The notes below the pieces were generated by a model, which saw only the letters and a list, made by a program, of their open reading frames with translations, was not told where the DNA came from and searched no databases. A program made the translations under genes and the position numbers. 64,000 nt of DNA, taken from NCBI RefSeq assembly GCF_045037415.1, contig NZ_CP173438.1; one strand, given 5' to 3'. Source of the DNA: Escherichia coli. Lineage in GTDB: Bacteria > Pseudomonadota > Gammaproteobacteria > Enterobacterales > Enterobacteriaceae. How positions within the stretch are numbered: position 1 is the first letter of the stretch; the number at the start of each line of letters is the position of its first letter. Shown in pieces: positions 1 to 64,000 of this stretch.

Positions 1-296
1 GACTGGAGATAAGCATCAAAATAGAGCGGATCGTCGGTCAGTTGCAGAAAATTACCGAGATTAAGAGTGATAGAAAGTTGCCCGTCAGCCCACTCCATCA
101 ATTCGGTATAAGGTGGAATAGCGCGCGCCATCTCCGCCAGGCTTATTTTAAAGACGATCAGAAATGGCAGCAGAAACAGCAAGATCAACCAGATATACGG
201 CAACGCAATAACCAGTTTGCGCCCATGTTTCATTTGCAGCTGCGACAACCACAGCTTAAAGGGTTTTGGCTGGGCAGCAGGTTCAAGTGTACTCAT
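1..296 (-). CDS. potH: Putrescine ABC transporter permease PotH, N-terminal part only (gene runs off the window start)
   Basis: ATG at 294-296 on minus strand, 10 bp downstream of potG stop; translation MSTLEPAAQPKPFKLW... with hydrophobic segment; operon position after potF-potG. Confidence 0.88.
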   Translation of the reverse strand, partial: MSTLEPAAQPKPFKLWLSQLQMKHGRKLVIALPYIWLILLFLLPFLIVFKISLAEMARAIPPYTELMEWADGQLSITLNLGNFLQLTDDPLYFDAYLQ

Positions 297-305
297 CTTT
301 GCTCC

Positions 306-1439
306 TTAAACCGTCAGCACCACACAGCTGTCCACTTCCCAGCACAAACGCACTTCGTCGCCCCAGGTCGGTAACCCTTTACGATGACGATGGGCGTTTT
401 GTAGCTGGGCGCTAATCATCTGCCCACTTTTCAGACGAACGTGATACACCGAAAGATCGCCGAGATAGGCAATGTGTATCACCTCCCCCACCGCGAAGTT
501 ACAACCATTGGCGGGCGGTTCCTCGCAAAGCATGATTTTTTCCGGGCGAAGCGCCACATGCACCGGCACGTTATCGACCACTGAAGCATCCGCATCGACT
601 TTCAGTGGATGCACCAGCCCCGGCGAATAAAGCACCAGACCATCTTCCTGACGCTCTTTGAGTACACCTTCAAAGACATTAACCGAACCGATAAATTCAG
701 CACTGTAGCGAGTGGTCGGATGCTCGTAGATCTCTTCCGGCTCGCCAATCTGGACAAATTTCCCACGATTCATAATGGCGATGCGCCCCGCCATAGTCAT
801 CGCCTCTTCCTGATCGTGAGTAACCATTACGCAGGTCACACCGACGCGCTCCAGAATATCCACCACTTCAAGCTGCATCCGGTCACGCAGCTTTTTATCC
901 AGCGCGCCCATCGGCTCATCGAGCAGTAATAGTTTCGGGCGCTTGGCAAGGCTTCTGGCCAGGGCCACACGCTGACGCTGACCACCAGAAAGCTGATGCG
1001 GTTTGCGTTTGGCGAACTCCTGCATATGCACCAGCCCAAGCATCTCATTGACCCGGCTGGCAATTTCCGCTTTCGGTAGTTTGTCCTGTTTCAGGCCAAA
1101 AGCGATGTTCTGTTCCACGGTCATATGCGGAAACAGCGCGTAAGACTGAAACATCATATTGATGGGGCGCAGGTAAGGCGGCACCTGTGACAAATCGACG
1201 CCATCGAGCATAATCTGCCCGGCCGAAGGTTGTTCAAAACCTGCCAGCATACGCAGCAGCGTGGACTTGCCACAGCCGGATGCGCCCAGCAGCGCGAAGA
1301 TTTCACCTTTGTAGATGGTCAGGCTGACATCATCCACCGCATGTTGACCATCGTAGGATTTGGTCAGGTTACGGATTTCTAATAGCGGCGTCAGCGCCTT
1401 ACGGGTTTTCGCCTGCGGGCGAGGGATAGCGTCATTCAC
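306..1439 (-). CDS. potG: Putrescine ABC transporter ATP-binding protein PotG
   Basis: ORF track 306..1520(-); Walker A GASGCGKST, ABC signature LSGGQRQR, Walker B LLLLDEP; start placed at GTG 1437-1439 (VNDAIPRPQ...) giving 377 aa as in E. coli PotG. Confidence 0.9.
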   Translation of the reverse strand: MNDAIPRPQAKTRKALTPLLEIRNLTKSYDGQHAVDDVSLTIYKGEIFALLGASGCGKSTLLRMLAGFEQPSAGQIMLDGVDLSQVPPYLRPINMMFQSYALFPHMTVEQNIAFGLKQDKLPKAEIASRVNEMLGLVHMQEFAKRKPHQLSGGQRQRVALARSLAKRPKLLLLDEPMGALDKKLRDRMQLEVVDILERVGVTCVMVTHDQEEAMTMAGRIAIMNRGKFVQIGEPEEIYEHPTTRYSAEFIGSVNVFEGVLKERQEDGLVLYSPGLVHPLKVDADASVVDNVPVHVALRPEKIMLCEEPPANGCNFAVGEVIHIAYLGDLSVYHVRLKSGQMISAQLQNAHRHRKGLPTWGDEVRLCWEVDSCVVLTV

Positions 1440-1533
1440 GGCTGCTCTCCGGCATTGAATGTGTGCAAGCGCACCATGATGGTGCGAATTGCCGGCGGGT
1501 GTGGTGCGCCCCTCCGGCATCTACGGCTGCGGA

Positions 1534-2646
1534 TTATTTTCCGCTCTTCACTTTGGTCCAGGCGCGGGTGCGCACACGGTCGATTTTCGGGTCCTGCACT
1601 TTCAGAGTGAACAGCTTCGCACGAACATCCGCAGGCGGATAAATACCCGGGTTATCACGGACTTCCGCACTCACCAGCGGCGTGGCTGCTTTATTGGCGT
1701 TAGCATAGAACACATGGTCAGAGATATGTGCCACCACATCAGGACGCAGCAGGTAATTCAGGAACTGATAGGCTTCGTCTTTGTTTTTGGCATCCGCAGG
1801 CATGGCGAATACATCAAAGAACGCCATCGCCCCTTCTTTTGGAATCGAGAACGAGACATTCACGCCATTCTTCGCTTCCTTCGCGCGGTTTGACGCCTGC
1901 CAGACATCGCCCGCCCAGCCAATAGCGACACAGATGTCACCATTCGCCAGATCATTGATGTATTGGGATGAATGGAAATAACGAATGTTCGGGCGCAGCT
2001 TTAACAGCAGATCGGTAGCCGGTCCGGTGTAATCATCCGCTTTAGTGCTGTTAGGATCTTTGCCGAGATAATTCAGCACGGTAGCAAACACTTCTTCTGG
2101 CGCATCCAGGAAAGAGACACCGCAGCTTTTCAGTTTTTCCAGATTTTCAGGTTTGAGGATCAAGTCCCAGCTATCGACGGGCGCGTTTTCGCCCAGCACC
2201 GCTTTAACTTTATCGACGTTATAGCCAATCCCGGTCGTCGCCCACATATAGGGCATAGCAAATTTATTGTCGGGATCGTGTTTGGCGACCAACTTCAGCA
2301 GCTCCGGATCGAGATTCTTCCACTCCGGCAATTTGCTTTTATCCAGCGGCTGGAAAACTCCCGCTGTCAGCTGGCGCTCAAGAAAGCTTGCTGACGGCAC
2401 CACCAGATCAAAGCCGGTGCTCCCCGCCATTAATTTGCCTTCCAGTACTTCGTTAGAATCGAAAACATCATAGACGACTTTAATACCGGTTTCTTTTTCA
2501 AAGTTGGCCACCGTGTCCGGGGCGATATAATCAGACCAGTTATAAATGTGGAGTGTTTTTTGTTCAGCCGCGAGCGTGCTGACAGAAACGGCCATCAGAG
2601 CACCCGCAACCAGACCCGATAGCCATTTTTTATTTAAGGCGATCAT
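1534..2646 (-). CDS. potF: Putrescine-binding periplasmic protein PotF
   Basis: ORF track 1534..2790(-); internal ATG at 2644-2646 gives 370 aa M(I)ALNKKWLSGLVAGALMAVS... with signal peptide; matches PotF. Confidence 0.93.
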   Translation of the reverse strand: MIALNKKWLSGLVAGALMAVSVSTLAAEQKTLHIYNWSDYIAPDTVANFEKETGIKVVYDVFDSNEVLEGKLMAGSTGFDLVVPSASFLERQLTAGVFQPLDKSKLPEWKNLDPELLKLVAKHDPDNKFAMPYMWATTGIGYNVDKVKAVLGENAPVDSWDLILKPENLEKLKSCGVSFLDAPEEVFATVLNYLGKDPNSTKADDYTGPATDLLLKLRPNIRYFHSSQYINDLANGDICVAIGWAGDVWQASNRAKEAKNGVNVSFSIPKEGAMAFFDVFAMPADAKNKDEAYQFLNYLLRPDVVAHISDHVFYANANKAATPLVSAEVRDNPGIYPPADVRAKLFTLKVQDPKIDRVRTRAWTKVKSGK

Positions 2647-2995
2647 ATCTCTTTCCTTCTGAAAATTCGTTAACAAACGAACAAAAGTTGTCACACTGAA
2701 AGATATGCAATAAACGTGCATATTTTTATCGGCGCGGTGTAAGAAAAGAGAACTCTCTCCCGGCCTGCACTGCTCACTATATAAAAGCATCGCAAGAATA
2801 ACTTTAGCCAGGGTTTGAGACTATAGCTCGGATTAAAAAACGGTATTTAACAAATTTTTATGCGTATTTGCTCTATGTGATAAAGCCAAATCGGCACAAG
2901 AGAAGTGAATTAATCTTTAATAAAAGGTTAAAATCAGCGGATAATTTTGCGGCACGCAGTCACTGCGGCAGCGACTGCGTGCTCGAAAGAAGTTA

Positions 2996-3472
2996 TCAGT
3001 GGAGGAAATAGTTTTCGGTAACGTTATTTTGCCCTTCATCGTCAGTCGGTAACAGCAGTTGATGGGCATTAGCTTCAAGAATGACCATCGAAATCTGCTC
3101 TTCGCTCTGACGCACGAACCATGCAAACTGCTCATAGGTTACGCCCTGCATAACGGATAAAGACTGGCAAACCACCAGCTTTGGCAGATTATCATCCTGC
3201 ATATCAAGAAATGCTTTCACGGTCAGCGAACTGGCATTGATGGCTGATAAATCCGCCGCCAGCGGCAATACGGCTGAAGGTCGGACTTCCGCCATGGCAG
3301 AAAACAGGATCGTGTTATCGATCAGATCGATTTTAGCATCAAAGACACCGTCGAAATTCTGCATATGGGGCAGATGCAGAGCCTGACAGTTATCACATTC
3401 AAAAAAACTCATCCCCAGGTCATCGAGCCATTGACGCAACGTATCCAGACCAGGAACGACCAGCGATGTCAT
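2996..3472 (-). CDS. ybjN: YbjN family protein (putative sensory transduction regulator)
   Basis: ORF track 2996..3520(-); internal start gives 158 aa MTSLVVPGLDTLRQWLDD... matching E. coli YbjN. Confidence 0.9.
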   Translation of the reverse strand: MTSLVVPGLDTLRQWLDDLGMSFFECDNCQALHLPHMQNFDGVFDAKIDLIDNTILFSAMAEVRPSAVLPLAADLSAINASSLTVKAFLDMQDDNLPKLVVCQSLSVMQGVTYEQFAWFVRQSEEQISMVILEANAHQLLLPTDDEGQNNVTENYFLH

Positions 3473-3559
3473 AATTTTGTACAACCTCTTCCGATAAAAA
3501 GACCGGCACAGCTTACGCAAAAAGCGCAGGCAAAACCATGATCAGTAATGTGATTGCGA

Positions 3560-4462
3560 CTAACCACCCGTTTTCAGGCAATATTCTGTCGTAGCGTGGC
3601 GTTCGATCCAGCGGATCATTTTACCCGCGATGTCGATACCGGTGGTTTTTTCTATTCCTTCCAGCCCTGGCGACGCATTCACTTCCATCACCAACGGCCC
3701 GCGATTAGCACGCAGAATATCCACACCAGCAACGTCCAGCGCCATCGTTCGCGCGGCTTTTATCGCGATTTCACGCTCCTGTGGTGTGATACTGGCGACG
3801 CTTGCCGCGCCGCCACGATGCAAATTGGAACGAAAATCGCCCTCTTTCGCCCGCCGTTCAATCGCAGCGACTACTTCATCGCCAACAACCAGACAGCGGA
3901 TATCGCACCCTTGCGCCTCTTTGATATATTCCTGCACCAGAATATGCGCGTTCAGACCGCGGAAAGCGTCAATCACGCTTTCCGCCGCCTGACGCGTCTC
4001 CGCCAGCACGACGCCAATTCCCTGCGTGCCTTCAACCAGCTTGACCACCAGCGGCGCACCACCGACCATGTCGATTAAATCGCTGGTATCATCCGGCGAA
4101 TGCGCAATGCCCGTGACAGGCAGGTCGATGCCCTGACGCGCCAGCAGTTGCATGGAACGCAATTTGTCACGCGCCCGGGCAATGGCGACCGACTCATTGA
4201 GCGGATAGCTCCCCAGCATCTCGAACTGGCGCAGTGCCGCCGTCCCATAAAAGGTAATGGCGGTGCCAATACGCGGGATCACTGCGTCAAAATGGGGTAA
4301 CTTGCGGCCTTTGTAGTGAATAGAAGACGCCGCAGGATTTATGTTCATATAGCAAGAAAGCGGATCAAGAATTTCAACCAGGTGACCGCGCTGTATAGCG
4401 GCTTCACGCAGCCGCTTACACGAATAGAGCGTTCCATCCCGGGACAATATGGCAATTTTCAC
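3560..4462 (-). CDS. rimK: Ribosomal protein S6 L-glutamate ligase RimK (ATP-grasp)
   Basis: ORF track 300 aa [10 protein letters not shown]...; ATP-grasp family; first codon reads GTG in the sequence. Confidence 0.94.
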
Positions 4463-4522
4463 CCTGCACCTCTCTGTCAGACCTGGTCAAAAGCCCGCGT
4501 ATCATACATCGACGTGGCAGTT

Positions 4523-5245
4523 TTAGCGCGTCGCCCAACCCTGTTTGTGCAAATAATCCAGAATAAATGGGCGGCTTTCTTTAATGATTGTTCGGCGGAT
4601 ATGATCGCTCCAGGTATCCCGGCGATTATTGCTGCCACGGGTGAGGTAATATTCCGCCAGTTGCTCGTCATACTGCGCCAGTGCGTCTTTATCCAGCGGT
4701 TGATAGCTGTTTTCATGCACCAAAATGGAGGCCGGTAAACGCGGCTTAAGATCCGGATTATCCGCAGGCCAGCCAAGGCACAGCCCAAACAGCGGCAGAA
4801 CATGCTGCGGTAATTTCAGCAGTTCCGTCACCGCTTCAATATTATTGCGCAGGCCGCCGATATATACCCCGCCCAATCCCAGCGATTCCGCTGCGGTTAA
4901 TGCATTCTGCGCCATCATTGCCGTATCAACGACACCGAGCAACAGTTGTTCCGCCAGGCCGAGCTGAGCATCCGGACAGATCTGTAAATGGCGGTTAAAG
5001 TCGGCACAGAACACCCAAAACTCTGCCGCTTGCGCTACGTGTTTTTGCCCGCCGGTCAGCGTCACCAGTTCTTCACGTAACGCTTTGTCGGTAATGCGGA
5101 TAATGCTACTGCACTGCAAAAAACTGGAACTGGACGTCGCACGGGCGCTGTTAATAATCGCCTCACGCTGCGCTTCGGAAATGGGTTCATCAGTGAAATG
5201 GCGAATGGAGCGATGGCCACAAATAAGTTCAATGGTTGGCGTCAT
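4523..5245 (-). CDS. nfsA: Oxygen-insensitive NADPH nitroreductase NfsA
   Basis: ORF track 240 aa MTPTIELICGHRSIRHFTDEPI...; nitroreductase family. Confidence 0.95.
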   Translation of the reverse strand: MTPTIELICGHRSIRHFTDEPISEAQREAIINSARATSSSSFLQCSSIIRITDKALREELVTLTGGQKHVAQAAEFWVFCADFNRHLQICPDAQLGLAEQLLLGVVDTAMMAQNALTAAESLGLGGVYIGGLRNNIEAVTELLKLPQHVLPLFGLCLGWPADNPDLKPRLPASILVHENSYQPLDKDALAQYDEQLAEYYLTRGSNNRRDTWSDHIRRTIIKESRPFILDYLHKQGWATR

Positions 5246-5516
5246 TATCTTTTTCTCTTTCTGAACGTGAATATTGCGGTGGATGGTTCATCAGCTGTGG
5301 GGCAAGACGTTTTGCCACCTGAAGAATAACCACCACCGCAGCGGGAAGCATGAGCAAAACACCGAGAAAAATCATCAGAATCTGCACTTCTGGCCGAGAA
5401 AATGGCTCAGGTAGCGACAGGGAGTCGCTTACCGACAGCAGCGCCACCGCCAGCAACATCATTCCGATAAATTCCAGTATCAACACGCTTTTAGGCAATT
5501 TACCGATCGCGCGCAT
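5229..5516 (-). CDS. ybjC: Small membrane protein YbjC (DUF1418)
   Basis: ORF track 95 aa with two hydrophobic helices; overlaps nfsA start by 17 bp. Confidence 0.9.
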   Translation of the reverse strand: MRAIGKLPKSVLILEFIGMMLLAVALLSVSDSLSLPEPFSRPEVQILMIFLGVLLMLPAAVVVILQVAKRLAPQLMNHPPQYSRSEREKDNDANH

Positions 5517-5675
5517 ACGCTTCCCTCTGCAAAGTGAGCCTTCAGTCTAAAACTTTTCACTGTATTGTGTTTAACAGTTATAGCTTTTAGCAATTAATGC
5601 AACAGGTTAAACCTACTTTCAGCGAATACATTTTAGCGTGATCATTACAGGCATAAATCTATGAGGAGAGAAATA

Positions 5676-5933
5676 ATGCAAACCGTTATTTTTGGTCGTC
5701 CGGGTTGCCCTTACTGTGTGCGTGCAAAAGATCTGGCTGAGAAATTGAGCAATGAACGCGATGATTTCCAGTATCAGTATGTAGATATTCGTGCGGAAGG
5801 GATCACTAAAGAAGATCTACAACAAAAGGCAGGTAAACCCGTAGAAACCGTGCCGCAGATTTTTGTCGATCAGCAACATATCGGCGGCTATACCGATTTT
5901 GCTGCATGGGTGAAAGAGAATCTGGACGCCTGA
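5676..5933 (+). CDS. grxA: Glutaredoxin 1
   Basis: ORF track 5661..5933; ATG at 5676 gives 85 aa MQTVIFGRPGCPYCVRAK... with CPYC active site. Confidence 0.93.
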   Translation: MQTVIFGRPGCPYCVRAKDLAEKLSNERDDFQYQYVDIRAEGITKEDLQQKAGKPVETVPQIFVDQQHIGGYTDFAAWVKENLDA

Positions 5934-5941
5934 TCGTCTGA

Positions 5942-5976
5942 CAAGCCCTCGCATTGAGGGCTTTATTGATTTTTTC
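5942..5976. terminator. Bidirectional rho-independent terminator between convergent grxA and ybjM
   Basis: Hairpin AAGCCCTCGCATTGAGGGCTT followed by TATTGATTTTTT on plus strand. Confidence 0.6.
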
Positions 5977-6340
5977 TGTGCTGTGGTTTAAACAAACTAC
6001 TGATAAATAAGAAACACAATGCCCCCAGCGCACACCAGAACACCGCACTTAATAACCATGCCAGCTCTTGCCAGAATGAGCGCGTCGGTGAAAAAAACAG
6101 CCGCATAATGAGCATCGAGCAGGGTGCCGCCAGCATTGCGCCAAACAGAGGTTTCAGGACTTCTCTACGATGTGAAAAGAAGCTGGCAACTGCACCAGGA
6201 AGAATGAAAAATAGCAAACCGATTTCAGGATGCCCGGCAGCCCGAAAAGCGCCTTTCATGTGCGTCGCCAGAAAAAGACACACCACAATGAAGAGGACAA
6301 AACAGCAGATTGCCCCCGCCCAACGTTGTTTATGTTTCAC
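5963..6340 (-). CDS. ybjM: Inner membrane protein YbjM
   Basis: ORF track 125 aa MKHKQRWAGAICCFVLFIVV..., four hydrophobic segments; first codon reads GTG. Confidence 0.9.
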   Translation of the reverse strand: MKHKQRWAGAICCFVLFIVVCLFLATHMKGAFRAAGHPEIGLLFFILPGAVASFFSHRREVLKPLFGAMLAAPCSMLIMRLFFSPTRSFWQELAWLLSAVFWCALGALCFLFISSLFKPQHRKNQ

Positions 6341-6608
6341 TCGTTCCTCCTGACACTGCGTCTATCGAACACATTTTTCGCCAGTGTGGCGTTCAGTAAG
6401 ATAAAGCCGCTTCGCATTCCATGCTAATATAGGCCAACGCAATTCATATAGCCGTTGATACCTAATGTGATTACACTAGTAAAATATATTGTTACTTTAC
6501 TATCGTTTAGGTGCGCTGAATGAATCTGCGCCCTGAATTCTGGTAAAAACATTATCGTAAATTACCATTTCTTTCAACAGCTTACTAGTAAACAAGAAGT
6601 TAGCCTCC

Positions 6609-8294
6609 GTGAATATAAACGTCGCCGAATTGTTAAATGGGAATTACATTCTGTTATTATTTGTGGTCCTCGCGCTTGGGCTATGTCTCGGGAAATTACG
6701 ACTTGGTTCGATCCAACTGGGTAATTCCATTGGCGTTTTAGTCGTATCGCTGTTATTAGGCCAACAACATTTCAGCATTAACACCGACGCGCTTAATCTT
6801 GGCTTTATGCTGTTTATTTTCTGCGTCGGGGTCGAAGCCGGACCGAACTTTTTTTCCATTTTTTTTCGCGATGGGAAAAATTACCTAATGTTAGCACTGG
6901 TGATGGTTGGCAGTGCGCTGGTGATCGCCTTAGGGTTAGGTAAGCTGTTTGGCTGGGATATTGGCCTGACGGCCGGTATGTTAGCTGGCTCTATGACGTC
7001 GACACCGGTTCTGGTCGGTGCTGGCGATACACTGCGTCATTCCGGCATGGAAAGCAGGCAGCTCTCACTGGCACTGGATAATCTGAGCCTCGGGTATGCC
7101 TTAACCTATTTAATCGGTCTGGTGAGTTTGATTGTTGGTGCGCGTTACTTGCCGAAATTGCAGCATCAGGACTTACAGACCAGCGCCCAGCAAATCGCCC
7201 GCGAACGTGGCCTGGACACTGATGCCAACCGTAAGGTTTATTTACCGGTGATCCGCGCCTACCGCGTCGGCCCGGAGCTGGTGGCCTGGACCGACGGCAA
7301 AAATCTGCGTGAACTGGGTATTTATCGACAAACTGGCTGCTACATTGAACGTATTCGACGTAACGGGATTCTGGCAAATCCAGACGGTGATGCGGTGCTA
7401 CAAATGGGCGATGAAATAGCGTTGGTAGGCTATCCCGACGCCCACGCCCGACTCGATCCCAGCTTCCGTAACGGCAAAGAAGTTTTCGATCGTGACCTTC
7501 TCGACATGCGTATCGTCACTGAAGAAGTGGTCGTTAAAAACCATAACGCCGTTGGCAAACGTCTCGCACAACTGAAGTTGACCGATCACGGTTGCTTCCT
7601 TAACCGCGTCATTCGTAGCCAGATTGAGATGCCGATAGATGACAACGTCGTGCTTAACAAAGGTGACGTTTTACAAGTCAGCGGCGATGCCCGTCGCGTA
7701 AAAACCATCGCCGATCGCATCGGCTTTATCTCGATTCATAGCCAGGTCACTGACTTGCTGGCATTCTGCGCCTTCTTTGTTATTGGGCTGATGATCGGGA
7801 TGATCACCTTCCAGTTCAGCACATTCAGTTTCGGCATGGGAAACGCTGCCGGGTTGTTATTCGCCGGAATTATGCTGGGATTTATGCGCGCTAACCACCC
7901 GACCTTCGGTTACATTCCGCAGGGTGCATTAAGCATGGTGAAAGAGTTCGGCTTAATGGTGTTTATGGCAGGCGTTGGTCTGAGCGCCGGTAGCGGTATT
8001 AATAACGGCCTGGGCGCGATTGGCGGTCAGATGTTGATTGCCGGATTGATTGTCAGTCTTGTGCCAGTGGTTATCTGTTTCTTGTTCGGTGCTTATGTAT
8101 TGCGAATGAACCGCGCACTGTTGTTCGGCGCAATGATGGGCGCACGCACCTGCGCGCCGGCAATGGAGATCATCAGTGATACAGCTCGCAGTAACATCCC
8201 GGCGCTGGGCTATGCGGGCACCTATGCAATCGCCAACGTCCTGCTGACGCTGGCAGGGACAATCATCGTCATGGTATGGCCAGGATTAGGATAA
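6609..8294 (+). CDS. ybjL: Putative AAE-family transporter YbjL (two TrkA-C domains)
   Basis: ORF track 561 aa [20 protein letters not shown]...; first codon GTG at 6609; stop TAA 8292-8294 confirmed. Confidence 0.93.
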
Positions 8295-8335
8295 AACTGA
8301 AGTTGCCCTGAAAATGAAATTTTTTTTGCACAACC

Positions 8336-8367
8336 GCAGAACTTTTCCGCAGGGCATCAGTCTTAAT
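8336..8367 (+). promoter_or_regulatory. Sigma-E type promoter of rybB (-35 GAACTT, -10 TCTTAA)
   Basis: GAACTT at about 8339-8344 and TCTTAA at about 8361-8366 with 16 bp spacing, immediately upstream of the RybB 5-prime end. Confidence 0.55.
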
Positions 8368-8371
8368 TAGT

Positions 8372-8450
8372 GCCACTGCTTTTCTTTGATGTCCCCATTT
8401 TGTGGAGCCCATCAACCCCGCCATTTCGGTTCAAGGTTGATGGGTTTTTT
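8372..8450 (+). ncRNA. rybB: RybB small regulatory RNA (Hfq-dependent, sigma-E regulon)
   Basis: GCCACTGCTTTTCTTTGATGTCCCCATTTTGTGGAGCCCATCAACCCCGCCATTTCGGTTCAAGGTTGATGGGTTTTTT matches RybB as I recall it; ends in a GC-rich hairpin plus U-tract; lies in the ybjL-rcdA spacer. Confidence 0.85.
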
Positions 8451-8469
8451 GTTGCCTGAAATTTATCTA

Positions 8470-9006
8470 CTACCCAGCAATCCTCTCAACCATCCTCAAA
8501 ATCTCCTCGCGTGATAGCGGCTTACGGTCGGTGACAAAATGCAGCGTCATTCCCTCAATAAACGCATCAAGCGCGCGGGCGGTTCCGGGTTCAAACCATT
8601 GTTCGAGCGTTTGTTGACTGCGCTGCATCCAGTTTTGCATTACCGTTTTTAAGAGCGGTTTTCGGCTAGCCAGCGCGTAGAGCTGGTACATCAGCTCCAT
8701 ATTATCCGGCGTTGCGACCTGTGAGCTGTAGATCATATCGGTGATAGCCTGGCATGCGCCTGGAGCATCACTAACATCGCTAAAAAATGCCTGATATTGC
8801 CGGGACATGATCTCAGTAAAACGGCTGAACGCCTCCAGCAACAACTCATCAATTCCTGAAAAATAGTAGGTCATCGATCCCAACGGCACCCCGGCAAGGG
8901 TAGCAATTTTGCGGTGTGTAACAGCATGTATTCCGTAAAGTTTCACCGCCTCCAGCGTGGCCTGGATAATTTTTTCTCGTCGTTGCGGATCGTTAGCGCG
9001 ACGCAT
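8470..9006 (-). CDS. rcdA: TetR-family transcriptional regulator RcdA (YbjK)
   Basis: ORF track 8470..9036(-); ATG at 9004-9006 gives 178 aa [21 protein letters not shown]... with TetR HTH. Confidence 0.92.
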
Positions 9007-9089
9007 GTCATTTCCTCTCTCTGCAATTGTGTACAAATGTACACAGTCTTGCTAATGTTGTCTTCCCTCTTCTTATTTTGACGTGGTCT

Positions 9090-10298
9090 ATGACCGTAAA
9101 TTCTTCACGTAATGCATTGAAACGCCGAACCTGGGCGCTGTTTATGTTCTTCTTTTTGCCAGGCCTGTTAATGGCGTCCTGGGCAACCCGTACGCCTGCT
9201 ATCCGCGATATTCTCTCTGTCTCGATCGCTGAAATGGGCGGTGTTCTCTTTGGTCTGTCGATCGGTTCGATGAGCGGTATTCTCTGCTCGGCGTGGTTAG
9301 TGAAACGCTTTGGGACGCGTAATGTCATCCTTGTCACGATGTCCTGCGCATTGATCGGGATGATGGTATTAAGTCTGGCACTCTGGCTGACATCGCCCTT
9401 GCTCTTTGCCGTTGGTCTCGGCGTCTTTGGGGCTAGTTTTGGTTCTGCGGAAGTGGCGATAAACGTTGAAGGTGCCGCCGTTGAGAGAGAAATGAATAAG
9501 ACGGTTTTACCGATGATGCACGGTTTTTATAGCCTGGGCACGCTGGCAGGCGCTGGTGTCGGGATGGCACTGACGGCCTTTGGCGTTCCGGCAACGATGC
9601 ACATTTTATTGGCGGCGCTGGTAGGCATCGCGCCTATTTATATCGCCATTCAGGCAATCCCTGATGGTACGGGCAAAAATGCTGCCGATGGCACCCAGCA
9701 TGGCGAAAAAGGCGTTCCTTTTTATCGCGATATCCAGTTGCTGTTGATTGGTGTTGTAGTGCTGGCGATGGCCTTTGCCGAAGGTTCTGCCAACGACTGG
9801 TTACCCTTATTAATGGTTGATGGTCACGGTTTTAGCCCTACTTCCGGCTCGCTGATTTATGCCGGTTTTACTCTGGGGATGACCGTTGGACGCTTTACCG
9901 GCGGTTGGTTCATTGACCGTTACAGTCGCGTTGCCGTGGTTCGGGCCAGTGCACTAATGGGGGCGTTGGGTATTGGGCTGATTATTTTTGTCGATAGCGC
10001 CTGGGTCGCTGGGGTGTCTGTTGTACTTTGGGGACTGGGTGCCTCGCTGGGCTTCCCGCTGACCATTTCTGCCGCCAGCGATACCGGCCCCGATGCACCA
10101 ACCCGCGTCAGCGTGGTAGCTACGACCGGTTATCTGGCTTTCCTCGTCGGGCCGCCGCTGCTGGGCTATCTCGGCGAACATTATGGATTACGTAGTGCAA
10201 TGATGGTTGTACTGGCGCTGGTTATTCTCGCGGCTATTGTCGCGAAAGCCGTCGCCAAACCCGATACCAAAACGCAGACGGCGATGGAGAATAGTTGA
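9090..10298 (+). CDS. ybjJ: MFS transporter YbjJ
   Basis: ORF track 9027..10298; ATG at 9090 gives 402 aa [22 protein letters not shown]...; 12-TM MFS topology. Confidence 0.9.
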
Positions 10299-11113
10299 TG
10301 AGCATTAAATTAATTGCGGTAGACATGGATGGTACTTTCTTAAGCGATCAAAAAACCTATAACCGTGAGCGGTTTATGGCTCAGTATCAGCAAATGAAAG
10401 CACAAGGCATTCGCTTTGTGGTCGCCAGCGGGAATCAATATTATCAGTTGATCTCTTTCTTTCCTGAAATTGCTAATGAAATTGCCTTTGTGGCTGAAAA
10501 CGGCGGCTGGGTAGTGAGCGAAGGCAAAGATGTTTTTAATGGCGAGCTGTCGAAGGATGCGTTTACTACTGTCGTGGAACATTTGCTGACGCGCCCGGAA
10601 GTGGAAATTATTGCCTGCGGAAAAAATAGCGCCTATACCCTCAAAAAATATGACGATGCCATGAAAACGGTGGCGGAAATGTATTATCACCGTCTGGAAT
10701 ACGTCGATAACTTTGACAACTTAGAAGATATCTTCTTTAAATTTGGCCTTAATCTCTCTGACGAACTGATCCCACAAGTGCAAAAAGCATTACATGAGGC
10801 CATCGGCGATATCATGGTACCGGTCCATACCGGCAACGGCAGCATCGATCTGATTATCCCCGGTGTACATAAAGCCAATGGCCTTCGCCAACTGCAGAAA
10901 TTATGGGGAATAGACGACAGCGAAGTGGTGGTCTTTGGCGATGGCGGTAACGATATTGAGATGCTGCGTCAGGCAGGGTTTAGCTTTGCAATGGAAAATG
11001 CCGGCAGCGCGGTCGTCGCAGCGGCAAAATACCGGGCAGGCTCCAATAACCGTGAAGGCGTACTGGATGTGATCGATAAAGTGCTTAAACACGAAGCGCC
11101 ATTTAAGCAATAA
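10298..11113 (+). CDS. ybjI: HAD-superfamily Cof-type sugar phosphatase YbjI
   Basis: ORF track 10295..11113; ATG at 10298 overlaps ybjJ stop; DMDGTF motif; paralogous to ybiV in this window. Confidence 0.92.
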   Translation: MSIKLIAVDMDGTFLSDQKTYNRERFMAQYQQMKAQGIRFVVASGNQYYQLISFFPEIANEIAFVAENGGWVVSEGKDVFNGELSKDAFTTVVEHLLTRPEVEIIACGKNSAYTLKKYDDAMKTVAEMYYHRLEYVDNFDNLEDIFFKFGLNLSDELIPQVQKALHEAIGDIMVPVHTGNGSIDLIIPGVHKANGLRQLQKLWGIDDSEVVVFGDGGNDIEMLRQAGFSFAMENAGSAVVAAAKYRAGSNNREGVLDVIDKVLKHEAPFKQ

Positions 11114-11198
11114 AAAAGGCAGCACGCCCGGCAACACAATACCTGAATGAAGGCTGCATAATTCGCGGAAATTAACCCGCTGCATTATTTCAGGCGAA

Positions 11199-11483
11199 AT
11201 GATTATGAAAAATTGTCTACTGTTGGGCGCGCTTTTAATGGGCTTTACTGGTGTGGCGATGGCGCAAAGTGTCACCGTCGATGTGCCGAGTGGATACAAA
11301 GTGGTTGTGGTTCCTGATTCAGTCAGCGTTCCACAAGCGGTCAGCGTCGCGACTGTGCCGCAAACCGTCTATGTGGCTCCTGCGCCAGCTCCGGCTTACC
11401 GCCCGCATCCTTATGTTCGCCATCTTGCCAGCGTAGGTGAAGGGATGGTTATCGAACACCAGATTGACGACCATCACCATTAA
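11199..11483 (+). CDS. ybjH: Small secreted protein YbjH
   Basis: ORF track 94 aa MIMKNCLLLGALLMGFTGVAMA... with signal peptide and C-terminal HHH. Confidence 0.88.
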   Translation: MIMKNCLLLGALLMGFTGVAMAQSVTVDVPSGYKVVVVPDSVSVPQAVSVATVPQTVYVAPAPAPAYRPHPYVRHLASVGEGMVIEHQIDDHHH

Positions 11484-11488
11484 TTCGA

Positions 11489-11526
11489 CAATGCCTGATC
11501 GCACAAAGCAATCAGGCATTTTTTTA
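11489..11526. terminator. Bidirectional terminator between ybjH and mdfA
   Basis: Hairpin AATGCCTGATCGCACAAAGCAATCAGGCATT followed by TTTTTT. Confidence 0.6.
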
Positions 11527-12756
11527 CCCTTCGTGCGAATTTCCCATCTGTTTATCTTTTAAAAAGATAACCATCAGCGACAGCCACAAAATGCCGTTGA
11601 CAAGGTTGAAGAGATTAAACAGTCCGTTGCCCCCGTTCAGCCAGGCATGTTTGCTGATTTCAATACCGACGGTAAAGATCAGCATTTGCAGCATCCCCAT
11701 CGCCGCAGAAACCGTACCTTTACTCATATCGCTGGCAAACAGGGTTAATCGCACCAGTCCCGCATTCGCCAGACCAATACCGAAAGCATAAATACTTAAC
11801 CCGGCGGTCATCCATAAATACGCGTGCGATGAGATAACCGTTGCCGCAGCAGCGACCAACAGACCAATCATAATCGGCCAGCCGCCCATAATAATCAGCG
11901 AACGTACGGTGCGGCGCGAGGTCAGACGCGCTAACAGCAAGTTACCCGCAATTAACGCCCCAAAAATAGGCACTTGCAGCAGGCCATATTCATAGCTGCT
12001 CAACTGCTCACCGGTAATAATGATAATCGGCGACTGGGCGATCCACGCCAGCAACGGCAGGCTAACGAATCCCAGCGCCAGCGCCCCCGCCACAAAGCGA
12101 CCGTTCTTCAGCACCAGCTTATAGTCACGACCGAGTTCTTTCAGCGACAGTTTCTCGCCTATACGCGTGGCGGTTTCAGGCATAGCTCGTTGCAGACCGA
12201 AAAAGGAGATCGCTGCCAATGCGGCAAACAAGACAAACATCCCTTCCCAGGGCAGCACATGGATCCACGCCGCGCCCACCAGCGGACCAAGTAGTGGAGC
12301 AATCAGCGCCACGTTCGCCATTAGCGCGGTGATCTTGATACAAACCGCCTCTTCGAAGGATTCCTGAATTGCGGCGTATCCCACAGCGCCAATGAAACAG
12401 AGGCTTATACCCTGCAAGAAGCGCAACAGGGTGAATTGTTCAATGTTTTGTGCCAGTAATATTGCCAGACAGGTGACGATAAACCACACCACTCCCGCCA
12501 GCATCACCGGACGGCGGCCAATACGATCCGACAACGGCCCCAGGAGCCATTGTAAAAACATCCCGCCCGCCAGATACGCAGTCATCGAAGTAGGAACCCA
12601 ATCAATGCCCGCCTGATATTGTTCCACCACGGCCAACATACCGGGTTGAATCATATCGTTGCCGATATAGGTTGAAAATTCGTAAAGCACCAGACAGAGA
12701 GGGAAAAGTAACGCCTGACGTCCAAGCCTGGCACCGGAAGCTAATTTATTTTGCAT
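11524..12756 (-). CDS. mdfA: Multidrug efflux MFS transporter MdfA (Cmr)
   Basis: ORF track 11524..12786(-); ATG at 12754-12756 gives 410 aa [27 protein letters not shown]... Confidence 0.94.
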
Positions 12757-13040
12757 GCAATTTCTTCGCCAATAATAATCGCGCAAAGTTTAATAAAAGC
12801 GCAGCTAACGAGAAAGCGAATTTTGTAGCTGAAACCACGGTTAAGCACATTCTTACATTATTGCGAGTATAGCTACGCTTTCTTTAAGTTTTATTTAACC
12901 TTTGCCCGTTACAATCACCTACCGTAAACAGGCCGCTTGAGGGAAATAAGACGATGCCGCTTTACCCAGTTTAACCTGCACTTTATTCTCAACGACTTGC
13001 CTGTATTGGCTCCCTTTTAATCACTTTGCGTCGGGAAGTT

Positions 13041-13637
13041 ATGCTGGAAAATTTGAATCTCTCTCTATTCTCTCTTATTAACGCAACGCCAGACTCTGCG
13101 CCGTGGATGATCTCGTTGGCGATTTTTATTGCTAAAGATTTGATTACCGTGGTGCCGTTGCTGGCCGCAGTACTTTGGTTGTGGGGGCTTACAGCACAAC
13201 GGCAACTGGTGATAAAAATCGCTATCGCGCTGGCGGTCAGCCTGTTTGTGTCCTGGACGATGGGACATCTTTTTCCGCACGACCGACCCTTTGTCGAAAA
13301 TATCGGCTATAACTTCCTGCATCATGCGGCGGATGACTCATTCCCGAGCGATCACGGTACGGTGATTTTCACCTTTGCACTGGCATTTTTATGCTGGCAT
13401 CGCCTGTGGTCCGGCTCACTTTTAATGGTGCTGGCCGTCGTCATTGCCTGGTCGCGCGTTTATCTTGGCGTCCACTGGCCGCTGGATATGCTCGGTGGAT
13501 TGCTGGCAGGTATGATTGGCTGCCTTAGCGCCCAGATTATCTGGCAAGCGATGGGGCATAAACTCTATCAACGTCTGCAATCGTGGTATCGCTTCTGTTT
13601 TGCATTACCGATCCGCAAAGGCTGGGTGCGTGACTGA
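13041..13637 (+). CDS. ybjG: Undecaprenyl-pyrophosphate phosphatase YbjG (PAP2 family)
   Basis: ORF track 13026..13637; ATG at 13041 gives 198 aa MLENLNLSLFSLINATPDS...; PAP2 motif SFPSDHG. Confidence 0.92.
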   Translation: MLENLNLSLFSLINATPDSAPWMISLAIFIAKDLITVVPLLAAVLWLWGLTAQRQLVIKIAIALAVSLFVSWTMGHLFPHDRPFVENIGYNFLHHAADDSFPSDHGTVIFTFALAFLCWHRLWSGSLLMVLAVVIAWSRVYLGVHWPLDMLGGLLAGMIGCLSAQIIWQAMGHKLYQRLQSWYRFCFALPIRKGWVRD

Positions 13638-13694
13638 TCTCTGCTAAAAAGTGTAGTATTGAGCGGCTCGCTTCAATAACTATTCAGAGGGATT

Positions 13695-14453
13695 ATGGAA
13701 ACACGTCGCGAAGAGCGTATCGGGCAGCTGCTGCAAGAATTAAAACGCAGCGATAAGTTACATCTTAAAGACGCCGCCGCCCTGCTTGGGGTTTCGGAGA
13801 TGACGATTCGTCGCGATCTGAACAACCACAGTGCGCCCGTCGTTTTGCTCGGCGGCTATATTGTTCTGGAACCACGCAGCGCCAGCCATTACCTGTTAAG
13901 CGATCAAAAATCCCGCCTGGTGGAAGAAAAACGCCGGGCGGCAAAACTGGCTGCGACGCTGGTAGAACCCGATCAGACCCTCTTTTTTGACTGTGGCACC
14001 ACCACGCCGTGGATTATTGAAGCAATTGATAATGAAATCCCTTTTACCGCCGTTTGTTATTCGCTAAATACTTTTCTGGCGCTGAAAGAGAAACCCCATT
14101 GCCGCGCGTTTCTTTGCGGTGGTGAATTTCACGCCAGCAACGCCATTTTCAAACCCATCGATTTTCAGCAAACACTGAATAATTTTTGCCCGGATATCGC
14201 TTTTTATTCCGCTGCGGGCGTGCATATCAGTAAAGGCGCTACCTGTTTTAATCTTGAAGAGTTGCCGGTAAAACACTGGGCCATGTCGATGGCGCAAAAG
14301 CATGTGCTGGTTGTCGACCACAGTAAATTTGGCAAGGTGCGTCCGGCGCGCATGGGTGACCTGAAACGCTTTGATATTGTTGTGAGCGATTGTTGCCCGG
14401 AAGATGAGTATGTGAAGTACGCGCAGACGCAGCGTATTAAGTTGATGTATTAA
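13695..14453 (+). CDS. deoR: Deoxyribose operon repressor DeoR
   Basis: ORF track 252 aa METRREERIGQLLQELKRSDKLHLKDAAALLGVSEMTIRRDL... (DeoR HTH). Confidence 0.95.
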   Translation: METRREERIGQLLQELKRSDKLHLKDAAALLGVSEMTIRRDLNNHSAPVVLLGGYIVLEPRSASHYLLSDQKSRLVEEKRRAAKLAATLVEPDQTLFFDCGTTTPWIIEAIDNEIPFTAVCYSLNTFLALKEKPHCRAFLCGGEFHASNAIFKPIDFQQTLNNFCPDIAFYSAAGVHISKGATCFNLEELPVKHWAMSMAQKHVLVVDHSKFGKVRPARMGDLKRFDIVVSDCCPEDEYVKYAQTQRIKLMY

Positions 14454-14461
14454 TGACGTAT

Positions 14462-14490
14462 AACCGGATGACGTTTCGCGCCATCCGGTT
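14462..14490. terminator. Bidirectional terminator hairpin between deoR and dacC
   Basis: AACCGGATGACGTTTCGCGCCATCCGGTT inverted repeat in a 46 bp convergent spacer. Confidence 0.5.
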
Positions 14491-14499
14491 ATCAGAAGA

Positions 14500-15702
14500 T
14501 TAAGAGAACCAGCTGCCGAACCACTGATGGAATTTCATCATCACGAAATCCCACATCCGACCAAAGAATCCGCCCTCTTCCACATTTTCCATCACGATCA
14601 GCGGACGCTGCTCAATGGATTTACCGTTAAGCTGGAAATCAATGGTGCCGACAACCTGACCTTTTTTCAGCGGTGCGGTAAGCTGCGGTTCCGTTAACGT
14701 ATAACTCGCCTTCAGGTTTTTCAGCTGCCCACGCGGTATGGTCACTGAGCCCGCTTCGCCTGCCCCGAGATTCACTTCGCTCTTATCACCAAACCAGACG
14801 CGCTGAGTCACAAATGTGGCATCAGGTTTAATTGGCGTCACGGTTTCAAAGAAGCGGAAACCCCAGGTCAATAATTTCTCAGACTCATTAAAACGGATAC
14901 GGTCAGTTTTCGCCCCCAGCACTACGGAGATTAAACGCATATCGCCCTGGGTAGCCGAAGCAACCAGATTATATCCCGCGCCTGCCGTGGTTCCTGTCTT
15001 CATGCCATCAACATTCAGATTGCTGCTCCACAGCAGACGATTACGGTTAGGCTGACGAATTTTGTTGAAGGTGAACTCTTTCTCTTTATGAATGGCGTAC
15101 TCTTCCGGCACATCGTGGATCAATGCTTTACCCAGCAATGCCATATCGCGCGCGGTACTGAACTGCCCCGGCGCATCCAGGCCGTGCACCGTCTGGAAGG
15201 TAGTGTTGGTCAGACCCAGTTTTTTGGCATAACCATTCATCAAACCAATAAATGACTCCTGGCTCCCGGCAACGTAATCAGCCAGCGCAATACAGGCGTC
15301 ATTACCGGACTGGATAATCACACCTTTGTTCAAGTCTGCCACCGAAACCTGATCGCCCGGTTTGAGGAACATTACCGATGAACCACGCAGTGCCGGATTT
15401 CCCGTCGCCCAGGCATCTTTACCGACCGTCACCATATCGGTGAGTTTAATTTTATCGGCCTTAAGCGCCTGCCCAACCACATAGCTGGTCATAATTTTAG
15501 TCAGGCTCGCGGGATCCAGTTTCTCATCCGCATTGCCTTCTGCCAGCACTTTACCGCTGGCGTAATCCATTAAAATCCATGCACGGGCATCCACGCTCGG
15601 CGCTTCAACGGTTTGTTCCGCCGCGAATGCCGTTGGGGCAAAAAGGAATAAAAATGCAGAACCCGCTGCAAGACCACGAAGGAGAGAGGAGTATTGCGTC
15701 AT
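14500..15702 (-). CDS. dacC: D-alanyl-D-alanine carboxypeptidase DacC (PBP6)
   Basis: ORF track 14500..15723(-); ATG at 15700-15702 gives 400 aa [27 protein letters not shown]...; SxxK (SLTK), SGN and KTG motifs. Confidence 0.95.
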
Positions 15703-15948
15703 AAATGCCACCCGAGTATCCATTCAAAAAAAATACGTTATATCGCCGTATGATAAGTTCGGTGATTAATAACGCACACACAAACTTAAAGAAACCGTAA
15801 GTTGGTAAAGTTTTTAAAGTTTATGCAATATCCTGCCGCTTCGCTGCTTCTGGTGTCATTTTTTTGCCAGCTGTTGCTTAAAAGTTAACTTTACTTCACC
15901 ATCGGAGTCCTGTTTAGCCTGTGGCTGCCTGTCGGAAAAGGGGTGAGT

Positions 15949-16575
15949 ATGATTACGCTGTGGGGTCGGAATAATTCAACCAACGTAAAAAAAGTATTGC
16001 TGACGCTCGAAGAACTGGAACTACCTTATGAGCAAATTCTCGCGGGCCGTGAGTTTGGGATAAATCACGATACTGATTTTCTGGCGATGAACCCTAACGG
16101 GCTGGTGCCGTTGTTGCGTGACGACGAAAGTGATCTCATTCTTTGGGAATCAAACGCCATTGTCCGCTATCTGGCGGCACAGTACGGGCAAAAACGCCTG
16201 TGGATCGACTCACCGGCACGTCGTGCGGAAGCAGAAAAATGGATGGACTGGGCAAACCAGACGCTCAGTAATGCTCATCGCGGGATCCTGATGGGATTAG
16301 TCAGAACACCACCGGAAGAGCGCGATCAGGCCGCCATTGATGCCAGTTGCAAAGAGTGCGACGCCCTGTTTGCCCTGCTCGATGCGGAATTGGCAAAAGT
16401 AAAATGGTTCTCAGGCGACGAGTTTGGTGTGGGCGATATCGCTATCGCACCGTTCATCTACAATTTGTTTAACGTTGGCCTGACCTGGACACCGCGTCCA
16501 AATCTGCAACGCTGGTATCAGCAACTCACTGAACGCCCCGCAGTGCGCAAAGTGGTGATGATTCCCGTTAGCTAA
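15949..16575 (+). CDS. gstB: Glutathione S-transferase GstB (YliJ)
   Basis: ORF track 15943..16575; ATG at 15949 gives 208 aa [23 protein letters not shown]... Confidence 0.93.
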
Positions 16576-17687
16576 TTGCGTGGGCTAACTTTAAGTAATT
16601 CCCCACTGGACTCGTCGGTGAGAACGTATAAATAACCGTCGGGTCCAGTGCGAACATCACGAATTCGTTGCCCTCTGTCCGTTAAAATACGGCCATCTTC
16701 TGTCACTTTGTCGCCGTTGACGCTCATCACAATGACATCTTTATCTTTCAGCGCGCCAATAAATAATTTTTGCTGCCACTGGGGGAATTTGTCGCTGTTA
16801 TAGAAAGCCATGCCGCTCACGGCGGGCGAATCTTTCCAGTAAAAAACAGGTTGCTCGGTCCCGGCGACGATCTCCCCTTTCGCTTCCGGTATCTTAAAGC
16901 CCGAATAGTTGATTCCCCAGGTTGCCAGCGGCCAGCCGTAGTTTTTGCCTTTTTGCGGAATATTAATTTCATCACCACCGCGCGGGCCATGTTCATTCAG
17001 CCATAGTGCATTACTCCACGGATTCATCGCCATTCCTTGCGGATTACGAATGCCATAAGACCAGATCTCGGCGCGCACACCGGATTCCTTTATAAAAGGA
17101 TTATCATCCGGGATTTCTCCCAGGTCGGTCAGACGCACCAGTTTGCCCTGTAATTTATCCAGATCCTGCGCCGTCGGGCGCTGATTGTTTTCGCCCAGAG
17201 CAATAAAAAGATAACCTTTACCGTCAAATACCATCCGCCCGCCAAAATGGTTGCCGGTAGACAGTTTTGGCATCTGACGAAAGACGGTGCGGAAGTCGGT
17301 CACTTTTGAGAGATCATCACTTAAGCGACCATAACCCACAGCAGTTCCGGCTTTGCCATCATCGCCAACTTCGGAATAACTTAACCAGATGCGGCGCGAC
17401 TGAGCAAAATCGGGCGCTAAAACCACGTCCAGCAGGCCGCCCTGCCCGTGCGCCCAAACGTCCGGCACTCCGGAAAGCGGCGCAGATAATCCTTTTCCTG
17501 CTTGCCAGTGACGCAACTCGCCGCCGCGCAGAGTGATTAACATACCGTGATTATCGGGTAAAAAGGCCAGCGCCCAGGGATGGTCGAGTTTGTCTTGCAG
17601 TACTTCGACATTTACCGTTGCAGGAGCCGCCCAGAGAGCGGAAGAAAGACAAATAAGGGGCACAAGGAAAAAGGATTGTCGATGCAT
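16572..17687 (-). CDS. yliI: PQQ-dependent soluble aldose sugar dehydrogenase YliI
   Basis: ORF track 371 aa with signal peptide [20 protein letters not shown]; beta-propeller dehydrogenase family; stop overlaps gstB stop (convergent). Confidence 0.93.
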
Positions 17688-17767
17688 AACGCCTCCGGAT
17701 TGACTCTGGCTTAAAGCGTAGTCAGTGGAGGAGAGAACAAATTCATTTTTACAAAAACTTAAACATG

Positions 17768-17792
17768 AAGGGGGAGACGCTTTCTCCCCCTT
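17768..17792 (-). terminator. Terminator hairpin downstream of bssR
   Basis: AAGGGGGAGACGCTTTCTCCCCCTT inverted repeat; T-rich tract follows on the minus strand. Confidence 0.5.
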
Positions 17793-17797
17793 AGTTT

Positions 17798-18181
17798 TCA
17801 GGCCTTCTCAAGCATGGCGTGCTTCTGCAGGCTCTGGATACTCAGCGTTAAGCTCATCAGACAATTTTCAAGCTTATCGGCGTTGACGGTAATAACAGTC
17901 GGGCAATCATGGTGCCCACTCATCAAACATACTGCGGCTGTCGCTAATGCTTCTTCAGCATGATGAAGAGCACTCCACTCTTCCTGATCCAGATGAAGAT
18001 TCAACCGCAGCGATTTATCGTGCAGTTCGCGATTCAGTTTAAAAAAGTTATCTCGTAGATGATTGCTTTCGCTGACGGACATGTATCCTTTTGCCTTCCT
18101 CAGTTGCACGTATGCGGCGAGGTCAACGCGTGCGTCGATCAACCGGTTCAGCAGGTCGATTCGCTGTCTGTCAACGAACAT
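17798..18181 (-). CDS. bssR: Biofilm regulator BssR (YliH)
   Basis: ORF track 17798..18214(-); ATG at 18179-18181 gives 127 aa MFVDRQRIDLLNRLIDARVDLAAYVQLRK... Confidence 0.9.
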   Translation of the reverse strand: MFVDRQRIDLLNRLIDARVDLAAYVQLRKAKGYMSVSESNHLRDNFFKLNRELHDKSLRLNLHLDQEEWSALHHAEEALATAAVCLMSGHHDCPTVITVNADKLENCLMSLTLSIQSLQKHAMLEKA

Positions 18182-18393
18182 ACTTCGATCCTCCTCTTTC
18201 CAGCCTTGTTGCAATTAAATAGTATGGCTGTTTTTTGAGCAAAATGCTGTCCAGGATCAATTCTTCACGCCGAATTAACAAAATTTACATTTCCTTCAAC
18301 TCCGCCAGCGAATGAGATTGCGATACAAATTTTATCCAGAACTCTGTAGAATCCCTGCCCTGACCTTTCCTGTAACTGAATATTTTTTAAGCT

Positions 18394-19719
18394 ATGAGCA
18401 AAGTAACTCCCCAGCCGAAAATCGGCTTTGTTTCCCTTGGCTGCCCGAAAAACCTTGTCGATTCAGAGCGTATTCTCACCGAACTACGCACTGAAGGTTA
18501 TGACGTGGTACCGAGCTATGACGATGCGGACATGGTGATCGTCAACACCTGCGGCTTTATTGACAGCGCGGTACAAGAATCACTGGAAGCCATTGGTGAA
18601 GCGTTGAATGAAAACGGCAAGGTAATTGTGACCGGTTGTCTGGGGGCAAAAGAAGATCAGATCCGCGAAGTCCACCCGAAAGTGCTGGAAATCACCGGGC
18701 CTCATAGCTATGAGCAGGTTCTGGAGCACGTTCATCACTACGTGCCAAAACCGAAACACAACCCGTTCCTGAGCCTGGTGCCAGAACAAGGTGTGAAACT
18801 GACGCCGCGTCATTATGCTTATCTGAAAATTTCTGAAGGCTGTAATCACCGCTGCACCTTCTGCATTATTCCGTCTATGCGCGGCGATCTGGTGAGCCGT
18901 CCGATTGGCGAAGTGTTAAGTGAAGCGAAACGTCTGGTTGATGCGGGCGTTAAAGAAATTCTGGTGATCTCGCAGGATACTTCCGCGTATGGCGTCGATG
19001 TTAAACATCGTACTGGCTTCCACAACGGCGAGCCGGTAAAAACCAGCATGGTCAGCCTGTGCGAACAGTTATCGAAACTGGGGATCTGGACACGTCTGCA
19101 CTACGTTTACCCTTATCCGCATGTGGACGACGTCATCCCACTGATGGCAGAGGGCAAAATCCTGCCGTATCTGGACATTCCGTTGCAGCACGCCAGCCCG
19201 CGCATTCTCAAACTGATGAAGCGTCCGGGTTCTGTAGATCGCCAACTGGCGCGCATCAAACAGTGGCGCGAAATCTGCCCGGAACTGACCCTACGCTCAA
19301 CCTTTATTGTTGGCTTCCCTGGCGAGACGGAAGAAGATTTCCAGATGCTACTCGACTTCCTGAAAGAAGCACGTCTGGATCGCGTTGGCTGCTTTAAATA
19401 CAGCCCGGTTGAAGGTGCAGACGCCAATGCCCTGCCTGACCAGGTTCCGGAAGAAGTGAAAGAAGAACGCTGGAACCGTTTCATGCAGCTGCAGCAGCAG
19501 ATTTCCGCCGAGCGCCTGCAAGAGAAAGTGGGTCGTGAAATTCTGGTGATTATCGACGAAGTGGACGAAGAAGGCGCGATTGGTCGCAGCATGGCAGATG
19601 CACCGGAAATCGACGGCGCGGTTTATCTCAATGGTGAAACCAACGTTAAGCCGGGTGATATCCTGCGAGTGAAAGTCGAGCACGCCGATGAGTACGATTT
19701 GTGGGGTAGCCGGGTTTAA
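18394..19719 (+). CDS. rimO: Ribosomal protein S12 methylthiotransferase RimO (radical SAM MTTase)
   Basis: ORF track 441 aa; N-terminal MTTase cysteines (GCPKN, NTCGF), radical [12 protein letters not shown]-terminal TRAM domain. Confidence 0.96.
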
Positions 19720-19725
19720 TTAATT

Positions 19726-19756
19726 CAGGCCGGGCAAAATCATTTGTCCGGCCTGC
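19726..19756. terminator. Bidirectional terminator between rimO and dgcI
   Basis: CAGGCCGGGCAAAATCATTTGTCCGGCCTG hairpin in a 46 bp convergent spacer. Confidence 0.5.
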
Positions 19757-19765
19757 GAATAATGA

Positions 19766-21094
19766 TTACTGCCAGCTAATCTGCGCCCTGCCGTTTTTCT
19801 TACTCTTATACAGCCGCTCATCCGCCAGCATTTTCAATCGTTCGACGGTAGTACATTCATTTGAATGCGCTACACCGATACTGGTGCTTAAATTAATGCT
19901 TCCCACCTGGAAATGAACGATTTCTTTTAGAATCGATAGCAACTCTTCCAGCGTGCCGCCAGTATAAATCACCGCAAATTCGTCACCTCCGAAGCGGTAG
20001 ACTTTACCTTTATCTACCGGGATCTGTGATTTAAGGATTTTCACCACTTTCATCAACACTTCATCGCCCAGCAAATGACCGAAGGTGTCGTTAATGTTTT
20101 TGAATTTATCGACGTCAAACAGGCACAAATAACCGCCTTTTTCCGGCAGCGCTTTTAAATCTTCGTCAAAGGATTTTCTGCCCATCGCTTTGGTCAGGTC
20201 GTCCAGGAATGCCGAGTTATACATACTGTAGAGTTTTTTGACATCGGCAGCCGAAAAGAAAAGCCCGCCATCCAGTACGCGTTCAAAATGGTTATTAATA
20301 ATGGCTTCTTTCTCCACAATACCACGATTAATCACTCTGCGTACCAGATAGAGGCAACTGGCACCCGATATCACTGCCACCAATGCGGCAAAGAAAATAA
20401 TCAATGTACATACCTGAAAATAAACGTCTTTTTTATAAGCAAATACGTACAATCCGGTCGGCAAATAGGAGAAGTGCTCCATTGCTTCCGAAACGGTGAA
20501 GATGGCGTTTTTAGCGTTATATTCATCACCGGTCACCGATTTACCGTTCTTGAACAGGGAGAACATCAGGTTCTCGCTATCCATCGCCAGCGATTTTGAC
20601 AGTAAAGAAAAACGTTCCAGACCAAGCAAAAATATCAGACTACGATTGTGAGTTACCGGATAGAGGTAATAGACGAAGGTTTTACCATCAAAAGAGATAA
20701 ACCCTGTATTTTTGACATGTCGATACTTAACAACCTGCATAATATCTGCACAATAATTTTTCTCAAACTCCTTTACCTGAATACATTCGTCACTGGAAAT
20801 CAGATAAGGACCGACATCGTACAAATAAGAGGGTGAAACCGAGTCGGCGTAAGCTGTGCGTAAGCCAACCAACAGCTGTTCCTCCGTAGGATTTAGCGTG
20901 TTGATCAGATCAATTGCCACACTCCGCCGATATTCAGCAATATTTGCCACCGCAAAAGCAGTATCAATAACGGACTGTTTCAGGCCATACACCCGTTCCT
21001 TTACCATTTGAGTGTAGATCCCGCAGGCAACTGCTGAAATCATGATAAAAATCAGCAGACTGACTGTAAGTACGAATTTATTGATTCTGGACAT
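19766..21094 (-). CDS. dgcI: Membrane diguanylate cyclase DgcI (YliF), GGDEF domain
   Basis: ORF track 442 aa; N-terminal TM/periplasmic region then RFGGDEF motif. Confidence 0.94.
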
Positions 21095-21101
21095 ACGTAA
21101 A

Positions 21102-23450
21102 CTACTCTTTTACTAATTTTCCACTTTTATCCCAGGCGGAGAATGGCATGGGTTTCTGGTACAGATACCCCTGAGCCTGAACACATCCTAATTTGATTAA
21201 TTCACGCGCAACGTCTTCGCTCTCTACGCCTTCCGCAATCACCGGGATCCGGTTATAGCGTGCCAGATCGAAAATAATGCGCACAATTTTTCCCGCAGTA
21301 CCGAAAATATCGCCGGTAAATTGCGAATCCACCTTTATACTGTCTGGATTAATTTCATAAAAACGTTTCAGGTTTGACAAACCGGTGCCAAAGTCATCAA
21401 TCGATACCCGTACCCCTTGTTTACGCAGTTGTTCAATATTGAGATAGAAATGTTCATTAATTCGCTCGATCACGGTTTCGGTGATCTCAACACAAAGGCT
21501 GTTCGCCTTCAGGCCATTTTCTTTCATGATGGTAGTAAAACGCTCATGAAAGTGTGGTTCGTTTAACTGCCAGGGCGAAACATTAATATGCAGTAAGAAA
21601 TCATCCTTCAGCGACGCACGCTGACTAAAATGTCTGAATTCACCCATCGCGGTTTTAATAATTTGATAGCCCAGCTCATTGATAAACCCGATATCTTCAG
21701 CAATGGTAATGAACTTCAGCGGTGAAATAATCCCCCGCTCCGCAGACACCCAACGGCACAACGCCTCCGCGCCCAAAATGGTGCGGGTGTTAATATCAAC
21801 AATCGGTTGATAGACCAGGAATAGTTCGCCAATTTCCATTGCATGGCGAATATTACGCGCAATCCAGATATTCTCTTCTATTTCGTTGAGTTTCGCATCA
21901 TCACAGAAAATAAACTCTGAGAACATATGGTTGCGGATACTGGAAATCGCCAGTTTCAGCTTTTCTGCGTAACTCCAGGCGTTTTCCCCCTGCAAAGGTT
22001 CACAAATAGCAGACTTATGGATGCGCAGATTGCGGTAGCCAAAACTGCTGTCAAAATCGTTTACCGTCGCTATCTTACGGGTAAACGTCTGTACATTTTC
22101 CCGGCACAGGAGTAAATAGAGATCGGCATTAAATGTCACGATATCGCAGCATTGCGCATATTTCTCGGCAATTCGCTGACACAATTTCCTGACGATTTTA
22201 TTGCGTTCATCAACACCAAACACCGCTTCCACAGCTTCCAGACCACACAGTTTGATGATCCCCACAGCCAGATACTGATTATTGTTGGACTCAATAATCG
22301 CCATATTTTTAATAAAACCGCTTTCCTGATCGTAAGAGATCAGCGAGAGCAATTTATTTGCCCGTTCAATTTCAGCATCTTTCATTTCCGCGATCGAATT
22401 TTTGATGCTGATAATCTCTTTCGCATCGCCTTCACGAATCTTCAGGGCCTCGATTTGATCCGTAGAGTCAGGCAAAAACGCCAGCGTATTGACCAAATCT
22501 GTCATTTCAGAAAATTGACGACGGAAAACTCGAGTGGTCATTAAATAAACCACCAGCAATACGATAATAATGAAAGCAAACGGCAGATAAAAAAGTTTAT
22601 CTGATGCGTTCAATAAATTACCACCAGGATAATAAAAATAGATTTCGAATAATGCGTTGTTTGGCACCGCTGATGTTTTTTCAATATATTCCGTATCGAC
22701 AGAATCAATAATATTATAATTACCTTCGCTATTATAAATAATCAATTTTTCACGAGCGAGTTGATTCTTAGCAATGATCTCATGACCTTGCTTTAAAAAT
22801 AGAACTTCATCATTAGCGCTGATGTGATCAAGATACTCGTTCAGATATCGCCAGTTTAAATCGACATGAATTTTATCTACCGCTAACAAATCATGATCTT
22901 TGCCGTTGATGTGTAGCGTAAAAGAGATACATTTTTTACCCGGACGATCAAAGCAATTGTATGCCGGGTTCCAGCTGTTGTTAGAGTCATCTGAAGCCAT
23001 CGACCACGGTCGTTTCGATGGGTTAAAATCGGCAAAAATAACCCGCCCTGACTCGTCGACAAGCGGTCCATTTACTTGTTCCTGATGATAAACAACGATT
23101 TTATCATTCGCCCTCCGCGAAAAGAGATAATATTTATTATCATCAAGTACCAGTCCCACCGAGTCTAAAAATGGCATCATTTCCATTTTCAGAATCACGG
23201 CACGTTGAATCTCCTCTGTATTTTTTAATAAATACAGTGAGTCCTTTAATGTCAGGGCCGAACGTTCAATATCTTTAAAGAAATAGCCAACGTTTTTCTG
23301 AATAAGTTCAAAGCGGCTATCGGCACGTTTTACCGCGCGTTCCGATACCAGTTGATAGTTAATGATGAAAAAAAGACCAATAAATGACAATGCTGCCAAT
23401 AAAAATAAAATTATCAGCCTTATCTTTATCTTTTCGTATAAACTCAGCAT
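21102..23450 (-). CDS. pdeI: Membrane c-di-GMP phosphodiesterase PdeI (YliE), EAL domain
   Basis: ORF track 782 aa; TM helices flank a periplasmic region; EAL motif (GAEALCRW); 7 bp upstream of dgcI on the same strand. Confidence 0.94.
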
Positions 23451-23626
23451 GTTAATACATTTAAAAAAATAACTGTCTGAACGCTGTGCCGCTGCAAAAT
23501 AGTCCCTTGCTGCGGCTTTTTAACCAAATTACCCGATTCTACAAAATCAGCAGAAAGTTACAACACTTGCTTAGGGCAATAATTTCCTGTGAGGTGATTA
23601 CCCTTTCAAGCAATATTCAAACGTAA

Positions 23627-24538
23627 CTATCCTTTAATTTTCGGATCCAGCGCATCGCGTAAACCATCGCCCAACAAATTGAACGCCAGTACGGTCAGAA
23701 AAATAGCCAGGGCCGGAAATACAGCGACATGCGGCGCGATAACCATATCCGCTCGTGCCTCATTGAGCATTGCACCCCACTCTGGTGTCGGCGGCTGCGC
23801 ACCGAGGCCGAGAAATGACAGGCTGGCGGCAGAGATAATCGAGGTGCCAATGCGCATGGTGAAAAACACCACGATAGAAGAGACGGTCCCAGGCAAGATA
23901 TGACGCAACAAAATGGTCATATCGCTGGCACCAATACTGCGTGCTGACTCGATAAAGGTTTGCTGTTTCAACACCAGCGTGTTGCCGCGCACCAGCCGGG
24001 CAAACGCGGGGATGGAAAAAATGGCGACTGCGATAATCACGTTAGCAATGCCGCTTCCCAACACCGCAACAACAGCGATCGCCAGTAAAATACCCGGGAA
24101 GGCAAACAGCACATCGCAAATGCGCATGATCAGCCGATCCCACCAGCCTTCATAATATCCAGCCAGCAAGCCCAGCAACGTCCCGATCGCCGCACCGATA
24201 AACACGGCAAACACGCCCGCCGCCAGCGAGATTTGCGCACCAACCAGGACACGGCTGAAAATGTCGCGCCCCAGTGAATCGACACCAAACCAGTGCTGCA
24301 AAGAAGGTCCGTTATTCAGATTGTCATAATCAAAATAATTTTCGGCGTCATAGGGAGCGATCCAGCGTGCAAAAATGGCCACCACAATCAATAAAATAAC
24401 GAACAATGCGGCGGTCATCGCCATATGCTGACGGCGAAATCGTCGCCAGAATTCATGCCACGGTGTACGTACCTGGTCAGGTTTGACCAGTGGCATGGCG
24501 TTTAACACCGCCTGACGTCGCCAGTTAAATAGTCGCAT
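23627..24538 (-). CDS. gsiD: Glutathione ABC transporter permease GsiD
   Basis: ORF track 303 aa; Opp/Dpp-type permease. Confidence 0.94.
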
Positions 24539-24540
24539 CC

Positions 24541-25461
24541 TTACTTGTACCTGATAGCCGGGTTAATGGCGGCGTAAAGCACATCCACCACTAAGTTGAT
24601 AAGAATAAATTCCAGCGAGAAAAGCAGAATTTCCGCCTGAATCACTGGGTAATCGCGCATTTCTACGGAGTCAACGAGTAAGCGTCCAAGTCCGGGCCAG
24701 TTGAAAACTTTCTCCACCACGATGGAACCACCGAGCAAGAAGCCAAACTGTAAGCCCATCATGGTCACTACCGGGATCATCGCGTTGCGTAGCCCGTGTT
24801 TGAGGACAACCCAGGTTTCGCTCACCCCTTTCGCCCTCGCGGTACGCATATAATCTTCGCTTAAAACGTCGACAAACGACGCGCGGGTAAAGCGCGCCAT
24901 CACGGCGGCCACTGCCGCGCCGAGCGTCAGGGAGGGTAAAATGTAGTGCTGCCAACTGTCTGCTCCCACGGTAGGCAGCCAGCCCAGTTCAACGGAGAAT
25001 ACCTGAATTAAAAGTATCCCCAGAGCAAATGCCGGAAACGAGATCCCCGACACCGCAATGGTCATACTCAATCGATCCGGCCAACGGTTACGCCAGACGG
25101 CGGCGATAATTCCCGCCGCCATACCAAATATCACCGCCCAGACCATACTGGTTATGGTCAGCCAGAGCGTTGGCATAAAGCGGCTGGCAATCTCATCGGC
25201 AACCGGACGACGCGACACCATCGACAGGCCAAAATCCCCCTGCACAGCATTGCTGATATAGTGCCAGAACTGGTGATACAGCGGCTGATCCAACCCCAAC
25301 TGCTGACGCACCAGTTCTATAACCTGCGCATCAGCTTCGGGCCCGGCAATCAATCGCGCCGGATCGCCGGGCAGCATATGGACAAATAAAAACACCAGCA
25401 CCGAGACGATAAACAGCGTCGGAATCAACCCCAGTAAGCGTTTGATAACGTAATTAAGCAT
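24541..25461 (-). CDS. gsiC: Glutathione ABC transporter permease GsiC
   Basis: ORF track 306 aa [24 protein letters not shown]...; Opp/Dpp-type permease. Confidence 0.94.
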
Positions 25462-25478
25462 TCCACTCCCTGCGTTGC

Positions 25479-27017
25479 TTATTGCAAATCCGCGTCTTCA
25501 AAGCTGAAGCCGGTGTCTGGCATGATCCAAAAACCGGTCAGGTTTTTACTGTGTGCCGACACCAGTTTTTCTACCACCAGCGGGATCCACGGCGACTCTT
25601 GCCAGATGATATCCTGCGCCGCCTTATACAAGCGGGTCTTTTCCGCCGGATCATTAGTTTTCAGTGCCTGAGCCAGGAAGTCATCCACCTGTTTATTGCT
25701 GTAAAACGCGGTATTAAACAGCGTTGGTGGCCAGTTCTGCGAGGCAAACAGCGGCGATAGAGCCCAGTCGGCTTCGCCGGTTGAAGCCGACCAGCCAGTG
25801 TAGAACATCCGCACGCAGCTCTCTTTTTGCCCTTTACCTTCAACTTCTGCCGCCCGCTGTCCGGCATCCATCGCAGTCACCTGGGCTTTAATCCCAACCT
25901 GCGCTAACTGCTGCTGGGTAAATTGCAGCACTTTCTGCGCGGTGCTGTGGTTATGTGACGACCACAGCGTGGTACTGAAACCGTTGGGATATCCCGCCTC
26001 TTTCAGTAATTCGCGCGCTTTCACTGGATCGTAAGGCCACGGTTTATAACTTTGCGCGTAGGCGATACTCGGCGGTACCACACCAGTAGCTGGCGTTGCA
26101 TAGCCCGCGAAGGCCACTTTCACCAGCGCCGGGCGGTTAATGGCGTAATTCAGCGCCTCACGGACCTTCGGGTTATCGAACGGCTTTTGCGTCACGTTCA
26201 TACTGATATAACGCTGCATAATTGACGGACTGGCCATCAACTCGATATTTTTGTTTTTCTCCAGCAGTGCGGCCTGCTCGTAGGGAATGGGGAAAGCAAA
26301 CTGCGCTTCACCGGTTTGCAGCATTGCCGCGCGGGTGTTGTTATCCGCCACCGGACGCCAGGTTATGCTGTCCAGTTTGGGCAATCCTGGCTGCCAGTAA
26401 CCCGCGAATTTTTTCACCTTCACAAAATCGGTCTGATTCCAGGTATCCAGTTCATACGGCCCGGTTCCCACCGGATGAAAACCAATCTCCTTGCCATATT
26501 TTTCCAGCGCTGCCGGTGATATCATCGCGGTCGCCGGATGGGCAAGAATATTAATAAACGCTGAGAATGGCTGTTTGAGGGTAATCTTTACCGTTGTCGG
26601 ATCGATCGCTTCCGTTTTGGCGATATTCTTATACAGGTTATAGCGTTTAAGATGATTCGCCGGATCGCTGGCCCGGTCCAGATTCGCTTTCACCGCCGCT
26701 GCGTTGAAATCGGTGCCATCCTGGAATTTAATGCCTTCCCGCAATTTCACGGTGTAAGTAAGGCCGTCATCGGAAACGGTGTAACTCTCCGCCAGCACGT
26801 TTTTCAGTTTCATCTCTTTATCCAGACCGAACAGCCCCTGGTAAAACGATTTCGCTACGGCCTGAGATAACGTGTCATTTGCGTCATACGGATCGAGCGT
26901 GGTGAAGTTCGATCCCACCGCCACCACCACCTCTTTGGCAGCGAATGCACAAGATGCCATCAACGCTGTCGCAATGCCCAGCGCCACTAACCCACTACGG
27001 TGTACAGCTCTTGCCAT
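25479..27017 (-). CDS. gsiB: Glutathione-binding periplasmic protein GsiB
   Basis: ORF track 25479..27284(-); internal ATG gives 512 aa [26 protein letters not shown]... with signal peptide; family 5 solute-binding protein. Confidence 0.92.
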
Positions 27018-27036
27018 TTTATTCTCCGCCTGAATG

Positions 27037-28908
27037 TTATCTACGCATGAATGCGTATTCTGATTGTGGTTGTGCGACGTAATGCCCCGGCCCGACGCAT
27101 TGCAACGAGACGGCTGCAACCTCTTCGCCACGCAGATGAATATTGCTGGGAAGATCGTCCGACAGCAGTACACGCTGCGGTCGTTGTCGGGACGGTTCAG
27201 CGACCGGAACTGCCGCCAGTAATTTACGCGTATAAGGATGCTGCGGATTTTCAAAGACCGCGCGCCGTGGACCAATTTCAACAATTTGCCCGAGATACAT
27301 CACCGCCACACGATGACTAATCCGCTCAACCACGGCCATATCGTGGGAGATAAACAGATACGCAATGCCGAAATCACGCTGGAGATCGAGCAACAAGTTG
27401 ATAATCTGCCCGCGAATAGAAACATCCAGCGCCGAGACGGCTTCGTCGGCAATGATCACTTTTGGATTCAATGCCAACGCGCGAGCAATGCAGATGCGCT
27501 GGCGCTGACCGCCGGAAAACTCATGTGGGTAACGCCAGGCATGTTCCGGTAACAGGCCCACGCGCTCCAGCAACCACGCAACGCGTGCAGCCGCTTCTTT
27601 ACCTGGCAATAAACCGTGTACGCGCAGCGGTTCGAGAATCGAATCACCGATAGTCTGACGTGGGTCCAGCGAAGCGTAAGGGTCCTGAAAAATAAACTGA
27701 ATATCGCGGCGCAATGCCTGAAGTTTACCGGGTGACAAGGTATCGATTCGCTGACCGTTAAAGATAATTTCGCCGCCCTGCGATTCGACCAGGCGCAACA
27801 ACGCCCGCCCGGTAGTGGATTTACCGCTGCCAGACTCGCCCACCAGCGATAGCGTTTCGCCAGGCCAGAGATCAAAACTGACTTTCTCAACGGCATGCAC
27901 TTCCCGCGTTACGCGATTCAACAAACCGCTGCGCAAAGGGAAACGGGTGACCAGATTACGCACCCGTAAAACAGGTTCGCCATCCACCACCGTTTTCTGC
28001 TCGATGGATGACTCCTGTTTCGCTGGATGTTCAAGCGATATCAATGGGAAACGTCGGGGATAATCTAACCCTTTCATCGCACCAAGTTGCGGAACAGCAG
28101 CTAACAGCGCACGGGTATAAGGATGTTGCGGTGCATGAAAAATCTGTTCGACGCTACCCGTTTCCACCGCCTCGCCCTGATACATCACCAGTACCCGATC
28201 GGCAATCTCTGCCACCACACCCATATCGTGAGTGATAAAGATAACGCCCATCGACATCTCTTTTTGCAATACTTTGATTAATTGCAGGATCTGCGCCTGA
28301 ATAGTGACATCCAGCGCGGTGGTTGGCTCATCGGCAATCAGCACCGCCGGGCGGCATGACAGCGCCATCGCAATCATCACTCGCTGGCGCATCCCGCCAG
28401 AGAGTTGATGCGGATAACGTGAAAGAATGGTTTGTGCCTCCGGAATGCGTACCTGATCCAGCATCCGCTTCGCCTCGACCATCGCTTCTTCACGACTGGC
28501 GTTCTGATGCAGACGAATAGATTCAGCAATCTGTTCACCCACAGTAAATACCGGGTTCAGCGATGTCATCGGCTCCTGAAATATCATCGCCATATCCGCA
28601 CCGCGCACATGGCGCATTTGTGCAGCGCTCTGCTCGCTAAGTTCAATTACTTCGCGACTGCGCCGCTGCAACAGCATTTTATCGCACTGCACTAAACCGC
28701 CCGCCTGTTCCAACAGGCGCATCAATGCCAGCGCAGTCACTGACTTACCGGAGCCGGATTCGCCAACAATTGCCAGCGTCTCACCACGTTGCAGGCTAAA
28801 AGAGAGATTGCGGACCGCAGCTATTTTCTGCTGCTCCTGCATAAAGGCAATATTCAGATTTTCAACCGCCAGCACATCACCGGCATCAAGTTCATCACTG
28901 TGTGGCAA
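27037..28908 (-). CDS. gsiA: Glutathione ABC transporter ATP-binding protein GsiA (tandem ABC domains)
   Basis: ORF track 27037..29016(-); two Walker A motifs (GESGSGKS twice) and two LSGG signatures; no in-frame ATG before PHSDELD, so start inferred at TTG 28906-28908 (623 aa); start uncertain. Confidence 0.88.
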
Positions 28909-29860
28909 CGGTGTCCCCTTTTTCACGGTAGATACCGGTGGTTGGCGTATCGCCTGCGTAGCCCCAGGCGCGATACATTCCTTCGGTGTTAAACGGTAGC
29001 GCGACATTCCCTTCATGGTCGATAGCGATTAAGCCACCGCTACCGCCAAGCGCAGGGAGTTTTTCCATTACTACCCGCTCGCAGGCTTCCGCGAGACTTA
29101 ATCCGCCGTAATCCATTAACGCGGCGATATCATATGCCGCCAGCGCGCGGATGAAGACTTCGCCCGTACCGGTACAGGAAACCGCCACACTGGCGTTATT
29201 GGCATAGCATCCGGCCCCCACTAAGGGACTATCGCCAACTCGTCCGGGTAATTTATTGGTCATTCCGCCCGTGGACGTGGCTGCCGCCAGATTGCCGTCT
29301 AAATCCAACGCCACGGCCCCTACGGTGCCCATTTTCTGTTTTTCATCCAGTGGCGCACCGCTATGGTCGAGGACTGTTGCCCCTTCCTCGCGCGCTGCCA
29401 TTAGTTGTTCATAACGCAAAGGTGTGGAGAAAATCTCCGGCGAGACGCGCTCCATGCCATGAGCAAACGCAAAATTTTCTGCCCCTTCGCCAATCATCAT
29501 CACATGCGGGCTTTGCTCCATCACCAGCCGGGCGGCAAGAACCGGATTACGCAGATGACTAACGCCCGCCACCGCACCGGCTTTCAGGGTGTTACCATCC
29601 ATCAGACAGGCGTCCAGTTCATGGGTTTCATCACGCGTAAAGACAGCGCCAATTCCGGCGTTAAACAGTGGACACTCTTCCAGCAGACGCACCGCTTCCG
29701 TCACCACATCCAGCGCACTTTCGCCCGCTACCAGCATTTTCTGCCCGGTTTCAACAATGGCAGACAACGCCTCGATGTAGCGTAATTCCTGTTGCAGACT
29801 CATCTGCGCGCGGCTAATTGCACCTGCGCCACCATGAATTGCAATGACTGCTTTGCCCAT
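28895..29860 (-). CDS. iaaA: Isoaspartyl peptidase / L-asparaginase IaaA (Ntn hydrolase)
   Basis: ORF track 321 aa [19 protein letters not shown]...; GTVGAVALD autoproteolysis site; 3-prime end overlaps gsiA start. Confidence 0.94.
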
Positions 29861-30063
29861 AGTATTCGTCCATTAAGAGTGGCTCGCCACTTTTGCTATA
29901 AATATCAGAATTTTTATGAATGACTCATTCAATTTTTGAATATAGAAAGATGGATATGGCATGTAAAGGCAGGAGCCAGCGCTACGCCCGAGGTGGCATA
30001 CAGTCTGTGGCGTTTTTCTGACATAATAGGCAAATTCGATTTTGCCTCCGCAGGAGTGTTTTC

Positions 30064-31299
30064 ATGGAATTTACCACCGGATTGATGTCGCTCGACACCG
30101 CGCTTAATGAGATGCTTTCTCGCGTTACCCCACTGACCGCCCAGGAAACGCTGCCACTGGTTCAGTGTTTTGGCCGTATTCTGGCGAGCGATGTCGTTTC
30201 GCCACTGGATGTCCCGGGGTTTGATAACTCCGCTATGGACGGCTACGCGGTGCGTTTAGCCGATATTGCCTCCGGGCAACCGCTGCCCGTTGCTGGTAAA
30301 TCCTTTGCCGGTCAGCCGTACCATGGTGAATGGCCTGCGGGTACCTGCATTCGTATTATGACCGGTGCGCCGGTGCCGGAAGGCTGCGAAGCGGTGGTGA
30401 TGCAGGAGCAGACTGAACAAACGGACAATGGCGTGCGTTTTACTGCTGAAGCGCGTAGCGGGCAAAATATTCGCCGTCGCGGTGAAGATATCTCTGCAGG
30501 TGCGGTTGTTTTCCCGGCGGGGACTCGCCTGACTACCGCTGAACTGCCAGTGATTGCTTCGCTAGGGATTGCCGAAGTTCCGGTGATTCGTAAAGTGCGT
30601 GTAGCGCTTTTTTCTACCGGTGATGAACTCCAGTTGCCCGGTCAGCCGCTGGGCGACGGCCAAATCTACGATACCAACCGTCTCGCCGTACACCTGATGT
30701 TAGAACAGTTGGGATGCGAGGTAATCAACTTAGGGATTATCCGCGACGATCCCCATGCCCTGCGCGCCGCATTTATTGAAGCCGACAGCCAGGCGGATGT
30801 GGTGATCAGTTCCGGCGGTGTTTCAGTGGGTGAAGCGGATTACACCAAAACGATTCTTGAAGAGCTGGGGGAGATCGCCTTCTGGAAACTGGCGATTAAA
30901 CCGGGTAAACCGTTCGCGTTCGGTAAACTTTCTAATAGTTGGTTCTGCGGCCTGCCGGGCAACCCGGTTTCAGCGACGCTGACCTTCTATCAACTGGTAC
31001 AGCCTTTGCTGGCAAAACTAAGCGGCAATACCGCCAGCGGCCTGCCCGCGCGCCAGCGTGTACGCACGGCATCGCCTCTGAAGAAATCGCCAGGACGCCT
31101 TGATTTCCAGCGCGGCGTGCTGCAACGCAACGCCGATGGCGAACTGGAAGTGACGACCACCGGACATCAGGGTTCACATATATTTAGCTCCTTTAGCCTC
31201 GGCAACTGCTTTATCGTGCTGGAACGCGATCGCGGCAATGTGGAAGTGGGCGAATGGGTGGAAGTAGAACCGTTTAACGCGTTGTTCGGAGGCCTGTAA
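30064..31299 (+). CDS. moeA: Molybdopterin molybdenumtransferase MoeA
   Basis: ORF track 411 aa [24 protein letters not shown]... Confidence 0.96.
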
Positions 31300-32048
31300 T
31301 GGCGGAACTCAGCGATCAGGAGATGCTGCGCTACAACCGGCAAATCATTCTGCGCGGTTTTGATTTTGACGGTCAGGAAGCATTGAAAGATTCTCGCGTG
31401 CTGGTCGTCGGCCTTGGTGGACTCGGCTGCGCAGCTTCGCAGTATCTGGCAAGCGCCGGTGTCGGCAACCTGACGCTGCTCGACTTCGACACGGTTTCGC
31501 TCTCCAATCTGCAACGCCAGACGCTGCACAGTGATGCCACGGTCGGGCAACCAAAGGTGGAATCCGCCCGTGACGCCCTGACGCGGATCAACCCACATAT
31601 CGCGATTACGCCAGTCAATGCGCTGCTTGATGACGCTGAACTTGCTGCGATGATTGCAAAACACGATCTGGTGCTCGACTGTACGGATAACGTTGCAGTA
31701 CGTAATCAACTGAACGCAGGCTGTTTTGCCGCGAAGGTGCCGCTGGTTTCCGGCGCGGCAATTCGTATGGAAGGGCAAATCACGGTCTTCACTTATCAGG
31801 ACGGCGAACCGTGCTATCGCTGCCTTAGCCGTTTGTTTGGCGAGAACGCGTTAACCTGCGTAGAAGCAGGCGTGATGGCACCGTTAATCGGCGTAATTGG
31901 TTCGTTGCAGGCAATGGAAGCGATCAAACTGCTGGCAGGTTATGGCAAACCAGCCAGCGGGAAAATCGTGATGTACGATGCGATGACCTGTCAGTTTCGC
32001 GAAATGAAACTGATGCGCAATCCGGGGTGTGAGGTGTGCGGGCAGTAA
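31299..32048 (+). CDS. moeB: Molybdopterin-synthase adenylyltransferase MoeB (ThiF family)
   Basis: ORF track 249 aa; GLGGLG nucleotide-binding motif; C-terminal CxxC pairs (CYRC, CEVCG); start overlaps moeA stop. Confidence 0.96.
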   Translation: MAELSDQEMLRYNRQIILRGFDFDGQEALKDSRVLVVGLGGLGCAASQYLASAGVGNLTLLDFDTVSLSNLQRQTLHSDATVGQPKVESARDALTRINPHIAITPVNALLDDAELAAMIAKHDLVLDCTDNVAVRNQLNAGCFAAKVPLVSGAAIRMEGQITVFTYQDGEPCYRCLSRLFGENALTCVEAGVMAPLIGVIGSLQAMEAIKLLAGYGKPASGKIVMYDAMTCQFREMKLMRNPGCEVCGQ

Positions 32049-32123
32049 CTGCCACCTCCAGGCCAGATAAGACGCGGCACTCCGCCACGTCATCAGCAAT
32101 TTATGAGGATGCAGAACGTCCGG

Positions 32124-32786
32124 TTAAATCGACGTTCTGCCAAACGCTCCCTGCCAGTCCTGCTCAAACTTCGCCACAGCGGCATCAACCGCCGGATAGC
32201 TAATCATCTGTTGTGCCACATCCAGTGGCAGAGTAATTGATTCACACCCTGCCAGTAAGCAGTCCAGCGCCTGACGCGGGGTTTTGAAACTCGCGGCTAA
32301 CACTTTCGCCTGCGGCGCATGCATTTTCAATAACTGGTGTAAGTCGGTCACAGTCTGAATACCGCTACCGCCCTGAGCATCAATACGATTAACGTAAGGC
32401 GCAACATATTCCGCACCTGCCAGCGCCGACAGTAGCCCTTGTGCTGCGCCATATACCGCGGTTCCCAGCGTCGGAATCCCTTCCGCTTTTAACATCTTAA
32501 TAGCTGCCAGCCCCTCTGCGGTCACCGGAACTTTCACCACGATATCCGCAATAATAGAACGCAATTTACGTGCGTCATTCACCATCCCTTCAGCAGTGGT
32601 AGCCATTACCTGGGCAAACAGACGCCCCTGACCGCCCATCGCCTCGTGAAGTTGCGGAAGCACAACCTCCAGCGGTTTTTTACCCACTGCGATAATGCTT
32701 GGGTTAGTGGTTACACCCGCCAGCGGAAAAATACGTGACAGCGCCTTCACCGCAACAACGTCTGAAGTATCCAGATACAGTTCCAT
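32124..32786 (-). CDS. fsaA: Fructose-6-phosphate aldolase 1 (FsaA / MipB)
   Basis: ORF track 32124..32927(-); internal ATG gives 220 aa [32 protein letters not shown]... (transaldolase-like fold). Confidence 0.93.
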
Positions 32787-32916
32787 AACCATCCTCAAAA
32801 TGTACTTTTTGTCTGAATGTAGACTATCACGGGAAAACTCTCTGAACAGTTGACGCACATCAATCCAACTTTCATTCGAAAGTATTTTAATGTTTGAACG
32901 AAACAGAGAGGCAACT

Positions 32917-33816
32917 ATGATTTTCAATATTCAACGCTACTCGACCCATGATGGCCCCGGTATCCGCACGGTCGTATTTCTTAAAGGCTGTTCGCTGGGC
33001 TGCCGCTGGTGTCAGAACCCGGAAAGCCGCGCCCGCACGCAGGATCTGCTGTATGACCCACGACTCTGTCTGGAAGGCTGTGAGCTGTGCGCTAAGACCG
33101 CACCGGAAGTGATTGAGCGCGCGTTGAATGGTTTGCTTATTCATCGGGAAAAGTTAACCCCGGAGCATTTTACGGCGCTAACCGACTGCTGCCCGACACA
33201 GGCGTTAACCGTGTGTGGTGAAGTGAAAAGCGTTGAGGAGATCATGGCAACCGTTTTGCGCGATAAACCGTTTTACGATCGCAGCGGCGGCGGCTTAACA
33301 CTTTCTGGCGGAGAACCCTTTATGCAGCCGGAAATGGCGACAGCGCTACTGCAAGCCAGCCACGAAGCCGGTATTCATACTGCGGTAGAAACCTGTCTGC
33401 ATGTGCCGTGGAAATATATCGCCCCTTCTCTGTCCTATATTGATCTGTTTCTTGCCGATTTAAAACACGTTGCCGACGCGCCGTTTAAACAGTGGACCGA
33501 CGGTAACGCCGCCAGGGTGCTGGATAATCTGAAAAAACTCGCCGCAGCGGGCAAAAAAATCATTATCCGCGTGCCACTGATTCAGGGCTTTAATGCCGAC
33601 GAAACCTCTGTGAAAGCCATTACCGATTTTGCCGCCGACGAGCTGCACGTTAGCGAAATTCATTTCCTGCCCTACCACACGCTGGGCATCAACAAATATC
33701 ACTTACTTAATCTGCCCTATGACGCCCCGGAAAAACCGCTTGATGCGCCAGAACTGCTCGACTTTGCCCAGCAGTATGCCTGCCAGAAAGGGTTAACCGC
33801 GACCTTACGAGGATAA
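32917..33816 (+). CDS. ybiY: Glycyl-radical enzyme activating protein YbiY (PflE), radical SAM
   Basis: ORF track 32890..33816; ATG at 32917 has an AGAGAGG Shine-Dalgarno 6 nt upstream (299 aa [35 protein letters not shown]); the alternative ATG at 32890 lacks an SD. Confidence 0.88.
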
Positions 33817-33821
33817 CAACC

Positions 33822-36254
33822 ATGACCACACTGAAACTGGACACGCTCAGCGATCGCATTAAAGCGCACAAAAATGCGCTGGTGCATATTGTGAAACCGC
33901 CGGTCTGTACCGAGCGCGCGCAGCACTATACCGAGATGTATCAACAACATCTCGATAAGCCGATCCCGGTACGTCGCGCGCTGGCACTGGCGCATCACCT
34001 GGCGAATCGCACCATCTGGATCAAACATGATGAATTGATCATTGGCAACCAGGCAAGCGAAGTTCGCGCCGCGCCGATCTTCCCGGAATATACCGTCTCC
34101 TGGATCGAAAAAGAGATTGATGATCTGGCAGATCGTCCCGGTGCTGGTTTTGCGGTGAGTGAAGAGAACAAACGCGTTCTGCATGAAGTGTGCCCGTGGT
34201 GGCGCGGTCAGACCGTACAGGATCGCTGCTACGGCATGTTTACCGATGAGCAAAAAGGTCTGCTGGCGACCGGCATCATTAAAGCGGAGGGCAATATGAC
34301 CTCCGGCGATGCGCACCTGGCGGTCAATTTCCCGCTACTGCTGGAAAAAGGTCTTGATGGTCTGCGTGAGAAAGTGGCGGAACGTCGCTCGCGCATCAAT
34401 CTGACGGTTCTGGAAGATCTGCACGGCGAGCAATTCCTGAAAGCGATTGATATCGTGCTGGTGGCAGTCAGTGAACACATTGAACGTTTCGCTGCCCTGG
34501 CGCGTGAAATGGCCGCGACCGAAACCCGCGAAAGCCGTCGCGATGAACTGCTGACGATAGCAGAAAACTGCGATCTTATCGCCCACCAGCCGCCGCAGAC
34601 TTTCTGGCAGGCGCTGCAACTGTGTTACTTCATCCAGTTGATTTTGCAGATTGAATCTAACGGTCACTCGGTATCGTTTGGTCGTATGGACCAGTATCTC
34701 TATCCATACTATCGCCGTGACGTTGAACTGAACCAGACACTGGATCGCGAACACGCCATCGAGATGCTGCATAGCTGCTGGTTGAAATTGCTGGAAGTGA
34801 ACAAAATCCGCTCCGGCTCACACTCAAAAGCCTCTGCGGGAAGTCCGCTGTATCAGAACGTCACCATTGGCGGGCAAAATCTGGTTGATGGTCAACCGAT
34901 GGACGCGGTAAATCCACTCTCTTATGCGATCCTCGAATCTTGCGGTCGCCTGCGTTCGACTCAGCCTAACCTCAGCGTGCGTTACCATGCGGGTATGAGT
35001 AACGATTTCCTCGACGCCTGTGTTCAGGTGATCCGCTGCGGCTTCGGGATGCCGGCGTTCAACAACGACGAAATCGTCATCCCGGAATTTATTAAACTCG
35101 GTATTGAACCGCAGGACGCTTACGACTACGCAGCAATTGGTTGTATCGAAACCGCCGTCGGTGGCAAATGGGGCTATCGCTGTACCGGCATGAGCTTTAT
35201 CAACTTCGCCCGCGTGATGCTGGCGGCGCTGGAAGGCGGTCGTGATGCCACCAGCGGCAAAGTGTTCCTGCCACAAGAAAAAGCGTTGTCAGCGGGTAAC
35301 TTCAACAACTTCGATGAAGTAATGGACGCATGGGATACGCAAATCCGTTACTACACGCGTAAATCAATCGAAATCGAATATGTCGTCGACACCATGCTGG
35401 AAGAGAACGTACACGATATTCTCTGCTCGGCGCTGGTCGATGACTGTATTGAGCGAGCGAAAAGTATTAAGCAAGGCGGCGCGAAATATGACTGGGTTTC
35501 TGGCCTGCAGGTCGGCATTGCTAACCTCGGCAACAGCCTGGCGGCAGTGAAGAAACTGGTATTTGAACAGGGCGCGATTGGTCAGCAACAGCTGGCTGCC
35601 GCACTGGCGGATGACTTCGACGGTCTGACTCACGAGCAGCTGCGTCAGCGGCTGATTAACGGTGCGCCTAAGTACGGCAACGACGATGATACTGTCGATA
35701 CGCTGCTGGCTCGCGCTTATCAGACCTATATCGACGAACTAAAACAGTACCATAACCCACGCTACGGTCGTGGTCCGGTTGGCGGCAACTATTACGCGGG
35801 TACGTCGTCTATCTCCGCTAACGTACCCTTTGGCGCGCAGACTATGGCAACACCGGACGGGCGTAAAGCGCATACCCCGCTGGCAGAAGGCGCTAGTCCG
35901 GCCTCCGGTACTGACCATCTCGGCCCAACGGCGGTCATTGGCTCAGTAGGTAAACTGCCTACGGCCGCGATTCTCGGCGGCGTGCTGCTCAACCAGAAAC
36001 TGAATCCAGCAACGCTGGAGAACGAATCTGACAAGCAGAAACTGATGATCCTGCTGCGCACCTTCTTTGAAGTGCATAAAGGCTGGCATATTCAGTACAA
36101 CATCGTTTCCCGCGAGACGCTGCTGGAGGCGAAAAAACATCCGGATCAGTATCGCGATCTGGTAGTGCGCGTCGCGGGCTATTCCGCCTTCTTCACCGCG
36201 CTCTCTCCAGACGCTCAGGACGATATCATCGCCCGTACTGAACATATGCTGTAA
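33822..36254 (+). CDS. ybiW: Glycyl radical enzyme YbiW (PflF), pyruvate formate-lyase-like, substrate not inferable from sequence
   Basis: ORF track 810 aa; C-terminal glycyl radical signature VRVAGYSAFF; immediately downstream of its activase ybiY. Confidence 0.94.
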   Translation: MTTLKLDTLSDRIKAHKNALVHIVKPPVCTERAQHYTEMYQQHLDKPIPVRRALALAHHLANRTIWIKHDELIIGNQASEVRAAPIFPEYTVSWIEKEIDDLADRPGAGFAVSEENKRVLHEVCPWWRGQTVQDRCYGMFTDEQKGLLATGIIKAEGNMTSGDAHLAVNFPLLLEKGLDGLREKVAERRSRINLTVLEDLHGEQFLKAIDIVLVAVSEHIERFAALAREMAATETRESRRDELLTIAENCDLIAHQPPQTFWQALQLCYFIQLILQIESNGHSVSFGRMDQYLYPYYRRDVELNQTLDREHAIEMLHSCWLKLLEVNKIRSGSHSKASAGSPLYQNVTIGGQNLVDGQPMDAVNPLSYAILESCGRLRSTQPNLSVRYHAGMSNDFLDACVQVIRCGFGMPAFNNDEIVIPEFIKLGIEPQDAYDYAAIGCIETAVGGKWGYRCTGMSFINFARVMLAALEGGRDATSGKVFLPQEKALSAGNFNNFDEVMDAWDTQIRYYTRKSIEIEYVVDTMLEENVHDILCSALVDDCIERAKSIKQGGAKYDWVSGLQVGIANLGNSLAAVKKLVFEQGAIGQQQLAAALADDFDGLTHEQLRQRLINGAPKYGNDDDTVDTLLARAYQTYIDELKQYHNPRYGRGPVGGNYYAGTSSISANVPFGAQTMATPDGRKAHTPLAEGASPASGTDHLGPTAVIGSVGKLPTAAILGGVLLNQKLNPATLENESDKQKLMILLRTFFEVHKGWHIQYNIVSRETLLEAKKHPDQYRDLVVRVAGYSAFFTALSPDAQDDIIARTEHML

Positions 36255-36399
36255 TCTTCTCAGCCCGGCGGCGGCGTCGCCGGGCTAAATCATTCACATC
36301 ATCAATTTCAGCCTCGCTTTCATTCGAAATATAATTTGTGCTCTGCGTCACATTGTTATTACACTGTTACGGTTTCATTTTCGAGCCAGGAGCACACCT

Positions 36400-37215
36400 A
36401 TGAGCGTAAAAGTTATCGTCACAGACATGGACGGTACTTTTCTTAACGACGCCAAAACGTACAACCAACCACGTTTTATGGCGCAATATCAGGAACTGAA
36501 AAAGCGCGGCATTGAGTTCGTTGTCGCCAGCGGTAATCAGTATTACCAGCTTATTTCGTTCTTTCCTGAGCTAAAGGATGAGATCTCTTTTGTCGCGGAA
36601 AACGGCGCACTGGTTTACGAACATGGCAAGCAGTTGTTCCACGGCGAACTGACCCGACATGAATCGCGGATTGTTATTGGCGAGTTGCTAAAAGATAAGC
36701 AACTCAATTTTGTCGCCTGCGGTCTGCAAAGTGCATATGTCAGCGAAAATGCCCCCGAAGCATTCGTCGCACTGATGGCAAAACACTACCATCGCCTGAA
36801 ACCTGTAAAAGATTATCAGGAGATTGACGACGTACTGTTCAAGTTTTCGCTCAACCTGCCGGATGAACAAATCCCGTTAGTGATCGACAAACTGCACATA
36901 ACGCTGGATGGCATTATGAAACCCGTCACCAGTGGTTTTGGCTTTATCGACTTGATTATTCCCGGTCTACATAAAGCAAACGGTATTTCGCGGTTACTGA
37001 AACGCTGGGATCTGTCACCGCAAAATGTGGTAGCGATTGGCGACAGCGGTAACGATGCGGAGATGCTGAAAATGGCGCGTTATTCCTTTGCGATGAGCAA
37101 TGCTGCGGAAAACATTAAACAAATCGCCCGTTACGCTACCGATGATAATAATCATGAAGGCGCGCTGAATGTGATTCAGGCGGTGCTGGAAAATAAACCG
37201 CCGTTTAATCTTTGA
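36400..37215 (+). CDS. ybiV: HAD-superfamily Cof-type sugar phosphatase YbiV (SupH)
   Basis: ORF track 271 aa [26 protein letters not shown]...; paralogous to ybjI. Confidence 0.94.
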
Positions 37216-37256
37216 TTATCACCAATTCAGTTTATTGAGAAAGTGCATGTCATTAT

Positions 37257-37355
37257 ACCGGATACGGCGTGACCGCCTTATTTGGCATACAAAATCATGA
37301 AAATTCAATATATTGCGATACACTACCAGGCCTGATAAGCGTAGCGCACCAGGCA
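37257..37355. repeat. Composite REP/BIME-type extragenic repeat (two REP-like palindromic units flanking an IHF-like ATTCAATATATTG motif)
   Basis: CCGGATACGGCGTGACCGCCTTAT ... ATTCAATATATTG ... AGGCCTGATAAGCGTAGCGCACCAGGCA; a near-identical module recurs at 62052-62150. Confidence 0.75.
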
Positions 37356-37378
37356 ATCTTGCGTTTGTCATCAGTTTC

Positions 37379-37405
37379 AGTAGCCCTGACCATATCAGGG
37401 CTACT
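37379..37405 (-). terminator. Stem-loop downstream of ybiT (probable terminator)
   Basis: AGTAGCCCTGACCATATCAGGGCTACT inverted repeat 10 bp past the ybiT stop. Confidence 0.45.
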
Positions 37406-37414
37406 GATAATAAC

Positions 37415-39007
37415 TTACTCGATCCCTTTACTACGCAGGTAATCTTCGTAATTACCGCTAAAGTCGATCACGCGTTCCGGGGTGATTTCCAGAATACGGG
37501 TCGCCAGGGAGCTTACAAACTCACGGTCGTGAGAAACAAAGATCAGCGTGCCCTGATACAGTTCCAGCGCCATGTTCAGCGACTCAATGGATTCCATATC
37601 CAGGTGGTTGGTCGGTTCGTCCATGATCAGAATGTTCGGCTTCTGCATCATTAACTTACCAAACAGCATCCGCCCTTTTTCCCCACCGGAAAGCACTTTA
37701 GCTGGCTTTTTGATGTCGTCCTGGCTGAACAGCAAACGACCGAGAATACTGCGCACCGCCTGCTCGTCATCGCCTTCCTGCTTCCACTGACTCATCCATT
37801 CGAACACGGTCAGATCATTTTCAAACTCATATTCGTGGTCCTGAGCGTAGTAACCAATGCGCGCGTTTTCAGACCATTTTACGGTGCCGCTGTCCGGTTG
37901 CAGATCGCCCACCAGCGTTTTCAGCAGCGTTGATTTACCGACGCCGTTGGTACCCAGTACCGCCAGTTTTTCACCCACTTCCAGCAGCAGGTTGAGATTT
38001 TTAAACAGTGGACCGTTATCAAACCCTTTAGTCAGACCTTCCACTTCTAGCGCGTTACGGAACAGTTTCTTATCCTGTTCAAAACGGATGAACGGGTTCT
38101 GACGGCTGGAAGCTTTCACCTCTTCCAGTTTGATTTTATCAATCTGGCGCGCGCGCGAAGTTGCCTGGCGAGATTTCGAGGCGTTGGCGCTAAAGCGGCT
38201 AACGAAAGATTGCAACTCAGCAATCTGCGCTTTCTTCTTCGCGTTATCAGCCAGCAGACGTTCACGCGCCTGAGTCGCCGCCGTCATGTACTCATCGTAG
38301 TTGCCCGGATAAACGCGCAGCTCGCCGTAATCCAGATCCGCCATGTGGGTACAAACCATGTTAAGGAAGTGACGGTCGTGCGAGATGATGATCATGGTGC
38401 TGTCACGCTCGTTCAGCACCTGTTCCAGCCAGCGAATGGTGTCGATATCGAGGTTGTTGGTCGGTTCGTCGAGCAGGAGAATGTCGGGATCAGCAAACAG
38501 CGCCTGAGCCAGCAGCACACGCAGCTTCCAGCCAGGAGCAACTTCACTCATCGGGCCGTAGTGCTGTTCCACTGGAATTCCCACGCCAAGCAACAGTTCA
38601 CCAGCGCGAGCTTCCGCAGAGTAACCGTCCATTTCGCCGTATTTCACTTCCAGATCGGCCACTTTATAGCCGTCTTCTTCACTCATTTCCGGCAAAGCAT
38701 AGATGCGGTCACGCTCCTGCTTCACTTCCCACAACTCTTTATGCCCCATGATCACCGTATCCAGCACAGTGAACTCTTCAAAGGCAAACTGATCCTGACG
38801 CAGCTTACCAATGCGTTCGTTGGGATCGAGGGAAACGTTACCCAACGTCGGCTCTAAGTCGCCGCCGAGGATCTTCATAAAGGTGGATTTACCACTACCG
38901 TTCGCGCCAATCAGGCCGTAACGGTTGCCGCCGCCGAATTTGACGGAAATGTTTTCAAACAACGGCTTACTGCCGAACTGCATGGTGACGTTACTGGAAA
39001 CTAACAC
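37415..39007 (-). CDS. ybiT: ABC-F family ATPase YbiT (two ABC domains, no permease domain)
   Basis: ORF track 530 aa; Walker [10 protein letters not shown] and GTNGVGKST; two signature motifs; characteristic ABC-F linker. Confidence 0.94.
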
Positions 39008-39225
39008 AGGCGTATCCTGAAAAGAGATATGACAAACCGCGCATTATGCCATAAGTCTGAAAGAAGATCCTGCTCCTCGCTTAAGGTCTACACTCAAGCC
39101 AAAGGCAAAAAATGTGATTTCGTACACATCTGATTTCACTGTGAGCTGGAATGAACTTATAATGCGCTTCCAGTACTCTAATATTCTCAACCCAATGGCC
39201 TGCCAGGCACAAAATCTCGCTTAAC

Positions 39226-40146
39226 ATGAATATGAAATTGAAAACATTATTCGCAGCGGCCTTCGCTGTTGTCGGCTTTTGCAGTACCGCCTCTGCGGTA
39301 ACTTATCCTCTGCCAACCGACGGGAGTCGCCTGGTTGGTCAGAATCAGGTGATCACCATTCCTGAAGGTAACACTCAGCCGCTGGAGTATTTTGCCGCCG
39401 AGTACCAGATGGGACTTTCCAATATGATGGAAGCGAACCCGGGTGTGGATACCTTCCTGCCGAAAGGCGGTACTGTACTGAACATTCCGCAGCAGCTGAT
39501 CCTGCCGGATACCGTTCATGAAGGCATCGTCATTAACAGTGCAGAGATGCGTCTGTATTACTATCCGAAAGGGACCAACACCGTTATCGTGCTGCCGATC
39601 GGCATTGGTCAGTTAGGCAAAGACACGCCTATCAACTGGACCACCAAAGTTGAGCGTAAAAAAGCAGGCCCGACCTGGACGCCGACCGCTAAAATGCACG
39701 CAGAGTACCGCGCTGCGGGCGAACCGCTTCCGGCGGTCGTTCCGGCTGGTCCGGATAACCCGATGGGGCTGTATGCACTCTACATCGGTCGCCTGTACGC
39801 TATCCATGGCACCAACGCCAACTTCGGTATCGGCCTGCGTGTAAGTCATGGTTGTGTGCGTCTGCGTAACGAAGACATCAAATTCCTGTTCGAGAAAGTA
39901 CCGGTCGGTACCCGCGTACAGTTTATTGATGAGCCGGTAAAAGCGACCACCGAGCCAGACGGCAGCCGTTATATTGAAGTCCATAACCCGCTGTCTACCA
40001 CCGAAGCCCAGTTTGAAGGTCAGGAAATTGTGCCAATTACCCTGACGAAGAGCGTGCAGACAGTGACCGGTCAGCCAGATGTTGACCAGGTTGTTCTGGA
40101 TGAAGCGATCAAAAATCGTTCCGGGATGCCGGTTCGTCTGAATTAA
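39226..40146 (+). CDS. ldtB: L,D-transpeptidase LdtB (YbiS)
   Basis: ORF track 306 aa with signal peptide; YkuD catalytic motif SHGCVRL. Confidence 0.94.
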
Positions 40147-40163
40147 TCTTCAAAACGTAAAGC

Positions 40164-40190
40164 AAAGGCGGACTCATAATCCGCCTTTTT
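40164..40190. terminator. Bidirectional terminator between ldtB and ybiR
   Basis: AAAGGCGGACTCATAATCCGCCTTTTT. Confidence 0.6.
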
Positions 40191-40203
40191 AATTTGACAG
40201 ACC

Positions 40204-41322
40204 TTATCCCGCCGGGATCATAACCAACAAAACATATCCCACCAGCGCCGCCCACAACAGCATCGGTATCGAATAAAGATGAAAACGCCACCAGATACGG
40301 CGATCGTTCGCCATCCGTAACGCAATCAAATTTGCCAGCGATCCGGGTAATAAACCAAAGCCACCTACGTTTACCGCCCATGCCAGTAATAAAGACGGTG
40401 GCACATAATTGAGCAGCAAAATGGTACTCGGCACGTTACTGATCACCTGCGATAAACCGATCGCCGTTAGCCATAATCCGGGTTCGGATAAATGACTCAC
40501 GTTACTTAACACCCCCTGCAAAACTGGCAGTTGGGTTAGTAAATGGACGTCGATAAACATCGCCATAAACACCAGCAGCAGCGTCCAGTCCACACTGAGC
40601 ACCACGCGACGCGCCAGCAGCGCAAAGCCCGCCGCCACAATCACCAGTCCCCACAGCTCTTGTTTTAACTCCAGCGCCGTCAGAAAGACGATATACAGCC
40701 CCAGACAACTCCACACCAGCCGCGGTTTCCACTCCGGCGTTTGCCCTCCTGTATGGTACTGCAGCGCCTTTCCAGGGAAACAACACCAGCACAACAGCAG
40801 GAGTGTCAGCATCATTGCGCCAGCCAGCGGTGCCATTTGGGCAATAAATCCGGCAAACGAAAGACCAGAACGTCCCCAGATAAGAATATTTTGCGGGTTG
40901 CCAATTGGCGTCAGTAGCGAACCAGCATTGACTGCCAGCGCCTCAAAAATAATCAGCCGATTAACCGGGATCTCACACAGTCTTTTTAGCGTGATAGTCA
41001 GCGGAACAACTATAAACAGCGCGACATCGTTGGTCAGAAAGGTAGAAAGCAGCGCCGCCGCCAGTACCATAAACATCGCCAGCCGACGCTCCGTAGCAAA
41101 ACGGCGCACCATTTTGCGCCCCAGCACATCAAAATAACCGCTTAACTCGACACCTTTAGTCAGCAGCATCAGGCCGCTTAAGGTGATGATGGTGTGCCAG
41201 TCGATAGCAGCAGGCCAGGATTTCGGTGCAAAGGGAACGAAAAAACTTAATCCGATGCCAACAAGAATTAATAACTGAAAAAAACGATCGCCTTGCAGCG
41301 TGCGTAAAAAAGGCAGGCTCAT
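40204..41322 (-). CDS. ybiR: Putative anion transporter YbiR (ArsB/NhaD permease superfamily)
   Basis: ORF track 372 aa polytopic membrane protein; start overlaps mntR stop by 4 bp. Confidence 0.9.
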
Positions 41323-41786
41323 TTGGCACCGTGTTTCTGGGTAAACAAACGAAAGGCATCCAGCGTCTCTTCACTAACATGGTGCTCCATACCTTCCGCG
41401 TCGCGACGGGCGATTTCCGGACTGACGCCCAACACCAACAAGAAATTTTCGACTATCTGATGTCGCTCGCGGCTTTCCTGCGCCAGCTTCTCTCCTTCTG
41501 CCGTTAAAAACACGCCACGCCAGGGGATCATTTCAATCAGCCCCATGGTTGCCAGTCGCTTAAGCATTTTAGCCACCGTCGGTTGCGAAACCCCCAGACG
41601 AGCAGCCATGTCTACCTGACGAGCTTCCCCCACTTCCCTGATCAAGTCAGAAATCAGCTCAACATAATCATCAATAAGCTCGCGCCGATGCGCCTCTCTG
41701 ACCTGGCGGAACCCTTCAACGTGCTCTTCCACGTTCACTAACTGCGTCACTTTTTTTGCTGTTGGCGTACCTGCGCGACGACTCAT
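41319..41786 (-). CDS. mntR: Manganese-responsive transcriptional regulator MntR (DtxR family)
   Basis: ORF track 155 aa [28 protein letters not shown]...; ATG confirmed at 41784-41786. Confidence 0.95.
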
Positions 41787-41879
41787 TATGCTTCCTCATT
41801 ATGGTGACGCATACATAGCGTTCTCATTTCGTGCGCACATTGTAAACCAGAGTTGCGAAGGTACAAAAAATTAACGTTT

Positions 41880-41918
41880 TAGCAATAGCTATATAATATA
41901 GCCTGTGCTATATCTGTA
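41880..41918. promoter_or_regulatory. Probable MntR operator(s) in the mntS promoter
   Basis: Overlapping palindromes ATAGCTAT and ATATAGC-CTGT-GCTATAT, resembling the ATAGC-N4-GCTAT core of MntR boxes; about 55-90 bp upstream of the mntS ATG. Confidence 0.6.
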
Positions 41919-41971
41919 TGTAATGCAATCATCCCTCAAGGATCGATGGGATTAGCAAGTCAGGAGGTCTT

Positions 41972-42100
41972 ATGAATGAGTTCAAGAGGTGTATGCGCGT
42001 GTTTAGTCATTCTCCCTTTAAAGTACGGTTAATGCTGCTCTCTATGTTGTGCGATATGGTCAACAACAAACCGCAGCAGGATAAACCTTCCGATAAATAG
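41972..42100 (+). CDS. mntS: Small protein MntS (42 aa), manganese homeostasis; below the ORF-track size cut-off
   Basis: ATG 41972 preceded by AGGAGG; translation MNEFKRCMRVFSHSPFKVRLMLLSMLCDMVNNKPQQDKPSDK; stop TAG 42098-42100. Confidence 0.85.
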   Translation: MNEFKRCMRVFSHSPFKVRLMLLSMLCDMVNNKPQQDKPSDK

Positions 42101-42136
42101 CGGCGTCGCGGTACGCCGCTTCACTCCTGCTTTTAT
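42098..42136 (+). terminator. Possible mntS terminator hairpin
   Basis: AGCGGCGTCGCGGTACGCCGCT stem-loop followed by a T-rich stretch. Confidence 0.35.
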
Positions 42137-42371
42137 GCAGGCACAACGCGTTTTGGTCTGAAAAACCCCACTTTTTGTCGGATTTGCAATCCCCTTCGCA
42201 AAAGATTTGTTCGTCGGTAGTTGACCTGAACAGCAGCTCGCTCTATCTTCTTGCAGCCCTGCGTATATTGCGGCTCGCGGATGCGGACCCCTTTCCCCTC
42301 TTCACGCACTCTTGCAGGTATTGACCCTTGACGCCAGGGTAAGCACATGGCGTTTGTTACGATAGTGGCAT

Positions 42372-43955
42372 ATGAATTTAACCCTCAAAGAATCGCTTGT
42401 TACCCGTAGCCGGGTATTTAGCCCGTGGACTGCGTTCTACTTTTTACAGTCGCTATTAATTAACCTCGGCTTAGGTTACCCCTTCAGTTTGCTCTACACC
42501 GCTGCGTTTACGGCTATTTTGCTTTTGCTATGGCGAACATTGCCTCGCGTACAAAAAGTTCTGGTCGGTATCAGTTCGCTGGTGGCGGCTTGTTATTTCC
42601 CTTTTGCTCAGGCCTACGGCGCGCCTAACTTCAATACATTGCTGGCATTGCACTCCACCAATATGGAAGAGTCGACCGAAATCCTGACGATTTTTCCGTG
42701 GTACAGCTACCTGGTCGGCATATTTATTTTTGCGCTCGGCGTAATAGCAATCAGGCGAAAAAAAGAGAGTGAAAAAGCGCGCTGGAATACCTTCGACAGC
42801 CTGTGCCTGGTATTCAGTGTGGCGACATTTTTTGTTGCTCCCGTGCAAAACCTGGCCTGGGGCGGCGTATTTAAACTGAAAGATACTGGCTATCCGGTAT
42901 TTCGTTTTGCTAAGGATGTCATCGTCAATAATAACGAGGTGATTGAAGAGCAAGAACGGATGGCAAAACTTTCCGGAATGAAAGATACCTGGACGGTCAC
43001 TGCCGTTAAGCCGAAGTATCAGACCTATGTGGTGGTGATCGGAGAAAGCGCGCGTCGCGATGCCCTCGGTGCCTTTGGCGGTCACTGGGACAATACCCCG
43101 TTTGCCAGCAGCGTTAACGGTTTGATATTTGCTGACTACATTGCCGCCAGTGGCTCCACGCAGAAATCGCTTGGCTTAACGCTCAATCGCGTTGTCGATG
43201 GCAAACCACAGTTTCAGGATAACTTTGTCACCCTGGCAAATCGCGCGGGCTTCCAGACCTGGTGGTTTTCCAACCAGGGTCAAATCGGCGAATACGATAC
43301 CGCCATCGCCAGCATCGCCAAACGAGCAGATGAAGTGTACTTCCTGAAAGAAGGTAATTTTGAAGCAGATAAAAACACGAAAGACGAAGCGTTACTGGAT
43401 ATGACCGCTCAAGTGCTGGCGCAAGAGCACTCGCAACCGCAGCTGATTGTTCTACATCTGATGGGCTCGCATCCGCAGGCCTGCGACCGGACACAAGGAA
43501 AATACGAAACCTTTGTGCAATCGAAAGAAACGTCGTGCTATCTCTATACCATGACGCAAACAGACGATTTACTGCGCAAGCTGTACGATCAGTTACGCAA
43601 CAGCGGCAGCAGCTTCTCGCTGGTTTACTTTTCTGACCACGGTCTGGCCTTTAAAGAGCGCGGCAAAGACGTGCAATACCTTGCTCATGATGATAAGTAT
43701 CAGCAAAATTTCCAGGTGCCTTTTATGGTCATTTCCAGCGACGATAAAGCGCATCGGGTGATTAAAGCCCGCCGCTCGGCCAATGACTTCTTAGGCTTTT
43801 TCTCGCAGTGGACGGGAATTAAAGCGAAGGAAATAAATATCAAATACCCGTTTATATCTGAAAAGAAAGCCGGGCCGATATACATCACCAACTTCCAGTT
43901 ACAGAAGGTGGATTACAACCATCTCGGAACCGATATTTTCGACCCGAAACCTTAA
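42372..43955 (+). CDS. opgE: Phosphoethanolamine transferase OpgE (YbiP)
   Basis: ORF track 527 aa; N-terminal TM helices plus periplasmic sulfatase-like domain. Confidence 0.93.
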   Translation: MNLTLKESLVTRSRVFSPWTAFYFLQSLLINLGLGYPFSLLYTAAFTAILLLLWRTLPRVQKVLVGISSLVAACYFPFAQAYGAPNFNTLLALHSTNMEESTEILTIFPWYSYLVGIFIFALGVIAIRRKKESEKARWNTFDSLCLVFSVATFFVAPVQNLAWGGVFKLKDTGYPVFRFAKDVIVNNNEVIEEQERMAKLSGMKDTWTVTAVKPKYQTYVVVIGESARRDALGAFGGHWDNTPFASSVNGLIFADYIAASGSTQKSLGLTLNRVVDGKPQFQDNFVTLANRAGFQTWWFSNQGQIGEYDTAIASIAKRADEVYFLKEGNFEADKNTKDEALLDMTAQVLAQEHSQPQLIVLHLMGSHPQACDRTQGKYETFVQSKETSCYLYTMTQTDDLLRKLYDQLRNSGSSFSLVYFSDHGLAFKERGKDVQYLAHDDKYQQNFQVPFMVISSDDKAHRVIKARRSANDFLGFFSQWTGIKAKEINIKYPFISEKKAGPIYITNFQLQKVDYNHLGTDIFDPKP

Positions 43956-43957
43956 AA

Positions 43958-43990
43958 CAAAAAAATCCGCCCCGAGAGGCGGATTTTTAT
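43958..43990. terminator. Bidirectional terminator between opgE and ompX
   Basis: AAAAAAATCCGCCCCGAGAGGCGGATTTTTAT. Confidence 0.65.
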
Positions 43991-44003
43991 ATCACCGAAG
44001 TGA

Positions 44004-44519
44004 TTAGAAGCGGTAACCAACACCGGCAATCCAGGTGCCTACGTCAACGCTACGAATACGGCTCTGCTCGTAAGAGAAGTCCAGAGCAACGTTTTCCATC
44101 GGGTTGAACTGCAGACCAGCACCGTAGGAGAAACCGTAGTCGCTGGTGTCGTGTTTGTAGGTCGGGTATTCAGTGGTCTGGAATTTACCATAACCCACAC
44201 CCACTACACCGTAGATGCTTGCCCAGTCGTTAATGCGGTAAGCCGGACCAGCAGTGATGCCGTAGTACTGGTTTTTGTTGTAGTCACCAGAGCTTGCAGT
44301 ACGGCTTTTCTCGGTGTAAGTGAAAGAACCGATCACACCCAGCGGGCTGTTGTCTTCTTCATAGCGGTATTTCAGGTTGAAACCGCCCATTTTGTTCATT
44401 TGGCCCTGAGCGTCGCTCTGTGCGTAACCGCCAGTTACAGTAGAAGTCGCAGCTACGGAAGTACCTGCGGTGAAAGCCAGAACTGCGGCCAGTGCTGAAA
44501 CACATGCAATTTTTTTCAT
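44004..44519 (-). CDS. ompX: Outer membrane protein OmpX
   Basis: ORF track 44004..44525(-); 171 aa MKKIACVSALAAVLAFTAGTSVA... ending in the beta-barrel signature GVGYRF. Confidence 0.95.
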   Translation of the reverse strand: MKKIACVSALAAVLAFTAGTSVAATSTVTGGYAQSDAQGQMNKMGGFNLKYRYEEDNSPLGVIGSFTYTEKSRTASSGDYNKNQYYGITAGPAYRINDWASIYGVVGVGYGKFQTTEYPTYKHDTSDYGFSYGAGLQFNPMENVALDFSYEQSRIRSVDVGTWIAGVGYRF

Positions 44520-44871
44520 AACCACCTCAAATGTGATTCAAATAAGTCCTAAGTTTTAAATATATCAAAAATTAATGGGAAACTCTTCGCGATTTATGAT
44601 GTCTAACGGGCCATTTCATGTAACAGAACGTTTCCATACACCGCTATCCATCTAAATTTAAATCACTTTTTCAGAGAACTGCGTAAGTATTACGCATATT
44701 TTCCCTGTCATTCATCCAGATTATTCCTAATCACCAGACTAATGATTCCATCAATCCTGGCGCATTTTAGTCAAAACGGGGGAAAATTTTTTCAACAAAT
44801 GCTCAACCAGCATTGGGTATATCCAGTACACTCCACGCTTTACTTAGGTTTAGATATTTGTGGGAGAAAGG

Positions 44872-45759
44872 ATGCCTGGTTCATTACGTAAAATGCCGGT
44901 CTGGTTACCAATAGTCATATTGCTCGTTGCCATGGCGTCTATTCAGGGTGGAGCCTCGTTAGCTAAGTCACTTTTTCCTCTGGTGGGCGCACCGGGTGTC
45001 ACTGCGCTGCGTCTGGCATTAGGCACGCTGATCCTCATCGCGTTCTTTAAGCCATGGCGACTGCGCTTTGCCAAAGAGCAACGATTACCGCTGTTGTTTT
45101 ACGGCGTTTCGCTGGGTGGAATGAATTATCTTTTTTATCTTTCTATTCAGACGGTACCGCTGGGTATTGCGGTGGCGCTGGAGTTCACCGGACCACTGGC
45201 GGTGGCACTGTTCTCTTCTCGTCGCCCGGTAGATTTCGTCTGGGTTGTGCTGGCGGTTCTTGGTCTGTGGTTCCTGCTACCGCTGGGGCAAGACGTTTCC
45301 CATGTCGATTTAACCGGCTGTGCGCTGGCACTGGGGGCCGGGGCTTGTTGGGCTATTTACATTTTAAGTGGGCAACGCGCAGGAGCGGAACATGGCCCTG
45401 CGACGGTGGCAATTGGTTCGTTGATTGCAGCGTTAATTTTCGTCCCAATTGGAGCGCTTCAGGCTGGTGAAGCACTCTGGCACTGGTCGGTTATTCCATT
45501 GGGGCTGGCTGTCGCTATTCTCTCGACCGCTCTGCCTTATTCGCTGGAAATGATTGCCCTCACCCGTTTGCCAACACGCACATTTGGTACGCTAATGAGC
45601 ATGGAACCGGCTCTGGCTGCCGTTTCCGGGATGATTTTCCTCGGAGAAACACTGACCCCCATACAGCTGCTGGCGCTCGGCGCTATCATCGCCGCTTCAA
45701 TGGGTTCTACGCTGACAGTACGCAAAGAGAGCAAAATAAAAGAATTAGACATAAATTAA
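44872..45759 (+). CDS. rhtA: Threonine/homoserine exporter RhtA (EamA/DMT family)
   Basis: ORF track 44860..45759; ATG at 44872 gives 295 aa MPGSLRKMPVWLPIVILLVAMASIQG... Confidence 0.92.
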   Translation: MPGSLRKMPVWLPIVILLVAMASIQGGASLAKSLFPLVGAPGVTALRLALGTLILIAFFKPWRLRFAKEQRLPLLFYGVSLGGMNYLFYLSIQTVPLGIAVALEFTGPLAVALFSSRRPVDFVWVVLAVLGLWFLLPLGQDVSHVDLTGCALALGAGACWAIYILSGQRAGAEHGPATVAIGSLIAALIFVPIGALQAGEALWHWSVIPLGLAVAILSTALPYSLEMIALTRLPTRTFGTLMSMEPALAAVSGMIFLGETLTPIQLLALGAIIAASMGSTLTVRKESKIKELDIN

Positions 45760-45768
45760 ATTTACATT

Positions 45769-45803
45769 TCTGCATGGTTATGCATAACCATGCAGATTTT
45801 CTC
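45769..45803 (+). terminator. rhtA rho-independent terminator
   Basis: Perfect palindrome TCTGCATGGTTATGCATAACCATGCAGA followed by TTTTCT. Confidence 0.6.
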
Positions 45804-45884
45804 GCTACTTTTCCTCTACACCGTCTTTATATATCGAATTATGCAAAAGCATATTTATTCCGAAAATTCCTGGCGAGCAAATAA

Positions 45885-46562
<678 letters not shown>

Positions 46563-46786
46563 ATCCATCGCTGATGGTGCAGAACTTTAGTACACGATAA
46601 AAGCGGCTTCCTGACAGGAGGCCGTTTTGTTTTGTAGCCCGCCTCAACGCACTTATTTAGTGCATCCATCTGCTATCCCCAGCTGGTTAAGTAAATTTTT
46701 TGTATCCACATCATCACACAATCGTTACATAAAGATTGTTTTTTCATCAGGTTTTACGCTAAATAATCACTGTGTTGAGTGCACAA

Positions 46787-46912
46787 TTTTAGCGCACCAG
46801 TTTGGTGCCCCAGAATGGTGCATCTTCAGGGTATTGCCCTATAAATCGTGCATCACGTTTTTGCCGCATCTCGAAAAATCAATGAGTTGCAAAACTGGCA
46901 CGATTTTTTCAT
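46787..46912 (+). promoter_or_regulatory. glnH nitrogen-regulated promoter region: tandem NtrC-type sites, IHF-like site, sigma-54 -24/-12 element
   Basis: GTGCACaattttaGCGCAC and GCACCAgtttGGTGC (TGCACC-N-GGTGCA-like) at about 46787-46833; AATCAATGAGTTG at about 46874-46890; TGGCACGATTTTTTCAT at about 46896-46912. Confidence 0.65.
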
Positions 46913-46950
46913 ATATGTGAATGTCACGCAGGGGATCGTCCCGTGGATAG

Positions 46951-47712
<762 letters not shown>

Positions 47713-47850
47713 TAACGCTGCGCCTGTAAAGCGCACTGGCAGTTCCCTCTCCCCGCCGGGGAGAGGATTAGGGTGAAGGGCGCAAACCCGCTCCGGGGCC
47801 ATTAATTACCCTGAATTTGATTATTTACACCACGGTAACAGGAACAACAT

Positions 47851-48510
47851 ATGCAGTTTGACTGGAGTGCCATCTGGCCTGCCATTCCGCTTCTGATTGA
47901 AGGTGCCAAAATGACCCTGTGGATTTCGGTCCTCGGTCTGGCTGGCGGTCTGGTGATCGGATTGTTGGCAGGTTTTGCACGCACCTTCGGTGGTTGGATA
48001 GCCAACCACGTCGCGCTGGTCTTTATTGAAGTGATCCGCGGCACACCTATCGTCGTCCAGGTGATGTTTATCTATTTCGCCCTGCCGATGGCGTTTAACG
48101 ATTTACGCATCGACCCGTTTACTGCGGCGGTGGTCACCATCATGATCAACTCCGGCGCGTACATTGCGGAAATCACGCGTGGTGCGGTGCTGTCTATTCA
48201 CAAAGGTTTTCGTGAAGCAGGACTGGCGCTCGGTCTTTCACGTTGGGAAACCATTCGCTACGTCATTTTACCGCTGGCACTGCGTCGTATGCTGCCGCCG
48301 CTGGGTAACCAGTGGATCATCAGCATTAAAGACACTTCGCTGTTTATTGTTATCGGCGTGGCGGAACTGACCCGTCAGGGGCAAGAAATTATTGCCGGTA
48401 ACTTCCGCGCCCTTGAGATCTGGAGCGCCGTGGCGGTGTTCTATCTGATTATTACCCTGGTGCTGAGCTTTATTCTGCGTCGTCTGGAAAGAAGGATGAA
48501 AATCCTGTGA
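47851..48510 (+). CDS. glnP: Glutamine ABC transporter permease GlnP
   Basis: ORF track 219 aa; polar amino-acid ABC permease. Confidence 0.95.
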
Positions 48511-49229
48511 TTGAATTTAAAAACGTCTCCAAGCATTTTGGTCCAACCCAGGTGCTGCACAATATCGATTTGAACATTGCTCAGGGCGAAGTCGTGGTGA
48601 TTATCGGGCCGTCCGGTTCCGGTAAATCGACCCTGCTGCGCTGCATCAACAAACTGGAAGAAATCACCTCCGGCGATCTGATTGTCGATGGCCTGAAGGT
48701 TAACGATCCGAAAGTTGATGAGCGCCTGATTCGCCAGGAAGCGGGTATGGTGTTCCAGCAGTTTTACCTCTTCCCGCATCTGACGGCGCTGGAAAACGTC
48801 ATGTTTGGCCCGCTACGCGTGCGTGGCGCGAATAAAGAAGAGGCGGAAAAACTGGCGCGTGAGCTGCTGGCGAAAGTCGGTCTGGCAGAGCGTGCACATC
48901 ACTACCCTTCCGAACTTTCTGGTGGTCAACAGCAGCGTGTGGCGATTGCCCGCGCGCTGGCGGTGAAGCCGAAAATGATGCTGTTTGATGAACCGACTTC
49001 CGCTCTTGACCCGGAACTGCGCCATGAAGTGCTGAAGGTTATGCAGGATCTGGCTGAAGAAGGGATGACGATGGTGATCGTGACCCACGAAATCGGTTTT
49101 GCCGAGAAAGTAGCTTCGCGCCTGATCTTTATCGACAAAGGCCGGATTGCAGAAGATGGCGATCCGCAGGTGTTGATCAAGAACCCGCCGAGCCAGCGCT
49201 TGCAGGAATTTTTGCAGCACGTCTCTTAA
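48507..49229 (+). CDS. glnQ: Glutamine ABC transporter ATP-binding protein GlnQ
   Basis: ORF track 240 aa; Walker [10 protein letters not shown], signature LSGGQQQRV; start overlaps glnP stop. Confidence 0.96.
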
Positions 49230-49345
49230 CTTCTCTGCCTCCCTTTCCCCCGAAAGGGAGGCACACCAGATTCCTCTCATTTAAAATTGCCTCTCCCCCA
49301 GCATCTATACTTATCTTTTTGCTCTGTTTTCTCACTGGAGGAGTC

Positions 49346-51571
49346 ATGCGGTGGATCCTGTTCATCCTCTTCTGCCTGCTGGGCGCACCTGCCCACGCGG
49401 TATCCATACCCGGCGTTACAACCACAACGACAACGGACTCAACGACTGAACCGGCCCCGGAACCGGATATCGAACAAAAAAAAGCGGCCTATGGCGCACT
49501 GGCGGATGTGCTGGATAATGACACCTCGCGTAAAGAGTTGATCGACCAGTTGCGCACCGTCGCCGCGACGCCCCCTGCGGAACCGGTACCGAAGATCGTG
49601 CCGCCGACGCTGGTTGAAGAGCAAACCGTGCTGCAAAAGGTCACCGAAGTCAGCCGCCATTATGGTGAAGCCCTTTCCGCCCGCTTCGGGCAACTTTATC
49701 GCAATATCACCGGCTCCCCGCATAAGCCGTTTAATCCACAAACCTTCAGCAATGCGCTGACCCACTTTTCAATGTTAGCGGTATTAGTGTTTGGTTTTTA
49801 CTGGCTGATTCGTCTGTGCGCACTGCCGCTGTATTGCAAAATGGGCCAGTGGGCGCGGCAAAAAAATCGTGAGCGCAGTAACTGGTTGCAGCTTCCGGCG
49901 ATGATCATCGGGGCGTTTATTATCGACCTGCTGTTACTGGCACTGACATTATTTGTCGGCCAGGTATTAAGCGACAACCTGAATGCGGGCAGTCGCACCA
50001 TCGCTTTCCAACAAAGTTTGTTTCTCAACGCCTTTGCCCTGATTGAATTTTTCAAAACCGTACTACGCCTGATTTTTTGCCCAAACGTAGCTGAACTGCG
50101 CCCGTTCACGATTCATGACGAGACCGCCCGTTACTGGAGTCGTCGCCTGAGCTGGTTAAGCAGCCTGATTGGCTATGGTCTGATTGTGGCTGTGCCGATT
50201 ATCTCTAATCAGGTGAATGTACAGATAGGTGCGCTGGCGAACGTCATCATTATGCTGTGCATGACCGTCTGGGCGTTGTACCTGATTTTTCGTAATAAAA
50301 AAGAGATCACCCAGCATTTGCTCAACTTTGCGGAGCATTCGCTGGCCTTTTTCAGCCTGTTTATCCGCGCCTTTGCACTGGTGTGGCACTGGCTGGCAAG
50401 CGCCTATTTTATCGTGCTGTTTTTCTTTTCGTTGTTCGATCCGGGCAACAGCCTGAAATTTATGATGGGTGCAACGGTGCGCAGCCTGGCGATTATTGGT
50501 ATCGCAGCATTTGTTTCCGGTATGTTTTCCCGCTGGCTGGCGAAAACCATCACCCTCTCGCCACATACTCAGCGAAATTATCCGGAGCTGCAAAAACGGC
50601 TGAATGGATGGCTTTCGGCGGCACTGAAAACAGCGCGTATTCTGACAGTCTGCGTGGCGGTAATGCTGCTGTTGAGCGCATGGGGATTGTTCGATTTCTG
50701 GAACTGGCTGCAAAACGGTGCGGGGCAGAAAACCGTAGATATCCTGATCCGTATCGCACTCATTCTTTTCTTCTCGGCGGTTGGCTGGACGGTGCTCGCC
50801 AGTTTGATAGAAAACCGGCTGGCTTCGGATATTCATGGCCGCCCGCTACCCAGCGCCCGTACGCGTACCCTGCTAACGCTGTTCCGTAACGCGCTGGCGG
50901 TGATTATCAGTACCATCACCATCATGATTGTGTTGTCGGAAATCGGCGTCAATATCGCGCCATTGCTGGCAGGTGCCGGTGCATTGGGACTGGCTATCTC
51001 TTTTGGTTCGCAAACGCTGGTGAAAGATATTATCACCGGGGTATTTATTCAGTTTGAAAACGGCATGAACACTGGAGATTTGGTGACTATCGGGCCGTTG
51101 ACCGGCACTGTGGAACGGATGTCAATTCGCTCCGTGGGCGTGCGCCAGGATACCGGGGCGTATCACATCATTCCGTGGTCTTCGATAACCACCTTTGCTA
51201 ACTTCGTCCGCGGTATTGGTTCGGTAGTGGCAAACTACGATGTTGATCGCCATGAAGATGCTGATAAAGCCAATCAGGCACTGAAAGATGCGGTAGCAGA
51301 ATTGATGGAAAACGAAGAAATTCGCGGGCTGGTTATTGGTGAACCGAATTTTGCCGGGATTGTCGGCTTAAGCAATACCGCGTTTACACTGCGTGTTTCG
51401 TTCACCACGCTGCCACTCAAACAGTGGACGGTACGCTTTGCCCTCGACAGCCAGGTGAAAAAACATTTCGACCTGGCGGGTGTTCGCGCGCCGGTGCAGA
51501 CTTATCAGGTGCTGCCAGCTCCGGGCGCGGCCCCGGCTGAACCGTTGCCGCCGGGGGAGCCAACGCTTTAA
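49346..51571 (+). CDS. ybiO: MscS-family mechanosensitive channel YbiO
   Basis: ORF track 49319..51571; ATG at 49346 gives 741 aa [18 protein letters not shown]...; poly-Thr linker, multiple TM helices, C-terminal MscS domain. Confidence 0.92.
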
Positions 51572-52494
51572 CGCTGGCGATTGACAAAACGGCGGCGCTG
51601 CTCGTCGTTCATAAAGGTCCAGGCTATAAAGCGGCTCTGCTTTTGCCCCTGGGCCATCTCTTTTTTTACCACCTTCACCGCACCTACGTCCGTCAAAGCA
51701 CGATACAACGGCGGTAAGTTTTCACCACGAGATACCAGCGAGGTAAACCACATCACCTGCTTCGCGAAGCCTTTGCTCTCTTCAATCATCTTTTTGATAA
51801 AAGCGACCTCACCGCCTTCACACCACAACTCCTGTTGCTGACCACCAAAGTTCAGTGCATCGTCTTTGTTCAGCCCCAGGTTACGGCGTTTACGTTCACT
51901 ACCTGCCCGTGCCGCAGCGGCGGAATCGTGGAATGGCGGGTTACACAAGGTCGCATCGTATTGCTCGTTTTTATGGATGATGCCGTTAAAAATCGCCCCA
52001 CTCTCTTTTTGCCGACGCAGACGAATGGCGCGGTTAAGCCCCGGATTAGCACTGATGATCGCCTGCGCACTGCTTAACGCCTGGCTGCTGGTTTCACTAC
52101 CGGTAAAACGCCAGCCATATTCATGTACGCCAATCAGCGGATAAATACAGTTCGCACCAACGCCGATATCCAGAATGCTGGCATTAGCTGGAATTGTTCC
52201 GCTTGCTTCGGCCAGTAAATCGGCAAGGTGATGAATATAATCCGCCCGGCCCGGTACTGGTGGGCAGAGAAAACCGTCCGGGATATCCCAGTTCGCTACG
52301 GCGTAAAAATGGGCCAGCAACGCCTTATTGAGCGCCTTCACCGCCAGCGGATTGGCAAAGTCTACGCTTTGCTCCCCGGCGGGTGTAAGCGTGAGGAATT
52401 GCCTGAGTTCAGGATTGACCTGACAAAGCGTGGCGAGATCGTAGCGGCTGTGATGACGGTTGCGCGGATGCAACCCCGGTTTCTGGGCGGACAT
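51568..52494 (-). CDS. rlmF: 23S rRNA m6A1618 methyltransferase RlmF (YbiN)
   Basis: ORF track 51568..52584(-); internal ATG gives 308 aa [20 protein letters not shown]...; SAM motif [11 protein letters not shown] and NPPF. Confidence 0.92.
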
Positions 52495-52769
52495 AGCATT
52501 CTCCTTTAAGCAGCGGCGTAAGATACCCGCATAACGCGACAGGGTAAATATCTGGCTGCGTTTATCATTTCTAAAAACCTTCACATGGCTATGGTTTATG
52601 GCAATTCACCATAAAAAACATCATCATGCATGTCATTGATTTGTCTTATTTTGTAAAAACACATCGTTCAAAAAATAAGCGCATCTCTGTCAATTTTTTG
52701 CGTCATTTTCATCGCGCAGGCGACCTACACTTATCTGGCACTACCCGTTGTATTTATGAGGATGTCATT

Positions 52770-53030
52770 ATGAAAAAGTGCCTCACACTACTGATTGCCA
52801 CCGTCCTGAGCGGAATCTCTCTCACGGCTTATGCCGCGCAACCGATGAGTAACCTGGACAGTGGTCAACTACGGCCCGCCGGTACCGTTTCGGCAACTGG
52901 CGCATCAAACCTAAGCGATCTGGAGGATAAACTGGCAGAAAAAGCGCGCGAACAAGGCGCGAAAGGTTATGTCATTAATTCCGCAGGCGGAAATGACCAG
53001 ATGTTCGGTACTGCAATCATCTACAAATAA
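52770..53030 (+). CDS. mcbA: Small periplasmic protein McbA (YbiM), DUF1471 family
   Basis: ORF track 52626..53030; internal ATG gives 86 aa MKKCLTLLIATVLSGISLTAYA...; C-terminal half about 60 percent identical to YbiJ in this window. Confidence 0.88.
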   Translation: MKKCLTLLIATVLSGISLTAYAAQPMSNLDSGQLRPAGTVSATGASNLSDLEDKLAEKAREQGAKGYVINSAGGNDQMFGTAIIYK

Positions 53031-53165
53031 CCCCACCAACGTAACTGCATTCGCCTCTGGATGCAGTTTTCGTCCAATTTGTAAGCAAAAAACATCAAAT
53101 ATGAACGCAATGTAAATAAATGTATTTCTTTTTCGCGCAATGGGTGATAGAAAATCGCGCCAAGT

Positions 53166-53190
53166 GATAATGCTTATCAATATTATTATC
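53166..53190. promoter_or_regulatory. Fur box upstream of fiu
   Basis: GATAATGCTTATCAATATTATTATC, resembling the GATAATGATAATCATTATC consensus, about 105 bp upstream of the fiu ATG. Confidence 0.6.
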
Positions 53191-53294
53191 ACTTGCACGT
53201 ACGCTATCACGGGATTAACAGTGGCATCGCATCCGCAGAGATGCTTTCTCGTGACAGTGAAAATTTCACCATATAAGAAAAAGTCACCTGCAAA

Positions 53295-55577
53295 ATGGAA
53301 AACAATCGCAATTTCCCTGCCAGACAATTTCATTCGCTCACGTTCTTTGCCGGTCTTTGTATTGGTATTACGCCTGTGGCACAGGCACTCGCTGCCGAAG
53401 GGCAAGCTAACGCGGATGACACGCTGGTTGTCGAAGCATCAACGCCTTCGCTTTATGCGCCACAAAAATCTGCCGATCCGAAATTCTCGCGTCCGGTAGC
53501 GGATACTACCCGCACGATGACAGTGATTTCTGAACAAGTGATTAAAGATCAGGGTGCAACCAACCTTACCGACGCGCTCAAAAACGTCCCCGGCGTGGGT
53601 GCGTTTTTTGCGGGTGAGAACGGTAACTCCACCACTGGCGACGCCATTTATATGCGCGGTGCCGATACCTCTAACAGTATTTATATCGATGGCATTCGCG
53701 ATATCGGCAGCGTCTCGCGCGACACCTTCAATACCGAGCAGGTCGAAGTAATTAAAGGGCCGTCCGGCACCGACTACGGGCGCAGCGCACCGACAGGCTC
53801 GATCAATATGATCAGCAAACAGCCGCGCAATGATTCCGGCATTGACGCCTCCGCCAGTATTGGCAGCGCCTGGTTCCGCCGCGGCACGCTGGACGTCAAT
53901 CAGGTCATTGGTGATACCACTGCGGTGCGCCTGAATGTAATGGGCGAAAAAACGCACGATGCCGGACGCGACAAAGTCAAAAATGAGCGTTACGGCGTCG
54001 CCCCTTCTGTCGCTTTTGGCCTTGGTACAGCGAATCGTTTGTATCTTAATTATCTGCATGTCACCCAGCACAACACGCCAGACGGCGGCATTCCGACCAT
54101 CGGTTTACCGGGTTTTTCTGCCCCATCTGCGGGAACAGCGGCCCTGAATCATTCCGGAAAAGTTGATACGCATAACTTTTACGGCACGGATTCCGATTAC
54201 GACGATTCGACCACCGACACCGCTACCATGCGTTTTGAGCACGACATCAACGATAACACCACCATTCGCAACACTACGCGTTGGTCGCGCGTAAAGCAGG
54301 ATTACCTGATGACGGCGATTATGGGTGGAGCGTCGAATATTACCCAGCCCACCAGCGATGTGAATAGCTGGACGTGGTCACGCACGGCGAATACCAAAGA
54401 TGTGAGTAACAAAATTCTCACCAACCAGACCAACCTGACCTCGACGTTCTATACCGGCGCTATCGGTCATGATGTCAGTACCGGCGTGGAATTTACCCGC
54501 GAAACACAGACTAACTATGGCGTTAATCCGGTGACGTTACCGACGGTAAATATTTATCATCCTGACAGCAGCATTCATCCCGGCGGCCTGACGCGCAACG
54601 GCGCAAACGCCAATGGTCAGACGGATACCTTCGCAATTTATGCCTTCGATACGCTGCAAATCACCCGTGATTTTGAGCTGAACGGTGGGATCCGTCTGGA
54701 TAATTATCATACTGAATATGACAGTGCCACCGCCTGCGGCGGCAGCGGGCGCGGTGCCATCACCTGCCCTGCTGGCGTGGCAAAAGGTTCTCCGGTAACC
54801 ACCGTCGACACCGCCAAGTCGGGCAATCTGGTGAACTGGAAAGCCGGGGCGCTGTATCACCTGACGGAAAACGGCAATGTTTATATTAACTATGCCGTTT
54901 CCCAGCAGCCGCCGGGCGGCAACAACTTCGCCCTTGCGCAGTCTGGCAGCGGTAACAGTGCCAACCGCACCGATTTTAAACCGCAAAAAGCCAACACCAG
55001 CGAGATTGGCACCAAATGGCAGGTTCTGGATAAACGCCTGCTACTTACCGCCGCGCTGTTCCGTACTGATATTGAAAATGAAGTTGAGCAAAATGATGAT
55101 GGGACTTATTCGCAATATGGTAAGAAACGTGTCGAAGGCTATGAGATATCCGTGGCCGGGAATATCACCCCCGCGTGGCAGATGATTGGCGGCTATACCC
55201 AGCAAAAAGCAACTATCAAAAACGGCAAAGATGTTGCCCAGGATGGTTCCTCATCGCTGCCGTATACCCCGGAACACGCCTTCACCTTATGGAGCCAGTA
55301 TCAGGCAACCGATGATATTTCTGTTGGTGCGGGCGCACGGTATATCGGCAGTATGCATAAAGGTTCAGACGGCGCGGTGGGAACGCCAGCATTTACCGAA
55401 GGTTATTGGGTCGCCGACGCCAAACTGGGGTATCGGGTTAATCGCAATCTCGACTTCCAGCTAAACGTCTACAACCTGTTTGATACCGATTACGTCGCCT
55501 CAATCAATAAGAGCGGCTACCGTTATCACCCGGGCGAGCCAAGAACCTTCTTGCTCACAGCCAATATGCATTTCTGA
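53295..55577 (+). CDS. fiu: TonB-dependent catecholate siderophore receptor Fiu
   Basis: ORF track 760 aa; signal peptide, TonB-box region, C-terminal barrel ending ...LTANMHF. Confidence 0.96.
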
Positions 55578-55618
55578 TTCAGATGTGGGGCGCAGGCCCC
55601 ACTTTTTGGAGAACTTGT

Positions 55619-56296
55619 ATGATGTACCACATTCCCGGCGTGTTATCGCCACAGGACGTCGCCCGTTTTCGCGAACACCTGGAACAAGCCGAATGGGTGG
55701 ATGGACGCGTCACCACCGGCGCACAAGGTGCGCAAGTTAAGAACAATCAACAAGTAGACACCCGCAGCGCCCTGTACGCCGCCCTGCAAAATGAGGTGCT
55801 GAACGCGGTTAACCAACATGCTTTGTTCTTTGCCGCGGCCTTGCCGCGTACCCTTTCCACGCCGCTGTTTAATCGCTATCAGAACAATGAAACCTATGGT
55901 TTTCATGTGGATGGCGCAGTACGCAGCCATCCACAAAACGGCTGGATGCGCACTGACCTTTCTGCCACGCTGTTTTTAAGCGATCCAGAAAGCTACGACG
56001 GCGGCGAACTGGTCGTTAATGACACCTTCGGGCAACATCGGGTAAAACTCCCGGCAGGCGATCTGGTGTTGTATCCCTCCAGCAGCCTGCATTGCGTGAC
56101 ACCCGTAACCCGCGGCGTGCGAGTGGCATCATTTATGTGGATCCAGTCGATGATCCGCGATGATAAAAAGCGCGCCATGCTGTTTGAACTGGACAACAAT
56201 ATTCAGTCGCTGAAAAGCCACTACGGCGAAAGTGAAGAGATCCTGTCGCTGCTCAATCTTTATCATAATCTGCTGCGGGAATGGTCGGAGATCTGA
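55619..56296 (+). CDS. ybiX: Fe(II)/2-oxoglutarate-dependent PKHD-type hydroxylase YbiX
   Basis: ORF track 55583..56296; ATG at 55619 gives 225 aa [17 protein letters not shown]...; HxD...H iron-binding motif (FHVDGAV). Confidence 0.9.
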
Positions 56297-56369
56297 CGCT
56301 TGAACTGCCCGAGTTCGTCCCTATATTAGCTACACTTAACTGTACAAGCATTGATATGGGGAGGACGAT

Positions 56370-56636
56370 ATGGCATCCGGTTGGGCTAATGATGACGCCG
56401 TCAACGAACAGATCAACAGTACAATTGAAGATGCGATTGCCCGCGCTCGGGGTGAAATTCCGCGTGGCGAAAGCCTGTATGAATGTGAAGAGTGCGGTGC
56501 CCCTATCCCGCAGGCCCGTCGGGAAGCCATTCCTGGCGTGCGCTTATGCATTCATTGTCAGCAGGAGAAAGATTTACAAAAACCAGCTTATACAGGATAT
56601 AATCGCAGAGGTTCGAAAGACAGCCAGTTACGTTAA
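56370..56636 (+). CDS. ybiI: DksA/TraR-type C4 zinc-finger protein YbiI
   Basis: ORF track 88 aa; CEECGAPIP...LCIHCQ four-cysteine finger. Confidence 0.9.
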   Translation: MASGWANDDAVNEQINSTIEDAIARARGEIPRGESLYECEECGAPIPQARREAIPGVRLCIHCQQEKDLQKPAYTGYNRRGSKDSQLR

Positions 56637-56900
56637 CTACAACTGGCGGGATGTATAGCGAATATAATTTGTATTTTGCGTGGCATTCCGTGCCTTTAAC
56701 GCTACCGTGACTGCCACGCGGTATAAAACAAGTCCATAAGTACAACAAATAAATGGTTTATCAGTATGTTAGATATCAATCAATTTATTTGAACAAGGTG
56801 GTCAATTCTCTTCGATTTTATCTCTCGTAAAAAAACGTGATACTCATCACATCGACGAAACAACGTCACTTATACAAAAATCACCTGCGAGAGATTAATT

Positions 56901-57161
56901 ATGAAAACTATCAATACTGTTGTTGCTGCTATGGCTCTTTCAACTCTGTCATTTGGCGTGTTCGCGGCGGAACCGGTAACGGCATCCCAGGCACAGAACA
57001 TGAATAAAATCGGCGTGGTTTCTGCCGATGGCGCATCCACCCTCGATGCCCTGGAAGCGAAACTGGCTGAGAAAGCCGCGGCGGCCGGTGCCAGTGGATA
57101 CAGCATCACTTCTGCCACCAACAACAATAAATTAAGCGGTACTGCGGTAATTTATAAGTAA
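56901..57161 (+). CDS. ybiJ: Small periplasmic protein YbiJ, DUF1471 family
   Basis: ORF track 86 aa MKTINTVVAAMALSTLSFGVFAAEP...; paralogue of McbA. Confidence 0.9.
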   Translation: MKTINTVVAAMALSTLSFGVFAAEPVTASQAQNMNKIGVVSADGASTLDALEAKLAEKAAAAGASGYSITSATNNNKLSGTAVIYK

Positions 57162-57271
57162 TTCGTAAGCTGGATCAGGCGTTTACGCTACGTTCAGCAC
57201 AAGTATTTCCCTGTCTGTTTGCCGACAGACGCATATGCTCTAACCCTCATGATCCTATGTTACCCTTGTTT

Positions 57272-57298
57272 GCCCGTCCGCCACTGGACGGGCTTTTT

Positions 57299-57300
<2 letters not shown>
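57272..57300. terminator. Terminator between ybiJ and ybiC
   Basis: GCCCGTCCGCCACTGGACGGGC followed by TTTTTTT. Confidence 0.65.
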
Positions 57301-58384
<1,084 letters not shown>

Positions 58385-58416
58385 GGTTAACTCCTGTTTA
58401 TGTTATGTGTTTGTTG

Positions 58417-59486
<1,070 letters not shown>

Positions 59487-59513
59487 TTACGACTCCTTAC
59501 CTGACTCACATCA

Positions 59514-61664
59514 TTAACGCCGCCGACGGCGTGGGGATTTCGTTTTTTCTTTCTTTTTAACTATACCTTCAGGGACTTCCGGTTGCTCTATCGGAAATAC
59601 CGGTAATGCATCCAGTAGTCGCTTGCCATAATTTTTTGTCAGCAAGCGTTTGTCGTAGATAACCACTTCCCCCCAGCAACCGTGGCTTCGAATCAGTCGC
59701 CCAACCTGCTGAATCAGGTTAAACGAAGCGCTCGGCAGGCTTTGCACCTCAAACGGATAGCGGTTAAGGCTTTTCAGCCATTCACCTTCGGTGATCACCA
59801 CCGGACTGTCGATGGGCGGAAAAGCGATTTTGTGGATATGCACCTGGCTGAGCAGAGCGCCTTTCAGATCAAGACCTTCGGCAAAGGACTGTAAGCCCAC
59901 CAGCACGCTACGCTCACCGTTGGCAACGCGTTTGCGGTGCAGTTCAACTAAGCGATAACGTGGCTGATCGCCCTGCACCAGCAACATCAGGCGTAAATCC
60001 GTCACATAGTCGAGAAAGCGCTGCATCGCACGCCCGCTGGCAAACAGCACCAACATACCGAGATGTTTTTTGCTCTCCACCTGCTCACGGAAAAAGGCCG
60101 CCATTTCAGCAATGTGCTGTTCTTCGTTGTCGATGGAAGGCTCAACGCGCATCCGGGGAATAACAATTTTGCCCTGTTCGCAGTGGTTAAAGGGCGAATC
60201 CAGCGCCACAAAGCGGTCACCCGCTTTCTCTTTCAGCCCACTCATCTCCTGCAAACGCGAAAAACTGTTCAGCGAACGCAAGGTTGCGGAGGTAACAATA
60301 ATGTGCGGAATACTGCGCCACAGCAGCCTTTCCAGTTGGTCGCTAACACGAATACCCACACAGTGAAACCACAGATGTAGCTGCCCTTCGCGCTCTTCCC
60401 GCGTCGCCCATTTGGTCACCGGCGCACCGGAAGATTGCGCCAGAGACGCCAGCCGCCAGAGTTTGCTTTGCGCCTCGAACATCCCCAACGCGCGGTTCAT
60501 CTGCAAAATCAACCGATGCAGGCGTACAATGTCATGGCTGCCGGTTTTCTCACTTAAATCGTTAAGAAATAACTCCGCCAGACCACGCAGCATCTCGGTG
60601 AGTTTTGCCAGCCGCTGGCAGATCTCCAGCACTTCATCAGGCAGTTCGCCCATCGCAAAACGGTGCTCTGCCTCCTGCCCGGCAGGCATGTAGAGATTGA
60701 GAATGTTGTTTAACGAGGCGATAAGCTCATACAGCTCTTCACAATGCGCATTCAAACGTTCAGGGATCGCCAGCGGTGGGATGGTCTTCGGGCGAAACTG
60801 CTCCATGCAGGTGGCGACCAGTTTGGTGAACAGGTCCAGTTGGAGCCGGTACCAGGGCGCAGTGATTTCGGCGCTCATCTCCAGCGCATCCCGCGCCACA
60901 TCCGGCAGGTGATGACCTTCGTCCAGCACCAGCAGTAAATTTTTCGGGTCAGGCAATACCGCTTCGCTTTCCATTGCCGCCATCACCAGCGCATGGTTTG
61001 CCACCACCACTTCCGCTTCCTGAATTTCCCGACGAGCGACAAAAAACGGGCATTCGCGATAGTAGTAACAGTTGCGGTTGAGGCAGCTGGCTTTGTCGGT
61101 ACTCAAACGACGCCAGAGATCATCATCTATAGCGATATCAGTATGATCGCGCAGGCCATCCCATTTATAAGTGTCGAGATCGCCCTTCAGCTTCGCACAA
61201 CGTTTTTGCTCTTCCTGATTGTTCGGCGTCAGTTCGTCGTCAAGAAACGCCAGCAGATCCTGTTGCGTGGGCTCAGTGCTGGCGAGCGCTGTCAGATTAC
61301 GCGGGCAAACGTAGCGCCCACGCCCAAAAGCGGCAGTGAATTTAAGATCGGGAATGATCTTTTTCAGCAGCGGTAAATCTTTGCTGTAGATCTGATCCTG
61401 CAATGCCACGTTGGCGGTACTTACCACCAGCGTTTTTTGCTCTTCGCGGGCAATGGCGATGCCGGGGATCAAATAGGAGAGCGTTTTCCCAACGCCGGTA
61501 GGAGCTTCAATCGCCAGATGCCGCCCTTCTTCTCCGGCCAGCGTTTTGGCGACGTCCGCAATCATCTGCCGCTGCGGCGCACGGGGAATAAAGTCGGGGA
61601 TCTGTTCCTGAAGCGCCTTATACCAGGCGGCAATTTGCGCTTTAAGCGCGGCGGTTAATGCCAT
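59514..61664 (-). CDS. dinG: ATP-dependent DNA helicase DinG
   Basis: ORF track 716 aa; Walker A APTGVGKT, DEAH box (LDEGHH), Fe-S cysteines, basic C-terminal tail. Confidence 0.97.
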   Translation of the reverse strand: MALTAALKAQIAAWYKALQEQIPDFIPRAPQRQMIADVAKTLAGEEGRHLAIEAPTGVGKTLSYLIPGIAIAREEQKTLVVSTANVALQDQIYSKDLPLLKKIIPDLKFTAAFGRGRYVCPRNLTALASTEPTQQDLLAFLDDELTPNNQEEQKRCAKLKGDLDTYKWDGLRDHTDIAIDDDLWRRLSTDKASCLNRNCYYYRECPFFVARREIQEAEVVVANHALVMAAMESEAVLPDPKNLLLVLDEGHHLPDVARDALEMSAEITAPWYRLQLDLFTKLVATCMEQFRPKTIPPLAIPERLNAHCEELYELIASLNNILNLYMPAGQEAEHRFAMGELPDEVLEICQRLAKLTEMLRGLAELFLNDLSEKTGSHDIVRLHRLILQMNRALGMFEAQSKLWRLASLAQSSGAPVTKWATREEREGQLHLWFHCVGIRVSDQLERLLWRSIPHIIVTSATLRSLNSFSRLQEMSGLKEKAGDRFVALDSPFNHCEQGKIVIPRMRVEPSIDNEEQHIAEMAAFFREQVESKKHLGMLVLFASGRAMQRFLDYVTDLRLMLLVQGDQPRYRLVELHRKRVANGERSVLVGLQSFAEGLDLKGALLSQVHIHKIAFPPIDSPVVITEGEWLKSLNRYPFEVQSLPSASFNLIQQVGRLIRSHGCWGEVVIYDKRLLTKNYGKRLLDALPVFPIEQPEVPEGIVKKKEKTKSPRRRRR

Positions 61665-61678
61665 GAGAAAACCTGAAA

Positions 61679-61698
61679 TACTGTATAAACAGCCAATA
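61679..61698. promoter_or_regulatory. LexA box (SOS operator) of dinG
   Basis: Plus strand TACTGTATAAACAGCCAATA; reverse complement TATTGGCTGTTTATACAGTA is the asymmetric dinG operator as I recall it; 15-34 bp upstream of the dinG ATG. Confidence 0.8.
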
Positions 61699-61770
61699 TT
61701 GTGGCATTTTTCGGTTTTCAGGGGTAATGGTTTTTCTGTTTCTGGAAAGCGGCTCGCAATAACCAGCAGG

Positions 61771-61968
61771 ATGATGCGTAAAGCGCTTCGCGCTAAATTC
61801 GAACAACATGCAGAACTGCGTACACTCTTGCTGGCAACCGCGTCCGCAAAACTGGTTGAGCATACGCAAAATGATGCTTACTGGGGAGATGGCGGTAATG
61901 GTCAGGGCAAGAATCGCCTGGGGTACCTTTTAATGGCGTTGCGCGGACAATTGGCTGCGGAGAAGTAA
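61771..61968 (+). pseudogene. ybiA: ybiA (NADAR/DUF1768 N-glycosidase) C-terminal remnant; N-terminal ~95 codons absent
   Basis: Frame encodes MMRKALRAKFEQHAELRTLLLATASAKLVEHTQNDAYWGDGGNGQGKNRLGYLLMALRGQLAAEK, which looks like the C-terminal third of a NADAR domain; no N-terminal NADAR sequence in any frame between dinG and this point; the 101-aa ORF from 61663 would span the dinG start and LexA box; could alternatively be annotated as a short CDS. Confidence 0.6.
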
Positions 61969-62051
61969 CGCATCGGGTGGCTTGTGGGCGTTAAAACAGA
62001 GAAATCTTTTTGCCGCGCTCGCAAATGGCTGACAAGTGCTTGTTGTGAAAT

Positions 62052-62150
62052 GCCGGATGCGGCGCGAGCGCCTTATCCGGCCTACAAAAACATGCACATT
62101 CAATATATTGCAGAGTTCACGTAGGCCTGATAAGCGTAGCGTATCAGGCA
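62052..62150. repeat. Composite REP/BIME-type extragenic repeat (second copy)
   Basis: GCCGGATGCGGCGCGAGCGCCTTATCCGGCCTAC ... ATTCAATATATTG ... AGGCCTGATAAGCGTAGCGTATCAGGCA; same architecture and orientation as the 37257-37355 copy. Confidence 0.8.
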
Positions 62151-62173
62151 GTTTTGTGTTTGTCATCAGTCTC

Positions 62174-62194
62174 ATGCCGGGCATAGCCCGGCAT
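62174..62194 (-). terminator. Stem-loop downstream of rhlE (probable terminator)
   Basis: ATGCCGGGCATAGCCCGGCAT palindrome 7 bp past the rhlE stop. Confidence 0.45.
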
Positions 62195-62200
62195 AAAAGA

Positions 62201-63562
62201 TTACTGCGCAGCGGCAGGTTTACGCGGACGGCGGCGACGTTGTTGTTCGCCTGCCGGTTTGGCATCGCCGAGACGACGAGACGGTTTTTCTGCGGGCTTC
62301 GCGTTACCAGACTTCGCACCACTTTCCGCACGGCGTGGTTGCTGTTGACCGCGACCACCGCCCTGTCCACGACCGCCGCCACGTTGCTGGCGACCGTTTT
62401 GGATCGGTTCGGCTTTGATTGACGGGTCCGGCTCATAGCCCAGAATCGCAATGCGCGGGATCTCTTTTTTCAGCAGTTTTTCGATATCACGCAGCAGTTT
62501 GTGTTCATCAACACACACCAGCGACAATGCTTCGCCAGTTGCCGCCGCACGGCCAGTACGCCCGATACGGTGAACATAATCTTCCGGTACGTTTGGTAAC
62601 TCATAGTTGACGACGTGCGGCAACTCTTCGATATCCAGACCACGCGCAGCGATGTCAGTTGCCACCAGTACACGAATATCGCCCGATTTAAAATCGGCCA
62701 GCGCACGAGTACGCGCACCTTGCGATTTATTACCGTGGATCGCCGCACTACGGATGCCATCTTTATTAAGCTGTTCAGCCAGATGGTTAGCGCCATGTTT
62801 GGTACGGGTAAACACCAGCACCTGCTGCCAGTTCCCTTTCCCAATCATATGCGACAGCAATTCGCGTTTGCGTTTCTTATCGACAAAGTGAACGTGCTGG
62901 GTCACCTGATCAGACGCAGTATTGCGGCGTGCCACTTCGATTTCCAGCGGGTTGTGCAACAGTTTTTCCGCCAGGGCTTTAATATCGTCAGAGAAGGTCG
63001 CGGAGAACAACAGGTTCTGGCGCTTCGCTGGCAGTTTTGTTAACACGCGACGGATATCGTGGATAAAGCCCATGTCGAGCATGCGGTCAGCTTCATCAAG
63101 GACGAGGATTTCAACCTGATCCAGCTTCACTGCATTTTGATGTTCCAGGTCCAGCAGACGTCCCGGCGTTGCCACCAGCACATCAACGCCGCCGCGCAGC
63201 TTCATCATCTGCGGGTTAATGCTGACACCGCCAAACACCACCAGCGAACGAATGTTCAGGTATTTGCTGTAATCACGGACGTTTTCGCCAATCTGCGCCG
63301 CCAGTTCACGGGTCGGGGTAAGAATGAGCGCACGCACCGGACGACGCCCTTTGGCGTGCGGCTGGCGAGTGATCAGGTGTTGCAACAGCGGCAGCGTAAA
63401 GCCCGCTGTTTTACCTGTACCGGTCTGGGCGCTGGCCATCAGGTCGCGGCCTTCCAGCACCGCAGGGATCGCCTGCTGCTGAATAGGGGTGGGTTCACGG
63501 TAACCCTGCTCGGCAACGGCGCGCAGGATATCAGGGCTTAAACCCAAAGAATCGAAAGACAT
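62201..63562 (-). CDS. rhlE: ATP-dependent RNA helicase RhlE (DEAD-box)
   Basis: ORF track 453 aa; Q-motif PTPIQ, Walker [24 protein letters not shown]; Arg/Gly-rich basic C-terminal tail. Confidence 0.96.
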
Positions 63563-63754
63563 AACTACTCCGAACCGCCCCGACCGTTACCGGTGTAGTT
63601 TTCAGGGAGATACTGAAAAGGAAAATGACAAAAACCACAATGTCATGAGGGAGCGGAGTGTAGCAGTTTTTGTGACGCAGCGCATAAATTATCCCTGTGA
63701 CTGGCGTAGCTAAAATTCTTAGCCATACTGGACAACTCCCCTATGGAGTCATAA

Positions 63755-63778
63755 TCTTAATCAATCATTTGATTAAGA
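63755..63778. promoter_or_regulatory. Candidate TetR-type operator (perfect 10 bp inverted repeat) in the rhlE-cecR divergent region
   Basis: TCTTAATCAA-TCAT-TTGATTAAGA, 13 bp upstream of the cecR ATG. Confidence 0.45.
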
Positions 63779-63790
63779 ATGGACTGTGCG

Positions 63791-64000
63791 ATGAATAATC
63801 CTGCCATGACAATCAAGGGTGAACAGGCGAAAAAACAGCTGATTGCTGCGGCACTGGCACAGTTTGGTGAATATGGAATGAACGCCACCACCCGCGAGAT
63901 AGCCGCCCAGGCCGGGCAGAATATCGCTGCCATCACCTACTACTTCGGTTCGAAAGAAGATTTGTACCTCGCCTGCGCCCAGTGGATTGCTGATTTTATT
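63791..64000 (+). CDS. cecR: TetR-family regulator CecR (YbiH), N-terminal part (continues beyond window end)
   Basis: ATG at 63791; [61 protein letters not shown]... is a TetR HTH domain; divergent from rhlE. Confidence 0.85.

Follow-up and report, generated by a model that had tools for sequence, protein, structure and literature searches.

The two modules in the window (the whole stretch of 64,000 nucleotides of Escherichia coli DNA analysed here) are elements of the BIME-1 type (synonyms RIP and RIB), in each of which an L linker joins a Y to a Z1 palindromic unit. They are best understood as old, vertically inherited copies in convergent intergenic regions, each lying beside a stop-proximal palindrome that would be the surviving right-hand copy of the target; we assign this reading a probability of about 0.88. 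The identity of the modules is in itself already known, BIME-1 being a long-described type of intergenic repeat in E. coli; RIP stands for repetitive IHF-binding palindromic element, and RIB for reiterative ihf BIME. For the BIME-1 family at large, duplication of a whole hairpin at the target and inverted termini resembling those of the Yersinia element YPAL are documented at the level of sequence.

Both copies, designated A (between ybiV and ybiT) and B (between ybiA and rhlE), have the same order of parts in the family alignment: left terminus, Y unit, L linker, Z1 unit and right terminus (Table 1). The Y unit ends in CTAC and is followed by a 35-nt linker that contains ATTCAATATATTG, after which the Z1 unit opens with GTAG. 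The two palindromic units are thus inverted, with their CTAC and GTAG tags facing the linker, an arrangement intact in copy B and mutated in copy A. The IHF-like core ATTCAATATATTG is the same in the two copies and invariant in the consensus of 62 family members. It agrees with the textbook IHF consensus, WATCAANNNNTTR, at 12 of 13 positions rather than at all 13, and the L linker is a putative IHF site in both copies. Repeat-finder and unit searches detect one unit per locus and no tandem array at copies A and B, and Z1-type units, Y-type units and the right-end motif occur at no other place in the 64-kb window, with none expected from dinucleotide shuffles. An earlier note on this DNA had placed the modules at 37257-37405 and 62052-62194 and described a REP-like unit, an A-rich spacer with an IHF-like site and a second REP-like unit. 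The modules are present there with the sequences described, and the order of the three parts is borne out in both copies.

Table 1. Coordinates of the BIME-1 copies, their parts and the neighbouring palindromes in the window.
Feature	Position	Strand	Basis
BIME-1 copy A, full 152-bp unit (decayed copy)	37228..37379	+	boundaries from family alignment
Copy A left terminus CAGTTTATTGAGAAAGTGCAT, degenerate form of consensus CAGATTGCTGACAAAGTGCGC	37228..37248	+	consensus alignment
Copy A Y-type unit, iREP orientation, degenerate, tail ATAC for CTAC	37257..37290	+	sequence reading
Copy A L linker; IHF-like core ATTCAATATATTG at 37303-37315	37291..37325	+	pairwise and consensus alignment
Copy A Z1-type unit, REP orientation, CCAG for GTAG	37326..37354	+	3 mismatches to GTAGGCCTGATAAGCGTAGCGCATCAGGC
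Copy A right terminus TTGCGTTTGTCATCAGTTTCA	37359..37379	+	1 mismatch to consensus terminus; 0 matches expected by chance
Perfect hairpin at the ybiT locus, TCAGTAGCCCTGA-ccata-TCAGGGCTACTGA, 13-bp stem	37377..37407	.	MFE RNA fold
Unoccupied palindrome ATCCATCGCTGATGG, just after dps	46563..46577		
Possible left-copy remnant of the rhlE target palindrome (suggestive only)	62003..62021	.	sequence reading
BIME-1 copy B, full 153-bp unit	62022..62174	+	two-terminus search
Copy B left terminus CAAATGGCTGACAAGTGCTTG	62022..62042	+	two-terminus search, consensus alignment
Copy B Y-type unit (iREP), intact, CTAC end	62052..62085	+	0 mismatches to GCCGGATGCGGCGNNNNCGCCTTATCCGGCCTAC
Copy B L linker; IHF-like core ATTCAATATATTG at 62098-62110	62086..62120	+	sequence reading, consensus alignment
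Copy B Z1-type unit (REP), GTAG intact (at 62121)	62121..62149	+	1 mismatch to Z1 pattern
Copy B right terminus TTGTGTTTGTCATCAGTCTCA	62154..62174	+	1 mismatch to consensus terminus
Hairpin at the rhlE locus, ATGCCGGGC-ata-GCCCGGCAT, 9-bp stem	62174..62194	.	MFE RNA fold

This architecture matches the published definition of BIME-1, in which a y and a z1 unit, present in single copy, are joined by a long conserved L linker, frequently with an IHF site (PMC3333891), the whole measuring ~140 bp (PMC1187871). PMC2817692 identifies the inter-REP sequence as the part that interacts with IHF, and IHF binding by the BIME-1 family is reported through citations there and in PMC3333891. The Y unit of copy B also agrees with the published REP consensus quoted in PMC12306157. 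Nothing essential separates the window copies from BIME-1/RIP/RIB: they share the inverted Y and Z1 units, the L linker with its IHF-like core, the single-unit organisation, the extragenic location and the high copy number, and the one departure is the decay of copy A. BIME-2 and the atypical BIMEs have in common with these copies the Y palindromic unit and an extragenic location, but contain Z2 instead of Z1, short S linkers and tandem arrays, in contrast to the single Y-L-Z1 units found here. The likening of the modules to BIME/RIP elements that bind IHF and gyrase holds for the element type; strong binding of DNA gyrase is reported for BIME-2 and atypical BIMEs and not for BIME-1 (PMC2817692). 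A further relative is RU-3, described as a new enterobacterial repeat (Delihas 2007; PMC2759123), the published 103-nt sequence of which is the Y-L-Z1 core, tatgccggatgcggcg...ttatccggcctac...attcaa...gtaggcctgataag; the limits published for RU-3 exclude both outer termini, however, and the units described here are 50 bp longer. Its target-site duplication is entered as '?' in PMC2229807. Rfam yields sub-threshold matches only, to naRNA4 on the Y unit and to ES036/CssrF on the L linker, the latter scoring 35.2 bits in copy B (62086-62128), just under the gathering score of 37.6, and a weak 21.8 bits in copy A (37291-37333). The K-12 RefSeq record, as retrieved, holds no repeat annotation for this stretch.

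The family to which the two copies belong is large and sharply delimited. A sensitive BLAST search places the copy B module at 40 or more sites per genome in 5425 of 5426 complete E. coli genomes, and an exact 23-base pattern spanning linker and Z1 occurs, among the matches listed, at more than 120 loci in E. albertii, E. whittamii, E. coli, other Escherichia and Pseudocitrobacter, with 24 such loci among the matches listed for one E. albertii genome. From 126 copies with enough flanking sequence, a requirement for recognisable ends on both sides leaves 62 full units, bounded at 151-155 bp with a mode of 153. The family consensus starts with CAGATTGCTGACAAAGTGCGC and ends with TTGCGTTTGTCATCAGTCTCA, and these two ends are imperfect inverted repeats of one another: TTGYGTTTGTCATCAGTYTCA is the right terminus of the unit, and the left terminus is its inverted partner. 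Conservation stops sharply at ...CAGTCTCA. Judged against these boundaries, the extents first given for the modules captured the core and missed ~29 bp on the left, where the true units begin (Table 1).

The sequences immediately outside these boundaries record how the family may have spread. Orthologous loci were collapsed to 42 independent ones, and left and right flanks were compared at a threshold set by the 99th percentile of mismatched-pair controls. Direct repeats of 10-29 bp exceed this threshold at 24 of the 42 loci, with no flanking repeat at the other 18. In 22 of the 24 the repeats lie 0-3 nt from the termini, the offset being 0 at each terminus in most, and 19 of the 24 are predicted GC stem-loops. 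The 8 nt before the left repeat copy are A-rich (mean 4.1 of 8) and those after the right copy T-rich (mean 4.5 of 8), which is the signature of predicted bidirectional intrinsic terminators. The sequence at the right terminus differs from locus to locus across all 42 loci and is usually a hairpin, 28 of the 42 right flanks folding at -8 kcal/mol or lower.

Three pairs of filled and empty sites display the duplication directly, with a single hairpin when the site is empty and two when it is filled. At ysgA-metE, E. coli AH04 has one CGGGTGGTATTACCACCCGG, and E. albertii has hairpin, BIME-1 and hairpin in succession. The tkt-prohibitin pair lies within E. coli: WL297 contains one AGGGCCGCGAAAGCGGCCCTT, and R32_14_1F has AGGGCCGCGAAAGCGGCCCTT on both sides of BIME-1; coverage of the filled-site query reaches 80% or more in 1364 genomes, as would be consistent with occupation of the site. 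At uvrA-yjbR, a single GGCCGCTTTCTGAGCGGCCT in E. coli E20 corresponds to two in E. albertii, flanking BIME-1, and strain 14EC007 carries two tandem units of BIME-1 plus hairpin. For one other locus (L084), the flanks of which are not adjacent in E. coli, no empty site was obtained. The open literature, a scope outside which the primary papers of the 1990s fall, contains no description of flanking-hairpin duplication for BIME-1, and no open paper was found that mentions both 'BIME-1' and 'direct repeats'.

Both the termini and the flanks recall YPAL (RU-2) of Yersinia. As published, RU-2/YPAL (PMC2759123) opens with TTCAGACTGCTGACAAAC and closes with CACTTTGTCAATAACCTCA, and its termini match the BIME-1 consensus at 14 of 15 nt on the left and 12 of 16 nt on the right (26 of 31), a level of agreement that, for this one published sequence, none of 200,000 shuffles reached. 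Target duplications of YPAL, as far as the work of De Gregorio (2006) is summarised in PMC2229807, are variable in length (3-26 bp) and lie at or next to dyad symmetries; the flanks of the BIME-1 family, with their 10-29 bp duplications at palindromes, follow the same pattern. YPAL differs in that it is 168 bp long, is unrelated in internal sequence over most of its length and has neither a Y-L-Z1 core nor an IHF core. The window copies themselves retain only the right-hand hairpin, and no YPAL-like duplication is visible there.

A tentative explanation of the family data, possible rather than probable in our estimate, is that BIME-1 may belong to the YPAL type of miniature insertion sequence, with its Y-L-Z1 core set between YPAL-like inverted termini, and may not be driven by a RAYT enzyme. 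Such an element would integrate at the base of a gene-end palindrome and duplicate the stem-loop (10-29 bp). Its targets would typically be bidirectional intrinsic terminators, and the length of the duplication would be measured by structure. One conceivable route, itself uncertain, is symmetric strand transfer at an extruded cruciform by a hypothetical enzyme. The literature on REP and BIME mobility offers only RAYT-based models of the IS200/IS605 kind, in which inverted termini and flanking repeats have no place. In a 2013 survey, the group that studied YPAL keeps REP/BIME and YPAL-type elements as separate classes, and a 2026 preprint calls the mechanism of REP/BIME insertion not established.

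An alternative of small but appreciable probability is that copies A and B are REPINs, REP doublets spread by the single-copy REP-associated tyrosine transposase (RAYT/TnpA-REP) through a single-strand, IS200/IS605-like route. BIME-1 is indeed a REP doublet of REPIN size, and copy B has at 62121 the GTAG tag 5' of an imperfect palindrome that TnpA-REP requires for binding and cleavage in vitro (PMC3333891). Transposition of the IS200/IS605 type proceeds without terminal inverted repeats and without flanking direct repeats (PMC3333891), however, whereas in BIME-1 conserved inverted termini lie outside the REPs, and 24 of 42 loci show long flanking duplications. Copy A, moreover, has neither tag, GTAG having become CCAG (at 37326) and CTAC having become ATAC, and is probably inert for any REP-specific enzyme. 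It is otherwise colinear with the family throughout and keeps its IHF-like core. Its decay is also evident in searches allowing up to 3 mismatches, which recover neither its left terminus against the consensus terminus, the mismatches being too many, nor its Y unit against the Y pattern.

The hairpins beside the two copies require separate consideration. As the BIME-1 family is extragenic and located at the 3' ends of genes or transcription units, so both window units lie between convergent genes: copy A between ybiV (36400-37215, +) and ybiT (37415-39007, -), and copy B between a remnant of ybiA (stop codon 61966-61968, +) and rhlE (62201-63562, -). The placement of the modules just downstream of minus-strand ybiT and rhlE is confirmed, at a distance of 6-7 nt plus the hairpin: the stop codon of ybiT (37415-37417) is 7 nt away from the hairpin at that locus, and the stop codon of rhlE (62201-62203) 6 nt away from its own. 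Minimum free energy folds of the transcript strand predict three stem-loops at each locus (hairpin, Z1 and Y), with z-scores of -4.9 for copy A and -5.3 for copy B. K-12, E. albertii and another Escherichia species all retain the rhlE hairpin in this position. The ybiT hairpin has two alleles, CCGTCACCCCGA-cagta-TCGGGGTGACGG in K-12 and O157 and CAGTAGCCCTGA-ccata-TCAGGGCTACTG in this strain, which differ at 4 stem pairs. All of these changes are compensatory and none is disruptive, which suggests either that pairing is under selection or that the palindrome undergoes templated correction.

It is improbable that these hairpins are simply Rho-independent terminators of ybiT and rhlE with the repeats merely downstream of them. 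They do resemble such terminators as GC-rich, perfect stem-loops situated directly past stop codons, and many other family members have a flanking hairpin with a T-tract that looks like a genuine bidirectional terminator. The window hairpins differ in that no U-tract comes after them on the transcribed strand. Past the stem, the minus (transcript) strand continues into GAGACUGAUGAC or UGAAACUGAUGAC, the terminus of the element and not a U-run, and the T-run at rhlE is on the wrong side of the stem. No T-run follows either hairpin on either strand, and a scan for consensus terminators returns none in both regions on both strands. The hairpins are therefore not canonical terminators, and the stem-loops that the earlier note called terminator-like are real features with that character in shape only.

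Nor do the hairpins form part of the module, as a structure of REP, spacer, REP, conserved tail and stem-loop would imply. This very improbable reading draws on the perfect stem-loop that starts 0-3 nt from the conserved tail in both window copies and on the frequency of stable hairpins after family copies noted above. It conflicts with the end of conservation at the right terminus and with the lack of any common sequence between the two window hairpins (pairwise alignment, columns 150-190); across the family, hairpins vary at every locus and are already there in empty sites. The hairpins are instead local palindromes at gene ends, on these comparisons not part of the BIME-1 repeat, and it was as locus-specific neighbours that the earlier description of each copy as followed by a hairpin had to be recast.

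The account we prefer for the window is that the hairpin at each locus would be the surviving right-hand copy of a target duplicated when the element integrated. Neither locus has a statistically detectable left-hand hairpin copy, the K-12 orthologues scoring at background, and the target-duplication reading there is accordingly an extrapolation from family members. At rhlE, where the K-12 copy serves as cluster representative and the flank-versus-flank alignment score is likewise at background, the left-hand copy may have decayed. The outer flanks would support this, since AATCTTTT (62003-62010), on one side of copy B, is exactly reverse-complementary to AAAAGATT (62195-62202) on the other. 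In addition, the hairpin arm TGCCGGGC has a similar counterpart in TGCCGCGC (62011-62018), beside the left terminus. No empty rhlE-ybiA site was found in E. coli, 4298 genomes being filled; the low-coverage matches that were inspected are L125, in which IS621 has inserted into the Z1 unit, and L124, in which foreign DNA has taken the place of the sequence. At ybiT the left-hand copy is undetectable in K-12, and in this strain the ybiU deletion has taken away the flank where it would lie.

Comparison of the copies with each other and with their relatives bears on their age. The earlier note had called them near-identical, which does not hold: their identity over the full unit is 76.9%, lower than the family's pairwise median of 85%. 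A pairwise alignment over 212 columns gives 82% mean column identity, and the repeat finder reports two ungapped colinear blocks, of 62 nt at 84% and 52 nt at 88%, with an identical spacing of 24,795 bp. Copy A is identical to the 153-bp family consensus at 126 of 154 positions (82%) and has a median identity of 78% with other family copies; copy B matches the consensus at 133 of 154 positions and its orthologous copies at 97.4% (E. albertii) and 92.9% (K-12). The note had also proposed that its assignment would fall if the two copies aligned at under ~70% identity or the motif did not recur elsewhere in the genome; the identity found lies above that line and the module recurs genome-wide, so the assignment stands, as it does in the comparison with the published BIME-1 definition. 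K-12 carries BIME-1 at both loci, at ~832,263-832,416 and ~857,591-857,742 of NC_000913.3, and E. albertii and other Escherichia species share the rhlE copy, indicating that both insertions are old and inherited. The two copies are thus, by alignment, ordinary members of the family and not recent copies of each other. A recent segmental origin of one module from the other, by intrachromosomal duplication or gene conversion over 24.8 kb, is scarcely credible despite the shared orientation and part order and the near-identity seen by the earlier note, since the two are less alike than unrelated members of the family typically are, closer relatives of each exist elsewhere and the sites were long since filled; recent mutual duplication was rejected on identity.

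The window as a whole is 100% identical to strain SK1144 and to many ST131-like genomes and corresponds to K-12 ~830-862 kb in reverse orientation. It also contains an unoccupied site, the palindrome just after dps (Table 1), which in E. whittamii holds a BIME-1 with a duplicated target. Relative to K-12, ybiU is absent, with ~1.46 kb of sequence missing, and the deletion junction runs from 12 bp past the ybiV stop codon straight into the left terminus of copy A. The ybiA gene is present but has lost 298 bp including its start, through a 5' deletion at ~61768 that lies ~250 bp from copy B. The statement that the modules border differences in gene content is therefore exact for ybiU at copy A and loose for ybiA at copy B. 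On the ybiT side lies a hotspot, for which E. coli shows four or more configurations, a variability that agrees with the reported enrichment of BIME-1 in strain-specific segments (PMC1187871).

At the two loci, the L linker would bind IHF on DNA, an activity established for the family and predicted here. The rhlE and ybiT transcripts may read through the element, in which case the hairpin and the two palindromic units would fold into three stable stem-loops. In this model, the stem-loops would shield the 3' end and dampen read-through, with no canonical U-tract terminator involved.

For annotation, the window copies are two textbook repeats, to be recorded as BIME-1/RIP and masked when new features are sought, and they mark a variable neighbourhood in which the loss of ybiU abuts copy A. 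For the family, the movement of REP and BIME elements has been a standing question for decades, with current models built on the RAYT enzyme. Duplication of a whole terminator in filled and empty site pairs, together with termini shared with YPAL, provides a testable signature of integration that does not fit a RAYT mechanism. If BIME-1 is indeed a YPAL-type miniature insertion sequence, this would explain why RIP/RIB elements are positioned at the 3' ends of transcription units and why termination signals survive on both sides of them, and it would account likewise for the tandem expansion of units of BIME-1 plus hairpin and for the clean loss of whole BIME-1 units.

A direct repeat of 10-29 bp flanks the BIME-1 unit at 24 of 42 independent loci (statistics on comparison sequences L003-L122), and 19 of these 24 repeats are predicted hairpins, as a rule terminator-like. 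In three pairs of orthologous sites with and without the element, the filled/empty pairs listed in the table, the flanking sequence is single in the empty site and double in the filled one. As read from these sequences, such a duplication does not fit insertion by the RAYT/IS200-type route. No description of a flanking direct-repeat or hairpin duplication for BIME-1 was found in the open literature.

The window itself holds one unoccupied site of this kind, the small palindrome ATCCATCGCTGATGG directly past the dps stop codon. In E. whittamii, a BIME-1 lies at the dps site between two copies of the palindrome, and ~20 bp adjoining the insertion are also replaced. At several other loci, the unit of BIME-1 plus hairpin is arranged in tandem, with a period in one example of 182 bp (153 + 29); unequal exchange between the two hairpin copies would be expected to produce such arrays. 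One BIME array, in Escherichia sp. MOD1-EC7003, replaces the middle of ybiA.

Coordinates of BIME-1 copies and associated features (L-numbers denote comparison sequences from other genomes; their coordinates refer to that sequence)
Feature	Sequence	Coordinates
Copy A, ybiV/ybiT	window	37228-37379
ybiV/BIME junction	window	37216-37228
ybiT 3' hairpin	window	37377-37407
ybiT 3' hairpin	L001	29560-29595
ybiT 3' hairpin	L126	365-395
Collapsed BIME-1, ybiU-ybiT, E. coli O157 ATCC 43889	L126	290-366
ATCCATCGCTGATGG after dps	window	46563-46577
BIME-1 at dps site, E. whittamii	L069	2821-2972
Copy B, ybiA/rhlE	window	62022-62174
ybiA deletion	window	~61768
rhlE-ybiA intergenic region (compared with K-12 and L009)	window	61800-62420
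IS621, E. coli 05_3471	L125	~1020-1723
Rfam ES036 match, copy B	window	62086-62128
Rfam ES036 match, copy A	window	37291-37333
Tandem array	L088	11504-12400
Tandem array	L132	255-650
Further tandem arrays	L092, L093 (MOD1-EC7003), L097, L098, L102, L107, L108	
Filled/empty pair, tkt-prohibitin	L130 vs L131	
Filled/empty pair, uvrA-yjbR	L129 vs L019 and L132	
Filled/empty pair, ysgA-metE	L123 vs L017	

At the ybiV-ybiU-ybiT locus, ybiU and its flanks (~1.46 kb of K-12) are missing from the window strain, and the deletion endpoint is exactly the left terminus of copy A. The ybiT 3' hairpin exists as two alleles differing in the loop and in four stem pairs, all of them compensatory, with no pair-breaking substitutions. 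At the orthologous site between ybiU and ybiT, E. coli O157 ATCC 43889 carries a BIME-1 that has shrunk to ~78 bp, a single REP with both left and right termini intact, which looks as if it arose by recombination between the Y and Z1 units with loss of the L linker. Across ~600 genomes, the query match is limited to the coding part of ybiT and the downstream DNA is different; in the two examined (E. coli 2012C-4221 and GMF065; L127, L128), other DNA, which includes a gene for a glycoside hydrolase of family 31, takes its place, and ybiU and BIME-1 are both absent downstream of ybiT.

At the rhlE-ybiA locus, ybiA is a pseudogene in the window, its start removed by a 298-bp deletion. The intergenic region has ~90.7% identity to the K-12-type allele, and copy B is 97.4% identical to its E. 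albertii orthologue versus 92.9% to that of K-12; by sequence comparison, this divergence is uncommonly deep for E. coli core DNA. IS621 (IS110 family) is known to target REPs, and its position in the copy B orthologue of E. coli 05_3471, inside the Z1 unit and directly past GTAG, is consistent with this targeting.

Rfam ES036 (CssrF sRNA) matches the BIME-1 L linker in both window copies, scoring in copy B 35.2 bits, below the gathering score of 37.6, and from these matches the CssrF family seems to have been modelled on the repeat. E. coli-type BIME-1 is also seen on short contigs of assemblies labelled Bacteroides (MAG), Desulfosporosinus, Collinsella (MAG) and Methylobacterium (L027, L028, L086, L087), for which contamination by Escherichia or mis-binning is the most likely explanation.

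At its two ends, the BIME-1 consensus agrees over the outermost 15-16 nt with the termini of the Yersinia miniature insertion sequence RU-2/YPAL, at 26 of 31 positions in all (PMC2759123), a match reached by none of 200,000 shuffles; the interiors of the two elements bear no relation. The terminal likeness suggests a mobilisation system common to BIME-1 and YPAL.

Follow-up and report, generated by a model that had tools for sequence, protein, structure and literature searches.

The feature at 41972–42100 of the window, by which we mean the whole stretch of 64,000 nucleotides that was analysed, is almost certainly the Escherichia coli mntS locus, in which a promoter probably covered by MntR operators drives the RybA/mntS transcript and this transcript is translated into the small protein MntS. 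The identification draws on results of the present analysis: the identity of the gene, the sequences and geometry of the operators with their statistical and phylogenetic support, the selection on the coding sequence and the conserved synteny. No evidence contradicts it, and its weak points are matters of detail. The gene is already known, as are its operators for MntR and MntP, the target of its product; all have been experimentally characterised since 2011.

Identity and genomic context of mntS

The window is part of the E. coli chromosome, and its segment 41300–42400 was matched in 5421 of the 5426 complete E. coli genomes, in many of them at 100%. The genes annotated under these matches are ybiR, mntR, mntS and opgE. 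The open reading frame under study encodes a protein of 42 amino acids (MNEFKRCMRVFSHSPFKVRLMLLSMLCDMVNNKPQQDKPSDK) and is the same, base for base, as the RefSeq mntS coding sequence of strain SK1144 (WP_001001761.1, "manganase accumulation protein MntS"), positions 2173–2301 of locus L001 corresponding to 41972–42100 of the window. A first reading of the letters, hereafter the sequence-only reading, had proposed a 42-codon mntS gene at this place and a comparison with the annotated gene as a check; the coordinates of the RefSeq coding sequence and of the open reading frame coincide, the protein is identical to that of K-12, and its match to the NCBIfam equivalog NF033226 (small_MntS) reaches 96 bits over residues 1–39 of 42, well above the cutoff of 36 (E = 6.3e-28). 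We found 136 homologues named MntS across the Enterobacteriaceae. The homologues in the protein database carry Pfam PF26599 (MntS), and a scan of the 42-residue query with a local copy of Pfam returned no match. The same reading had called the protein invisible to size-filtered ORF calling, which no longer holds, since PGAP now calls mntS through a dedicated HMM.

Analysis of the neighbouring genes confirmed that mntS is divergent from mntR, as had been proposed. The mntR product scored 269 bits against the MntR equivalog NF008273 (cutoff 153) and contains the Pfam domains Fe_dep_repress and Fe_dep_repr_C; the gene overlaps the start of ybiR. In the genome of K-12 MG1655, mntS (b4705) is annotated inside a 340-nt non-coding RNA gene, rybA (b4416, 852725–853064), with the same neighbours, that is, ybiR and mntR on the divergent side and opgE downstream. 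The window and the K-12 mntS region are colinear and 99% identical; the 601 aligned bases contain 10 substitutions and not a single indel. The 3' untranslated region holds most of these substitutions; one lies in the 5'UTR, and a single synonymous CAG/CAA change separates the two reading frames. The operators, the Shine-Dalgarno site and the hairpin after the stop codon are identical, and no difference is functionally significant. The locus is the K-12 mntS/rybA locus itself and not just related to it, and the defining features that can be tested from sequence are all present. The positions of all features are collected in Table 1.

Table 1. Features of the mntS region and of the dps promoter in the window, with mean identity to E. 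coli in the interspecies alignment
Feature	Position	Strand	Description and basis	Mean identity to E. coli
mntR	41319–41786	-	155-aa ORF, Mn-sensing DtxR-family regulator (NF008273, Pfam, RefSeq)	
Intergenic space	41787–42371		space between divergent genes; mntS lies within it	
Segment 41861–41876	41861–41876			91%
MntR site A	41877–41894	.	imperfect 18-bp dyad TTTTAGCAATAGCTATAT, one mismatch to ATAGC-N4-GCTAT	88% (eight other genera)
Candidate -10 of the mntS/rybA promoter	41892–41897	+	TATAAT, consensus hexamer across the A/B junction	
MntR site B	41896–41913	.	ATATAGCCTGTGCTATAT, perfect 7+7 arms with 4-bp spacer, exact ATAGC-N4-GCTAT	99% (eight other genera)
Predicted promoter towards mntR-ybiR	-35 41924–41919; -10 41900–41895	-	sigma-70 type, ATTACA and TATATT, 18-bp spacer	
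Segment 41914–41924	41914–41924			97%
Rest of intergenic region and 5'UTR				59–61%
RybA/mntS transcript	41905–42244	+	340 nt, transferred from the K-12 rybA annotation; encloses mntS	
Shine-Dalgarno sequence	41962–41967	+	AGGAGG, 4 nt before the mntS ATG; read directly	
mntS	41972–42100	+	42 codons and stop, ATG start (RefSeq, NF033226, dN/dS)	78%
Hairpin after mntS	42099–42120	+	GC-rich, GCGGCG-N8-CGCCGC, overlapping and following the mntS stop (fold, conservation)	89%
MntR box of dps	45994–46011		exact core, ACATAGCTGGTGCTATAC; ending 48 nt ahead of the start codon of dps (46059)	

MntR operators upstream of mntS

The two MntR sites lie 59–95 bp upstream of the mntS ATG and are separated by the single base 41895. 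The repeat finder reported a perfect inverted repeat, ATATAGC-N4-GCTATAT, that coincides with site B, a 15-nt pair of 80% complementarity (41880–41894 and 41896–41910) centred on 41895, and a recurrence of GCTATAT as a direct repeat with a spacing of 19 bp. The palindromes had been described as overlapping, an appearance that arises from a third dyad formed by the right half of site A and the left half of site B. They had been placed at 41880–41918, with boundaries that proved inexact, 3 bp too short on the left and 5 bp too long on the right.

To score the sites we used a symmetrised MntR matrix built solely from the K-12 mntH box and the two K-12 mntP boxes, a crude model of three sites. Among the 63,983 positions of the window, site B ranked first with 20.3 bits, a score reached by none of 200 null sequences of 64 kb. 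Site A ranked second with 15.7 bits, and 8% of the null sequences held an equal or better best match; alone it is statistically marginal, and it is supported by its exact 19-bp register with site B and by conservation. It also resembles box 1 of K-12 mntP, ATTTAGCCAAAGCTATGT. Only 0.04 copies of the exact pattern ATAGC-N4-GCTAT are expected in the window, and two are present, a number that none of 100 shuffles reached; the second copy is at the dps promoter.

The palindromes might in principle be chance products of AT-rich promoter DNA, where palindromes are commoner, or sites of another regulator, and the frequency with which null sequences equal the score of site A would be in keeping with this. 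Such an origin is barely conceivable, since the matrix that placed the two sites at the top of the window came from unrelated loci, the second exact copy lies at dps, which is known independently to be controlled by MntR, the boxes hardly vary among the nine genera, in contrast to their drifting flanks, and published statements and reporter data favour control by MntR (PMC11275975, PMC9806134, PMC4207228). The statistics and the footprint together exclude chance. The sequence-only reading had taken the ATAGC/GCTAT palindromes for the signature of MntR operators and had suggested a scan with an MntR matrix; the ranking obtained by that scan, the conservation and the published description of mntS agree on this point. 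[quoted passage not shown]

Other candidate elements around the operators were rejected. A Fur box judged by eye at 41919–41935 (TGTAATGCAATCATC) matches the Fur consensus poorly, and other genera do not preserve its AATCAT part; a study of the Fur regulon reports no Fur control of mntS (PMC4676285). A third MntR site at 41915–41932, in 19-bp register after site B, was absent from the ten best matrix matches. The half-site ACATAGC at 41813–41819 is specific to E. coli, lacks a partner half and is not conserved.

The third-ranking matrix match of the window, ATTTTGCTTTTGCTATGG (42516–42533, 13.8 bits), lies in the coding sequence of opgE, some 600 bp downstream from the operators of mntS. Its score is near the mean best null score of 13.0, and the match is probably due to chance.

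Conservation of the locus in other enterobacteria

The corresponding loci of Salmonella, Citrobacter, Klebsiella, Kosakonia, Kluyvera and Trabulsiella and of two enterobacterial contigs were fetched through their MntS homologues. All eight share with the window the gene order ybiR-mntR on the minus strand followed by mntS and an opgE-like gene of the sulfatase family on the plus strand. The mean identities (Table 1) show that the operator and promoter block is more conserved than the coding sequence under its control.

The near-invariant block, 41861–41924, is wider than the two MntR boxes, and a promoter directed towards mntR-ybiR is predicted on the minus strand within it. We tentatively suggest, as a possibility that we consider somewhat doubtful, that the same operators may control both divergent promoters, in which case mntS, mntR itself and ybiR, the gene of a putative anion transporter, would all be repressed by MntR. 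Reports of mntR autoregulation in E. coli were not found in the searchable literature.

The mntS promoter and the RybA transcript

The candidate -10 hexamer ends 7 nt before the 5' end of rybA as annotated in K-12, which, when the position is transferred to the window, maps to 41905, within site B. Upstream of this TATAAT no -35 hexamer could be recognised, and none of the promoters called by the scan lies there on the plus strand. The exact assignment of the promoter is uncertain because Salmonella has TAAAAC at the position of the hexamer.

One correction to the sequence-only reading is that the mntS open reading frame lies inside an annotated non-coding RNA, rybA. On northern blots RybA appeared as seven species, from 205 to about 400 nt long, that share their 5' end (PMC4361602). 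Our Rfam scan of 41000–43000 (E <= 1) returned no family, hence no curated RybA model or riboswitch, and the fold of the whole 340-nt RNA (z = -0.61 against shuffled sequences) gives no support for a global structure.

Coding potential and translation of mntS

Purifying selection on the mntS reading frame is strong. In pairwise comparisons by the Nei-Gojobori method, codons 1–35 gave a median dN/dS of 0.11 (range 0.04–0.25, 30 usable pairs, nine genera), and the wrong frames of the same DNA gave 1.34 and 3.49 with 2–6 stop codons. The variable columns of the alignment number 22, 14 and 32 at the first, second and third codon positions. In the protein, the conserved blocks are MNEFKRC, VF(S/T)HSPF, VRL, LC and KPQ, followed by a C-terminal tail that is variable in sequence and length. 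The product of the window and those of the eight other genera form a length class of about 41–44 residues, with MNEFKRC at the N-terminus, HSPF (Pro15-Phe16) and LC at positions 26–27. The PF motif is the one highlighted in a published logo of MntS.

Translation signals and published experiments point in the same direction. The strong AGGAGG ribosome-binding site that had been claimed for the gene is present, and a motif of the GGAGG type stands 4–7 nt upstream of the mntS ATG in all nine aligned genera, within a 5'UTR that is otherwise about 50–60% conserved. An untranslated reading frame, named beforehand as an outcome that would speak against the gene, is contradicted by published mass spectrometry: the peptide VFSHSPFKVR (residues 10–19) was detected by a targeted assay in low Mn only, at about 6000 copies per cell, and was detected neither in high Mn nor in a delta-mntS strain (PMC12529367). 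Chromosomally tagged MntS was likewise detected upon Mn limitation (PMC4361602). Moreover, the Mn-sensitivity phenotype of mntS is lost upon a frameshift at Phe11 or Phe16 and is independent of Hfq (PMC4361602).

These data bear on the question of whether the RybA transcript could act mainly as a base-pairing regulatory RNA, with the 42-codon reading frame incidental or secondary. K-12 annotates the region as non-coding RNA; Gerstle 2012, as far as it is cited in PMC4361602, proposed that RybA controls genes of aromatic amino-acid biosynthesis under peroxide stress; and Martin et al. leave room for a role as sRNA in other contexts (PMC4361602). We nevertheless judge an RNA with this main role improbable. 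Selection acts on the reading frame, and in its own frame only, and the conserved parts of the RNA are this frame and the hairpin after the stop codon, the remaining 5'UTR and 3' region being conserved at about 50–60%. The weak global fold and the lack of an Rfam family also argue against it, as do the effect of the frameshifts, the dispensability of Hfq and the detection of the protein by mass spectrometry.

The region between mntS and opgE

Folding of 50 nt around the hairpin that follows the mntS stop codon gave -21.9 kcal/mol (z = -3.47). In most genera the hairpin is followed by TTCATTTTT, which is terminator-like, and in E. coli by TTCACTCCTGCTTTT, in which the T-run is interrupted. The hairpin is probably a terminator or a 3' stabiliser. 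A terminator scan of 41700–42400 called none, and in E. coli no canonical T-run follows the hairpin. Degradation of the T-run in E. coli, and leaky termination with it, may account for the published ladder of RybA species from 205 to about 400 nt. After the interrupted T-run, E. coli has a second small hairpin, CCTGC-N6-GCAGG, in the region 42099–42141.

Further downstream, the segment 42195–42249 between mntS and opgE contains a conserved element resembling an inverted repeat, TTTGCAA...TTCGCAAAA, and a conserved GTAGTTGACC, the conserved elements occupying about 42200–42228. The latter sequence includes the -35 hexamer, TTGACC, of a promoter predicted on the plus strand at 42221–42249, and the 3' end of rybA (42244) falls inside this promoter. 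It is probably the opgE promoter with a site for a regulator.

Other MntR boxes and related systems

Apart from mntS, dps is the sole known target of MntR in the window; the motif picks out its box as well, which ranked fourth with the MntR matrix and provided an internal positive control. The dps product was confirmed by NF006975 (309 bits). Repression of dps by MntR is attributed to Yamamoto 2011 in PMC5553809, and dps is an MntR target in the RegulonDB curation (PMC4207228).

Comparison of the known MntR boxes revealed that all carry the ATAGC-N4-GCTAT core in an 18-bp dyad, namely ACATAGCAAAGGCTATGT at mntH, ATTTAGCCAAAGCTATGT and ACATAGCTTAGGCTATAT at mntP and the dps box. Their arrangement differs from gene to gene. 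At mntH and dps there is a single full match each, whereas the mntS boxes abut, with a gap of 1 bp, and, by the published description, overlap the promoter, which fits repression. The mntP boxes start 39 bp apart; they are described as activating sites that lie upstream of the promoter at a distance of about 170 bp (PMC11275975). The mneP and mneS operators of B. subtilis resemble that of mntS in being composed of 18-bp sites, made of 9-bp inverted repeats, that stand 1 bp apart, and in B. subtilis this geometry of 18+1+18 bp lets neighbouring dimers touch and bind cooperatively (PMC11275975). They differ in that up to four sites activate exporter genes in B. subtilis, whereas two sites repress the gene of a small protein at mntS.

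The region upstream of mntH in K-12 (12745–12790 of locus L011) shows an additional upstream half-site, GCATAGC, and a Fur-box-like element, GATAATCATTCTC, beside the MntR box. This arrangement fits the published dual control of mntH by Fur and MntR. No conserved Fur-like element comparable to that of mntH was found at mntS in the alignment of nine genera.

Published function of MntS and proposed mechanism

Published experiments have shown that mntS is repressed by MntR and Mn, that its reading frame is translated and that its product binds and inhibits MntP. The RegulonDB curation records repression of mntS by MntR under manganese treatment (PMC4207228), and a PmntS-egfp fusion was repressed by Mn only when mntR was present (PMC9806134), a result that answers the Mn-dependent reporter assay suggested by the sequence-only reading. 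The phenotype of MntS requires MntP, and the two proteins bind each other in two-hybrid and reciprocal pull-down assays; MntS is an inhibitor of this manganese exporter when manganese is scarce (10.1101/2023.06.02.543501). The mntP gene is present in 5422 of the 5426 complete E. coli genomes and is not within the window.

An earlier hypothesis, outlined in the introduction of PMC4361602 and repeated in PMC4676285, regarded MntS as a cytoplasmic manganese chaperone for client proteins including MntR, and not as an inhibitor of MntP. The conserved residues E3, C7, H13, C27 and D28 are potential metal ligands, and a published abstract states that MntS self-associates with Mn present. We consider this role very unlikely, since it is contradicted by published data on ligand mutants (PMC4361602), MntS binds MntP directly, and overexpression of MntS causes no Mn sensitivity in cells that have the heterologous exporter MneA in place of MntP (delta-mntP::mneA) (10.1101/2023.06.02.543501).

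With MntS as the inhibitor of MntP, the locus would work as follows. At high cytoplasmic Mn2+, two Mn-loaded MntR dimers would occupy sites A and B and switch the mntS promoter off, and the 1-bp gap suggests that in E. coli they probably bind cooperatively. Occupation of either site would be expected to exclude RNA polymerase; we infer such promoter occlusion because the 5' end of rybA is inside site B and the TATAAT bridges the junction of the two sites. At low Mn2+, MntR would leave, the mntS/RybA RNA would be transcribed and MntS would be translated from its strong Shine-Dalgarno site. Binding of MntS to MntP would then inhibit the efflux of Mn and raise its intracellular level.

MntS reportedly originated as the long signal peptide of a SitA linked to MntR, SitA being the periplasmic Mn-binding subunit of SitABCD (10.1101/2023.06.02.543501). 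The SitA signal peptides of Rahnella, Sodalis and Yersinia have 40–45 residues and the PF motif, were linked to MntS by profile searches and can replace MntS, and the divergent link to mntR is common to both. MntS is less hydrophobic than these signal peptides and has retained neither the AXA cleavage motif nor the mature SitA domain (10.1101/2023.06.02.543501).

Significance

Practically all E. coli genomes have mntS annotated. The correct recovery of the 42-codon gene and its operator architecture from raw sequence serves as a positive control for the scan and matters little as a discovery. The locus is a textbook case of a small protein that regulates a transporter, and of a gene that arose from the remnant of a signal peptide.

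Follow-up and report, generated by a model that had tools for sequence, protein, structure and literature searches.

Sequence, spacing and conservation place the nitrogen-regulated sigma-54 promoter glnHp2 upstream of the Escherichia coli glnHPQ operon

Our analysis of the window, a stretch of 64,000 nucleotides of Escherichia coli DNA, identified the interval 46787-46912 as glnHp2, the nitrogen-regulated promoter from which sigma-54 directs transcription of the glutamine ABC-transporter operon glnHPQ, a reading to which we assign a probability of about 0.96. This promoter, which turns on the glutamine transporter genes under nitrogen scarcity, was reportedly characterized in 1991 by Claverie-Martin and Magasanik, and has served since then as a model of how IHF assists activation from a distance. 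It is already known and there is nothing new in the promoter itself; its value here is that of a positive control, in which the enhancer-bend-promoter unit was recovered at the correct coordinates from sequence alone. All four elements claimed by the sequence-only reading, namely two NtrC-type palindromes, an IHF-like site and a sigma-54 element, were found where it had placed them within 46787-46912, in the order enhancer, bend and promoter. Its interpretation of the interval as a nitrogen-regulated promoter was also supported, with the refinement that the -12 element lacks the canonical GC.

The interval sits between the dps stop codon (46562) and the glnH start codon (46966). The glnH gene (46966-47712, + strand), the first of glnHPQ, encodes the periplasmic glutamine-binding protein, as indicated by its open reading frame and by the RefSeq annotation under the match, and the surrounding open reading frames encode OmpX (minus strand), RhtA, Dps, GlnH, GlnP, GlnQ and YbiO. 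The synteny is ompX-rhtA-dps-glnH-glnP-glnQ, with the window reading opposite to the MG1655 orientation. The dps-glnH intergenic region (411 bp) has perfect (100%) matches in many complete E. coli chromosomes; of 5426 complete genomes of the species, 5421 contain it at 95.7% identity or more, with dps and glnH as the RefSeq flanks. The matching places for this region numbered about 5423, two of them on plasmids, and five of the 5426 genomes were without it.

The alignment with K-12 MG1655, over 421 bases spanning the intergenic region, contained seven differences (99% identity). Comparison with the published glnHp2, a check suggested by the sequence-only reading, confirmed that 46787-46912 is orthologous to the region upstream of glnH in K-12 MG1655 and differs from it at two bases only, 46801 (T for A) and 46883 (T for G). 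The former is the central spacer base of the first NtrC dyad and the latter falls within the N4 of the IHF core, with no specified motif base touched. Among the E. coli variants sampled, changes were likewise confined to spacer or inter-motif bases (46801, 46812, 46832, 46883 and 46903). Because the two sequences are nearly identical, the behavior of glnHp2 described in K-12 would be expected to carry over to the present strain.

The sigma-54 promoter itself, CTGGCACGATTTTTTCA (46895-46911, + strand), combines a -24 TGGCAC with a non-canonical -12 TTTCA. Relative to the consensus YTGGCACG-N4-TTGCW, the -24 TGGCACG is perfect and the doublets have the correct 10-bp spacing, with TC rather than GC in the -12 element; the TGGCACG-N4-TTTCA element of the sequence-only reading corresponds to TGGCACGATTTTTTCA (46896-46911), for which the T replacing the G of the -12 GC is the sole mismatch to TGGCAC-N5-TTGCW. 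Motif scanning with a weight matrix derived from 41 other intergenic sigma-54 ChIP-seq sites (Bonocora et al. 2015) gave 46895-46911 the top score (15.7 bits) among the 127,968 positions of the window. Motif scores below threshold would have counted against the sequence-only reading, and this was not the outcome. This score is near the median of the 41 bound sites, 19 of which score lower, and other bound sites are similarly without the GC, such as those of hydN (TGAA) and pspA (TTGTA) (PMC4591121). The missing -12 GC makes glnHp2 a weak sigma-54 promoter, and in synthetic constructs it acts as a weak promoter that is naturally assisted by IHF. Elsewhere in the window, two minus-strand sequences exactly match sigma-54 sites reported from E. 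coli ChIP-seq: TATGCACGTTTATTGCA at 2706-2722 (OS08, potF) and TTGGCGAAGAAATTGCA at 12756-12772 (OS07, rcdA/ybjG region) (PMC4591121).

Occupancy of this element has been reported in K-12, where the sigma-54 ChIP-seq site OS06, flagged as confirmed, is exactly CTGGCACGATTTTTTCA and lies 63 bp ahead of the glnH start codon, and where overexpression of sigma-54 induced glnH and four other genes that have an intergenic site upstream (PMC4591121). Genomic SELEX revealed peaks of both RpoN and NtrC between glnH and dps. In Salmonella, glnHPQ is sigma-54-dependent through the site TGGCATGATTTTTTCATT, and the orthologue was occupied as determined by ChIP-chip. For glnH, the supplement of PMC8743547 gives the RpoN motif alone, the NtrC motif chosen there not being listed. 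The transcription start could be placed from the primers of Mao et al. 2007, which define the segment "-289 to +63 of glnHp2" (PMC1865078); with these primer sequences located in the K-12 alignment, +1 would correspond to window position 46923 (+ strand, +/-1 nt). With this start, the centers of the NtrC dyads fall at -122 and -109 and the IHF core at -46 to -34, and the leader is 43 nt long.

The two palindromes proposed by the sequence-only reading are NtrC (NRI) binding dyads. Dyad 1 (CGCACCAGTTTGGTGCC, 46793-46809, centered at 46801) has two mismatches to TGCACC-N5-GGTGCA and dyad 2 (TGCCCCAGAATGGTGCA, 46806-46822, centered at 46814) has one; they overlap by 4 bp, with centers 13 bp apart and a GGTGCC half-site common to both. 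The region upstream of the promoter thus contains the arrangement of an NtrC enhancer, defined as at least two TGCACCAnnnTGGTGCA boxes at about 100-150 bp, and the positions derived from the mapped primers agree with the published dyad positions of -109 and -122, which we take to be those of Claverie-Martin and Magasanik (1991). NtrC ChIP-seq in K-12 detected a 74.8-fold peak at glnHPQ (PMC4066584), and the literature assigns the up-regulation of the operon to NtrC (PMC4591121). E. coli has several sigma-54 activators, the sigma-54 core is activator-agnostic, and the promiscuous DctD250 turns on glnHPQ in Salmonella, all of which would be consistent with activation of glnHp2 by another enhancer-binding protein. 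However, the fit of both dyads to the TGCACCAnnnTGGTGCA box, the NtrC peaks obtained at this locus by ChIP-seq and genomic SELEX, and the assignment in the literature make such an activator highly improbable, and argue for NtrC.

A fourth, phased NtrC site (TGCACAATTTTAGCGCA, 46780-46796, three mismatches, centered at -135) was considered and ruled out, its positions being only 28% conserved. In E. coli H20 MIN6 (L122), the most divergent of the 5421 genomes in the ranking of the intergenic region, an exact 13-bp deletion at the equivalent of 46792-46804 removes one NtrC dyad repeat unit and leaves TGCACAATTTTAGTGCCCCAGAATGGTGCA, in which an upstream, non-conserved TGCACA replaces the lost half-site and recreates the dyad. 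A conserved element, TTGCC...(A/T-rich)...TGTGCA (46835-46852), lies in the DNA that separates the enhancer from the IHF site and is centered near -79; its TGTGCA is at least 90% conserved within Enterobacteriaceae, and in two species the element reads as a three-mismatch NtrC box that begins a match 30 bp downstream from dyad 2. The element may bind NtrC with low affinity, or may be recognized by a different factor.

The IHF-like site was recovered as an exact match to WATCAANNNNTTR, the core AATCAATGAGTTG (46877-46889, + strand), lying between the enhancer and the core promoter as expected for IHF-assisted activation, and inside a conserved block at about 46874-46895. In K-12, IHF ChIP-qPCR used an amplicon equivalent to window positions 46815-46919 (primers 46815-46837 and 46895-46919), and a DNase I footprint of IHF at glnHp2 has been cited (PMC8407004); the IHF-induced bend is needed for looping at this promoter (PMC2709558). 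A genome-wide IHF study found a glnH peak that was under its high threshold. The exact core is present only in Escherichia, most relatives having AAACAA-N4-TTG, with one mismatch. In some Pantoea and Hafnia, an exact core is carried by the opposite strand, about 10 bp farther upstream. The window as a whole is enriched in exact IHF cores (11, versus 2.8 expected). Upstream of dps, the exact core AATCAATGAGTTA (45911-45923, - strand) is identical to that of glnHp2 at 12 of 13 positions, in inverted orientation; use of IHF has been reported for the dps promoter.

Taken singly, none of the motifs of the interval was significant, and support comes only from their joint arrangement and their conservation. 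Allowing up to two mismatches, the window contained 39 sigma-54-like matches versus 42.5 expected from shuffles, and four NtrC-like matches, including dyads 1 and 2, versus 3.6 expected; a random 64-kb sequence would have a sigma-54 match of 15.7 bits about 0.9 times and NtrC-like matches about 3.3 times. These counts, and the existence of the sigma-70 promoter glnHp1 farther upstream (PMC1865078), would be consistent with a chance co-occurrence of the motifs in an AT-rich intergenic region, with glnH driven only by glnHp1. Against this, the joint arrangement, in which two or more NtrC boxes are found within the 140 bp upstream of a sigma-54 site scoring this high, and an IHF core lies between the boxes and the site, would occur about 8e-8 times in a random window; the conservation across 66 species is specific to motif bases; and occupancy in K-12 has been recorded by ChIP-seq, genomic SELEX and ChIP-qPCR. 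A chance origin is therefore scarcely credible, and identification of the interval as glnHp2 is retained.

To evaluate this conservation, 66 Enterobacterales upstream regions, from scans of one genome per species, were aligned with the window, using as an anchor a conserved 12-residue GlnH peptide that was back-translated and is independent of the promoter motifs. Identity to the window base averaged over the positions specified by the three motifs was 83%, versus 43% for the rest of 46787-46912 (Mann-Whitney p = 2e-12). The NtrC half-sites ranged from 73 to 89% and their spacers from 46 to 51%, with the GCACC half-site of dyad 1 at 89% versus 46% for its spacer, and the GGTGCA half-site of dyad 2 at 88% versus 51%. 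The specified positions of the IHF core were 70% conserved versus 44% for its N4, and the -24 TGGCAC and the -12 TTTCA were 93% and 95% conserved, respectively.

The individual sites were also retained at their orthologous positions. Within Enterobacteriaceae, dyad 1 was found with up to three mismatches in 31 of 40 species and dyad 2 in all 40, and an IHF core with at most one mismatch was detected in 38/40 Enterobacteriaceae and 11/11 Yersiniaceae. TGGCA was present in 64 of the 66 species; the -12 element was TTTC in 38 of 40 Enterobacteriaceae, and TTGC only in some Rahnella, Rouxiella, Tatumella and Hafnia. In 54 of 63 species, 82-85 bp separate the center of dyad 2 from the -24 GG, with 33 species having 84 bp; this geometry is nearly fixed, although the stretch from the dyads to the IHF block (46823-46873) is only 34% conserved. 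Both the motif bases and the spacing of enhancer and promoter are under purifying selection. The weak -12 (TTTC, not TTGC) and the distance of about 84 bp are conserved across Enterobacterales, which fits selection to keep the promoter weak and reliant on an IHF bend. Later work from the Magasanik laboratory reportedly indicated that a low-affinity sigma-54 promoter needs a correctly phased IHF bend, which limits activation to the cognate enhancer, and the conserved weak -12 and fixed spacing are consistent with this view of a phased bend.

In the mechanism that we propose, sigma-54 RNA polymerase would bind the -24 TGGCAC and -12 TTTCA (46895-46911), weakly as a result of the missing -12 GC, and form a closed complex that cannot open by itself. 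Under nitrogen limitation, phosphorylated NtrC would oligomerize on the overlapping dyads at -122 and -109, and IHF bound at -46 to -34 would bend the intervening DNA, allowing the NtrC ATPase to touch the polymerase and the open complex to form. Transcription of glnHPQ would then proceed from about 46923, with the 43-nt leader preceding glnH. Of the components of this scheme, the motifs, their order and spacing, the K-12 orthology and the selection come from the present analysis, and the occupancy and regulatory dependence from the K-12 and Salmonella literature.

Two promoters in tandem serve the operon: glnHp1, which is sigma-70-dependent and activated by CRP, and glnHp2, which requires both sigma-54 and NtrC-P (PMC1865078). 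The published, degenerate CRP site of glnHp1, ttgTATCCacatcaTCACAcaa (46700-46721), is centered at -61.5 of that promoter (PMC1865078), which would place the glnHp1 start at about 46772, with a putative -35 TTGTTT at 46736-46741 and a putative -10 TAAATA at 46760-46765. The region from 46700 to 46772 is well conserved in Enterobacteriaceae. A simple sigma-70 scan of 46540-46990 found no promoter-like site, which fits with glnHp1 as a weak, CRP-dependent promoter.

Outside the interval, a candidate distal NtrC-like dyad, CGCACTTATTTAGTGCA (46648-46664), directly follows the dps terminator and is centered at -267 from the glnHp2 start and at about -116 from that of glnHp1. It has three mismatches in E. 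coli; in 38 of the 40 species of Enterobacteriaceae, the dyad at the orthologous position has no more than two, its spacer being free to vary, and by this measure its conservation was better than that of the two known sites. Its distance to dyad 1 is a near-constant 144-146 bp. The species comparison did not find it in Erwiniaceae or Yersiniaceae. No description of this dyad was found in the accessible literature, which did not extend to the primary papers of 1986 to 1992, where it may be described. Its conservation suggests that the regulatory region may extend further upstream than in the classic description. That the characterized glnHp2 enhancer is incomplete, with this candidate as a third, distal NtrC dyad, is nevertheless improbable. 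If it were so, the distal dyad and the known sites would bracket glnHp1, and NtrC could silence p1 by looping while activating p2; alternatively, the distal dyad would supply an extra dimer for the activating NtrC oligomer.

A related possibility is that the NtrC dyads serve mainly or additionally as an operator for glnHp1 and that, together with the distal dyad, they create a loop or roadblock that shuts p1 during activation of p2. The position of the dyads relative to the p1 start, about +21 to +50 as estimated from the CRP site, would be consistent with such a role, as would the retention of the distal dyad in 38/40 Enterobacteriaceae at near-constant spacing, and the glnA p1/p2 pair, in which NtrC represses p1, has been described as having a similar architecture. 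However, a match with three mismatches, like that of E. coli, is expected about 0.16 times in 400 bp, and the constant spacing may merely reflect conservation of the intervening p1 promoter. This operator role is somewhat unlikely, and with the distal dyad as a predicted site it would supplement rather than replace the principal role of dyads 1 and 2 as the enhancer of glnHp2.

Downstream of the start, the 43-nt 5'UTR (46923-46965, + strand) contains a small GC hairpin (46923-46948) and a Shine-Dalgarno AGGA (46956-46959), and its sequence (consensus TTCTCGCAGGGGATCGCCCCGTGGAT..ATAAAAGGAAATGCTATG) hardly varies within Enterobacteriaceae. The hairpin was not thermodynamically exceptional (MFE -8.8 kcal/mol; z = 0.15 versus shuffles), RNAalifold on 24 species gave no consensus pairs in the 5'UTR, and an Rfam search returned nothing above the gathering score. 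At this position, Erwiniaceae have different small GC hairpins. At the other end of the intergenic region, the dps terminator hairpin (46600-46628) is followed by a T-tract, and sub-threshold Rfam matches at 46545-46635 (+ strand), covering the dps 3' end and terminator, were obtained for STnc70 (20.3 bits; gathering score 40) and ctRNA_p42d (24.5 bits; gathering score 50); these probably just reflect the terminator-like structure.

Among known systems, the closest is glnHp2 of K-12 itself, which is identical at 137 of 139 bases over 46787-46925, has the same NtrC dyads, IHF core, sigma-54 element and distances to glnH, and differs by two SNPs (46801, T for A; 46883, T for G). Like glnHp2, glnAp2 of the E. 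coli glnALG operon is a sigma-54 promoter activated by NtrC-P, with upstream dyads and an upstream, CRP-responsive sigma-70 promoter, p1; its two high-affinity NtrC sites are separate, not overlapping. It has a canonical, strong core (TTGGCACAGATTTCGCT) and works without IHF, whereas glnHp2 is weak and uses IHF. The layout of enhancer, IHF bend and -24/-12 element, with the logic of looping, is shared with Klebsiella nifH (NifA), Pseudomonas Pu (XylR) and E. coli pspA (PspF), although these promoters have other activators, upstream sites and signals. Finally, E. coli astCp2 resembles glnHp2 in being a weak sigma-54 promoter that depends on NtrC and on an architectural protein positioned between enhancer and promoter, but there the helper is ArgR rather than IHF.

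What the first reader, a model, noticed from the sequence alone, without database searches (positions are those of the whole stretch)
52770..57161. Paralogous 86-aa DUF1471 secreted proteins (mcbA, ybiJ) bracket the Fur-regulated fiu-ybiX-ybiI cluster
McbA and YbiJ are both exactly 86 aa with signal peptides, and their C-terminal ~45 residues are about 60 percent identical (GAS.L..LE.KLAEKA...GA.GY.I.SA..N....GTA.IYK). They lie on either side of a siderophore receptor, a 2OG-Fe(II) hydroxylase and a DksA-type zinc-finger protein, which could reflect a local duplication. Whether these small periplasmic proteins are linked to iron or envelope stress is not established here.
Basis: seen in the sequence. 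Interest (0 to 1): 0.3.

Follow-up and report, generated by a model that had tools for sequence, protein, structure and literature searches.

The report
Known mcbA/ybiJ paralogues flanking fiu
Two small exported stress/biofilm proteins of E. coli (McbA and YbiJ) are old family relatives that sit either side of an iron-uptake gene pair, but this layout is already annotated, and comparison with other species shows the iron genes are an optional insert with no demonstrated functional tie to the two proteins.

Summary
Window 52770-53030 is mcbA and 56901-57161 is ybiJ. Both are 86 aa and both are PF07338 (DUF1471). They align without gaps at 40/86 identity (27/45 in the C-terminus, E 2e-16). The window is E. 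coli chromosome, and 5416 of 5426 complete genomes hold the region.

The paralogy and the family are published, so nothing here is new. The interpretation needs correcting.

1. The pair is ancient: third-codon-position identity is 27% and the flanks show no similarity. The two are not demonstrably each other's closest relatives. McbA, YbiJ and the unlinked BhsA are roughly equidistant (43-47%). Bootstrap support for McbA+YbiJ is 37%, and each scores higher on the BhsA model than on the other's model. Local duplication is plausible but unproven.

2. Across 51 Enterobacteriaceae species the conserved core is mcbA-ybiI-ybiJ. Only 18 carry intact fiu-ybiX, and E. albertii and two Citrobacter species keep deletion scars. 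The Fur box occurs in all 21 fiu-bearing loci examined and in none of 37 lacking fiu.

3. Published Δfur data show a downstream gradient (fiu 5.5, ybiX 5.2, ybiI 3.0, ybiJ 1.2 log2; mcbA 0.4, not significant). That fits read-through, not a shared iron function.

Ordinary; low interest.

The parts
52770..53030 (+). mcbA (ybiM), 86-aa DUF1471 periplasmic protein. Signal peptide about 52770-52835; PF07338 domain at 52869-53027.
   Evidence: ORF and RefSeq annotation. PF07338 at 70.6 bits. NF040473 at 171.7 bits against a cut-off of 110.
53043..53071 (+). Hairpin AACTGCAT...ATGCAGTT followed by a T-run, just after the mcbA stop codon. Probably an intrinsic terminator that insulates mcbA from fiu.
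   Evidence: Read from the sequence. The same AACTGCAT/ATGCAGTT arms follow mcbA in E. albertii, Citrobacter, Enterobacter, Lelliottia, Huaxiibacter and Pseudenterobacter. The simple terminator scan did not list it because it has few G-C pairs.
53160..53190 (.). Fur box or boxes overlapping the promoter-like site of fiu.
   Evidence: 15/19 match to GATAATGATAATCATTATC, with overlapping 13/19 matches. A promoter-like site lies at 53144-53171. A site of at least 14/19 is present in 21/21 fiu-bearing loci of other species. A ChIP-exo Fur peak is assigned to fiu-ybiX(-ybiI) in PMC10164565 Dataset 2.
53295..55577 (+). fiu, TonB-dependent catecholate siderophore receptor.
   Evidence: Plug and TonB_dep_Rec_b-barrel domains; annotation.
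55619..56296 (+). ybiX, PKHD-type 2OG/Fe(II) hydroxylase and partner of fiu.
   Evidence: PF13640 plus PF18331. NF003972 at 515.7 bits. The fiu/piuA-type receptor and dioxygenase are described as a co-conserved pair in bioRxiv 10.1101/2024.10.16.618771.
56300..56327 (+). Promoter-like site (TTGAAC, 16-nt spacer, TATATT) immediately upstream of ybiI.
   Evidence: A similar sequence block precedes ybiI in other genera whether the upstream gene is ybiX or mcbA.
56370..56636 (+). ybiI, 88-aa DksA/TraR-type C4 zinc-finger protein. It is the only gene always found between mcbA and ybiJ.
   Evidence: PF01258. NF008243 at 160.6 bits. Synteny in 51 species.
56901..57161 (+). ybiJ, 86-aa DUF1471 periplasmic protein. 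Signal peptide about 56901-56966; PF07338 domain at 57000-57158.
   Evidence: ORF and annotation. PF07338 at 64.8 bits. NF007611 at 173.1 bits.
57204..57300 (+). ybiJ 3'UTR-derived sRNA ZbiJ (position mapped from K-12), ending at the strong terminator at 57272-57293. The small ORF ybiE lies antisense at 57175-57234.
   Evidence: K-12 annotates zbiJ at 837435-837531 and ybiE. The mapping uses the K-12/window alignment. Terminator. ZbiJ is described in PMC8175672.

Best explanation
This is the annotated E. coli locus rlmF< mcbA> fiu> ybiX> ybiI> ybiJ> <hcxB. McbA and YbiJ are two of the ten E. coli members of the Enterobacteriaceae-restricted DUF1471/YhcN family. Members are small Sec-exported periplasmic proteins tied to biofilm and stress responses, and their biochemical action is unknown.

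The two are ancient paralogues. They belong to a subgroup with BhsA, and more distantly YhcN, whose branching order cannot be resolved.

The ancestral, conserved layout is mcbA-ybiI-ybiJ. The fiu-ybiX pair, with its own Fur-box promoter, is a self-contained iron-uptake cassette lying between mcbA and ybiI, and it has been deleted repeatedly in related lineages.

The genes appear to be transcribed largely independently. mcbA ends in a conserved hairpin terminator, and published work reports that McbR represses it. ybiI has its own promoter-like site. ybiJ is strongly acid-induced and ends in the ZbiJ terminator. None of these transcription units was mapped here.

The only link to iron is positional (inferred). 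Transcription from the derepressed fiu promoter appears to decay through ybiX, ybiI and ybiJ, which would give ybiJ a weak Fur dependence that mcbA, upstream of that promoter, lacks.
For: Identity of the locus: 5416 of 5426 complete E. coli genomes hold at least 80% of the region, with the same annotation.

Family membership: PF07338 and the NCBIfam McbA and YbiJ models. All ten K-12 paralogues were extracted and compared. The family is described in PMC4092069, and YbiJ is called a paralogue of McbA in bioRxiv 10.1101/2025.02.11.637708.

Age of the pair: nucleotide identity is 49% and third-codon-position identity is 27%. McbA and YbiJ orthologue groups are each monophyletic in 472/500 and 460/500 bootstraps across Escherichia, Citrobacter, Enterobacter, Leclercia, Lelliottia, Silvania, Huaxiibacter and Pseudenterobacter.

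Synteny: of 80 species-level loci found with YbiI, 51 have mcbA, ybiI and ybiJ. Of those, 18 also have intact fiu-ybiX, 2 have only one of the two genes, and 31 have neither.

Loss rather than gain: E. albertii keeps 38 nt of the fiu 5' end and the last 17 nt of ybiX. C. werkmanii and C. youngae ATCC 29220 keep the last ~20 nt of ybiX right after the mcbA terminator, while other Citrobacter species retain the cassette. Fiu identity to E. coli (83-89%) tracks the flanking YbiO and RlmF.

Fur control travels with the cassette: the best Fur-box match is at least 14/19 in 21/21 fiu-bearing spacers and 8-12/19 in 37/37 fiu-less mcbA-ybiI spacers.

Expression, from PMC10164565 Dataset 3 (Δfur/wt log2). 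MG1655: fiu 5.47, ybiX 5.21, ybiI 3.04, ybiJ 1.24 (p 3e-6), mcbA 0.40 (p 0.31). W3110: fiu 10.0, ybiX 7.1, ybiI 5.3, ybiJ 3.1. ybiJ is among the top acid-induced genes, alongside yhcN and bhsA (PMC10746267).

No promoter relationship: the upstream regions align no better than shuffled sequence (score 9 against a shuffle mean of 10.2).
Against: The read-through explanation for the ybiI and ybiJ response to fur is inferred from the expression gradient and from the lack of a T-rich terminator after ybiI. No transcript mapping was examined.

ybiI also has its own promoter-like site, so part of its Fur response could be indirect.

Klebsiella and more basal Enterobacterales did not appear among the 80 loci kept, so the age of the trio and the ancestral presence of fiu-ybiX at this site are not fully pinned down. 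Enterobacter, Lelliottia and Huaxiibacter show no recognisable ybiX remnant. For them, 'never had it' cannot be excluded on sequence alone.

The biochemical function of any DUF1471 protein remains unknown.
Confidence: 0.85

Rival explanations
1. Local duplication. mcbA and ybiJ would be sister genes made by duplicating one DUF1471 gene next to ybiI in an ancestor of the Escherichia-Citrobacter-Enterobacter group. They would then have diverged, with McbA evolving faster.
For: The genes are on the same strand, are both 86 codons, and align without gaps. They are only one gene apart in the ancestral layout. McbA+YbiJ is the most frequent grouping: it appears in both full-data NJ trees and in 183/500 bootstraps, against 77 for McbA+BhsA and 53 for YbiJ+BhsA. 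The family clusters elsewhere: yjfN-bsmA are adjacent and yjfY is about 8 kb away in K-12, and Salmonella has adjacent yhcN and a ycfR-like gene (PMC4092069). With 10 genes in 4.6 Mb, about 0.08 pairs within 4.1 kb are expected by chance (my arithmetic). McbA's within-group identity (0.72) is lower than YbiJ's (0.83), so a long McbA branch could hide a true sister relationship.
Against: Bootstrap support is only 37%, and the 110-taxon Kimura-distance tree does not recover the pair. The four-point test on group means prefers McbA+BhsA | YbiJ+YhcN in 291/500 replicates. Both proteins score higher on the BhsA NCBIfam model (101 and 116 bits) than on each other's model (76 and 81 bits). No similarity survives outside the coding sequences. 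ybiI sits between the copies and would need a separate explanation.
Confidence: 0.42
2. Independent recruitment. mcbA would derive from a bhsA-like (or other) DUF1471 gene that was copied or transferred into the rlmF-ybiI gap, so its proximity to ybiJ would be coincidental.
For: McbA's second-best NCBIfam model is BhsA (101 bits, above that model's 90-bit cut-off), not YbiJ. PMC4092069 notes that the Salmonella protein most similar to E. coli YbiM is YcfR, at 47%. The four-point test favours McbA with BhsA. Salmonella diarizonae has ybiI-ybiJ without mcbA.
Against: mcbA is present at the same site in Enterobacter, Leclercia and Lelliottia as well as Escherichia and Citrobacter. Its absence from Salmonella is therefore more simply a loss. 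McbA+BhsA appears in only 77/500 bootstraps. Chance co-location within 4 kb is improbable (about 0.08 pairs expected).
Confidence: 0.3
3. Functional iron/envelope module. McbA and YbiJ would be periplasmic accessories of the Fiu-YbiX catecholate uptake system, kept on either side of it by selection.
For: ybiJ rises 2.4-fold (MG1655) and 8.5-fold (W3110) in Δfur. At pH 4.4, ybiJ appears in the same top-20 table as the Fur-regulated fhuF and nrdHI.
Against: 31 of 51 species keep mcbA and ybiJ without fiu-ybiX. mcbA does not respond to fur deletion (0.40 log2, p 0.31). Neither gene has a Fur box. Fiu/PiuA-dioxygenase pairs are conserved across Proteobacteria that have no DUF1471 proteins at all (the family's restriction is stated in PMC4092069).
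Confidence: 0.04

Closest known systems
E. coli K-12 mcbA (b0806, ybiM) and ybiJ (b0802)
   Same: This is the same locus. The region is 97% identical in DNA to MG1655 with the same gene order and lengths. The proteins pass the NCBIfam McbA and YbiJ model cut-offs.
   Different: Only strain-level differences. K-12 carries a REP-like insert of about 90 nt between ybiJ and ybiE/zbiJ that is absent here.
BhsA/YcfR and YhcN (DUF1471 stress proteins)
   Same: Same fold family, same length class (85-87 aa), and a signal peptide. Identity to McbA and YbiJ is 37-47%. All are strongly acid- or stress-induced. Both bhsA and ybiJ give rise to 3'UTR sRNAs, BhsB and ZbiJ.
   Different: They are unlinked: 1.17 Mb and 3.39 Mb in K-12. 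BhsA is much more conserved across genera (0.85 within-group identity, against 0.72 for McbA).
Adjacent DUF1471 pairs: yjfN-bsmA in E. coli, and yhcN with a ycfR-like gene in Salmonella
   Same: Family members clustered on the chromosome, suggesting growth of the family by local duplication (PMC4092069).
   Different: Those pairs are directly adjacent. mcbA and ybiJ are separated by ybiI, and in E. coli also by fiu-ybiX.
Fiu-YbiX / PiuA-PiuC / CciT-CciO receptor-dioxygenase pairs
   Same: A Fur-regulated TonB-dependent catecholate receptor followed by a 2OG/Fe(II) dioxygenase. This is the cassette lying between the two paralogues.
   Different: That pair is found across Proteobacteria and has no general association with DUF1471 genes. 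Here it is merely inserted in the mcbA-ybiI spacer.

Membership tests
DUF1471 / YhcN / BhsA-McbA family (PF07338) | Pfam PF07338 domain above the gathering score | tested here: met
   McbA 70.6 bits and YbiJ 64.8 bits against a cut-off of 27, residues 34-86 over the full-length profile.
DUF1471 / YhcN / BhsA-McbA family (PF07338) | Small (~90 aa) single-domain protein with an N-terminal Sec signal peptide | tested here: met
   Both are 86 aa. The N-termini are MKKCLTLLIATVLSGISLTAYA|AQ and MKTINTVVAAMALSTLSFGVFA|AE, each with a basic n-region, a hydrophobic core and small residues at -3/-1. This is by inspection only; no signal-peptide predictor was run. Envelope enrichment of YbiJ-msfGFP is reported in bioRxiv 10.1101/2025.02.11.637708.
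DUF1471 / YhcN / BhsA-McbA family (PF07338) | Restricted to Enterobacteriaceae/Enterobacterales, with several paralogues per genome | tested here: met
   Ten paralogues were recovered from K-12. Every named homologue is enterobacterial. Only 446 representatives at 50% clustering among 1.84 billion proteins reach E <= 0.001. YbiI homologues in Halomonas, Pseudomonas and Morganella have no DUF1471 neighbour.
DUF1471 / YhcN / BhsA-McbA family (PF07338) | Mixed alpha+beta fold as solved for SrfN, YahO and YdgH | not tested
   Only weak sequence matches to solved structures: 2noc at E 5e-5 and 2ma4 at E 5.5e-4. No structure was predicted.
McbA model (NCBIfam NF040473, kind 'exception') / YbiJ equivalog (NF007611) | Score above the curated whole-protein cut-off of its own model and best among all models | tested here: met
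   McbA 171.7 bits and YbiJ 173.1 bits against a cut-off of 110. On each other's model they score 76 and 80.6 bits, below the cut-off.
Recent or sister local duplicate pair | The two genes are each other's closest paralogues with phylogenetic support | tested here: inconclusive
   Pairwise identity is 46.5% (McbA-YbiJ), 43% (McbA-BhsA) and 46.5% (YbiJ-BhsA). McbA+YbiJ is recovered in 183/500 bootstraps. BhsA is the second-best model for both.
Recent or sister local duplicate pair | Residual similarity of flanking or non-coding DNA, or unsaturated synonymous sites | tested here: not met
   Third-position identity is 27%. Upstream and downstream regions are no better than shuffled sequence. The only repeats, at a spacing of 4131 nt, lie inside the coding sequences.
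Fur regulon (direct targets) | Fur box in the gene's own promoter region | tested here: not met
   No match of at least 13/19 lies upstream of mcbA or ybiJ. The only sites in the finding interval are at 53160-53190, upstream of fiu.
Fur regulon (direct targets) | Derepression in a fur mutant | not testable with these tools
   From the literature only (PMC10164565 Dataset 3). ybiJ is +1.24 log2 in MG1655 and +3.08 in W3110. mcbA is +0.40, not significant.

The most novel reading that the evidence does not exclude
mcbA-ybiI-ybiJ may be a functional three-gene module conserved across the Escherichia-Citrobacter-Enterobacter group. In it the cytoplasmic TraR/DksA-like RNA-polymerase-binding protein YbiI and two periplasmic DUF1471 proteins would act in one envelope, acid or iron stress response, with the fiu-ybiX cassette plugged into the module in some lineages to put part of it under Fur control.
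Probability: 0.08. Interest if true: 0.4.

Novelty: already known. Interest (0 to 1): 0.1.

Why it matters
It matters little. The genes, their family, their paralogy and the Fur control of fiu-ybiX(-ybiI) are all annotated and published.

The modest added value is a cleaner picture for anyone working on these y-genes. First, the conserved unit is mcbA-ybiI-ybiJ. Second, fiu-ybiX is a dispensable, repeatedly deleted cassette that carries the Fur box with it. Third, the weak Fur response of ybiJ is best read as read-through. Expression data for ybiJ under iron limitation should therefore not be taken as evidence of an iron function for DUF1471 proteins.

Tried and rejected
1. Promoter and UTR comparison of mcbA and ybiJ. 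Local alignment is no better than shuffles, and the repeat search finds only in-frame coding similarity.

2. Rfam scan of 52300-57500 at E <= 0.1. No hits.

3. A 110-taxon family tree with representatives at 50% clustering. The BLOSUM-distance NJ tree put the McbA and YbiJ clades as sisters. Kimura-distance NJ and its bootstrap did not: 71/300 loose and 28/300 tight. I therefore do not claim sisterhood.

4. A focused four-subfamily data set with named BhsA and YhcN orthologues. It still gave only 37% support.

5. Looking for a Fur box in front of ybiI in genomes lacking fiu. None was found; best matches were 8-12/19. I therefore rejected the idea that the deletions fused the fiu promoter to ybiI.

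6. By eye I thought Salmonella diarizonae kept a ybiX 3' remnant. blastn found no significant match, so I do not claim it.

7. Context look-ups for distant McbA-like and YbiJ-like representatives (P0245, P0165, P0166). These gave contigs of only 1-3 kb. One (L098) showed an McbA-like gene followed by fiu, and the others were uninformative.


Full report
WHAT IS THERE. The window is E. coli chromosome. The 4.9-kb stretch around the finding is found at 95-100% identity in 5421 of 5426 complete E. coli genomes, and 5416 of them hold at least 80% of it. RefSeq annotates the region as rlmF(-), mcbA, fiu, ybiX, ybiI, ybiJ, ybiE(-), hcxB(-). K-12 has the same order at b0806-b0802, with 97% DNA identity to this window. 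In window coordinates, all on the + strand, the genes are:
- mcbA 52770-53030
- fiu 53295-55577
- ybiX 55619-56296
- ybiI 56370-56636
- ybiJ 56901-57161

These match.

THE OBSERVATION. McbA and YbiJ are both 86 aa. BLASTP aligns them end to end without gaps: 40/86 identical (46.5%), E 2e-16. Both carry PF07338 at residues 34-86, and each passes the curated cut-off of its own NCBIfam model. The N-termini look like standard Sec signal peptides; I judged this by eye, not with a predictor. A Fur-box-like site (15/19) lies at 53160-53190, overlapping a promoter-like site in front of fiu.

HOW OLD THE PAIR IS, AND WHETHER THEY ARE SISTERS. At the DNA level the two genes are 49% identical, and only 27% at third codon positions, which is close to random. 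The only repeats at the 4131-nt gene spacing lie inside the coding regions. Upstream and downstream regions align no better than shuffled sequence. Any duplication is therefore ancient.

I extracted the other eight K-12 DUF1471 genes: bhsA, yhcN, yjfN, bsmA, yjfY, yahO, ydgH and rclB. Pairwise identities are McbA-YbiJ 46.5%, McbA-BhsA 43%, YbiJ-BhsA 46.5% and YbiJ-YhcN 45%.

Using orthologues from 10-15 genera per subfamily, mean mature-domain identities are McbA-YbiJ 0.454, McbA-BhsA 0.426 and YbiJ-BhsA 0.471. YhcN is more distant, at 0.29-0.36. Each orthologue group is solidly monophyletic, at 375-472 of 500 bootstraps, so the split predates the divergence of these genera.

The order of the McbA/YbiJ/BhsA split is not resolved:
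- McbA+YbiJ is the commonest grouping (183/500), ahead of McbA+BhsA (77) and YbiJ+BhsA (53).
- A four-point test on group means prefers McbA+BhsA | YbiJ+YhcN in 291/500 replicates.
- A 110-taxon tree gave the sister pairing with one distance measure but not with another.
- Both proteins score higher on the BhsA NCBIfam model (101 and 116 bits) than on each other's model (76 and 81 bits).

Proximity, shared strand and the family's tendency to cluster make local duplication reasonable. yjfN and bsmA are adjacent, with yjfY about 8 kb away, and Salmonella has an adjacent pair (PMC4092069). It is still not shown. I put it at about 0.4.

WHAT THE PAIR REALLY BRACKETS. I searched species-representative genomes with YbiI and classified the neighbours in 80 loci.
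- 51 loci, all labelled as Enterobacteriaceae genera, have rlmF< mcbA> ... ybiI> ybiJ> ... ybiB<.
- Only 18 of those carry intact fiu-ybiX between mcbA and ybiI: E. coli and close relatives, part of Citrobacter, Leclercia and Silvania.
- Two carry only one of the two genes.
- 31 carry neither: E. albertii, Enterobacter, Lelliottia, Huaxiibacter, Pseudenterobacter and many Citrobacter.
- Salmonella diarizonae has ybiI-ybiJ only.
- YbiI homologues in Halomonas, Pseudomonas, Morganella and Pantoea have no DUF1471 neighbour.

Independent look-ups of McbA orthologues gave the same two layouts.

Where the cassette is missing, scars remain in three cases. E. albertii keeps 38 nt of the fiu signal-peptide region and the last 17 nt of ybiX. 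C. werkmanii and C. youngae ATCC 29220 keep about 20 nt of the ybiX 3' end directly after the mcbA terminator, while sister Citrobacter species retain the cassette. Fiu identity to E. coli (83-89%) matches that of the flanking genes. The simplest reading is one ancestral fiu-ybiX at this site with repeated deletion. For Enterobacter and its relatives no scar is left, so an old loss and never having had the cassette cannot be told apart.

LINK TO IRON. Fur boxes follow the cassette. A match of at least 14/19 is present in all 21 fiu-bearing spacers, and only background matches (8-12/19) occur in all 37 fiu-less mcbA-ybiI spacers. Neither mcbA nor ybiJ has a Fur box of its own.

Published data (PMC10164565) assign the Fur ChIP-exo peak to fiu-ybiX or fiu-ybiX-ybiI, and give these Δfur/wt log2 changes:
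- MG1655: fiu 5.47, ybiX 5.21, ybiI 3.04, ybiJ 1.24 (p 3e-6), mcbA 0.40 (p 0.31).
- W3110: fiu 10.0, ybiX 7.1, ybiI 5.3, ybiJ 3.1.

The steady decline along the direction of transcription fits read-through from the fiu promoter. So does the silence of mcbA, which lies upstream behind a conserved hairpin terminator. This is an inference; I did not see transcript maps. ybiI also has a promoter-like site of its own (56300-56327), conserved whether ybiX or mcbA lies upstream.

In the literature ybiJ behaves as an acid-stress gene together with yhcN and bhsA (PMC10746267). mcbA is reported as an McbR-repressed biofilm and colanic-acid gene (summarised in PMC4092069). YbiI is a TraR-like protein that can partly replace DksA when overproduced (PMC2613031). 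fiu-ybiX belongs to a receptor-dioxygenase pair conserved across Proteobacteria that lack DUF1471 proteins. Nothing points to a shared iron function for the two small proteins.

COMPARISON WITH WHAT IS KNOWN, AND VERDICT. The family, its roughly twelve subfamilies, its restriction to enterobacteria and the absence of McbA from Salmonella are described in PMC4092069. 'YbiJ is a paralog of McbA' is stated in bioRxiv 10.1101/2025.02.11.637708. The finding is therefore already known, and its interest is low. The corrections worth keeping are three. The sister relationship is unproven. The conserved unit is mcbA-ybiI-ybiJ, not the five-gene block. The Fur connection belongs to the removable fiu-ybiX cassette and reaches ybiJ only weakly and, by inference, passively.

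Noticed in passing
window 53295-55577 (fiu); hits H1-H3: In several complete E. coli genomes (e.g. NZ_OZ040274.1, NZ_AP046542.1) the region matches in two pieces, with an IS4-family transposase and a truncated 'TonB-dependent receptor plug domain' protein annotated under the match. This indicates fiu interrupted by IS4, another route to loss of the cassette's function.
   Followed up: no
window 57162-57300; K-12 locus L095: K-12 has a REP-like insert of about 90 nt (GCCGGATGCGGCGTAAACGCC...) between the ybiJ stop and ybiE/zbiJ that is absent from this strain. Here the ZbiJ sRNA region starts only about 43 nt after the ybiJ stop. Both bhsA and ybiJ have 3'UTR-derived sRNAs (BhsB, ZbiJ).
   Followed up: partly
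L016 6774-7002 (E. albertii); L020 and L033 (Citrobacter werkmanii, C. youngae ATCC 29220): These loci carry deletion scars of fiu-ybiX. E. albertii retains 38 nt of the fiu 5' coding region and 17 nt of the ybiX 3' end. The two Citrobacter retain about 20 nt of the ybiX 3' end fused just behind the mcbA terminator.
   Followed up: yes
L053 (Leclercia adecarboxylata NCTC13032), L060 (Citrobacter sp. Awk 4), L062 (Leclercia sp. UBA7405): These look like intermediate decay states. One has fiu without a full-length ybiX, one has ybiX without fiu, and one has a ~1-kb mcbA-ybiI spacer with neither gene recognisable.
   Followed up: no
window 52626-53030: The mcbA reading frame extends upstream to an ATG at 52626 (134 aa). 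Public databases hold 104-, 114-, 133- and 134-aa versions of McbA, which are probably start-site miscalls. The 86-aa start has a GAGGA Shine-Dalgarno-like sequence 7 nt upstream and aligns with every orthologue.
   Followed up: partly
window 55585-55602: A G+C-rich hairpin followed by TTTTT lies in the 41-nt fiu-ybiX spacer (terminator-like). Even so, ybiX is derepressed almost as strongly as fiu in Δfur, so the hairpin may be a weak attenuator or an RNA-stability element.
   Followed up: no
orthologue sets from L008-L066: McbA evolves markedly faster than YbiJ at the same locus. Mean within-group identity is 0.72 against 0.83, and E. coli versus Enterobacter is about 60% against about 79%.
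   Followed up: partly
L064 (Intestinirhabdus alba): This locus has ybiI between rlmF and hcxB with neither mcbA nor ybiJ. It is the only enterobacterial locus in the set that lacks both DUF1471 genes.
   Followed up: no

Follow-up and report, generated by a model that had tools for sequence, protein, structure and literature searches.

A probable leaky terminator in the fiu–ybiX spacer of a Fur-controlled transcription unit of Escherichia coli

The PiuA–PiuC pair of Pseudomonas aeruginosa and the CciT–CciO pair of Caulobacter crescentus each consist of a Fur-regulated TonB-dependent transporter followed directly by a PKHD-type dioxygenase dependent on 2-oxoglutarate (2OG) and Fe(II). A functional link between CciT and CciO has been shown genetically, and one has been suggested for ybiX, the corresponding E. 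coli gene. The E. coli locus, its control by Fur and its operon status are already known and belong to textbook-level annotation: fiu–ybiX has been called an operon and, in K-12, a Fur-regulated one (Beauchene et al. 2015; Gao et al. 2023). Fiu and YbiX/PiuC affect the uptake of cefiderocol, a siderophore antibiotic. Elsewhere in E. coli, the rplL–rpoB intercistronic attenuator is an intra-operon partial terminator that sets gene dosage. Here we analyse fiu, ybiX and ybiI in a 64-kb stretch of E. coli DNA (hereafter referred to as the window). We favour, with a probability of about 0.8, a Fur-repressed promoter upstream of fiu that drives a single unit, fiu > ybiX > ybiI, with a leaky terminator in the fiu–ybiX spacer. 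The practical value of this analysis is a correction: the spacer is not empty, and contains a mapped, conserved and probably leaky terminator.

The genes are arranged in the order mcbA–fiu–ybiX–ybiI–ybiJ (Table 1) and share 97% DNA identity with K-12, with 145 SNPs and no indels across 4.6 kb. The same locus in K-12, fiu–ybiX(–ybiI) (b0805–b0804–b0803), has its Fur box at the equal position and an identical terminator sequence, hairpin included. K-12 differs in having A at Fur box base 53181, where the window has T, and at two SNPs in the ybiX–ybiI spacer, which give the window alone a sigma-70-like −10 element. The fiu, ybiX and ybiI genes lie on the + strand, separated by 41 bp and 73 bp, and these gaps, the gene coordinates and the protein families are all as given in an earlier note on this DNA, with Pfam agreeing for Fiu, YbiX and YbiI. 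Fiu contains the Plug and TonB barrel domains. YbiX matches 2OG-FeII_Oxy_3 (E = 1e-14) and PKHD_C (E = 2e-18), aligns with PiuC (E = 8e-70) and has the H96-x-D98...H158 iron triad and the 2OG-binding arginine, R168, aligned with the 3DKQ and PiuC structures. For ybiX, the annotated MMYHIP start is preferred, as a GGAG precedes it by 7 nt and it lines up with the first residue of the homologs from Shewanella and Pseudomonas; a 237-aa open reading frame from 55583 was rejected because its start falls within the spacer hairpin. An Rfam scan of 52500–57400 (E ≤ 1) yielded no match in the range of the finding and two weak ones, both 3′ of ybiJ.

Table 1 Features of the fiu–ybiX–ybiI locus (window coordinates)
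Feature	Position	Strand	Description
Candidate sigma-70 promoter	53144–53171	+	GTGATA-16-GATAAT; consensus match only
Fur box	53166–53190	.	Two overlapping 19-bp boxes, 105–129 bp upstream of fiu ATG
fiu	53295–55577	+	TonB-dependent catecholate receptor, 760 aa
Probable leaky intrinsic terminator	55585–55607	+	Stem GTGGGGC/GCCCCAC, loop GCAG, T5 at 55603–55607
ybiX Shine-Dalgarno	55608–55611	+	GGAG; directly adjoins T tract, 7 nt before ATG; conserved in alignment
ybiX	55619–56296	+	PKHD-type 2OG-Fe(II) hydroxylase, 225 aa; ortholog of PiuC/CciO
ybiX–ybiI spacer, likely with separate ybiI promoter	56297–56369	+	RpoS SELEX peak, sequence matches
ybiI	56370–56636	+	DksA/TraR-type C4 zinc-finger protein, 88 aa
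Hairpin spanning ybiI stop codon	56623–56647	+	Palindrome; no U tract

Fur boxes were scored against the 19-bp consensus GATAATGATAATCATTATC, which usually occurs as overlapping repeats phased by 6 bp. Box 1 (53166–53184) matches at 16 of the 19 positions, and box 2 (53172–53190), which overlaps it with a 6-bp shift, matches at 14. Across the 64 kb, no site other than box 1 comes within three mismatches of the consensus, and 100 shuffles gave none. The 25-bp Fur-box-like element that the earlier note placed ahead of fiu begins at 53166 and withstands motif scoring. Pseudocitrobacter, Mangrovibacter and another E. coli carry comparable boxes, located at −120 to −129. Elsewhere at the locus, Fur-like sites are absent, the best matches having 12 mismatches in the fiu–ybiX spacer and 9 in the ybiX–ybiI spacer. 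The published Fur ChIP-exo peak P24 (840869–840893 in old K-12 coordinates) corresponds to about 53156–53180 of the window, about 115–139 bp 5′ of fiu, and lies over the Fur box; the transcription unit to which the literature assigns it is given as ‘fiu-ybiX’ or as ‘fiu,ybiX,ybiI’. The candidate fiu promoter, a consensus match, would share its −10 element with the Fur box, whose opening six bases coincide with it; the fiu transcription start site is predicted near 53178–53180.

Published transcript levels extend this control to all three genes. In fur mutants relative to wild type, RNA rises in MG1655 from 40 to ~1760 for fiu, 10 to ~380 for ybiX and 22 to ~185 for ybiI (log2 fold changes of 5.5, 5.2 and 3.0, respectively), and in W3110 from ~2 to 2355, ~3 to 399 and ~2 to 71. 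Across published data, fiu derepression in fur mutants spans log2 fold changes of 5.5–10, and the RNA of the upstream gene mcbA is unchanged. Expression and ChIP were measured in K-12, W3110 and W rather than in the window strain, which is 97% identical, with the same terminator and a Fur box differing by one base. The ChIP-exo peak and the derepression together uphold the earlier claim that Fur acts through the box upstream of fiu. The three genes share a strand, are separated by short gaps, are all derepressed in fur mutants and have a single upstream Fur site, as expected of an operon; since all three rise when Fur is lost and the sole Fur site lies upstream of fiu, we treat fiu–ybiX–ybiI as one unit. 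An iModulon bears the operon-style name ybiIXL, ybiL being an older name of fiu. A junction-spanning fiu–ybiX–ybiI transcript, by RT-PCR, Northern blot or long read, was not found in the literature; the SMRT-Cappable-seq supplements do not list fiu, ybiX or ybiI, and the TRS supplements (RNAtag-seq termini) contain neither these gene names nor the coordinates 839217–839222.

The fiu–ybiX spacer contains a hairpin with a 7-bp stem, including six G-C pairs, and a 4-nt loop, which folds alone with −14.4 kcal/mol and is the best terminator-like match in our terminator scan; the fold of the whole fiu–ybiX junction has a z-score of −2.7. In M63 glucose, Term-seq mapped the 3′ terminus of a fiu RNA to K-12 839219(−). 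In the indel-free coordinate map this position corresponds to window 55607, the last T of the T5 tract. Two hallmarks of an intrinsic terminator are present: a stem-loop followed by a U tract, and an in vivo RNA 3′ end within that tract. The earlier note had described a fiu–ybiX co-transcript with no terminator between the genes, and had named a terminator in transcript data as the observation that would speak against it. Term-seq does put a fiu RNA end on a canonical hairpin with its U tract between the genes, and by that yardstick the simple version of the co-transcript fails; a single Fur-controlled unit survives, through read-through, whereas unobstructed transcription does not. The 41-bp gap, the shared strand and the common Fur response would all suit a plain co-transcript with nothing between the genes, but given the hairpin and T5, the RNA 3′ end located on it and a 5-fold RNA drop, we consider this reading barely credible. 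As a separate observation, on which our reading does not draw, the junction fold predicts an extended pairing in which the end of fiu engages the Shine-Dalgarno sequence and start codon of ybiX.

RNA levels fall about 5-fold across the hairpin, and the ratio of fiu : ybiX : ybiI RNA in fur mutants is about 1 : 0.2 : 0.03–0.1. A leaky terminator would leave ybiX RNA at about one fifth of fiu RNA, and the step-down corresponds to a read-through fraction of about 20%, such that about 80% of polymerases appear to stop, although longer survival of fiu RNA that ends in the hairpin, and not how often polymerase terminates, could account for part of the 5-fold step. The ybiX/fiu ratio is 0.17–0.22 in derepressed cells and ~0.26 in repressed MG1655. 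The arrangement resembles the rplL–rpoB attenuator in having a hairpin and U tract between co-regulated genes with a fixed minority of polymerases reading on; unlike attenuators of that type, it shows no sign of regulated read-through, the ratio being about equal with and without Fur repression.

That similarity of the ratio in repressed and derepressed cells also speaks against ybiX having its own Fur-regulated promoter, either within terminal fiu sequence or within the spacer, which would make the two genes separate co-regulated units with an efficient terminator between them. The mapped terminator does separate the genes, and a weak RpoE SELEX peak (4.3) has been reported within fiu, upstream of ybiX. 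However, the best Fur-like match over the final 300 bp of fiu together with the spacer has 8 mismatches, and that in the spacer itself 12; the Fur ChIP-exo signal is reported only upstream of fiu; and the hairpin, T tract and Shine-Dalgarno sequence together fill the 41-bp spacer. The nearest promoter-like match on the + strand upstream of ybiX lies at 55072–55100. Moreover, an ISKpn8 insertion in the spacer, selected by cefiderocol and similar in phenotype to loss of ybiX, was read by its authors as cutting ybiX off from the fiu promoter. A separate Fur-regulated ybiX promoter is accordingly very improbable. The cefiderocol MIC goes up when cirA and ybiX are both knocked out, and the spacer is also an IS1397 site in strain BH100. 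Given these landings of insertion sequences in the spacer and the role in cefiderocol uptake, the dependence of ybiX on read-through is relevant to the reading of resistance mutations in the spacer.

The stem is invariant in Escherichia, Citrobacter, Kluyvera and Mangrovibacter, and the loop and flanks vary. All stem positions being invariant in the enteric sequences compared, covariation carries no information for or against pairing. The U tract is only five residues long. Citrobacter and Mangrovibacter retain the hairpin with a shortened U tract or none, a hint that protection of the RNA 3′ end may be as important a function of the hairpin as termination. More widely, receptor–hydroxylase synteny was seen in 90 loci. 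Terminator-like hairpins in the sense orientation occur at 22 of these 90 proteobacterial junctions, as compared with 2 in antisense (p = 3.6e-5); unlike fiu–ybiX, most junctions lack one, and only about a quarter have it.

These comparisons bear on a different role for the hairpin, as an RNA-stability element: transcription would run unimpeded, the RNA would be cleaved and 3′ exonucleases would stall at the stem, so that fiu RNA would be stable and the RNA beyond it unstable. Conservation of the stem without a U tract in Mangrovibacter and with only TTT in Citrobacter suits this possibility, as do REP-like palindromes at the corresponding place in Pseudocitrobacter. REP elements act as 3′ stabilisers, as at malE–malF. 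Furthermore, Term-seq, in the framing of its own paper, cannot tell termination from processing. By contrast, the E. coli RNA stops at the final U of its hairpin–U5 element, which is the signature of intrinsic termination, whereas exonuclease stalling usually leaves an end nearer the stem base; T-rich tails are retained in E. coli and Kluyvera; and the strand specificity of the T tracts at homologous junctions favours termination signals over hairpins alone. We infer that the fiu 3′ end at 55607 arises from termination rather than trimming, and regard a purely stabilising role as unlikely, if less so than the two readings above.

The favoured unit with a leaky terminator would operate as follows. 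In iron-replete cells, Fur–Fe(II) would occupy the two overlapping Fur boxes, over the likely −10 element, and when iron is scarce, transcription would begin from the fiu promoter. Most polymerases would then halt at the GC-rich hairpin and U5 in the spacer, and about one in five would pass into ybiX, resulting in much receptor mRNA and less YbiX hydroxylase mRNA. YbiI, which is TraR-like, would receive still less Fur-driven mRNA, and would have an additional stationary-phase promoter of its own.

Tentatively, and with more doubt than belief, the spacer hairpin might be a selected, repeatedly arisen dosage-setting attenuator, whose read-through also brings YbiI under iron starvation. If so, minority read-through in enterics would connect Fur to stringent-like transcription control through YbiI as a putative RNA-polymerase-binding protein. 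The terminator-like hairpins at receptor/PKHD-hydroxylase junctions across Proteobacteria are unrelated in sequence, and among the receptor–hydroxylase loci examined, ybiI lies downstream of the pair only in Escherichia, Citrobacter and Pseudocitrobacter.

YbiI itself, of which PDB 2KGO is the NMR structure, matches zf-dskA_traR in Pfam (E = 2.5e-12), with its four cysteines arranged as CEEC...CIHC. It is a homolog of TraR, the F-plasmid regulator that acts in the RNA polymerase secondary channel (E = 2e-11), the alignment spanning the helix as well as the CxxC...CxxC zinc ribbon, and on this homology its binding to RNA polymerase is putative. Unlike TraR, YbiI is chromosomal, controlled by Fur and by stationary phase, and has a 15-aa C-terminal extension. 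The auxotrophy of a dksA mutant is reported, as data not shown, to be rescued by multicopy or overproduced ybiI.

That ybiI follows ybiX after 73 bp was correct as to position and incomplete as to expression, as the gene responds to Fur along with its neighbours and also seems to possess a promoter of its own. In K-12, genomic SELEX gave an RpoS peak of 19.6 in the ybiX–ybiI spacer, and the LB Term-seq data show an abundant 3′ end for ybiI and list none for fiu; on these two grounds, a separate sigma-S-type promoter for ybiI seems likely, with a start predicted near 56343, for which the conserved CTACACT at 56330–56336 is a −10 candidate. Another match in this spacer, TTGAAC-16-TATATT (56300–56327), was rejected as a general ybiI promoter because it is specific to the window, K-12, the SELEX strain, having TGGATT there. 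The ybiI RNA ends, by Term-seq in LB at OD 0.4 and 2.0, at K-12 838167, which corresponds to window 56659.

The E. coli mcbA–fiu–ybiX–ybiI–ybiJ locus occupies 52.6 to 57.2 kb of the window, and we put at about 0.8 the probability that it forms a Fur-repressed fiu–ybiX–ybiI unit in which a leaky intrinsic terminator follows fiu and a likely second promoter precedes ybiI. Of 5,426 complete E. coli genomes, 5,421 gave a match to a 3.9-kb locus query, in some cases at 100%. Window 52000–57188 aligns with K-12 MG1655 at 97.1% identity, in reverse orientation and free of indels, so that the K-12 coordinate equals 894826 minus the window coordinate. The gene families and the gaps of 41 bp (fiu–ybiX) and 73 bp (ybiX–ybiI) proposed in the earlier note were exact. 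Paralogous DUF1471 genes lie on both flanks.

Features of the locus in window coordinates
Feature	Position	Strand	Description
mcbA	52770-53030	+	DUF1471
Fur box	53166-53184		Fur consensus match
Second Fur box	53172-53190		Overlapping, shifted by 6 bp
fiu	53295-55577	+	TonB-dependent receptor; plug and barrel (Pfam)
Terminator	55585-55607	+	Hairpin and T5
ybiX	55619-56296	+	PKHD-type 2OG-Fe(II) hydroxylase (Pfam)
Sigma-70-like match	56300-56327		Specific to the window strain
CTACACT	56330-56336		Conserved; candidate sigma-S-type element
ybiI	56370-56636	+	DksA/TraR C4 zinc finger (Pfam)
ybiJ	56901-57161	+	DUF1471

Motif scoring bore out the proposed Fur-box-like element upstream of fiu. The box shares 16 of 19 bases with the 19-bp Fur consensus and is the sole match with three or fewer mismatches in the 64-kb window (0 in 100 dinucleotide shuffles); the second box (14/19) gives the usual overlapping arrangement. 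A promoter match identified from the consensus only (GTGATA-16-GATAAT) has its −10 hexamer in common with the Fur box, which would thus overlap the candidate fiu promoter. A published Fur ChIP-exo peak (840869–840893), attributed in MG1655 to the unit 'fiu-ybiX' and in W3110 and W to 'fiu, ybiX, ybiI', has coordinates that fit only an older K-12 numbering (offset +777), which places it at approximately window 53156–53180, over the Fur box. Pseudocitrobacter, Mangrovibacter and another E. coli likewise have Fur-like boxes, at positions −120 to −129. A box with five or fewer mismatches precedes the receptor gene at 24 of 63 loci, compared with none of 63 coding controls, a comparison that is only indicative because upstream and coding DNA differ in base composition. 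The second-best match in the window (23126–23144, GATAATATTTATTATCATC, 15/19) lies within the pdeI coding sequence and is probably a chance or cryptic site.

Apart from one wrong statement, that no terminator separates fiu and ybiX, what the earlier note observed is real; the interpretation it gave is broadly correct and has been published before. In the spacer, the fiu stop codon TGA is followed by TTCAGAT, a GTGGGGC/GCCCCAC stem of seven pairs (six G–C) around the 4-nt loop GCAG, and then by TTTTT, GGAG, AACTTGT and the ybiX ATG. This hairpin was the top-ranked terminator-like match of the scan and has an isolated folding energy of −14.4 kcal/mol, and the fold of the 66-nt junction surpasses those of 198 out of 200 shuffled sequences. 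In the Term-seq data of Adams et al. 2021 (eLife, PMC7815308; Supplementary file 1, M63-glucose sheet), a 'primary' fiu 3′ end is listed at K-12 839219 (minus strand), which maps to window 55607, the final T of the T5 run. Transcript data thus show a fiu–ybiX terminator, the result that the earlier note had itself named as refuting. The M63 data contain further 3′ ends 77 nt within fiu (K-12 841454, window 53372) and 344 nt within ybiX (K-12 838863, window 55963), the latter downstream of an imperfect hairpin and the run CCTTTCT; transcription may end early at these sites, or the RNA may be processed there. In the minimum-energy fold of 55563–55626, the ybiX Shine–Dalgarno sequence and AUG pair with the last fiu codons and stop around the terminator hairpin, a modelled pairing that would permit translational coupling in read-through transcripts.

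For a comparison of the junction, a degenerate DNA pattern for the YbiX C terminus (YHNLLRxWSE) yielded 120 loci in species-representative genomes, 90 of which have a Fiu-like receptor gene directly upstream on the same strand (median gap, 71 nt). Among the enteric loci, Escherichia, Citrobacter youngae, Kluyvera and Mangrovibacter share an invariant stem, whereas the loop (GCAG, GTAA, GCAA or TGCG) and the flanks vary. Strict terminator-like hairpins at the 90 junctions number 22 in the sense and 2 in the antisense orientation (p = 3.6e-5); a relaxed scan gave 26 versus 8. Together, the invariant stem and the sense-strand excess indicate that the hairpin is under constraint and that, at the sequence level, this receptor–hydroxylase gene pair repeatedly carries an intra-operon stop signal. 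The tail is T-rich in E. coli and Kluyvera, TTT in Citrobacter and absent in Mangrovibacter, and this loss of the U tract from some genera although the hairpin stays keeps alive the unlikely alternative that the hairpin stabilizes RNA rather than terminating transcription. In Pseudocitrobacter, REP-like palindromes replace the GTGGGGC hairpin; at two loci (L078 and L080), they are of the GCCTGATAAGCG.AGCGCATCAGGC type and the spacer is lengthened to 64–80 nt.

A terminator after fiu is compatible with co-transcription, which still holds because the genes downstream of fiu all follow Fur, and neither ChIP-exo nor sequence revealed a Fur site other than the one upstream of fiu. Gao et al. 2023 (PMC10164565; column identity checked) give RNA-seq values according to which fur deletion in MG1655 raised fiu from ~38 to ~1,760, ybiX from ~10 to ~380, ybiI from ~22 to ~185 and ybiJ from ~31 to ~75, and left mcbA, upstream of fiu, unchanged; derepressed levels in W3110 were ~2,355 for fiu, ~399 for ybiX, ~71 for ybiI and ~32 for ybiJ. 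Elsewhere in the locus, the closest approach to the Fur consensus still carries 12 mismatches in the fiu–ybiX spacer, 9 in the ybiX–ybiI spacer and 8 when the final 300 bp of fiu are taken together with the fiu–ybiX spacer. RNA steps down ~5-fold over the terminator, with ybiX/fiu ratios of 0.17–0.22 under derepression and ~0.26 in repressed MG1655, and this similarity suggests a constant leak of about one fifth rather than regulated attenuation. An iModulon bears the operon-style name ybiIXL, in which ybiL is presumably the old name of fiu. The literature treats fiu–ybiX as a Fur operon, and we found no direct junction-spanning transcript in published data. The proposed co-transcript therefore stands as an already published Fur-linked unit with read-through, but not as an uninterrupted one, as the terminator intervenes.

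ybiI shares the Fur response of fiu–ybiX but shows independent behaviour as well. Published genomic SELEX data include an RpoS-holoenzyme peak (19.6) within the ybiX–ybiI spacer, where the +777 offset also places the SELEX coordinate 837732; judged by sequence, CTACACT appears a better sigma-S-type candidate than the sigma-70-like match. In the LB data (OD 0.4 and 2.0), where the fiu end is unlisted, the ybiI RNA 3′ end (K-12 838167, window 56659) is abundant. The ybiI stop codon falls within a 7-bp hairpin, and this 3′ end maps 12 nt beyond the hairpin, with no U tract (56623–56659). The 2.4- to 8-fold rise of ybiJ in fur mutants implies some read-through past the ybiI end, or indirect control. 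For YbiI, on which Blankschien et al. is cited, an NMR structure is available (2KGO), and the protein aligns with TraR (E = 2e-11); among the sampled loci, only those of Escherichia, Citrobacter and Pseudocitrobacter have ybiI after ybiX. Directly 3′ of ybiJ (57160–57300), K-12 has ~89 bases more than the window and, in the matching stretch, annotations for the sRNA ZbiJ and the small protein YbiE; a weak Rfam match to the REP-type naRNA4 (E = 0.19) lies at 57168–57231.

YbiX has the H96-x-D98...H158 triad and R168 and shows 50–55% similarity to PKHD hydroxylases of known structure, PiuC among them; the literature examined contained no definition of its substrate. Caulobacter CciT/CciO genetics and E. 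coli cefiderocol data tie YbiX functionally to the adjacent receptor. A 2025 preprint describes a cefiderocol-selected ISKpn8 insertion in the fiu–ybiX spacer, read by its authors as severing ybiX from the fiu promoter, and a cirA ybiX double knock-out whose MIC was greatly raised. In E. coli BH100 (L123), the spacer match ends within the hairpin (window 55597) and is followed by the IS3-like IS1397, with ybiX and ybiI absent there; the spacer palindrome may be an insertion hot spot. Several E. coli genomes whose matching sequence is otherwise 100% identical have an IS4 element within fiu, which splits the gene into fragments.

Follow-up and report, generated by a model that had tools for sequence, protein, structure and literature searches.

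The LexA operator of dinG is retained unchanged beside a truncated ybiA gene in an Escherichia coli genome

Introduction

Both dinG and its neighbour ybiB are reported to be UV/SOS-induced in Escherichia coli K-12, and the two genes form a ybiB-dinG operon under LexA control in which ybiB is co-regulated with dinG (PMC10123104). In a UV tiling-array study (PMC3009722), AATATTGGCTGTTTATACAGTATTT is the motif given for the region upstream of dinG, and a UV-induced 'ybiB, dinG' transcript is described; a dinG SOS box is likewise given in PMC8265657, which cites Lewis & Mount 1992. The site is a weak one, with a published heterology index of 8.6, and dinG has been described as an early, low-ED50 SOS promoter that responds to low doses of damage; in Salmonella, 14 nt separate the published dinG box from the start codon. 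The canonical gammaproteobacterial SOS box, TACTG(TA)5CAGTA, shares with the dinG operator one half-site, an A/T-rich spacer and a length of 20 bp, and, like canonical SOS boxes, the dinG operator overlaps the promoter of a DNA-repair gene. The two differ at 5 of the 20 positions, the second half-site of the dinG operator being TTG/CAA rather than CTG/CAG; the dinG site is weak, and its induction is early and elicited at low dose.

On the far side of the operator, K-12 derivatives carry an intact ybiA gene of 160 codons that starts 120 nt from the dinG ATG and encodes a member of the NADAR family. Here we describe the same region in a window of 64,000 nucleotides (the whole stretch of DNA analysed, from E. 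coli contig NZ_CP173438.1), in which the operator is maintained but ybiA is not.

Organization of the dinG-ybiA region

The entire window is collinear with the potH...rhlE-cecR stretch of the SK1144 chromosome, and SK1144 and other E. coli are 100% identical to it over this region. RefSeq annotates dinG, ybiB and rhlE, with a NADAR pseudogene between dinG and rhlE. The features discussed here are as follows.

58524-59486, minus strand: ybiB, a 320-aa ORF annotated in SK1144 as DNA-binding protein YbiB; the downstream partner of dinG in the LexA-regulated operon
59514-61664, minus strand: dinG, ATP-dependent DNA helicase, a 716-aa ORF with its start codon at 61662-61664; annotated as dinG in SK1144, UTI89 and W3110
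61663-61665, plus strand: ATG sharing 2 nt with the dinG ATG in a CATG palindrome, read directly
61663-61968, plus strand: 101-aa ORF in which 36 codons of intergenic origin run in frame into the ybiA remnant; as drawn, we do not consider it a real gene
61665-61765: invariant dinG/ybiA divergent control region of 101 nt, 100% identical to K-12
61679-61698: asymmetric dinG LexA operator (SOS box), an exact match to the published operator, with 14 intervening bases to the dinG ATG
61680-61727, minus strand: candidate dinG promoters (a) and (b), suggested by a relaxed sigma-70 scan
61682-61718, plus strand: putative retained ybiA promoter, from the K-12 transcription start transferred by sequence identity and a relaxed hexamer scan
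61766-61776: deletion junction, 298 bp absent relative to K-12; placed by the aligner at 61768|61769, ambiguous within the interval
61771-61968, plus strand: pseudogene left over from ybiA (NADAR), equivalent to YbiA residues 96-160, from the RefSeq pseudogene call and a partial Pfam match
62015-62128: REP-type repeats separating the ybiA remnant from rhlE, where the variable interval ends on the right; sub-threshold Rfam matches
62201-63562, minus strand: rhlE, the right-hand flanking gene, a 453-aa ORF supported by annotation

No RNA family was recognized by Rfam in the dinG/ybiA control region; the only matches are further right, where the REP-derived naRNA4 and ES036 families are found below threshold at 62015-62128, a stretch with a median of 5 matching places per genome.

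The operator is identical to that of K-12

The plus strand at 61679-61698 reads TACTGTATAAACAGCCAATA, which is TATTGGCTGTTTATACAGTA when read as the reverse complement along the dinG strand. This is the same 20-mer as the dinG SOS box in PMC8265657 and as the tiling-array motif of PMC3009722, identical at 20 of 20 positions and hence identical to an experimentally characterized LexA site; the reference comparison proposed in the initial annotation thus reveals no divergence. In all respects that we can compare with the K-12 operator, as given in that source after Lewis & Mount 1992, the two are the same, including the distance to the dinG ATG and the 101-nt flanks, and the sole difference lies beyond the region, where the far-side gene ybiA is truncated in the window. 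The position is also that of an operator at the promoter of a damage-inducible gene, 14 bases before the dinG ATG and overlapping both candidate dinG promoters. Judged from its sequence, then, the dinG operator is a known textbook SOS site that is unchanged here, and LexA binding and repression at 61679-61698 would be carried over from the K-12 work on the identical sequence.

Motif scanning, which had also been suggested, gives a divided answer. A LexA position weight matrix was built from 20 other E. coli operators, many of which are also listed in PMC3009722, and it ranks the dinG operator as the best site in the 64 kb, at 15.3 bits (known boxes range from 12.9 to 27.1). A strict CTG-N10-CAG scan returns 21 matches in the window, none of them at the dinG operator, which it misses because one half-site is natively TTG/CAA. 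The half-sites are TACTG, which is perfect, and CCAATA, in which the latter trimer is the native TTG/CAA, so that by the strict motif, with this trimer and 5 mismatches to the consensus, the site would not qualify as a LexA operator; for dinG this departure is documented as native, and the site belongs to the class through its identity to a validated operator. The earlier emphasis on critical CTGT/ACAG positions therefore misdescribes the operator, which is asymmetric in its native form, one CTG being replaced by TTG; in the CTGT...ACAG that can be read on the plus strand the two parts stand 4 nt apart, and they are not the half-sites.

Because 17 of 200 randomized windows reach 15.3 bits, the motif alone constitutes weak evidence, and what settles the site is that all 20 of 20 bases agree at the correct location. 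The possibility that the 20-mer resembles a LexA site by chance and regulates nothing, for which that frequency and the departure of one half-site from CTG (with the resulting failure of the strict scan) could be cited, is refuted for practical purposes by its letter-for-letter identity to the characterized operator at the correct distance from dinG, and its probability is close to nil. The 20-mer is furthermore invariant across Escherichia and almost confined to that genus: in about 100,000 species-representative genomes it occurs exactly in six DNA stretches, four from Escherichia and two from Flavobacteriaceae, the latter being consistent with chance.

Truncation of ybiA

Alignment shows that the window is identical to K-12 from inside dinG through position 61765, followed by a lineage-specific C>G change at 61766 and then a 298-bp gap. 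The missing stretch extends from 15 nt upstream of the ybiA ATG to codon 95, such that the ribosome-binding site, the start codon and about 95 codons are gone. In full-length alleles there are short imperfect repeats at both deletion ends (TAATGCG/TGATGCG in K-12), and the full-length allele of E. marmotae has a CAGGAT-like sequence at the upstream end; because repeats flank the deletion, the junction can be placed only within 61766-61776. The truncation probably arose by a microhomology-mediated deletion.

The truncation that the initial annotation had proposed is thus borne out, both by the 298 bp missing relative to K-12 and by the RefSeq label at 61771-61968, a NADAR family protein that is 'incomplete; missing N-terminus'. 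It is also apparent in the protein: residues 33-97 of the ORF match only positions 88-162 of the 163-position Pfam NADAR profile (PF08719; E = 3.5e-18), whereas in the same search the 160-aa K-12 YbiA matches positions 2-162. About half of the profile is therefore represented, and the remnant lacks the complete domain of about 160 residues that family members have, together with the conserved N-terminal NADAR motifs FSNF, WPTSEHYFQAQKF and SPMxAARxGR, all of which lie inside the deleted part.

Over the shared part the remnant protein is 86% identical to K-12 YbiA and 91% identical to E. marmotae YbiA; at the nucleotide level the remnant is 90.4% identical to K-12 ybiA and ∼98.5% identical to that of E. 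albertii. Compared with K-12 YbiA, it is missing its native start codon and ribosome-binding site as well as positions 1-87 of the profile, and it has substitutions at conserved positions, with HTEND changed to HTQND and LMELREQL to LMALRGQL; variants within the population include L>P, L>R and G>R. The dN/dS ratio of the remnant is 0.26 against K-12 and 0.61 against E. albertii, the latter value deriving from just three differences (two nonsynonymous and one synonymous), and these ratios have too little power to tell relaxed from purifying selection. The ybiA remnant appears to be a dead piece of the C-terminal part of NADAR, and RefSeq already lists it as a pseudogene.

A reading frame created by the deletion

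The sequence CATG is read at 61662-61665, so the plus-strand ATG at 61663-61665 and the dinG ATG at 61662-61664 do share 2 nt, as had been pointed out, and the operator does lie inside the 101-codon plus-strand ORF that begins there, spanning its codons 6-12. The back-to-back arrangement is not itself a product of the truncation, since K-12 has the CATG as well, and there this ATG begins a 64-codon ORF that is unannotated and out of frame. What the deletion contributes is the frame: 298 equals 1 modulo 3, and the intergenic ATG at 61663 consequently falls in the ybiA frame. In K-12, E. marmotae and Escherichia sp. MOD1 the same ATG reads a different frame that terminates.

Several observations agree with the proposal that the 101-aa ORF is a by-product of the truncation. 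Residues 1-32 match no Pfam family; no Shine-Dalgarno-like sequence is found in the 20 nt upstream of the ATG at 61663; and this ATG lies 55 nt upstream of position 61718, the equivalent of the K-12 ybiA transcription start (2 reads in one dataset). The ORF thus has neither a start downstream of the transcription start with a ribosome-binding site, nor full-length protein conservation in relatives, as expected of a coding gene. It is open and exactly 101 codons long in all of the E. coli and E. albertii copies examined, but the copies diverge too little for its intactness to separate conservation from short elapsed time. Older GenBank records deposit the 101-aa product, or a 64/65-aa version starting at 61771 or 61774, under the names 'DUF1768 domain-containing protein', 'swarming motility protein ybiA' and 'N-glycosidase YbiA'. 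From its sequence context we regard the 101-codon ORF as a reading-frame accident and not as a gene.

Candidate promoters in the control region

A strict scan of 61500-62300 for sigma-70 promoters and terminators identifies neither, and the relaxed sigma-70 scan that was used after it has an output that is only suggestive. The one mapped K-12 ybiA transcription start among the rows covered of Table S1 of Kim et al. 2012 (2 reads in one dataset, with a 66-nt leader) corresponds by sequence identity to window position 61718; there is no dinG entry among those same rows. On the ybiA side the relaxed scan finds TGTATA at 61682-61687, a 17-nt spacer, and an extended -10 element, TGgCATTTT, at 61702-61710, from which the predicted start falls no more than 1 nt from the mapped one. 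With this assignment the operator would cover positions -39 to -20 of the ybiA promoter, a location that fits the induction of ybiA beside ybiB and dinG by bleomycin: in published data on wild-type K-12 the increases are 2.7-fold for ybiA, 2.0-fold for ybiB and 1.7-fold for dinG, and recA cells in the same table are without SOS induction. In this lineage the promoter on the ybiA side is probably still active and reads into the remnant.

For dinG there are two candidates. Candidate (a) has TTACCC at 61727-61722, an 18-nt spacer and CACAAT at 61703-61698 (extended -10 TGcCACAAT, 61706-61698), and candidate (b) has ATGCCA at 61707-61702, a 16-nt spacer and TACAGT at 61685-61680. The operator would overlap the start site if (a) is used, and the -10 element if (b) is used.

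Distribution of the alleles

Of 5426 complete E. coli genomes, 1120 (about a fifth) carry exactly this junction, which is also found in E. albertii. Carriers include UTI89 and, going by deposited protein names, 536, SE15, ATCC 25922, APEC strains and ST131, which we take to be phylogroup B2 strains. Some 3430 of the 5426 genomes contain a full-length ybiA, 80-95% identical to the remnant, and 877 have no ybiA-like sequence. In some strains the locus holds different genes: espX2 in O157:H7, and in SCU-109 a toxin-antitoxin pair resembling ParE/PaaA2. No allele departs from the others before about 61759-61763, and beyond that point they diverge at once.

In 5402 of the 5426 E. coli genomes the identity of the 101-nt block is 99% or higher, whether it adjoins ybiA, the remnant, espX2 or the ParE toxin-antitoxin genes, and the block has no differences in the E. 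albertii type strain, none in Escherichia sp. MOD1 and four in E. marmotae; fourfold-degenerate sites of dinG predict 19-27 differences in a block of this length (Poisson P < 1e-7). Operator retention is thus the rule across Escherichia alleles. The initial annotation held that the junction preserves dinG SOS regulation exactly, and at the level of sequence the operator and everything to 101 nt upstream of the dinG ATG do match K-12; this retention is not special to the junction, however, because all four neighbouring-locus alleles keep the same block.

In K-12 and E. marmotae alike, a full-length ybiA stands equally far from dinG, and Escherichia sp. MOD1 still has sequence from the N-terminal part of ybiA; none of the top YbiA homologue matches is a close enterobacterial YbiA from a genus other than Escherichia. 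Between E. coli and E. albertii, dS is 0.022 for the remnant and 0.271 for the adjacent dinG, roughly a 10-fold reduction, which indicates an exchange of one allele between the species as opposed to ancient ancestry. The sharing of the short allele by these two species might otherwise suggest that the short form is ancestral, with the K-12-type full-length ybiA having arisen by a 298-bp insertion. The apparent allele exchange argues against this, as do the full-length gene at the same place in K-12 and E. marmotae and the N-terminal sequence left in MOD1, and the short form moreover encodes only the latter half of a domain that thousands of homologues have in full; domain completeness in particular disfavours an ancestral short form, and we consider it exceedingly improbable.

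Interpretation

The reading that we favour, and that is very probably correct, is that this is the native dinG-ybiB/ybiA control region with a single asymmetric LexA operator, in which a 298-bp deletion in ybiA generated an accidental 101-codon ORF. By extension from the identical K-12 sequence, a LexA dimer bound at 61679-61698 would overlap and occlude the dinG promoter and repress dinG-ybiB, and, the K-12 literature describing the operator as weak, LexA would be released early in the SOS response. In the UTI89-type lineage a deletion of 298 bp between short imperfect repeats took away the start codon of ybiA, the ribosome-binding site in front of it and the first 95 codons, and joined the intergenic ATG to the frame of the remnant, giving an ORF that runs across the operator. 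Because the deletion starts ∼70 bp beyond the operator, the operator and both putative divergent promoters are untouched.

Another reading gives what remains of ybiA a role. The ybiA promoter could be LexA-controlled and still firing, yielding an SOS-inducible transcript from about 61718 and perhaps a NADAR C-terminal peptide of 64-65 aa, from the ATGs at 61771 and 61774, with a residual or new role. The promoter and transcription start region are identical to K-12, the operator would lie at -39 to -20, ybiA responds to bleomycin beside its neighbours, and a published NADAR study places ybiA in a LexA-controlled locus; the 64/65-aa product has also been deposited many times, and an AGGA adjoins the two ATGs. 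That AGGA is only 0-2 nt from them, however, too close for efficient initiation, and the peptide would retain half of the fold without FSNF, WPTSEHYFQAQKF or SPMxAARxGR, with changes at conserved positions and with population variants such as L>P, L>R and G>R; PGAP, for its part, calls a pseudogene. We consider this reading unlikely. In a broader version of this idea, which we think quite unlikely, the one operator is a two-way SOS switch acting on overlapping divergent promoters, the ybiA side is the edge of a cargo slot found Escherichia-wide, and the remnant RNA or 64-aa peptide is SOS-inducible with some role. Genes entering the slot would then meet SOS-inducible transcription, in the sense direction for ybiA or the remnant and antisense for espX2 and the toxin-antitoxin genes, and the remnant would give an SOS-inducible RNA or 64-aa peptide with some retained role in this lineage. 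A two-way switch would also explain why all 101 nt, and not just the 20-bp operator, are frozen across species.

That the 101-aa ORF is a real new fusion gene translated from the ATG at 61663 is very improbable. It is open at exactly 101 codons in E. coli and E. albertii, and many records carry it under the name 'DUF1768 domain-containing protein' or 'swarming motility protein ybiA', but its ATG is upstream of the mapped ybiA transcription start, so that its promoter would need to sit within the dinG coding sequence, and it has neither a Shine-Dalgarno sequence nor homology in its first 32 residues. The DNA invariance of its N-terminal codons is explained by regulatory function, the K-12 frame being different and terminating, and current RefSeq does not call the 101-aa ORF. 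We return, then, to an unchanged native operator beside an accidental reading frame.

Significance

None of what is described here is new, as the dinG operator is known and the ybiA pseudogene has already been flagged. The observation carries little biological weight, and its practical value is in annotation. Public protein databases still carry products of the remnant as 'N-glycosidase YbiA' and 'swarming motility protein', and in UTI89-type E. coli and in E. albertii neither the 101-aa nor the 64/65-aa products should be taken for functional NADAR enzymes. The dinG site is also an example of how a strict CTG-N10-CAG scan can miss a validated operator. For the genus, the locus provides a tidy example of an invariant regulatory block adjoining a highly variable gene slot.

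Invariance of the dinG/ybiA control region

Conservation upstream of dinG extends beyond the 20-bp LexA operator to the entire 101-nt dinG/ybiA intergenic block (61665-61765), which is near-invariant in E. coli, with at least 99% identity in 5402 of the 5426 genomes. The block is likewise invariant when compared with E. albertii or with a cryptic lineage of Escherichia, while nearby neutral sites diverge by 19-27%. This invariance may be explained by candidate overlapping divergent promoters. We also note a putative 11-codon mini-ORF in the ybiA leader (61727-61762; ATG GTT TTT CTG TTT CTG GAA AGC GGC TCG CAA TAA), located 3′ of the mapped K-12 ybiA transcription start and wholly inside the block; it is preceded by AGGGG at a very short spacing.

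The runner-up LexA-like 20-mer of the window (TACCGGTAATGCATCCAGTA, 12.5 bits) is at 59598-59617, within the 3′ end of dinG; from there it is about 110 nt to the ybiB start downstream. With CCG in place of CTG, it is probably a chance occurrence.

A variable slot between dinG and rhlE

The interval between dinG and rhlE (window 61759-62200; also loci L003 and L004) is a variable slot, and E. coli has at least four states of it.

States of the dinG-rhlE slot
State 1: full ybiA
State 2: ybiA with the 298-bp deletion
State 3: espX2, a type III effector gene (O157:H7)
State 4: a ParE/PaaA2-like toxin-antitoxin pair

All of these states start within a few bases of one point at the left boundary, and the right side is occupied by REP elements. 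In the window the REP-type repeats extend across 62015-62128, where Rfam gives matches below threshold to two REP-derived families, naRNA4 and ES036, and it is because of this stretch that the DNA search returns several matching places per genome. In the right-flanking gene, the glycine/arginine-rich C-terminal tail of RhlE varies in length (rhlE 3′ end, about 62300-62400, minus strand); the protein is 453 aa in the window, 454 aa in K-12, and 447-448 aa in E. albertii and Escherichia sp. MOD1.

Disruption and apparent exchange of ybiA

E. albertii has the same 298-bp deletion junction and 101-aa ORF, and its type strain, NBRC 107761, is among the carriers.

Loci compared for the shared ybiA allele
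Window 61663-62100: E. coli
L008 5977-6400: E. albertii
L006 and L007, about 1940-3440: E. albertii

Between the two species the ybiA remnant is about 98.5% identical (dS 0.022), and the adjoining dinG has a dS of 0.271, which is species-level divergence. A block of ∼1.5 kb (about 60600-62100) is 97-100% identical between this E. coli lineage and two other E. albertii assemblies. From these sequence comparisons, it looks as if the dead ybiA allele has been exchanged between E. coli and E. albertii. An independent disruption is seen in another Escherichia lineage, that of Escherichia sp. MOD1-EC7003 (L012 7680-8130), in which the start and the last ∼50 codons of ybiA are kept and REP-like sequence takes the place of the middle.

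K-12 ybiA (L002 1885-2367) has a 91% match to E. marmotae YbiA. The nearest relatives beyond Escherichia are about 70% identical, and those of them that are named are from Planctomycetota; the top 120 matches include no Salmonella or Citrobacter orthologue. The ybiA gene may itself have been acquired horizontally into the dinG-rhlE slot.
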